From positions 1 to 25,834 of the forward strand of contig CAYMPD010000017.1 in the NCBI GenBank assembly GCA_964392445.1: a DNA stretch of 25,834 bases, in the 5' to 3' direction. Within the stretch, counting starts at the first letter, position 1. Each line of letters starts with the position of its first letter. This document shows, piece by piece, positions 1 to 25,834 of this stretch. The position numbers were made by a program, and so were the translations under genes. This stretch comes from an uncultured archaeon (GTDB lineage Archaea > Aenigmatarchaeota > Aenigmatarchaeia > CG10238-14). Below the pieces are notes generated by a model that did not search any database, was not told the origin of the DNA, and worked only from the letters and a program-made list of their open reading frames with translations.

Positions 1-1
1 A

Positions 2-244
2 CAGAAAATTAATAGAAAAAAGAGGGATTTCCAGCATTCGGATGTGATAAAAATCTTGGGAGCACTTAATTCTTTTGTTTGTCAAAATGGTCCAAAAATT
101 AAAACTATTTGGGCATTATCGCTTGATATGAAGAAACAAAATTACAAATTATACTGGGATATTTTAGGCGAAAGAAAGGAAAAAATACTTGGAATACAAA
201 CAAAAAGTAAGACGTTAGATTTAATTTCTATGAAACAGCAATAA
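2..244 (+). CDS. 3' part of an unidentified CDS running in from the left edge
   Basis: The frame of ORF 44..244 stays open back to position 2 (QKINRKKRDFQHSDVIKILG...), ends at TAA 242-244 and is followed by a new promoter. No family recognised. Confidence 0.45.
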   Translation, partial: QKINRKKRDFQHSDVIKILGALNSFVCQNGPKIKTIWALSLDMKKQNYKLYWDILGERKEKILGIQTKSKTLDLISMKQQ

Positions 245-257
245 CTTTATTAACTAA

Positions 258-265
258 TTTAAATA
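258..265 (+). promoter_or_regulatory. TATA box of the basic-peptide gene
   Basis: TTTAAATA (archaeal consensus TTTAWATA) about 40 nt upstream of ATG 304; an AGGT-containing RBS-like stretch (aaggtaaggttga) directly precedes the ATG. Confidence 0.6.
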
Positions 266-303
266 AGACTTATACAAGATAAAAAAATCAAAGGTAAGGT
301 TGA

Positions 304-435
304 ATGGCTGTAAGAAGAAAAAAAACATCTTCTAGGACTAAGTCATCGAAAAGAAAAACGACAAAAAGAGCTGGTGGAAAGAGAAAAAGTACAAGAAAAA
401 CCACAACTAGAAAAAAGAGGGCAAAGCGTCGATGA
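304..435 (+). CDS. 43-aa Lys/Arg-rich histone-tail/protamine-like peptide (not in ORF track)
   Basis: Manual translation: MAVRRKKTSSRTKSSKRKTTKRAGGKRKSTRKTTTRKKRAKRR*. 23 of 43 residues are K/R, 13 are S/T, none are acidic. Flanked by TATA box, RBS and T-tract. Confidence 0.75.
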   Translation: MAVRRKKTSSRTKSSKRKTTKRAGGKRKSTRKTTTRKKRAKRR

Positions 436-448
436 ACTTAAAAGTTGG

Positions 449-469
449 TTTTTGTTTTTTGTTTTATTT
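449..469 (+). terminator. T-rich archaeal-type terminator
   Basis: tttttgttttttgttttattt, 13 nt after the TGA of the basic peptide. Confidence 0.55.
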
Positions 470-483
470 CGTGATGATGATTT

Positions 484-906
484 ATGAAAGTTAAAGAACA
501 GACTCCTGGTGTGCTCGCGATAATTAGAAAGAACGATAAATTTCTTTTTCTGAAGAGAAGCAGTAAGAGTAGATTTGAACCTGGTAAATGGGGATTTGTT
601 GGTGAGGCTGTTAATTTTGGTGAGGATTTAATTTACGCATTAAAGCGTGGGATAAAAGAAGAAACTAATCTTGATCTGAAATCATGGAAATTATTGAATG
701 TTTATTCGTATGTTTTTGACTCTCCTGACAAACTTAGACATGCTGTACTTATTGCTTATGTTTGTGAATGTCATGGGGAGATTAAATTAAATCGTGAATC
801 AGATGATTATGGTTGGTTCACTGTTAATGAAGGGAAGAATTTAGATTTGATCAAAGGTAACGATATGGTAATAGAGGACTTACAGAAATTTGTTGATAAC
901 AGTTAA
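484..906 (+). CDS. Nudix hydrolase (variant box)
   Basis: FLFLKRS...PGKWGFVG followed by GEAVNFGEDLIYALKRGIKEETNL, a Nudix box with RE replaced by RG. Confidence 0.85.
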   Translation: MKVKEQTPGVLAIIRKNDKFLFLKRSSKSRFEPGKWGFVGEAVNFGEDLIYALKRGIKEETNLDLKSWKLLNVYSYVFDSPDKLRHAVLIAYVCECHGEIKLNRESDDYGWFTVNEGKNLDLIKGNDMVIEDLQKFVDNS

Positions 907-1479
907 AATATCTTCGTGAACTTCTTTAATACTCCTTTCCCCATCGATAAGAAACCAATCACCGAGAACATTTTCATCCACTTCTTGAAGATAAACTTGT
1001 CTGACCCTTTTCAAATATCCCAACTTCTTTTCATGATAATCCAACTTACCTTTCTCTTTCTTTTTTCTTTTCATGCTTGTTTCTGGTTTGATGTCAATGT
1101 AAATGATCGCATCCGGTTTTTGATAATTCATAAGTTCTACAAACTTTACTCCTTTATCGAATTTTAGTCCTCTTGCAACTTGATAAGGAATAGTTGATGT
1201 AATGTACCTGTCCATTATTAGTAACTTGGATTGTCTTAATTTCCCCATTTTTTTGGATGTTAATAACGTATCAGAAGCGAAGAGAATGAATGCTGCCTCA
1301 GTATCCAGTTCAAGTTTTCCTTCTAAGTAGGATTTAATTGCTTTACCAATCGGTGTGGAATAATCAGGTGAACGAAATAGTTGGTGAGGAATTTTTTTCT
1401 TTTTGAAATATTCTTTCAGAAGTTCAGTTTGTGTTTCTCCACCACAGCCGTCCAAACCTTCAATAACTATAAATGTCAT
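880..1479 (-). CDS. tmk: Thymidylate kinase family protein
   Basis: FIVIEGLDG P-loop start, F-A-S-D helix, DRY motif, PDAIIYIDI, LIDGERSIKEV lid/C-terminus. Walker A is atypical (GLDGCGGET). Confidence 0.85.
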   Translation of the reverse strand: MTFIVIEGLDGCGGETQTELLKEYFKKKKIPHQLFRSPDYSTPIGKAIKSYLEGKLELDTEAAFILFASDTLLTSKKMGKLRQSKLLIMDRYITSTIPYQVARGLKFDKGVKFVELMNYQKPDAIIYIDIKPETSMKRKKKEKGKLDYHEKKLGYLKRVRQVYLQEVDENVLGDWFLIDGERSIKEVHEDILTVINKFL

Positions 1480-1528
1480 AGAGATAATTATTTGTTTAAT
1501 AATAAATTGTTAGAGGGAGTGGTATTGA

Positions 1529-2116
1529 ATGATAGCTATATTAGTCGGATTAAAAGGATCTGGAAAGACAACTGTTATGAAAAAAGTTCAAGAAATGAAG
1601 CCTGAAATCAAACACATTGTTGCTGGGGATTATTTTGCGGAATATTATAAGAAAAAAGGATTGAAAAGGGATGAGGGAGATAAGAATGTTGAATCTTCCG
1701 AGCATTTTAGGATTCACAGAGAAGTTTTCAAGAAATTGAAAGAGGAAGCTGATAAACATGATCATGTCATCATAGATACACATGCTTTTTTAACTAAAAC
1801 TGAAGGTTTTTACCCTGGTTTACCATGGTTCGCATTAAAAGAATTGGAACCAGAAGTTCTGATAGCATTAGAGTATAGACCAGAGGATATACTTCAGAGA
1901 AGAAAAAAGGATGAAGAAGAACTGGGAAGAAAAAGGAGTGCTGCATCATCAATAGAAGGAGTTAAGCTTGAGTATGAGATTCAGAGGAACTTCTTGTGTG
2001 CGGCAGCCGGAATGACAGGGTGTACGGTTAAACTGCTTAGAAGGATGGAACCAGAGAGTTACAAATTTGAACATGTTGATAAGAATGCTGAGGAATTGTT
2101 GGAACTGTTCGAATAA
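1529..2116 (+). CDS. adkA: Archaeal adenylate kinase
   Basis: Walker A GLKGSGKTT; IIDTH..(KT.EGFYPGLP) signature of archaeal trimeric AdkA; EDILQRR.KD..R lid. Confidence 0.85.
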   Translation: MIAILVGLKGSGKTTVMKKVQEMKPEIKHIVAGDYFAEYYKKKGLKRDEGDKNVESSEHFRIHREVFKKLKEEADKHDHVIIDTHAFLTKTEGFYPGLPWFALKELEPEVLIALEYRPEDILQRRKKDEEELGRKRSAASSIEGVKLEYEIQRNFLCAAAGMTGCTVKLLRRMEPESYKFEHVDKNAEELLELFE

Positions 2117-2152
2117 TCTTTTATACCTTTTTTACCAATTTTATTACTAGTT

Positions 2153-2265
2153 GTCGGGGTAGTTCAGTGGTTAGAACGCTGCGCTCATAAACTTGAGTTG
2201 AATGAGCCATGATTTGATGATTAGGTGCATCGCAGAGGTCGTGGGTTCGAGTCCCACCCTCGACA
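2153..2265 (+). tRNA. tRNA-Met(CAU), elongator type, with about 40-nt anticodon-loop intron (2190-2229 or 2191-2230)
   Basis: Acceptor GTCGGGG/CCTCGAC + A73; D-stem GTTC/GAAC; anticodon stem CTGCG/CGCAG with CT-CAT-A; T-arm GTGGG-TTCGAGT-CCCAC. No A1:U72 or triple G-C, so not initiator. tRNA-Ile2 is not fully excluded. Confidence 0.9.
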
Positions 2266-2371
2266 CAATTAACTTATTAGTGGTATTTTCTATTTGGGTA
2301 ACTTTTTACCTGAAACGTTTGTGTCATTTTTAATGAAGAGAATATAAAAACCGATAAGGTATAGTAATTTT

Positions 2372-2608
2372 ATGCCAGCAGAATATTTCGATGTTAGTGT
2401 TTTACCAGAAACATCACTAGAGAAAGTGAGAGAAACAATTTTGAAACTTCGTGAAGGGGTATCAGAAATCTCAGTCAGAGGTTCTGAATTACGTGTAAGA
2501 ACTACAGAAGAATATGGACAATCACATCTTTATAATCTTTTAACAGGTTGGGTATACCATTTGCCAGGTGTAACTACGGTCACTTATGTACCTAGAAAAG
2601 ATTCGTAG
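2372..2608 (+). CDS. Small hypothetical protein (possible beta-alpha-beta-beta-alpha-beta fold)
   Basis: 78-aa ORF that fills the gap between the tRNA and the radical SAM gene; alternating strand/helix hydrophobic pattern; no family recognised. Confidence 0.55.
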   Translation: MPAEYFDVSVLPETSLEKVRETILKLREGVSEISVRGSELRVRTTEEYGQSHLYNLLTGWVYHLPGVTTVTYVPRKDS

Positions 2609-2690
2609 AGGAATTAATTTCAGACGAACTCGTTGTCTCTTTAGTTCTGTGTACAAAACCATTTTAGTACAGTAATGAATATATTGTGTT

Positions 2691-3614
2691 ATGAAATTCG
2701 GAAAATTATTTGACGTGTTTAGAACTTCAGTTAGCCATTTATCATTTAGAGGAGTAGCTTTTGAGATAACTAAAAATTGTAATTTAAGATGTAAGCATTG
2801 CTACTGCTATGAAAAGGGATCTAAATTTAAGGACATCTCTGATGAAAAGTGGATTAAAATTTTTGAAGATATGAAAAAATGGGGGGTTGTTCAAGCTGGT
2901 TGGGTTGGGGGAGAACCCATGTTAAGAAAAGATTTGATAAGTATTGGTAAAGAACATTTCCCAATTAATGCCATAATAACTAATGGAACTATTCCACTCC
3001 CAAAATGGAATGATGTATTGTTTGGTGTTTCTTTGGATGGAACTCCAGGAGTTTATGAGAAAATAAGGGGTAATTTAATTAAAAATCAGTACAAAAAGGT
3101 AGAAAATAATATTTTGGATGGAGTCGAAAAGGGAAATAAAATATGTGCCCTTATGACAATCAACAAGATTAATCAACATGTAATTGAGAAATTTGTAGAA
3201 CGTTGGTATAATACTGGAGTTAATGGTGTTATTTTCGATTTTTATACCCCACAAAAAGACGTAAAAAATGATCCTATATGGCTTTCTTTTAAAGAAAGAG
3301 ATGAAGTAATAGAAAGGTTAATCGATTTAAGGAAAAAATACAAGGGATTCCTTCCATGGAATAGTATTCGGGTTCTTAATAGTATGAAATCAGAAGTTTG
3401 TAAAATTCATACAAGTAACTGTAGGACTAGGGGTTTAAAGGAAGATATCAGTGTATTAAAGCTGAATTACAGAGGTAAAAGATCATATCCTTGTATTATG
3501 GGAGAAGAAAAAATTCAAGATGCTAAGATTGACTGTGATAGATGTGGTTGTATCTTCGCGTTTCCACAAGATTTAAGTGTTATGTGGACATCCTTAAAAA
3601 CGATTATTTGTTAG
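2691..3614 (+). CDS. Radical SAM protein with C-terminal Cys motifs
   Basis: CNLRCKHC (CxxxCxxC), GGEPML, ITNG, VSLDG; extra Cys in C-terminus (CKIHTSNC, CIMG...DCDRCGC) suggest an auxiliary cluster. Confidence 0.9.
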   Translation: MKFGKLFDVFRTSVSHLSFRGVAFEITKNCNLRCKHCYCYEKGSKFKDISDEKWIKIFEDMKKWGVVQAGWVGGEPMLRKDLISIGKEHFPINAIITNGTIPLPKWNDVLFGVSLDGTPGVYEKIRGNLIKNQYKKVENNILDGVEKGNKICALMTINKINQHVIEKFVERWYNTGVNGVIFDFYTPQKDVKNDPIWLSFKERDEVIERLIDLRKKYKGFLPWNSIRVLNSMKSEVCKIHTSNCRTRGLKEDISVLKLNYRGKRSYPCIMGEEKIQDAKIDCDRCGCIFAFPQDLSVMWTSLKTIIC

Positions 3615-3820
3615 CTAAAATATGCTTTGCAAGACCTGGATTTCCTCTTACCGACAAAGTAAGGGAAACGTATGCTAAATCTATCATTTCCCAATGGTTC
3701 CAAAATATTCTCTAATTTTTTCTATCGTCCCTTCTATAAAGAAATAATAATGATGTAAATTCTCTTTGATATATAAGTTCAATCAATGAAAAGAGTGGGA
3801 TCAAAAGCTTAAATGGGATT

Positions 3821-5119
3821 TCATACTGAAGGGGTCGATGGGCCTCCTCCTCCCTCCCTTGCGACACCAAGTATAGGACAATTTTCAGGATAACCAAGCT
3901 GTATTGCCCCATAAATATTCCAAACCAAGTTTTGGAAGTGTCTTTCACCGGACGGGATTCTGTATTTAGAATCCTCTAGTGTTATTTTGAACCTTACACT
4001 TCCACTCTCATGGGTCGTGACTTGTGGGGGTTTTGCTTGAAAATATATCGTGGGCGCTGTATCACATATGTCTGTTGGACCACGGTCACATTGACTTGCA
4101 AGACAGTCATTTCCATTGGTTTCAGAAAAACAAGTTATTTCCCAAGTACATGTCACATAATCATCAAAAATATTATCGTTATTATAATGATCGCATATAT
4201 TTTCTAAACCTTCTTCGATTTGTGGCTTTATCGAACCTGCAGGGGAACCGGCAATACATTCTCCCCATTTAGCAGCTATGTCTGATTGAACACCTGATAT
4301 TCTCCCAGGACAATCGAACGGTGCTGGTGGTATGAGTAGTTGTTTCCTATTCTCATCCACACAATCACTTACACTACCCCACTTTTCTCTCTCATAATCA
4401 TCAATAGTCACTAAATTGTCATTATCATCCAAAATATAACAGTCATGGCACCATTCAGGACCTACATCAGGTAATACACCACCTGAATTATCATTTATAT
4501 CAAAGTCATTATAAAGCCTGTAATACAGCCAATAAAATCTTATATCTTTTAAGTGAGCTTCTAAGTCAGCGCCATCGTTAACATAAACTGGATCACTAAT
4601 CTCTATTAATGAATCTGGTCCAGCAGTAGCACTAGTAGCAAATTCCTCGCATTCCTGTGAATTTTGTCTATCACAACTATCTTCTCCGGGATTGAAAACA
4701 CCCACACAAGTATATTCAGGTATAATTGCTTCTATTTCAAATAATGGGCCTTCTACATTCGTTGCAGTCGATACATAAGCATTAAGATAATTTCTTGTTC
4801 TCTGAGATATGGCAAATTCAACTTCTTCTGGTTCTGGAATTGTGTGATCAAATGTACAATACCAGAAAGTTTTTGAGCCTGTTCCACCATTTTCTGCTAT
4901 CTCTAGAACTGCCTGAGTAAATGAGAATTCCAATCCTCCTAATAACATGTTTTTCACTTGTTCCAATTTTTGAATAGATTCATCCTCTGTCGATACTCCC
5001 ACTGAGACATCTCTGCGACTCCCCCCAAATGATAGCTGATAACCCGCCCATATAGATAATCCTAAAACTCCAACTAGAGCTATTAAAGGAACCACTGAAA
5101 AAGAAATACCTTTTTTCAA
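3821..5119 (-). CDS. Cys-rich secreted protein with class III (prepilin-like) signal peptide
   Basis: MKKG|ISFSVVPLIALVGVLGLSIWAG N-terminus; Cys/Asp-rich extracellular body; last gene of a coupled operon. Confidence 0.7.
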   Translation of the reverse strand: MKKGISFSVVPLIALVGVLGLSIWAGYQLSFGGSRRDVSVGVSTEDESIQKLEQVKNMLLGGLEFSFTQAVLEIAENGGTGSKTFWYCTFDHTIPEPEEVEFAISQRTRNYLNAYVSTATNVEGPLFEIEAIIPEYTCVGVFNPGEDSCDRQNSQECEEFATSATAGPDSLIEISDPVYVNDGADLEAHLKDIRFYWLYYRLYNDFDINDNSGGVLPDVGPEWCHDCYILDDNDNLVTIDDYEREKWGSVSDCVDENRKQLLIPPAPFDCPGRISGVQSDIAAKWGECIAGSPAGSIKPQIEEGLENICDHYNNDNIFDDYVTCTWEITCFSETNGNDCLASQCDRGPTDICDTAPTIYFQAKPPQVTTHESGSVRFKITLEDSKYRIPSGERHFQNLVWNIYGAIQLGYPENCPILGVAREGGGGPSTPSV

Positions 5120-5136
5120 TTATAACACCTATTAAC

Positions 5137-6321
5137 TTATACCCAAGTTTTGATATAAATGTTAGCATATTCTCCAACATATGGGACAGGTATTGTTAAA
5201 GTAACAGAATTTATGTCTTTGCCTTTAGGGGGAAGGTTTCCCAATTCCATATATTGTCCAACTTCAAATTGATGGTCAGTGAAAATTTCAGCTATTTTAT
5301 CGGGAGCATCTTGTGCATTTGCCAGTTCATACAGTTCCCCACCTGTTACATCAGCTAGTTGATTCATAGAATCTGTAAGATGATAACTATTTACAATACA
5401 ATCTGTACAAGTTATCATGTCAGGATATCCTTGGATACAGACTGGATCGTCAGTCTTAGCTTTGAAGGGAAAAACATTCATAGTTATATCAGGAGCCTCA
5501 TTTTCAGTTGCATAATCGATAGCGACTCCTAAACTCTCATCATTATCTTGTGTTCTCCCAGCAGTACTAGCACTACCTGTTGGGAGTTCATCAGAAAGTA
5601 CTATTCCTATTTTAGCAGTAAAATCATACCAACCCTCATAAGGCCCTCTTAAAATACCACAGGCTAACCCTCTTCCCCAATCTTCCTCATTTTGTATAGA
5701 GATACCATAACTTCTACACTCGGAATTATCCATATCTATACAATGGAGATATTTTTTGGTGGAGAATGATCCCTCACATGATAAAGTACCACCTTCACAA
5801 CATTCTGCTCCACCCGGTAACATAAAAATAGTTGCTGCCACGTTATAACCCTCTCCCCTTAAAGTCTCAATTACAAGAGGTAAATTAACTTTTATATTTT
5901 GGAAATCATCACACAAGCTCCCAGAAGTATCTATTACCATTATTATTTGATACCTTGGGATAACGTCTGGATAAGGTATTTTAATATACCATTTGTTTTC
6001 ACCATAAATTTCGTTCATTCTCCATGTTATTTCTTCTGAGATATCGACTGAACCTGTACTTGGACCAAAGTCCAGGCTCCAATCTGTTTGAAAAGCTACA
6101 AGACCTAACAACTCCAATAATGTTTTCTCAGTTTTTTCTTCAGTTGTTTGTAATATACTGACTGTCCCCGCTCTTTGACCTTCTATTTCTTGTCTTTCCA
6201 CCAGCCTTGAAAAACTCTCACCATAACCAGTGGCTAAATATCTCCTCATAAAAAGAATAACTACGATAATTGTGATAGACAATGCGAGAAAACCCAACAT
6301 TTCTAAAGTTTGTCCTTTCAT
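5137..6321 (-). CDS. Prepilin-like protein with inserted VWA domain (TadG/PilY-like architecture)
   Basis: MKG|QTLEMLGFLALSITIIVVILF; VWA beta1 IIMVIDTSGS (intact DxSxS MIDAS), IGIVLSDE, MNQLADVTGG. Confidence 0.8.
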   Translation of the reverse strand: MKGQTLEMLGFLALSITIIVVILFMRRYLATGYGESFSRLVERQEIEGQRAGTVSILQTTEEKTEKTLLELLGLVAFQTDWSLDFGPSTGSVDISEEITWRMNEIYGENKWYIKIPYPDVIPRYQIIMVIDTSGSLCDDFQNIKVNLPLVIETLRGEGYNVAATIFMLPGGAECCEGGTLSCEGSFSTKKYLHCIDMDNSECRSYGISIQNEEDWGRGLACGILRGPYEGWYDFTAKIGIVLSDELPTGSASTAGRTQDNDESLGVAIDYATENEAPDITMNVFPFKAKTDDPVCIQGYPDMITCTDCIVNSYHLTDSMNQLADVTGGELYELANAQDAPDKIAEIFTDHQFEVGQYMELGNLPPKGKDINSVTLTIPVPYVGEYANIYIKTWV

Positions 6322-7058
6322 TTACTCACCAATAATATTTTATCTTCCTGATAATTAACCGTTAATTCGTAAGTCCCTTTGGATTTAAAACCATCAAAAT
6401 AAACTAAAGAACATATTAATTCCCTACAAGAGCCATCCATACACAATCTACCCTCTTTGTAGGTTACAGGCTTGCTAATCTTCAGGTTTGTTATCATTGA
6501 TGAAGCTCTATTCAATTCTCCCATTCTACAAGACCAATCAAAAAAACCTGCTAATTTTTCTAGTTCTCCATCTACTAGTCTTATGTGCATTTTTCCTAAT
6601 TTTACGTTATCTTCAGAGTATTTGATACTAACCGGTATCCAGAACTCAATTTCATTGTTAAGTATTTCTCCCGTTGAGAATTCTTTTGTACCAAACTTCC
6701 ACTCTCTCTCTACACCACCTTCACCAATCTGTTCTACCCTAACTCTCCAACCAAAATCATAGTTTCTAGCGCATTCTGGTTCTCTGTTCTGCCAAAGTAA
6801 TTGGAAATCATTAAGTTTTTGAACATCAAGAACATTCCCTTGAACCTTATCAGTAACGGATGATCTATGAGCAAGACACATCTCTGAGTTCGAGAGTATA
6901 AGAAGAATATTTGTCCCAGTACCAACTAGGTCAAGACTTTTTTGAGCCATTCTTTCTTTTCCTCGACTTGAATAAATGGATTGAAGGAGGACTATCAAGA
7001 GCACTATAACTGCTATTAACATCATCGGTTTCATTATATATCCTGTTTGTCCTTTCAT
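6318..7058 (-). CDS. Prepilin-like protein (start reassigned to ATG 7058)
   Basis: MKG|QTGYIMKPMMLIAVIVLLIVLL. TAATG overlap with the upstream stop and ATGA overlap with the downstream start indicate translational coupling. Confidence 0.75.
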   Translation of the reverse strand: MKGQTGYIMKPMMLIAVIVLLIVLLQSIYSSRGKERMAQKSLDLVGTGTNILLILSNSEMCLAHRSSVTDKVQGNVLDVQKLNDFQLLWQNREPECARNYDFGWRVRVEQIGEGGVEREWKFGTKEFSTGEILNNEIEFWIPVSIKYSEDNVKLGKMHIRLVDGELEKLAGFFDWSCRMGELNRASSMITNLKISKPVTYKEGRLCMDGSCRELICSLVYFDGFKSKGTYELTVNYQEDKILLVSK

Positions 7059-7486
7059 TAATCCACCTGATCGCATGGTTCATCATAGACATATATATCC
7101 AGACCCTTTTTAGCAAAGCATAGGACTTTGGGATTTTTGAATGGGTACGCATACCACCCACTCCCTGGATTTGGATGTAGTATCCCGGAGAAAGATTTCT
7201 TAACAGTCTGATCCCCATAAGTCACAAAAACAGATTTATAATCGATCCTAATATCAACATTTATCCCCTCTGGTAGTCTATATTCACTCTTCTGCTCTCC
7301 TGGCATTGCTGCTTCTCTATCGATTATTAAAGCTATATCTCTGGCAATTGATTCGAATAGGTTTACATAATTCCTATCTGCTTGCATTGATAATACAGTT
7401 CTAACCACAAAAGCCATTAGAATAAAGGATATAACTATTGAAAACCCTGTCAACATATTCTCTGAAAGAACTGTAGAACCCTTCAT
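7058..7486 (-). CDS. Small prepilin-like protein (ATG 7486; alternative GTG 7495)
   Basis: MKG|STVLSENMLTGFSIVISFILMAFVV followed by a short beta-rich domain; AAGTGA RBS-like motif before the ATG. Confidence 0.7.
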   Translation of the reverse strand: MKGSTVLSENMLTGFSIVISFILMAFVVRTVLSMQADRNYVNLFESIARDIALIIDREAAMPGEQKSEYRLPEGINVDIRIDYKSVFVTYGDQTVKKSFSGILHPNPGSGWYAYPFKNPKVLCFAKKGLDIYVYDEPCDQVD

Positions 7487-7577
7487 AGACTTCACTTAAA
7501 ATATTGGTTATTGTTCTTAATAAAAATTAGAACTTGAGAAAAAAACTTTATTTAATCAAAAAACTAATTTTTTGTTT

Positions 7578-10397
7578 ATGAAGAGAATTGTTTTAATTTG
7601 TTTGACACTGCTTTCATTGAATTTAGTCCTTGCATCCAACATAGAAAATAATGTTACTCTGGAACTCGTTAAATCTGGTGATAGCTTCTGGTCTCCCAGC
7701 TCCAGTCAGGAACTTTTCAACTTCACTGTTGATAACCAGAATGGTTCTTACTCATTTGAAAATGTTAATATAACTCTACCTACCGGTTTCAGTTTTTCAG
7801 GTGGGCTTGGGAATAGTTTAAGTTCTTCTTGGGATTGTGGGAATATTTCTTCTGTGATAACATGTAATACAACTAATCAGACCTTAAATTTAACTTCAAT
7901 CAACATCTGGTTCAACGCTACTTCTAGTGATTGGAATAATGAAACTAATGTAAGTTGGGTGGTAGTTTTAGATGAAGAACTACAACTTGACATTGAAACA
8001 GGTATAGATGGTAAAGCCCCTCAAACAGGCCAGTTGAATATGACTTATATGGGATCTGAGCTTGAAGATGGCAGAAATGTAACTAAGAGGGAGAATATTA
8101 CATTAACAATTACTGTAACAGATCAAGGAATAGGCGTGGATAAAGTCTGGGTAAATATTTACAATTCCTCTGATAATGTTGTTCAATCGTTGTATTTGGA
8201 AGAAAATTCAACCTTTTCTGGAGAGGTAGTCACAGAATCCTTGGATATAGACGATTATACAATTAAGGTCTTTACAAATGATACTTTTGATAATTTGAAT
8301 GATTCAGCAGAGGTATGTGTTTTTACTGTGAACCCTCTTCTGGATTTTGGTGTAGGTAATTTTAGTTGGGAGCCGATTAATCCTTATCCCGGTCAGAATC
8401 TAACTGTTTTTTCAAATATAGCTATGGCAAATACAAATGATCAGAATGTTTCTTTGGTATGGAAATTAGATGGTGAGGTAGAATGTCAAGAAATAATTAA
8501 TTCAACTAGGGAAGTTAATTGTACCTTCACTGGATTTTCTGGGGAAGGGAACGTAAGTCTTGAGGTCGATCCTGAAAACAACATTTCGGAAACATCGGAA
8601 GACAATAACTATCACTCCGAGATAATTTCTACTGATCTGAATGTGACTATTTTGGATGTTATCTATAAAGGAGAAGAATATAATAGTACTGATTTGGCAT
8701 ATGTGGAGCATAACGAAACAATAACCTTGAATGTGTCTATTAAATATTGGAATAATAAAGAGCCTGTTTCTGAATTGAATTTAACTAATTTTGGGATTTA
8801 TGATAAATGGAGTGATTCAGGAGAATATGAAGACAAAACTGATAAGATAACTGGGTTAGATTCTTCACTCAATTCTTCTGGTATCTATCTTATTAATTAC
8901 ACAACGCCTTACATCTTAAACGAAGTTTTGGAATATGGTGAACATGAGATAAAATTAGAAGCAAATAATACAAATTATTCTGGAAGTTCAACTTCGAAAT
9001 ATTTCTTGGACGGTCCTTATTTAACTTTTTTCTTAATAGAGCAGGGAACATCAAAAGATCTTGAAGGAGCATCAAGTAGGTCTGTTTACTTTGATATAAA
9101 CATTACCAATGAAGGTAATTACACAATTGAAAGTGTTCATGTAGTTTCCATAGAAGCTAACAATGGGGCGACAATTCCAGAAACAGATGTTGAGAGTTGC
9201 AAAGATGAAAGTGAAACAATAGAACCAGGGGAACAAGTAGTCCTTTGTAGTGATTTAGAACTTGAAGTCAGAGAAATAGGAGATACTAGAGTAGAAGTTG
9301 AAGTTAAAGGAAATTATGATTCTAAGTCACTAAAATTTGAAGGGAGATCATCTAGTGTCTATGCTTATGACACTGGTACCCCGGAGGAGGACGATGATAA
9401 TAGTGAAACAGAGGAGGAAGATCCAGATGGATTATTAACTCAGAGCGTTAGTGGACCTGCTCCAACAACTAGTTCGTCAACTGAGAGCCAAAACTACATT
9501 AGTATAATTTCTTCTCCAGATAAGATTAAGGTGGAACAAGGTGAGGGGTTAACAACCACTGTAAAGGTCAAGAATGACAATGAAATAAAATACCAGTTTA
9601 TTAAACTTGAAATAGATGGGATTGATTCTTCTTGGGTTACTGTTATACCTTCAAGTGAAGTTGAAGTAATACCCATGGATACTAAAGAGTATAGTGTTGA
9701 ATTTAATATTCCTAAAGATGCTGAAATAAAAGAATATGAGGGAGATTTCAAAGCATCAAGCTCGATTAAAACCAAAAAACGAGTTTTCATTCTCTCCATA
9801 TTACCAGGATCCGAACTTAAAACTTCCATAAATCAAACCATCGAAAATTACCAGGATCAGATTCAAGAATTGGAAAATAATATCACTGAGATGAAAAGTA
9901 AGGGTTATAATATAACAGAAGCTGAAAGGAAACTTCAAGAATTGAAAGACGAATTTAACAAACTAATTACATTCAGAGATGGTGGCAACTACAAATCTGC
10001 GTATGAACTTTTGGATGAGACTGGGAACCTTCTTAACGAGACCGCAAGTGTAATATCGGGAGCAGTTATTATTCCTTCAACGAATCTTATGGCTAGCTAT
10101 GAATTCAACCGACTTTTACCTGGTTTATTTGGTTTGTTATTAGTGGCGGGTGGATATACCTTTTGGGGAAGATACTTTGGTGTTAAGGAAAAAGTATTGA
10201 AAAAAGTAAAAGGAGTTAAATCCCGACCTAAATTTAGCCAAAGAAAAGCGGATTTGGAGATAATCGCTGGAAAAGTAAGAAAAAAAGAGACTAAACCAGT
10301 TGTTGTGGAAACCAAGAAAAAGTCCAAACTAAAACCAAGGACTTCTAGTAGAATGGATGAGCTAGAAATGATAAAGAGTCTTGTCAAGGGCAAATAA
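7578..10397 (+). CDS. Large cell-surface glycoprotein (Ig-like/CARDB domains, coiled coil, C-terminal TM anchor)
   Basis: Sec signal MKRIVLICLTLLSLNLVLA; many NxS/T sequons; CARDB signature EVDPENNISETSEDNN; acidic/Ser-Thr linker; heptad region; TM GLFGLLLVAGGYTFW; Lys-rich cytoplasmic tail. ATG 7578 preferred over TTG 7572. Confidence 0.8.
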   Translation: MKRIVLICLTLLSLNLVLASNIENNVTLELVKSGDSFWSPSSSQELFNFTVDNQNGSYSFENVNITLPTGFSFSGGLGNSLSSSWDCGNISSVITCNTTNQTLNLTSINIWFNATSSDWNNETNVSWVVVLDEELQLDIETGIDGKAPQTGQLNMTYMGSELEDGRNVTKRENITLTITVTDQGIGVDKVWVNIYNSSDNVVQSLYLEENSTFSGEVVTESLDIDDYTIKVFTNDTFDNLNDSAEVCVFTVNPLLDFGVGNFSWEPINPYPGQNLTVFSNIAMANTNDQNVSLVWKLDGEVECQEIINSTREVNCTFTGFSGEGNVSLEVDPENNISETSEDNNYHSEIISTDLNVTILDVIYKGEEYNSTDLAYVEHNETITLNVSIKYWNNKEPVSELNLTNFGIYDKWSDSGEYEDKTDKITGLDSSLNSSGIYLINYTTPYILNEVLEYGEHEIKLEANNTNYSGSSTSKYFLDGPYLTFFLIEQGTSKDLEGASSRSVYFDINITNEGNYTIESVHVVSIEANNGATIPETDVESCKDESETIEPGEQVVLCSDLELEVREIGDTRVEVEVKGNYDSKSLKFEGRSSSVYAYDTGTPEEDDDNSETEEEDPDGLLTQSVSGPAPTTSSSTESQNYISIISSPDKIKVEQGEGLTTTVKVKNDNEIKYQFIKLEIDGIDSSWVTVIPSSEVEVIPMDTKEYSVEFNIPKDAEIKEYEGDFKASSSIKTKKRVFILSILPGSELKTSINQTIENYQDQIQELENNITEMKSKGYNITEAERKLQELKDEFNKLITFRDGGNYKSAYELLDETGNLLNETASVISGAVIIPSTNLMASYEFNRLLPGLFGLLLVAGGYTFWGRYFGVKEKVLKKVKGVKSRPKFSQRKADLEIIAGKVRKKETKPVVVETKKKSKLKPRTSSRMDELEMIKSLVKGK

Positions 10398-10399
10398 TT

Positions 10400-10777
10400 C
10401 TAACAATTCCCACATATTTCACAGGGAGCAATAGAAGGGTACATAGCCTGATGTAATTCACATAAAAGTTGTTTTTCCCGTATTTTTTTACAAATATCAC
10501 AGAATCTTTTGTTTATTTGTCTAGCCTTGATTCTTTTATCGACAATATCTTTTGTAAGATATTCTATCATCAGCATTATATCCTTCTCATTTTCTAGTGA
10601 CTTCGCCTTTGATCCCCTAGACTTTCGGTTGTACTGTGATACCGCTGCCTGAGTTATTCCTAAGATATCTGCAGCTTCTTGCTGAGTCATATTATATTTA
10701 GTAATCAATTCTCGTGTCATGATTGACCTTATTGCTGGTAGGACTGAACCTACTACTACTTCACAAAACGGCTTCAT
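10400..10777 (-). CDS. HTH transcriptional regulator (COG2522-like) with Cys-rich ends
   Basis: PFCE..V..VLPAIRS; MTQQEAADILGITQAAVSQY XRE-type HTH; C-terminal CxxC...C-x-x-H...C-x-x-C. Confidence 0.85.
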   Translation of the reverse strand: MKPFCEVVVGSVLPAIRSIMTRELITKYNMTQQEAADILGITQAAVSQYNRKSRGSKAKSLENEKDIMLMIEYLTKDIVDKRIKARQINKRFCDICKKIREKQLLCELHQAMYPSIAPCEICGNC

Positions 10778-10799
10778 AGTAAGTAATTGTTGGGATAAG

Positions 10800-10823
10800 T
10801 TTAAATAATATAACGGTGTTATA
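10800..10823 (-). promoter_or_regulatory. TATA box plus adjacent palindrome upstream of the HTH regulator
   Basis: Minus-strand TTATTTAAA (10800-10808) about 23 nt before ATG 10777, abutted by TATAAC-GGT-GTTATA (10809-10823). Confidence 0.5.
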
Positions 10824-10877
10824 GAGGTTGCAATTATATAAAAAGATTGTCACATTAAATAATAGGTATCAACTCAT

Positions 10878-10952
10878 GGCCCGGTTGGCGTAATCTGGTT
10901 AGCGTAGGAGTCTGTGGAACTCTTGGTGGGGGTTCAAATCCCCCGCTGGGCC
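10878..10952 (+). tRNA. tRNA-His(GUG) with genome-encoded G-1
   Basis: G-1 at 10878; acceptor GCCCGGT/GCTGGGC with C73; D-stem GCGT/GCGT; anticodon stem GGAGT/ACTCT, loop CT-GTG-GA; T-arm GGGGG-TTCAAAT-CCCCC. Confidence 0.92.
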
Positions 10953-11003
10953 CACAACTTAATTTATTAATCAATTTTCCTATAGTTAAATTAAGGAATT
11001 GGT

Positions 11004-11804
11004 ATGAATTTCATTGAGATTTTAAAGAATTTTATCCTAGTCAATTATCAAAATATAGGTCTTTCATTACTTTCAGTAATTTTAGGTATAATAATATACA
11101 AATTACTTGAAAGAGAGATAGAGTCTTTAAAAAGAAGTGATAGAATAGAGTCACATGTTGCTTACACTTTAAAAAAGATAATACAATGGTTTTCCTTTTT
11201 TGTCATATTATATTTAGTATTGTCTCAATTTGGACTCAAGATAGGTTCCTTGGCCGGATTTTTAACAATATTTGGCAGTACCGTCATAGGATTTGCGGCA
11301 ATAAACACTGTAGGTAATGCAATAGCTGGTTTAATAGTGATGATAAGCAGGCCATTTAAAATTGGAGATAGGATTTATTTTAAAGACAAATATGCGGATA
11401 TTGTAAGTATAGAATTGATTTACACTAAGATGAAAACTTTGGATAATGTTCTAGTTTCTGTACCAAATCAAGAGTTGTTAAAAACTGAAATAGATAATTA
11501 TGGTAAGAAAAAAATAGTCAGAAGGAGATGTACCATTACAGCTGGATTTGAACATGAATTTGAAGAAATTGAAAAGGTACTATTAGAGGCAGCGAAGAAA
11601 ACAGGCGGCATTTTGGAAATACCTCAACCTTTTGTCCGGATAATTAAGTTCCAGAATTTTGCGGTGGAATATACACTTTTTGCGTTTACCAAAGACATCA
11701 AAAACTTAAGACAAATAGATGCTAACTTATATCAATCCGTGTTCAAGAATTGTAAAGCTAATAAAATAGATATTAGTACACCAAACTTGTACAAGCAAGT
11801 TTAA
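11004..11804 (+). CDS. mscS: Small-conductance mechanosensitive channel (MscS family)
   Basis: Three N-terminal TMs; IGFAAINTVGNAIAGL; RPFKIGDRI; TLDNVLVSVPN; C-terminal ferredoxin-like domain ending DISTP. Confidence 0.92.
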   Translation: MNFIEILKNFILVNYQNIGLSLLSVILGIIIYKLLEREIESLKRSDRIESHVAYTLKKIIQWFSFFVILYLVLSQFGLKIGSLAGFLTIFGSTVIGFAAINTVGNAIAGLIVMISRPFKIGDRIYFKDKYADIVSIELIYTKMKTLDNVLVSVPNQELLKTEIDNYGKKKIVRRRCTITAGFEHEFEEIEKVLLEAAKKTGGILEIPQPFVRIIKFQNFAVEYTLFAFTKDIKNLRQIDANLYQSVFKNCKANKIDISTPNLYKQV

Positions 11805-12148
11805 TTTTTCTTAAAAACTAGATCTTTCAGTGAATCTTCTTTATTTAACTTATTCAACTTAATCAGCATGTAGATCGAGATAGCTATACTACCTGTAGCA
11901 ACAATAAACACAAACCAGAATATTCTTGAAATCCAACTACTTTCTTTATAGAAAACCCAGATGTAGAAAATCATAAAACAGAAGAATAGATCAACAAAAC
12001 TGGCGATTAACCATGGTTCATTCACAACAGAATTAATAGCAACTCTTAAATTACCAGACAGAAGAACCCATGAACCTAAAGATAACATTACAACAAGAAC
12101 TAATGAAAACCAGACTTTTAGGAATTTCATCAAAATTTCATTTTTCAT
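11801..12148 (-). CDS. Small three-TM membrane protein (DUF1475-like)
   Basis: EPWLIASFVDLFFCFMIFYIWVFYKE...GSIAISIY pattern. Confidence 0.65.
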   Translation of the reverse strand: MKNEILMKFLKVWFSLVLVVMLSLGSWVLLSGNLRVAINSVVNEPWLIASFVDLFFCFMIFYIWVFYKESSWISRIFWFVFIVATGSIAISIYMLIKLNKLNKEDSLKDLVFKKN

Positions 12149-12202
12149 CTCAACCTTACCCCTACCTAACTTAATTAATAACTAATAGTACAAAAATAGA
12201 TT

Positions 12203-12814
12203 ATGGAAATGGAATTTAAAGATGATACAATAATACTCGACGGGAAAGTGATTAATAACCTTGATAAATTCGTTCTAGGTTTCGTTAAAACCCTCGAGAA
12301 ATACACAGATTATGTTATTGTAAGCGGATACCCAGCGATATTTTTTGGAAGAACAAGGGCTACTGAGGATGTTGATATAATAATCAAAAGAGGTAAAATT
12401 AGGGAATTTCTTGAAGAAATAACCAGTCAGGGTTATTGGATTCTTAACACTAGTTCGATTAAAGAAGCGTTGGAAATACTTAATGACAAAACCCCGATAA
12501 GAATAGCCAAGGAAGGAAAAATTATTCCGAATTTTGAGTTGAAATACTCTTGGGATGAACCTGATCACTATTCTTTGGAAAATAGAATTAAAGTGAAATT
12601 TAATGGGAATAAAATATTCTTCTCCCCAATTGAGATTCAAATAGCTTATAAATTAAAATTAGGAAGTAAAGGAAATGAAAAAGATATTGAGGACGCTATT
12701 CATTTGTTTAGCTTGTTTAAAGATACAATAAATACCCCTAAACTAAAGGACCTAATTGAAGATTTTTCTGTTAGAAGTGTAGTTGAGAAATATTTGGGTG
12801 AAATTTATGATTGA
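12203..12814 (+). CDS. Nucleotidyltransferase-fold protein (Pol beta superfamily, DUF6036/AbiEii-like)
   Basis: VIVSGY...FGRTRATEDVDII (hG..DhD catalytic motif); IAYKL...KDIEDA. Confidence 0.75.
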   Translation: MEMEFKDDTIILDGKVINNLDKFVLGFVKTLEKYTDYVIVSGYPAIFFGRTRATEDVDIIIKRGKIREFLEEITSQGYWILNTSSIKEALEILNDKTPIRIAKEGKIIPNFELKYSWDEPDHYSLENRIKVKFNGNKIFFSPIEIQIAYKLKLGSKGNEKDIEDAIHLFSLFKDTINTPKLKDLIEDFSVRSVVEKYLGEIYD

Positions 12815-12968
12815 AATTGATGGGAAAGAATTTGAAGAGAAAAGAGAAAAGAACTTTGAAGAAAGAATATGGTTCATCAATTACTGGTGTAATTACATGA
12901 AAGAACATTCGAACAAGGAATGGAGTTCCCAACAGGCTGAGTTAATAAATGCGCAAATAAAGGACTAG
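12807..12968 (+). CDS. Small partner protein of the nucleotidyltransferase (53 aa; start reassigned)
   Basis: GGGTGA RBS then ATG 12807, overlapping the NTase stop; MIEIDGKEFEEKREKNFEERIWFINYWCNYMKEHSNKEWSSQQAELINAQIKD. Confidence 0.65.
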   Translation: MIEIDGKEFEEKREKNFEERIWFINYWCNYMKEHSNKEWSSQQAELINAQIKD

Positions 12969-12986
12969 TTCTTTCTGTCAACTTTT

Positions 12987-13463
12987 TTATTTCTTATACC
13001 TTCTCTCCCATCCTTTCTTGAAACCCTGATACTGCTTCTTGTCACTGTATTGAAAATATTCCTGCTTAGATTCACCCGGATACTGTTCATTAAGAAATAC
13101 GATTAATTTTTCTTTTAGTTCAAGGGCATCGGCATATTTTCTTACCTTCAGATAATAATCTTCTAGAGATTCTGGATAACCCTTACCTTTCTCAACGAAT
13201 AGTAATATCGGAACATCGTGCTCTTGTGCCCATTTTGCTTCTATTTCCAGTCCGGCGCTAGAAAATGAAGCTTCAGCAATAAAAACTTCTGACTTTTTCA
13301 ATAATTCCTCACTTTTATCAACTAGGTCTTCTCTGGGCAATTTATGTCTGTCTTCAGGTGTAGTTGCGTCAAAGAATTTGACTGCTTCATGAAAAGCTTT
13401 TTTTATTTCTTCTGGTGTTTCTGATGGATATGTGATATATATAATTTTATTCACCTTATTCAA
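12987..13463 (-). CDS. Nucleoside 2-deoxyribosyltransferase / DNPH1-like protein
   Basis: IYITYP...LLKKSEVFIAEASFSSAGLEIEAKWAQEHDVPILLF resembles the NDT/RCL core (S.G...E..A...P). Its start overlaps the phosphatase stop. Confidence 0.6.
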   Translation of the reverse strand: MNKVNKIIYITYPSETPEEIKKAFHEAVKFFDATTPEDRHKLPREDLVDKSEELLKKSEVFIAEASFSSAGLEIEAKWAQEHDVPILLFVEKGKGYPESLEDYYLKVRKYADALELKEKLIVFLNEQYPGESKQEYFQYSDKKQYQGFKKGWERRYKK

Positions 13464-14001
13464 CAGTATATTCCCATCCCGGCTGCCAGGCTTTTTCTCT
13501 CCTCCAATCTTCTGCTATAGCTTCTTCCCAGGTTTTATCTTTTGTTAATACTTCTAACGCTAATTGTGGTGCTTGATGAGCGACAATACCAATATGCTTA
13601 TCATCATAGTTTTCTTTTAAAAAATCAAGGAAATCACTAATCCTTTTTTCAACGTCCTTATAGCTTTCACCATTGGGATAATTATCTTCAATCCGTTTAT
13701 TCATGTCAGTTTTAACAATTTTTGAAGGCTTTTGGGTATGATCTCCATAATTACATTCTCGTAGCCTCTTATCCTGAATTATCTTATATTTATCTCCAAA
13801 AGCGAGCTTAGTTGAAACAATAGCTCGTTTTAAATCAGAACAAAATATTACATCGAAATCTTTATCTGAAACCATCTCTCCTAATTCTTTAGATTGTTTA
13901 ACTCCTAATTCAGAAAGTTCTCCTGGTGCCCAACCCGTTGCTAGATGTTGCTCATTATCCGTTGTAGTTCCGTGTACAAAATATGTTATTTTTACAACCA
14001 T
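13456..14001 (-). CDS. Histidine phosphatase (phosphoglycerate mutase superfamily)
   Basis: FVHGTT (RHG variant), LSELGVKQ, CSDLKRA, RLRECNYG, PNGES, IVAHQ. Confidence 0.85.
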   Translation of the reverse strand: MVVKITYFVHGTTTDNEQHLATGWAPGELSELGVKQSKELGEMVSDKDFDVIFCSDLKRAIVSTKLAFGDKYKIIQDKRLRECNYGDHTQKPSKIVKTDMNKRIEDNYPNGESYKDVEKRISDFLDFLKENYDDKHIGIVAHQAPQLALEVLTKDKTWEEAIAEDWRREKAWQPGWEYTVE

Positions 14002-14138
14002 AGTACCACACTTTCCTTACTTGCATAATATTTTAATTTGTAATTCTTAAATCTCTTCGTTAAGAGAATTTCATTTTTTCCATTTCCTATTAAATTTGAA
14101 ATAAATAATTATTTTACTCTAATTTCATTAGTGTTAAT

Positions 14139-14387
14139 ATGATAACTTGGAGAGTACATACTTTGGGATATGGAAAGGTAGATATAGAAGGAAAAAATTA
14201 TGACGAATTAATGGAGGATTTTGAAAGTAAGTTTCCTGGTAGTATGTCATTTGGTTTGTTAGCTGTACATCTTACGCAGAGAATCCTTTACACATTAGCT
14301 TATTTAAGAAGAGAGGATATACCTTCTAGGGGTTTATTAAAACCCTCAGAAGTCGATTTTGATCGTTATTATCCCACTTCTGATTAA
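14139..14387 (+). CDS. Hypothetical 82-aa protein
   Basis: Clean ATG ORF in an otherwise empty gap, convergent with the Nudix gene; no motif recognised. Confidence 0.55.
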   Translation: MITWRVHTLGYGKVDIEGKNYDELMEDFESKFPGSMSFGLLAVHLTQRILYTLAYLRREDIPSRGLLKPSEVDFDRYYPTSD

Positions 14388-14389
14388 TT

Positions 14390-15208
14390 TTATAAATACT
14401 CCAAACTCTTCTCAAAAATATCATTCATCTCTTCAAAAGTAAGATTCTTCCTAACTTCATCTCTAGTCATCCATTTAGCCCAAACAACATCACTTGCATT
14501 TGGTTCAACTTCAGAATCCTCATCAACTTTAACCAAGAAAATACCTTGTTCTGTAATTATTCCTTCAAAAAAACCTTTTTTGTAAGTAGCTTTATAGTTG
14601 AATGGAAGCTTTTTTATTTGGCTTTTCTTGATATCAATCCCAGTTTCTTCTCTAACTTCATGAATAACCGCATCCTCTTCTGTCTCTCCCTCCTCAATCC
14701 CACCCGTGGGAAGTACAATATTATCATTCCTTGTCTTGACAATTGCAAATGAATCAAGGTTTTTGTAAACTATTACTAGAACACCCGGTCTTTCGATAAC
14801 TAGATCATCCATTAACATTAAAGCGGTTTGGATCATTCCTGGGACTAGATGGTATTTTAGAACTTCTTTGGGATATATCCAATAGTATTCCACATTTTCA
14901 TGGTCTAACTCTACTTTTTCCGTGTTTGTTTCAAAAAGAAATGCATTATTGTGATAGAGTGTGTTCAGGTTTTTATCTATTTTTGTAAACTCTTCACTTT
15001 GTTTCAATAATTTCAGATTATCTTTAGACAGTCCTGTTTCCTCTTCGATTTCTCTGAATGCTGTGTCTAAAGGTGTTTCGTCAGTCTCTATTTTTCCTGT
15101 TACAAAACTCCATCTACCGGGATATATGTCATCCCCAGGATTACGTCTAAGCAGAAGTATTTTACTCTTATTTTTTATTACACATATTACCACATTTTTT
15201 TCTTGCAT
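14390..15208 (-). CDS. Tandem double Nudix hydrolase
   Basis: Two Nudix boxes: GKIETDETPLDTAFREIEEETGL and GGIEEGETEEDAVIHEVREETGI. Confidence 0.9.
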   Translation of the reverse strand: MQEKNVVICVIKNKSKILLLRRNPGDDIYPGRWSFVTGKIETDETPLDTAFREIEEETGLSKDNLKLLKQSEEFTKIDKNLNTLYHNNAFLFETNTEKVELDHENVEYYWIYPKEVLKYHLVPGMIQTALMLMDDLVIERPGVLVIVYKNLDSFAIVKTRNDNIVLPTGGIEEGETEEDAVIHEVREETGIDIKKSQIKKLPFNYKATYKKGFFEGIITEQGIFLVKVDEDSEVEPNASDVVWAKWMTRDEVRKNLTFEEMNDIFEKSLEYL

Positions 15209-15211
15209 TAA

Positions 15212-15634
15212 TCATACCTCTATCCTTAGTAATTTTTTAACAACTTTATCCATTCCATGAGCAAGAGGATAATCAGAGAGTTCATCTGTTATTATCCAAG
15301 TATAGTTTTGATTTTCATAATCGAGTTTTATTTTATCCGTCTTAGTTTTGAAAAGAAAAGGGTTAATGTGCCAAGTAATCCCGATTTCTTTATCTCGGTC
15401 TAAAAATAATTTCTCCTGCTTTACAAGTTCTATATCATTTTTTATTATACCTATCTCTTCTTCAATTTCTCTATAAGCGGTTTCAATTGGTTCTTCTTCC
15501 TCTTCAATTAGTCCACAGACAAAAGCCCATTTATCAGCATACCAAGGTGCGGTTGATCCTCGTTTGAGTAGGAGTAATTGGTTGTTATTTTTTAAAATGC
15601 AACAAACTGTATTTTTGTGCTTCATATCAACCAA
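15212..15634 (-). CDS. Nudix hydrolase
   Basis: LLLLKRG...DKWAFVCGLIEEEEEPIETAYREIEEEIGI; similar to domain 1 of the neighbouring gene. Confidence 0.9.
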   Translation of the reverse strand: MVDMKHKNTVCCILKNNNQLLLLKRGSTAPWYADKWAFVCGLIEEEEEPIETAYREIEEEIGIIKNDIELVKQEKLFLDRDKEIGITWHINPFLFKTKTDKIKLDYENQNYTWIITDELSDYPLAHGMDKVVKKLLRIEV

Positions 15635-15679
15635 CTTAATACTTTATTATTAACAAAATCAAATATTAAAACTGAGAAT

Positions 15680-16453
15680 ATGATACGACTTGATCCCAAA
15701 GATAATTACAAGCTAGAAAAACTCTTAGAACTAGTTAACAAGGACAAGGAACTAGAGACCCTGTGGAAATGTGTTAATGTTAATGCCATAGATAGGATGG
15801 GATTCAACGATCATGGTCCAGTCCACGTCCAGATTGTTTGCAGAAATGCATTAGATTTGATAAGAATTCTAAACAAGAAAAAAGTAGCCATGAATTTAAT
15901 CAAGGATCATAAACTCGAATATGAGGATTCAGAGTTGGTGGTTGTTCTAGCGGCATTACTTCATGACATAGGTATGGTTGTTAAAAGAGAGGATCATGAG
16001 AATTTTAGCGTATCACTTTCGGTTAAATTCCTTAATAAGTACCTTCCCCAGATTTATGATAACGAAACAACAAGAACAATAATAATGTCAGAAGTACTGC
16101 ACTCAATAATGGGACATTCAAAAGAGGAGATACCATTAACGGTCGAAGCGGGTGTTGTTAGAGTTGCTGACGCGCTAGACATGGAGCAGGGGAGAGCACG
16201 AATACCATTCGAAGCTGGTAGCATAACTATACATTCTGTCTCCGCTTTAGCCATTGATAAAGTAAGAATAAGTGAAGGAGAAGATAAGCCAATACTTGTG
16301 AAGATTGATATGTCCAATTCAGCAGGTATATTCCAGATAGATGAACTTCTGAGAGAGAAGATTAAGCATACACCACTTGAAGATTATGTTAAAGTAATTG
16401 TAGAAGTTAAAGGAGAGAAAGAGAAAAGTATTGTTCATCATTTTGAGTTATGA
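15680..16453 (+). CDS. HD-domain phosphohydrolase (COG3294-like; start reassigned to ATG 15680)
   Basis: NDHGPVHV, LLHDIG, GHS, ADALD metal-binding set. The upstream extension in the ORF track overlaps the divergent Nudix gene. Confidence 0.88.
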   Translation: MIRLDPKDNYKLEKLLELVNKDKELETLWKCVNVNAIDRMGFNDHGPVHVQIVCRNALDLIRILNKKKVAMNLIKDHKLEYEDSELVVVLAALLHDIGMVVKREDHENFSVSLSVKFLNKYLPQIYDNETTRTIIMSEVLHSIMGHSKEEIPLTVEAGVVRVADALDMEQGRARIPFEAGSITIHSVSALAIDKVRISEGEDKPILVKIDMSNSAGIFQIDELLREKIKHTPLEDYVKVIVEVKGEKEKSIVHHFEL

Positions 16454-17475
16454 TTAATCTTAACCAACTCATAATCCTTACTACCTAACCCTAATTTTTC
16501 AGCATAATCCAAAATATAACTACCATCCACACCATTGTGTTCCAAGAATGGATCTTTGCCGTCATTCGCTTGAATAACTAAATCCAATGAAGCTTTATCA
16601 ATCGCCACAGGATCTTTTGACATCAATATTCCAATATCTTTCATAAATGATTTTTGTTTATTTCCTTTACAGTCACAATAGTAAGTAATATTATTTACAA
16701 AATTAACATACCACCACTCCCTATTTTTCAAAGCAGCAACAGTATATTCAGCAATCTTTTCCATTAATTTTTCATTACTTCTTCCACCAAATGGAACTTG
16801 CATCGCTCCAGTAGGACAAATAGCAATACACATAGCACATCCTATACAGACATCAGGATTCACTTCAGCCTTTTCACCAGGTTCAATCTGAATAGCCTCC
16901 ACAGGACAATTCTCCACACAAATACCACAAGCTGTACAAGCGGACTTATTCACATGAGGGGATATAGATGAATGCATATCTAACTTTCCTCCCCTTGACC
17001 CTAAACCCATACCAACATTTTTCAGAGCACCACCAAATCCTGTAGCTCCATGACCTTTGAAATGGTTTAATCCAATTAATTTATCATATTTTTCCAACCC
17101 CTTTCCTAATTTTGCTTTTTTAGTATTTTCGGTATCTATTTCTACCTCCAAAGTATCTTCTCCTAATTCACCATCCAAGATATCAATATCCAGAAAATCG
17201 AAGCCATGTTCTTTTGCTGTTCGAATGTGATCAGATTTCTTTGTCCTAGTACCCTTATAAAGAACATTACATTCAACAAACTTTGGATTGTTAAAATATT
17301 TCGTAACATCTTTGATTAATTCAGGATCTATATGAGTATCATTATTTCTTTCACCAAAATGTATCTTTAATCCTATATTATCTTTACCTAACTCTTCGGA
17401 TATAATTTCAAAAAATCTATTGACTCCATGCTTCAGATCTTCCAGATTTTTATAAAAATACACTCTCGATGACAT
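16438..17475 (-). CDS. DUF362-domain protein with 2x[4Fe-4S] ferredoxin insert (COG2768-like)
   Basis: KIHFGE, HFKGH..TGFGGALKNVGMG, CTACGICVENCP / CIGCAMCIAICP, CDC, SKDPVAIDKAS. Confidence 0.9.
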   Translation of the reverse strand: MSSRVYFYKNLEDLKHGVNRFFEIISEELGKDNIGLKIHFGERNNDTHIDPELIKDVTKYFNNPKFVECNVLYKGTRTKKSDHIRTAKEHGFDFLDIDILDGELGEDTLEVEIDTENTKKAKLGKGLEKYDKLIGLNHFKGHGATGFGGALKNVGMGLGSRGGKLDMHSSISPHVNKSACTACGICVENCPVEAIQIEPGEKAEVNPDVCIGCAMCIAICPTGAMQVPFGGRSNEKLMEKIAEYTVAALKNREWWYVNFVNNITYYCDCKGNKQKSFMKDIGILMSKDPVAIDKASLDLVIQANDGKDPFLEHNGVDGSYILDYAEKLGLGSKDYELVKINHNSK

Positions 17476-17519
17476 AATATAATTAAAATAGGGATTCAGA
17501 ATTAAATTCTTAGAGGATT

Positions 17520-17542
17520 AAAACAAAAAGAAAAAAGAAAAA
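17520..17542 (-). terminator. T-rich terminator of the histone gene
   Basis: A minus-strand run of 20 T in 23 nt starts 14 nt after the histone stop. Confidence 0.6.
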
Positions 17543-17556
17543 CTTAGACGAGACAT

Positions 17557-17730
17557 TTATGCATCTCTTGCTTTGAGTGTCTTTCTCCTATTTGCGTCTG
17601 CTCTGTCAGCTGCTCTCTTAACCATTCTGACTACATCAGCGTTTAGTGCTTCTAGGAAGTCTTCACTGACATTGAATCTGTCTCTAACTAAGTCTCTAAC
17701 TGCGCTCTTTACAATTACTCTATTTGCCAT
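17557..17730 (-). CDS. Short tail-less histone-fold protein (alpha3-type / DUF1931-like), 57 aa (not in ORF track)
   Basis: Manual translation: MANRVIVKSAVRDLVRDRFNVSEDFLEALNADVVRMVKRAADRADANRRKTLKARDA*. Contains the histone signature A.AN.RKT...RD and a strong RBS GGAGGGTGA. Confidence 0.92.
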   Translation of the reverse strand: MANRVIVKSAVRDLVRDRFNVSEDFLEALNADVVRMVKRAADRADANRRKTLKARDA

Positions 17731-17794
17731 ATTTTCACCCTCCTTTTAGATTAATTTGACCAAATGGTCTCTAACTGCTATAAATTAAGGTTTT

Positions 17795-17892
17795 AGTTAT
17801 ATTTAAAGATTTTGGTTTAGAAGCGCTATAGTTAAAGAATTTAAAGAGTTAGGAGAAGTTATATTTAAGTATTTTGGTTTAAGAAGCTATAG
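17795..17892 (-). promoter_or_regulatory. Two tandem BRE-TATA promoter copies upstream of the histone gene
   Basis: Imperfect direct repeats 17795-17831 and 17857-17892; minus strand reads AAACCAAAATCTTTAAATATAACT and AAACCAAAATACTTAAATATAACT. Confidence 0.65.
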
Positions 17893-18066
17893 ATTGGATT
17901 TTTGAGGGTTTATACTTGAAAGTAAATAAAGATTAGTTTCAATAATTTTTTTAATTCAAACGGTTTTTACCTTTTCCTTGAATGTTCAAATGAAGGGTAT
18001 TAGAATTTTTTTATGGTTCTGTAAAACCATCGTACCATCATATAATACGAGTATGATTTAGAGTAG

Positions 18067-21000
18067 TTATATACAAGCGCCGTCTTCGCAACCATTAGGA
18101 CAGTATTGATAGTTTCCCACATTATTACCTCTGAAATCACACTTGTAATCAATTACTTGGCAACTATCCGCTTTACTACTCTGTAAATCACCATTTGTGT
18201 TAGCAGGACAAGAATCGACCTCTCTAGAATCCCACCATCCTCTACTAGAATCCCAAAACCAAAGAGAACAGTGATCTGTAAGAGTTCCTGAATAACTTTC
18301 ACTATATTCTCTAACTATACCTTTTTCATAGTAATTATCAGGCCCATCTGAGTCCGTACAAGTTTCTATACAATCCTTATAACTAATAACTAGATCTACA
18401 CATCCTAATTTAGCTACTCGGAAAGTATTATGAAATTCGCAAATAATTCCCTTTCTATGGTCAGGATTGCTAAAAACTAGGTCCAAAGATATACTATTTA
18501 TCGTAGCAGTAGTAAATGGTCTCGATTCTCCTTTGTACCTACATTCTATTCTTTGGAACTCATGGTCTTTCTTCAAATATTCATTAAGATCAACATTAGC
18601 TAAACCGTCTTGACCAGGATATACATTGAAATTTAGTGGATCATCTGGATCATCAGTTGTGAGTCCTGTAACTGATTCTTGGCATCCCTCATCACTTATT
18701 GCTAAACAATTTCCCTGATCGGTTTTTCCTATTATTGACCAATCTGCCGTTAGTACACCATCAACATATTTTTCTAGGGTTATATTCATTTTTCTCTTAT
18801 TATGGAATTCACAAGTGATTTCATCATGGCCTCTTGTAGTATCAGTATAGTCTACCTCCAAGTTTATAGTTTCGGTTTGATCTACAGTAATAGGATCTCC
18901 ATTAGCATACTCACATTCAACACTATCGAACTCATAACCTTCCTTCAATCTCTCTTGTAGAGTGACTTCAGCTATTGAATCAATATTGGGATAAACAGAA
19001 AATTGTGCTGTCATTTCCTGTTCACTATTTAGAGAAATCTCACCATTTATTATATCTGGGGAAACATACCAACCTTGATTGCTCTGTAAAACTCCATCAA
19101 CATATTTCTCAACATTTATTATTGTTCTTCTCTTATTATGAAATTCACAAGTGATTTCATCATGGCCTCTTGTAGTATCAGTATAGTCTACCTCCAAGTT
19201 TATAGTTTCGGTTTGATCTACAGTAATAGGATCTCCATTAGCATACTCACATTCAACACTATCGAACTCATAACCTTCCTTCAATCTCTCTTGTAGAGTG
19301 ACTTCAGCTATTGAATCAATATTGGGATAAACAGAAAATTGTGCTGTCATTTCCTGTTCACTATTTAGAGAAATCTCACCATTTATTATATCTGGGGAAA
19401 CATACCAACCTTGATTGCTCTGTAAAACTCCATCAACATATTTCTCAACATTTATTATTGTTCTTCTCTTATTATGGAATTCGCAAATAATTCCCTTTCT
19501 ATGGTCAGGATCGCTAAAATCTAGGTCCAAAGATATATCATTTACCTGAGAAGTAATAAATGGTGTCGATTCTCCTTTGTACCTGCATTCGATTCTTTGT
19601 AACTCATATCCCTCTTTCAAATATTCAGTGAGGTTCAAAGTAGCTAAACCATCCTGGCCCGGATATACATTAAAAACTAGTGGGTCATCTGGATTATCAG
19701 TTGTGAGTCCTGTAACTGATTGTTGACATTCCTCATCACTTTCACAAACACAAAATCTACGCATTGAAGATCGTGGGTTTCCCGCACTACAATTTTGCGA
19801 GTAACCAGTCGCTCTATACCAACAAACATTGTTATGTGTGGTAAGATATGGGCCCGCACTAGAACCAACTCCAGCATAATTAAGTGAACACGACCTACAG
19901 TCTGTTAGTTGGAAACCAATGGTACAATCCTTATCATCATTCCAATTTTCCTCAACACAGCTCATCCCATGATCAGCACATACCTCATCACAACTTTGCC
20001 CTTTTTCGCCAAGATACCAGCATCTCCCTTTACCTGCAGATAAACAATTTTTTGTTAAACAATCTCCTGTTGTGATTCCACCAGTTATTTCCCAATCTGC
20101 CGTTAGTACACCATCAACATATTTTTCTAGGGTTATATTCATTTTTCTCTTGTTGTAGAACTTACAAAGAATTTCTTCATCAGTTATTATAGGTATATTC
20201 TCTACTGTTAAATTATTAAGTTTACCCAACGGACTCCCTATCATATCTCCATTTTCATCCGTAAGAAAACATTCGGCTGTAACAAACTCAAAGCCTTCCT
20301 TCAATTCACTCTCTGTTATATTAACACTCACTGGTATATCAACATAATGTTCCACTTCAAATACAAGAGGATTTTTTGATATGCCGGTTGTCACTCCTGA
20401 AGAGGGGCTAATAGTAACATTGGGATCATCTGAAGAAGCCGTATAATTCCAATCGGATATTGGGCCATATGTATCCTCATTTCCATCTATATAGTATTTT
20501 TCAACCATGATCGTCCCAGTTACTCTTTTTATATTATAGAACTTACAAACAATCGGATCTCTAGCTGGATTAAAAACGTCGAAAGGAATTTCAAAACCTC
20601 TTGCTGATTTAGAGTTTAAATCATATGTGATACCGTCATCACTATCTAACAACTCTCCTGATTGGAAACACTCAATATTTATTAATCTATGATTTTCTTC
20701 TTGAGTAGAATTTGGGTTTTCAGTTATTTCGACCTCAGCTGTTTTCCCTTCTTCAGGCTCTACTTTAAATTGTAAAGGATCAGTTGTACCAGATTTTGAT
20801 ACTTCACAGATACCGTCCCCACCTACCGCATATGTACAACCATTATCATTAGTAACTGAGGAAGTAAACTCCCAGCCCTGTTTTGGATTTGGATCTTCAT
20901 CAACATATTTTTCGACTCTTATAATTCCTCCACAAAATTCATCAGCAAGAGCAACTAAATCTTCTGCTAATCTATCGAAATTGGAACTAGTAACAGAATC

Positions 21001-21942
21001 AATATCAGATATCTTTTCCAATCTTTTATAAAAACCATCACCGATTCCAATTGCATGGATTCTAGTATTATAAGGGACGGATTTAATTTCATTTGCCCTA
21101 GCTATAGCCCTTTCCAATGCTATACCTGGTCTTCCATCTGAACCTGCGGAACATGGTCCCCCACCAGCGATTGTATTGGGTTTACCATCCGAAGAAAAAA
21201 TAACTAGATTAGGTCTTTCAGGTCTAAAATCCTGATCAAGTGCATTTTGAGCCGATATAAGCCCCTCCTCCCAACTTGTACATCCACCGCTACTTAAACT
21301 ATCAATTTTTCTTTCTAAAACATCGATGTCATCTGTGAAATCCTGAAGTACTGTGGCCTCGTCATCAAACCTAACAACTGCGATTTGAGTTGGTGTGTTG
21401 GGTAAAAAGGCGTTTACGAAAAGTTTGAATGCATCTTTCATTTGTCTTAACTCACGAGAGTTTATACTACCCGAATCATCCAATACAAAAACTATATCTA
21501 TACCGCAATAATTCTTAATATCTGGATTAGGGAGAGGAGCAACACTTTGGATGCGAATTTGATCTTCCCGAGTTACAGAAGATTCACAAGCTGGGTAATT
21601 TGAAGTGGGTTCCCCGATTTTTTCCTCGATTAGAGAAGTAGTATCTAAATTATTTATTGTCCCATCTTCATTAACATCACATCTTGGACAAGAGCCTACT
21701 GGCTGGTTTAAATGGTTCTCTACTGTTATTAAATCTTCTTCATCTATTGCACCATCATCGTTAACATCTGGGCAAACCCCAACTTCTATTGGATGACCAA
21801 TAGTGGTAGTTGTTTGATAACGACAAAAATTCAACCAAGGAAATACATCACAAATATCTATGGAAAAAGCTGATTTTAGAGTCACTAACATTAAGACTAT
21901 ACAAACTACTGAAATTAATTTCATCTTTTTACTTGTTTTCAT
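18067..21942 (-). CDS. Giant secreted adhesin-like protein: dockerin-like pair, VWA, repeated Ig-like modules, Cys-rich C-terminus
   Basis: Signal peptide; DVNDDGAIDEEDL / DVNEDGTINNLD Ca-binding pair; DIVFVLDDSGS MIDAS VWA; repeated (V/L)EKY...C.F.N modules; terminal CTDSDG...CPNGCEDGAC; no TM anchor; GAGGT RBS. Confidence 0.85.
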   Translation of the reverse strand: MKTSKKMKLISVVCIVLMLVTLKSAFSIDICDVFPWLNFCRYQTTTTIGHPIEVGVCPDVNDDGAIDEEDLITVENHLNQPVGSCPRCDVNEDGTINNLDTTSLIEEKIGEPTSNYPACESSVTREDQIRIQSVAPLPNPDIKNYCGIDIVFVLDDSGSINSRELRQMKDAFKLFVNAFLPNTPTQIAVVRFDDEATVLQDFTDDIDVLERKIDSLSSGGCTSWEEGLISAQNALDQDFRPERPNLVIFSSDGKPNTIAGGGPCSAGSDGRPGIALERAIARANEIKSVPYNTRIHAIGIGDGFYKRLEKISDIDSVTSSNFDRLAEDLVALADEFCGGIIRVEKYVDEDPNPKQGWEFTSSVTNDNGCTYAVGGDGICEVSKSGTTDPLQFKVEPEEGKTAEVEITENPNSTQEENHRLINIECFQSGELLDSDDGITYDLNSKSARGFEIPFDVFNPARDPIVCKFYNIKRVTGTIMVEKYYIDGNEDTYGPISDWNYTASSDDPNVTISPSSGVTTGISKNPLVFEVEHYVDIPVSVNITESELKEGFEFVTAECFLTDENGDMIGSPLGKLNNLTVENIPIITDEEILCKFYNKRKMNITLEKYVDGVLTADWEITGGITTGDCLTKNCLSAGKGRCWYLGEKGQSCDEVCADHGMSCVEENWNDDKDCTIGFQLTDCRSCSLNYAGVGSSAGPYLTTHNNVCWYRATGYSQNCSAGNPRSSMRRFCVCESDEECQQSVTGLTTDNPDDPLVFNVYPGQDGLATLNLTEYLKEGYELQRIECRYKGESTPFITSQVNDISLDLDFSDPDHRKGIICEFHNKRRTIINVEKYVDGVLQSNQGWYVSPDIINGEISLNSEQEMTAQFSVYPNIDSIAEVTLQERLKEGYEFDSVECEYANGDPITVDQTETINLEVDYTDTTRGHDEITCEFHNKRRTIINVEKYVDGVLQSNQGWYVSPDIINGEISLNSEQEMTAQFSVYPNIDSIAEVTLQERLKEGYEFDSVECEYANGDPITVDQTETINLEVDYTDTTRGHDEITCEFHNKRKMNITLEKYVDGVLTADWSIIGKTDQGNCLAISDEGCQESVTGLTTDDPDDPLNFNVYPGQDGLANVDLNEYLKKDHEFQRIECRYKGESRPFTTATINSISLDLVFSNPDHRKGIICEFHNTFRVAKLGCVDLVISYKDCIETCTDSDGPDNYYEKGIVREYSESYSGTLTDHCSLWFWDSSRGWWDSREVDSCPANTNGDLQSSKADSCQVIDYKCDFRGNNVGNYQYCPNGCEDGACI
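18792..19482. repeat. Near-perfect 336-bp tandem duplication (about 2 copies, 112 aa each)
   Basis: Period read directly (ttcactattt at 19021 and 19357). Identical translations in the ORF track; in manual spot checks the only mismatches were at the unit edges. Confidence 0.93.
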
Positions 21943-21955
21943 TTATCTTTCTACC

Positions 21956-23926
21956 TCACACCATAGGGATATTTTCTATCTTTAATCTTAGTTGAATATC
22001 TTCCTTTTCAAGATCGTAAACGCTATCCCCATTTGAATCTGTCAATAAATAGTCAGTTATATCACAGTAATAAACTCCTGAATTTTCATAGGAGCATTCC
22101 TCAATGTCGTTCCAAGTGGAATCATAATATTGGACTACCACTTTTCTATTTACTAATTCTGTAATGTTAACATTGAAGCCGACTTCATAAGCGTGACAAT
22201 AAACACTATCACCTGGTTCTTGGGAATTACATTTCCTTTCTATACCCTCCCATATATCGTTCCAATTAAGTTCAACATAATATACTTCTGAATCTATGGG
22301 GATGAATGTTTCTTCGTTATTACATTCTTTCAATCTCTCAACTAAAGGATCTTGGCATCCTTCCTTTGTACAAACTTTTTCTTCGGGATTACAAGCTTCT
22401 TTTCTGGTACAATAACATTTATAGATCGATTCATATTCCTCCTCACAACCACCACTACCTATATATGTAAAATCATACTCACATACGTCTTCATAATAAT
22501 CCAAATTAGGGAAATAGATATCATATGAGATAAAAGTAACATCAGCACAATAGGCAGTATCATATCCCCTATCATTACAAATATTAATACAATTTGAAGA
22601 GGGTAGTAATATAGGGGGTTCAGGGTCTGGGGGAATTGGTGGAGTTGATACTTCGGAATAAATTGATGCCTCATCTAAAGTTATTTTATTATTTTCATAT
22701 AATTTATAAGTCCAATCTTCGTCCACACCTTCATCACAAACAACAGCATGGGTGATTGGGTCTTGAATGCAATCGCAAGGTACCCCATTCCCATTACTAT
22801 CGTCATTATCACAATTATAATTTTCATCCTGAGCATTACAAACTTCTGGGATTTCCTGTACTCTAAATCTACTTTCACAAGGAGGTCCCCATGGAGTCCA
22901 TGCATCGTCTCTTTCAAATCTACATTGGACTTTATAATCACCAGATTCATAAACAGCTAATTCCTCTGAAATAGCCTTATGAGATGAGGGCACTGCACCT
23001 GCTGCCCAACCTAAAAATTCTGTATTTAAATCGTAATTCCAGCTTCCATCATCAATTCTATACCGAAATTCTGAATTTTCTGGACCATTATCCTCATCAA
23101 AACCTTGATTTTCATTACCATCTATACAAGTAAAAGCGACTCTATCTCCCTGAATTAAATTATTAAAGGTGTAACCTTCTGCTGGACGGAGGTTATTACA
23201 AACTAACTGGGGTAATGTGGTTGTTGTCGTGGTTGTAGTGGTTCTTCGGGTGGTTGTTGTCCCTCTTGGACAGCAACATCCCCAATATGGATTATTGCAG
23301 CCCTGACATGAACCCTGTACTTTATGAGCTCCTGGGCTATCACAAGAACATTTATGTTCACCTGGAGGACAAGACCAATCACAATCATAGACACATTCAT
23401 AATTATCTGGATTAACACATTGAACACCATTATTACACAAAGCCATTTGACCTGCGGGACAATCTACATTTCTCCAAGTTATATCAGAACCACATACGGG
23501 AGCAGAACTGGGATTGCATTGTCCATTATAATATACACAACACTCTCCATGGGAAGAAGACATCCAATTACAATTATGGCTTCCACATAATGTCATACCA
23601 CCATCGGTAGTAGTTGTAGCACTACTATCTGGAACACAATTCCAGTTAGCGTCCCAGTGATAACCATTATCACAGTGCTGTTCGCAACCATCATCTCTCC
23701 CAGATGCTTGAGTTTGGCATTTCCAATGTGCATGAGGTTTAGGAGGACCAGCACAATCATTGCACCAAGAGTCACTTGTACAATGTTCAAGATCACAATT
23801 TGAACTTTCTAGTGTTGGCCCCAAGATACTTCTTAAAATATCCCAAATACTGATAGCGTGAACCATAGGAAAAGTTACCAGAATTATCAAGAAAAAGCTT
23901 AATATTATTCTCCAAATGTCTCTCAT
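21956..23926 (-). CDS. Secreted Cys-rich protein with Thr-rich linkers (start reassigned to ATG 23926, 656 aa)
   Basis: MRDIWRIILSFFLIILVTFPMVHA signal peptide; dense Cys N-terminal region; TTTTRRTTTTTTTTTLP linker; stop 13 nt before the next gene. The longer ORF-track start overlaps the divergent gene. Confidence 0.8.
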   Translation of the reverse strand: MRDIWRIILSFFLIILVTFPMVHAISIWDILRSILGPTLESSNCDLEHCTSDSWCNDCAGPPKPHAHWKCQTQASGRDDGCEQHCDNGYHWDANWNCVPDSSATTTTDGGMTLCGSHNCNWMSSSHGECCVYYNGQCNPSSAPVCGSDITWRNVDCPAGQMALCNNGVQCVNPDNYECVYDCDWSCPPGEHKCSCDSPGAHKVQGSCQGCNNPYWGCCCPRGTTTTRRTTTTTTTTTLPQLVCNNLRPAEGYTFNNLIQGDRVAFTCIDGNENQGFDEDNGPENSEFRYRIDDGSWNYDLNTEFLGWAAGAVPSSHKAISEELAVYESGDYKVQCRFERDDAWTPWGPPCESRFRVQEIPEVCNAQDENYNCDNDDSNGNGVPCDCIQDPITHAVVCDEGVDEDWTYKLYENNKITLDEASIYSEVSTPPIPPDPEPPILLPSSNCINICNDRGYDTAYCADVTFISYDIYFPNLDYYEDVCEYDFTYIGSGGCEEEYESIYKCYCTRKEACNPEEKVCTKEGCQDPLVERLKECNNEETFIPIDSEVYYVELNWNDIWEGIERKCNSQEPGDSVYCHAYEVGFNVNITELVNRKVVVQYYDSTWNDIEECSYENSGVYYCDITDYLLTDSNGDSVYDLEKEDIQLRLKIENIPMV

Positions 23927-24062
23927 AGTAAAAATAATTAAATTCTGGTAATAAAAAGATTTTGCACCTCCGAAAAATACTTGAATAACGTTAGTATCAT
24001 CCCTAAAATAATTACCTATGAGAACGAAAATAATAAAAAGAAGTAAACTAATAACTATTACT

Positions 24063-24992
24063 ATGAAGAAAAAGGGACAGATGTCTTTGGAAATGATAAT
24101 TGGTTTACTGATACTTCTTGTCGTTGCTGTTGTTGTTATTAGGATATTTCTACAGAGTATGTCTGGAGCAGAGGATTTAGGAGTAAAGAATGAATTGGCA
24201 TATAAAAATTTCAAATCAAATTGTGAAAGTCTTTGTAGTAATTATAAAGCTAGTGGTACACGGGCCACGCTTGCTAAGTATTGTTATACGGACTTGGGGA
24301 ATATAGATTTAAATGAAAATGGTATAATTGATAAATTAACGGCTGATACAAAAATTCTTCCAATTTGTGAAGATGGGATTTATTGCTTCCATGTTACTGA
24401 ATGTGAAACTGATTACGGTGTTATTGATTGGGATGATTGTAGAAAGGTTGTTTGTGAATCCTATGAAGATATTTACTCTGATGAGGCTACAATAGACAGA
24501 AAAGTTAGTGAATTATTCGAATTAGGGAGTTGTGATGGTATTTCCAATGACGAAAATTGGGTTAAATTGTACTTTGATGCAGGTAATGGACGCCCCTGTA
24601 CTAGTCCACCCGACAGTCCTTGTATTATTAGTATTGATAGTTGTGAGATAGATACAACTAATAGTCCAATAACATTCGATTGTACAGGGTCAATATCAGA
24701 TCAACCCAGTTTACATTGTAATGCTAGAGACTTTGCAATGATAGTAGCTGATTCGGATGATTCTAGTACTGCAAATATAGCAGGGGCATCCCCAGATGCA
24801 GGAACCGGAAGTGTTACTTTCACTTATGTTGATGGAGTAAGTGATGAAATCAGTGGTACATTAGGAATGTATCAAGGGACAAGTTTAACAACTGGTGACT
24901 GTCAAGGTGGGAATTTCGGAGCGGGTATTTATTATATAGATATCGAGAACCCAATTGTAACATTCGGTCCAACTAACTGTCAAATATCCTAA
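24063..24992 (+). CDS. Pilin-like protein with class III signal peptide (start reassigned to ATG 24063)
   Basis: MKKKG|QMSLEMIIGLLILLVVAVVVI with E at +5; Cys-rich body with DLNENGIID Ca-loop-like motif. Confidence 0.82.
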   Translation: MKKKGQMSLEMIIGLLILLVVAVVVIRIFLQSMSGAEDLGVKNELAYKNFKSNCESLCSNYKASGTRATLAKYCYTDLGNIDLNENGIIDKLTADTKILPICEDGIYCFHVTECETDYGVIDWDDCRKVVCESYEDIYSDEATIDRKVSELFELGSCDGISNDENWVKLYFDAGNGRPCTSPPDSPCIISIDSCEIDTTNSPITFDCTGSISDQPSLHCNARDFAMIVADSDDSSTANIAGASPDAGTGSVTFTYVDGVSDEISGTLGMYQGTSLTTGDCQGGNFGAGIYYIDIENPIVTFGPTNCQIS

Positions 24993-24994
24993 TC

Positions 24995-25002
24995 TATTTA
25001 AA
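24995..25002 (+). promoter_or_regulatory. TATA box of RNase P RNA gene
   Basis: TATTTAAA ending 23 nt before P1; T7 tract at 25241-25247 just after the RNA. Confidence 0.55.
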
Positions 25003-25024
25003 CCTTTTCTTCCATTATTCTTCT

Positions 25025-25237
25025 GGGTGAGTTGATTAGATAGCTTCGCCTTGTTGTCAAAAATAAGGTGAGGAATTTCCGTCCATGGAGGAACCAATGC
25101 CGAGATGCTAGTCTTTGGTAACAGAAACGATACCTTCGGGTTGAAACGGATCAAAGGCTTCCAATGAAATGCAAGTCAAAAGGCGCTTAGATGAATGCTA
25201 TCTTAAAAACAAAAGACGGGATAAAATCAACACACCC
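25025..25237 (+). ncRNA. rnpB: RNase P RNA, compact archaeal form (213 nt)
   Basis: P1 GGGTGAGTTGATT/AATCAACACACCC; P2 AGATAGC/GCTATCT; P3 CGCCTTGTT/AATAAGGTG; GAGGAA then P4 TT(T)CCGTC/GACGGGA; ACAGAAA and TGAAACGG S-domain motifs; GCAAG, CGCTTAGATGAATG and AACAAAA conserved regions in the correct order. Confidence 0.9.
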
Positions 25238-25245
25238 TCATTTTT

Positions 25246-25680
25246 TTAATAAGATGGTTTTATTTCTACCCCACCTGTAAGGGCGTATTTTATTAACTGA
25301 GTTATGGTTGGATTTTCAAAAGCAAAGAATTTTTTAGCCTCTTCAGATAATTCATAAAAATTCCCTATTTTATTTAGTGTATTATACTTACCAGTTGATC
25401 TTTCTTTGAATTCTTTTTTACAAATTGCCAGAATTCTTTCATACTCAGGATCTTGTGGATGAACTTTCTGAAAATCTACCACTATATTCTCGGGTTTGAC
25501 GAATCTTCTCCTTTTAATAAATTCGTACACATCCCTATCTTTTTCTATCTCTAATTTTAATGTTTCTGGGAGCTCAGTTTTAATCCTCAAATGCATAATA
25601 AGGAGGTAAATAAAAAAGAAGACGGATAGAATGAGTGTTGAAGACATTGCTATTATAATTGCTAATATTATTGGGTTCAT
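25246..25680 (-). CDS. Hypothetical membrane-anchored protein
   Basis: 144-aa ORF with N-terminal hydrophobic helix and soluble C-terminal domain; no family recognised. Confidence 0.65.
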   Translation of the reverse strand: MNPIILAIIIAMSSTLILSVFFFIYLLIMHLRIKTELPETLKLEIEKDRDVYEFIKRRRFVKPENIVVDFQKVHPQDPEYERILAICKKEFKERSTGKYNTLNKIGNFYELSEEAKKFFAFENPTITQLIKYALTGGVEIKPSY

Positions 25681-25773
25681 AGCTATCTAAATACTTTATA
25701 TTAACAGGAATAAAAAGTCTTTCTGGCGGGATTAGTTTTATATTCTTAACTGGTTAATTAATTGTTGATAAAG

Positions 25774-25834
25774 ATGGCTAAACAAAAGAAAACAAGGATG
25801 CCTTCTGGAATGGCAGGGTTGATGAGATATGATG
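25774..25834 (+). CDS. secG: Preprotein translocase subunit Sec61beta/SecG, 5' part (runs off the window)
   Basis: Manual translation MAKQKKTRMPSGMAGLMRYD..., matching the archaeal Sec61beta motif S..AGL.RY. Confidence 0.7.
   Translation, partial: MAKQKKTRMPSGMAGLMRYD

Follow-up and report, generated by a model that had tools for sequence, protein, structure and literature searches.

Positions 304 to 435 of the window, the stretch of 25,834 nucleotides of archaeal DNA analysed here, are shown by comparisons between related loci to be a genuine gene that is unannotated, present in a single copy, restricted to one lineage, and conserved both in amino-acid composition and in a short core. The gene encodes a peptide of 43 residues, more than half of which are lysine or arginine. 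We hold with moderate confidence, by analogy with protamines, the tails of histone H1, and the chlamydial protein Hc2, that this peptide is a lineage-specific polycation that would coat nucleic acids (DNA in the first instance) in a non-specific manner. We infer that it is translated, that it binds nucleic acids, and that it binds DNA in preference to RNA. The conservation of the family is shallow (five sequences from one genus) and the instance is narrow if taken alone. Its value is that of a documented case and of a short, easily synthesised test object.

An unannotated gene and its expression signals

The window belongs to contig C17 of a genome (hereafter G000) of a Candidatus Aenigmatarchaeota archaeon (DPANN) that comprises 1.215 Mb in 54 contigs, is 94.9% complete, and has a G+C content of 34.5%. 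The features used in the analysis are the following.

2-244: upstream open reading frame, runs off the contig end, no family match
246-266, + strand: promoter block including the TATA box TTTAAATA (258-265), read directly and near-invariant across five loci
291-300, + strand: Shine-Dalgarno-like site AAGGTAAGGT, 4 nt 5' of the ATG, with AAGGTAA invariant in five loci
304-435, + strand: 43-codon polycation gene, identified from the open reading frame, four syntenic homologues, dN/dS, and the constraint on composition
364-387, + strand: conserved core KRAGGKRK, from the protein alignment of the five members
382-406, + strand: 12-nt tandem duplication of 2.1 copies that yields RKST-RKTT (Tandem Repeats Finder, score 36)
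449-469, + strand: T-rich tract, probable and possibly leaky archaeal terminator; T-tracts occur in five loci and the function is the presumed one
484-906, + strand: NUDIX hydrolase gene (Pfam PF00293, E 9.3e-17), which follows the peptide gene in each of the five loci
880-1479, - strand: thymidylate kinase gene, convergent, by family match
1529-2116, + strand: AAA_17 kinase gene, by family match
2153-2265: tRNA of 113 nt, by Rfam match, missed by ARAGORN
17557-17730, - strand: 57-aa alpha3-type histone, by matches to PDB sequences, given as context

The open reading frame runs from an ATG to a TGA stop and translates into MAVRRKKTSSRTKSSKRKTTKRAGGKRKSTRKTTTRKKRAKRR (MAVRRKK...RAKRR). The peptide has 12 lysines and 11 arginines, i.e., 23 basic residues, together with 13 serines and threonines, for a net charge of about +23. 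The composition count gave no aspartate or glutamate, no phenylalanine, tryptophan, tyrosine, or histidine, and no proline. The basic residues stand in clusters, with serine, threonine, and alanine as spacers. The first-pass annotation of this DNA had described the frame exactly, since its coordinates, the 43 codons, the 23 K/R, the 13 S/T, the lack of acidic residues, and the flanking signals were all confirmed. It had also called the locus a complete transcription unit. The promoter, the ribosome-binding site, the open reading frame, and the T-tract are indeed present, but the 48-nt spacer that separates the NUDIX gene from them shows no plausible TATA box at the spacing that NUDIX would need. 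Hence, the NUDIX gene may be co-transcribed with the peptide gene, from the promoter of the latter, by read-through of the T-tract. A scan for promoters and terminators of the bacterial type returned nothing relevant, its promoter model being bacterial and thus the wrong one for an archaeon. The neighbouring genes (NUDIX, thymidylate kinase, AAA_17 kinase, and tRNA) have a vague tie to nucleotide or DNA metabolism.

In a genome with 34.5% G+C, one might have expected A-rich open frames to arise easily, yet they turned out to be uncommon in our counts. Across the whole 1.2 Mb of G000, just 2 of the 7,665 open reading frames of 25 to 60 codons have at least 39% K/R and lack D, E, F, W, Y, and H. 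With a looser filter (25-80 aa, at least 40% K/R, no D/E), 6 of 8,496 pass. The frame at 304-435 exceeds chance expectation. A search of G000 with the five-member alignment (hmmsearch --max) revealed no paralogue of the peptide, the next best hit having E = 2.

Such micro-genes are invisible to the usual annotation pipelines. All five sequences of the family described below are missing from a collection of 15 billion proteins. In other words, the gene was evidently never called, and blank protein searches carry little weight on the question of its rarity. A word-indexed profile search of 5.8 billion proteins gave no match at E<=10 among those of near lengths (122 candidates), and no longer, fused form was found at E<=1 among 6,244 candidates from longer proteins. 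When all 1.84 billion representatives were scanned with HMMER, there were 0 matches at E<=0.001. The window peptide has no match in Pfam at E<=10 and none in NCBIfam, none of the five members matched PHROGs, and neither protamine P1 nor any other profile of these three collections matched the window copy. Among viral contigs, 13 matches to the pattern were found, of which 0 were confirmed. The one signal from Pfam is HC2 (PF07382), found below threshold in two of the five members (the better match has E 0.005 and 17.4 bits, where the cut-off is 40); the window copy itself gave no match to it. The nearest clusters of the ESM Atlas are unnamed hypothetical proteins of 39-49 aa (score 0.90), and the nearest named cluster carries HC2 (score 0.83). 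Judged by these profiles, the peptide family is matched by no known family.

Homologues upstream of the NUDIX gene

The first lead to a family was a weak match in a congener (G004), where an open reading frame of 34 aa lies directly 5' of the orthologues of NUDIX and thymidylate kinase. The family now has five members, all directly 5' of an orthologous NUDIX gene. They come from G000 (43 aa), from two congeneric genomes of Aenigmatarchaeota (G004, 34 aa; G002, 38 aa), and from two metagenome contigs (L130, 41 aa; L131, 37 aa), and their differences in length are of whole codons. The distance from the peptide frame to the NUDIX gene is 45-60 nt in these loci, with a T-tract in between. The first-pass annotation had proposed a search for syntenic homologues in relatives. 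The four that were found upstream of NUDIX bear out its claim that a small gene standing by itself encodes a polycation devoid of acidic residues.

We inspected the region upstream of NUDIX in 11 orthologous loci from related genomes. Three of them have the peptide gene (G000, G004, and G002). In G001, the NUDIX gene abuts the upstream gene and the peptide gene is absent. A tRNA gene occupies the upstream position in six others (G018, G007, G022, G019, G015, and G021), and G009 has there a hyper-acidic open reading frame of 25 codons. Three metagenome contigs carry a NUDIX gene with at least 70% identity. Two of these are L130 and L131, with the peptide; the third, L129, has the same layout as G001 and lacks the peptide gene.

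The protein alignment of the five members has five invariant residues (M1, R22, G24, K26, and R27) and a core with the consensus RR[AV]G[AG]KR[KT], which is the sole position-specific element of the family. The invariant G24 is encoded by GGT, GGG, GGT, GGA, and GGA in the five genes, i.e., by three different glycine codons. In the DNA alignment of the five loci, the promoter block TTATTAACTAwwTAAA is near-invariant, the AAGGTAA ahead of the ATG is invariant (5/5), and T-rich tracts follow the stop codon everywhere (5/5). None of the alternative reading frames is open throughout the family, as each is interrupted in one locus or more. One of them, rich in E, K, and Q, is open over 66 codons in G004 and is interrupted in G000 and G002. 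Pairwise dN/dS ranges from 0.18 to 0.90 and is lower than 1 in 10 of 10 pairs, values that depend on an uncertain alignment of low-complexity sequences. By these values, the constraint on the sequence outside the core is weak; the composition is held.

The constancy of the composition was assessed by simulation. All five members lack D and E, as well as F, W, Y, and H, at a nucleotide divergence of about 30-40%. We simulated neutral evolution from three of the genes, with 2,000 runs, and counted the runs in which all five descendants had none of these residues. With 0.15-0.20 changes per site on each branch, 0-9 of the 2,000 runs ended in this way; with 0.10, the number was 7-83. The simulation used a star phylogeny, which overstates independence. 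L130 and L131 are close to each other. In the 232 loci that we collected (661 kb, partly redundant), the family members are the only open reading frames with such a composition. The peptides are 32-50% identical to the copy of G000. For comparison, the NUDIX orthologues of the genus, including those of G001 and L129, are 67-76% identical to the NUDIX of G000, so that the peptide evolves faster than its neighbour.

Beyond these loci, a search with the single sequence recovered the peptide from 2 of the 41 related genomes; it missed the copy of G002 and is hence of low sensitivity. A profile made of three members recovered both G002 and G004, and with all searches pooled the peptide is present in 3 of the 41 genomes. 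The profile gave no match in G001 (81% complete) or in G003 (97% complete), nor did a DNA pattern of the core, which did recover G000. A stricter core pattern, used on 118 genomes of the order, matched six: the peptides of G004 and G002, canonical histone genes in two genomes of the genus g10, and two places with no relation to either. As a control, the pattern was reversed, and it then had chance matches in 4 of the 118 genomes. In a sample of 201 genomes of the class, the profile search gave weak matches alone (best E 0.004) and no member of the family. Hence, within the genomes searched, the family is confined to one genus, where three of the five species genomes have it, and two metagenome contigs add to these. 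The tree of NUDIX (13 rows) is unresolved within the genus and does not separate a gain of the peptide from a loss in the lineage of G001 and L129. This patchy presence fits a lineage-specific accessory of chromatin or nucleic acids better than a core ribosomal protein.

Candidate functions

Judged by its composition, the condensing of nucleic acids would be the most economical reading of the peptide. With a charge of about +23 in 43 residues and nothing from which to build a hydrophobic core, the chain would be unable to fold alone. It would bind the phosphate backbone non-specifically, neutralise its charge, and possibly turn helical upon binding, with the core RR[AV]G[AG]KR as a possible groove anchor. 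AlphaFold models residues 10-42 as one helix (mean pLDDT 73.4, pTM 0.36), the usual and therefore uninformative output for peptides rich in K, R, and A, and the predicted helix could form solely on a polyanion.

Several known systems resemble such a chain. Protamines and other sperm nuclear basic proteins have 30-50 residues, with K/R clusters amid S/T and no acidic residues. The peptide is like them in size, in its clusters of K/R with S/T, and in its complete lack of acidic residues, but it mixes lysine and arginine (the latter is not dominant), has no cysteine, comes from a prokaryote, and is unrelated to them in sequence. The C-terminal domain of the linker histone H1 and the domain-less H1 of some protists are disordered, rich in lysine, and neutralise DNA, on which they may fold. 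A free-standing, disordered, DNA-neutralising chain is also what we predict for the peptide. In contrast to the H1 tails, it is much shorter, has neither proline nor S/TPKK motifs, and its gene encodes no winged-helix domain. The chlamydial Hc2 (HctB; PF07382) and the H1-like proteins of bacteria rich in K, A, and T are, like the peptide, acid-poor polycations in which K/R are spaced by A, T, and V, with no fold of their own. Hc2 is presumed to condense DNA by its charge, as is proposed here for the peptide. However, Hc2 has about 170-200 aa with repeats of the pentapeptide type, whereas the peptides have 34-43 aa and no repeat array. The peptide is also archaeal, its core is non-repetitive, and the 17.4 bits of the match to HC2 are far under the cut-off of 40.

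Among the collected loci, there are also stand-alone peptides of 39-43 aa rich in K, R, T, and V (L114:1489-1620 and L229:1474-1593), from archaea of another family of the same class. A look-alike polycation forms the N-terminal tail of proteins with a SWIB half-domain (L227:1486-1725 and L230:1366-1578), SWIB being a chromatin-associated domain. These tails have no detectable homology with the peptide; they lack the core RR[AV]G[AG]KR and have M-[IV]-F-G as their start. The search for a SWIB domain in G000 and the four other genomes of its genus was negative (0/5). We favour DNA over RNA or the ribosome because of the patchy, fast-evolving, and lineage-specific pattern, the Hc2-like composition, and the SWIB-tail look-alike, and for no other reason.

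To our knowledge, the components named in reviews of archaeal chromatin are histones, Alba, and folded proteins specific to single lineages; free polycations like protamines or H1 tails are not among them. Our search of the literature on archaeal chromatin found no description of such polycations either. If peptides of this kind bind DNA, the DPANN archaea, with their tiny genomes, would carry an unrecognised charge-neutralising layer of chromatin, which proteome and annotation pipelines would systematically overlook.

Alternatively, the peptide could be a lineage-specific small ribosomal or RNA-binding peptide, which either sits in the rRNA and neutralises its charge or acts as an RNA chaperone. 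The ribosomal proteins that were discovered late are typically strongly basic and 25-45 aa long, and bTHX, bS22, bL37, and eL41 are the relevant comparators. Accordingly, size and charge speak for this alternative, as do the unnamed 39-49-aa hypotheticals that form the nearest ESM Atlas clusters (score 0.90) and the fact that eS30 and eL41 are undetectable in G000: the eS30 model (PF04758) gave no match there at E<=10, and eL41 (PF05162) was found in 0 of the 5 genomes of the genus. However, eS30 went undetected in 40 of the 41 relatives, an absence that holds across the order irrespective of the peptide. The peptide itself was not found in two of the five congeners, of which one is 97% complete, nor, among the genomes searched, outside the genus. 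It evolves faster than the adjacent NUDIX (32-50% against 67-76% identity), unlike ribosomal proteins, and is devoid of aromatic and poor in hydrophobic residues. Identity with a known small ribosomal protein, an outcome that the first-pass annotation had considered, was not found, the Pfam models of S30 and L41 giving no match to the peptide. On these comparisons, a core ribosomal role seems unlikely, and for a lineage-specific ribosomal or RNA-binding role we would keep a small but real share of the probability.

AGK is a conserved motif of the eS30 family, and eS30 was also searched directly. The eS30-like protein of G002 (phmmer --max) and a regular expression of the motif gave nothing among the 31,856 six-frame open reading frames of G000. 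A degenerate eS30 or eL41 was thus ruled out by the blank results of profiles, phmmer, and regular expression. The eS30-like frame of G002 (on C32) is the sole one in the genus, as none was found in the other four genomes. It adjoins a gene with no counterpart in G000, and may be a contamination.

We return to DNA coating with the core motif, which matches a stretch of the histone L1 loop (LRKAGAKRVS in G000 and LRRAGAKRVS in the genus g10). G000 has two canonical histones of the HMf type, on other contigs (C6:22641-22826 and C3:49937-50122). The expression [KR][KR][AV]G[AG][KE]R matches 3 of the 31,856 six-frame frames of G000, namely the peptide and these two histones, although it was widened after the histones were known and is not an independent test. 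The arginine of the L1 motif is presumably R19 in HMfB numbering. Residues R10 and R19 of HMfB are minor-groove anchors according to Henneman et al. (2018, PMC6136690). One could thus imagine the peptide as a free-standing copy or mimic of the groove-anchoring L1 loop (RRAGAKR) set within a polycation, which would act in trans on histone-bound DNA and either compete with histone dimers or bridge them. The likeness to the L1 loop of HMf-type histones is limited to the core, RR[AV]G[AG]KR, as the peptide has no histone fold. The comparison of peptide and histone by hhalign gave a probability of 1.6% (E 0.032, 9 columns), BLASTP gave E 0.021, and the resemblance covers 7-9 residues. Shuffled peptides scored equally well in 4-29% of the trials against histone A and in 2-15% against histone B. 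A histone fold (PF00808) was rejected for the peptide on the hhalign probability and on the shuffle control, which was not exceeded. Descent from the L1 loop is kept as a lead and no more, since the hhalign, BLASTP, and shuffle tests are not significant. An L1 mimic is quite unlikely on this evidence. If true, it would give the tail-less archaeal chromatin a diffusible and possibly modifiable "tail", and, more broadly, the peptide would belong to a hidden protamine-like layer of DPANN chromatin, made up of many such polycation micro-proteins that have escaped annotation.

The position of the gene raises the question of whether the frame is a regulatory upstream ORF or leader, whose translation and T-tract tune the transcription or translation of NUDIX, the peptide itself being incidental. 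The frame always precedes NUDIX by 45-60 nt, the gap holds a T-tract and shows no convincing promoter for NUDIX alone, and in G001 and L129, which lack it, NUDIX is joined directly to the upstream gene. However, the locus shows selection on amino-acid composition and on the core, together with synonymous variation of the glycine codon, and a pure spacer needs neither; lysine and arginine also have no known link to the function of NUDIX. We consider a regulatory leader very unlikely. A young or decaying frame with no function, i.e., an A/G-rich intergenic stretch that is open by chance in a few relatives, seems to us highly improbable. It would account for the narrow distribution, with loss or absence in the lineage of G001 and L129, for dN/dS values of up to 0.90, and for the fact that no gene caller reports the frame. 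It would not account for the conserved promoter, Shine-Dalgarno site, and start, for length changes that are all in frame, or for a composition kept free of acidic and aromatic residues at about 30-40% divergence, which the neutral simulation rarely reproduced; moreover, such frames are rare genome-wide.

The alpha3 histone and the idea of a free-standing tail

The first-pass annotation had also noted a tail-less histone at 17557-17730. The matches of this 57-aa protein in the PDB (phmmer) include 9f2c (E 4e-6) and the Bdellovibrio-type 8fvx (0.0086) and 8cmp (0.0096), and its C-terminus has RRKTLKARD, a motif of the RKT...D type. Both results uphold the assignment; the protein had no histone match in Pfam. 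By its sequence, it fits the alpha3 histones as these are defined by Schwab et al. (2024, PMC11390915). The histones of G000 have no long tails.

It had been suggested that the peptide supplies what these histones lack, as a tail encoded apart. The first-pass annotation saw in its GGK and RKST a likeness to the tails of H3 and H4, and suspected at the same time that this might be a coincidence of low complexity. The suspicion was justified, as both motifs are unique to the window copy. The position of RKST, which stems from the 12-nt duplication, reads RKTT, RTAT, RKAV, and RKTT in the four homologues, and GGK reads GAK in all four. Positions of serine and threonine are not conserved in the alignment of the family. 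The peptide is not attached to a histone fold either, since its frame stops after 43 codons and is followed by the NUDIX gene. The shared layout of promoter, ribosome-binding site, and terminator does exist in both the peptide and the histone gene, but it is the generic archaeal layout. That the peptide is a free-standing histone tail acting in trans with the alpha3 histone, with S, T, and K as modification sites, is hence scarcely credible, even if a single contig of G000 carries both genes (at a distance of 17 kb) and the histones there have no long tails, given that neither RKST and GGK nor the S/T positions are conserved and that the two genes are distributed very differently.

The alpha3 histone is present in 35 of the 41 related genomes, across the order, and the peptide in 3. 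There is thus no specific co-occurrence of the two, and the check that had been suggested for it goes against a specific link. One weak point in favour of a link comes from G004, where the alpha3 histone gene follows the peptide gene at 2.1 kb in the same orientation, and the genes for NUDIX, thymidylate kinase, and a kinase fill the interval. In G010, which belongs to another genus and lacks the peptide, the histone is also found near a NUDIX gene. Hence, the linkage between histone and NUDIX looks ancestral rather than functional.

Peptide and histone genes

In G004, a congener of the window's genome (G000), the peptide gene and the alpha3 histone gene share a strand, with the histone gene 2.1 kb further downstream and the genes in the order peptide, NUDIX, thymidylate kinase, kinase, and histone. 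In G000, an inversion and around 15 kb occupied by other genes lie between the two. The latter genome also encodes, outside the window, two canonical HMf-type histones, both of which have only short N-terminal extensions. Hence, nucleosomal-type and alpha3-type histones are found together in one genome.

L217:2045-2212, minus strand: alpha3 histone gene of G004
L217:4275-4379, minus strand: peptide gene of G004
G000 C6:22641-22826, plus strand: canonical histone, 73 aa
G000 C3:49937-50122, minus strand: canonical histone, 69 aa

Other basic ORFs

G000 has a K/R-rich ORF outside the window (C44:2074-2307, plus strand; 77 aa), which is rich in N and Q and carries 43 K/R and no D/E. This ORF is possibly a different gene read in an alternative frame. 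The ribosomal protein eS30 went undetected in 40 of the 41 related genomes. The sole eS30-like ORF in the window's genus was found in G002 (contig C32; L209:960-1202, plus strand) and encodes 80 aa, with a score of 19 bits, below the cut-off. Since it adjoins a 320-aa gene without counterpart in G000, it is possibly a contamination.

In another family of the same class, two genomes have stand-alone K/R/T/V polycations of 39-43 aa encoded 5' of a parvulin gene, and two others encode SWIB-type proteins of 70-79 aa. The N-terminal tail of the latter resembles the stand-alone polycations (68% identity over 28 residues), and their C-terminal part matches the SWIB/MDM2 domain over its first half, scoring 26 bits against a cut-off of 25.

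L114:1489-1620: stand-alone polycation, G169
L229:1474-1593: stand-alone polycation, G094
L227:1486-1725: SWIB-type protein with polycation-like tail, G104
L230:1366-1578: SWIB-type protein with polycation-like tail, G217

Surroundings of the NUDIX gene

A 113-nt tRNA gene (window 2153-2265, plus strand) was identified by Rfam (61 bits) and missed by ARAGORN at these positions, and is thus presumed to be interrupted by an intron. Six genomes from related genera (L007-L009, L011-L013) carry a long tRNA gene directly 5' of the NUDIX orthologue. In G009, from the same family, the site occupied by the polycation gene in the window's genus has instead a hyper-acidic ORF of 25 codons (MGDDDYEYDLDEDDDWDTESDDEEW; L010:1378-1455, plus strand), directly 5' of the NUDIX orthologue and preceded by a TATA-like element.
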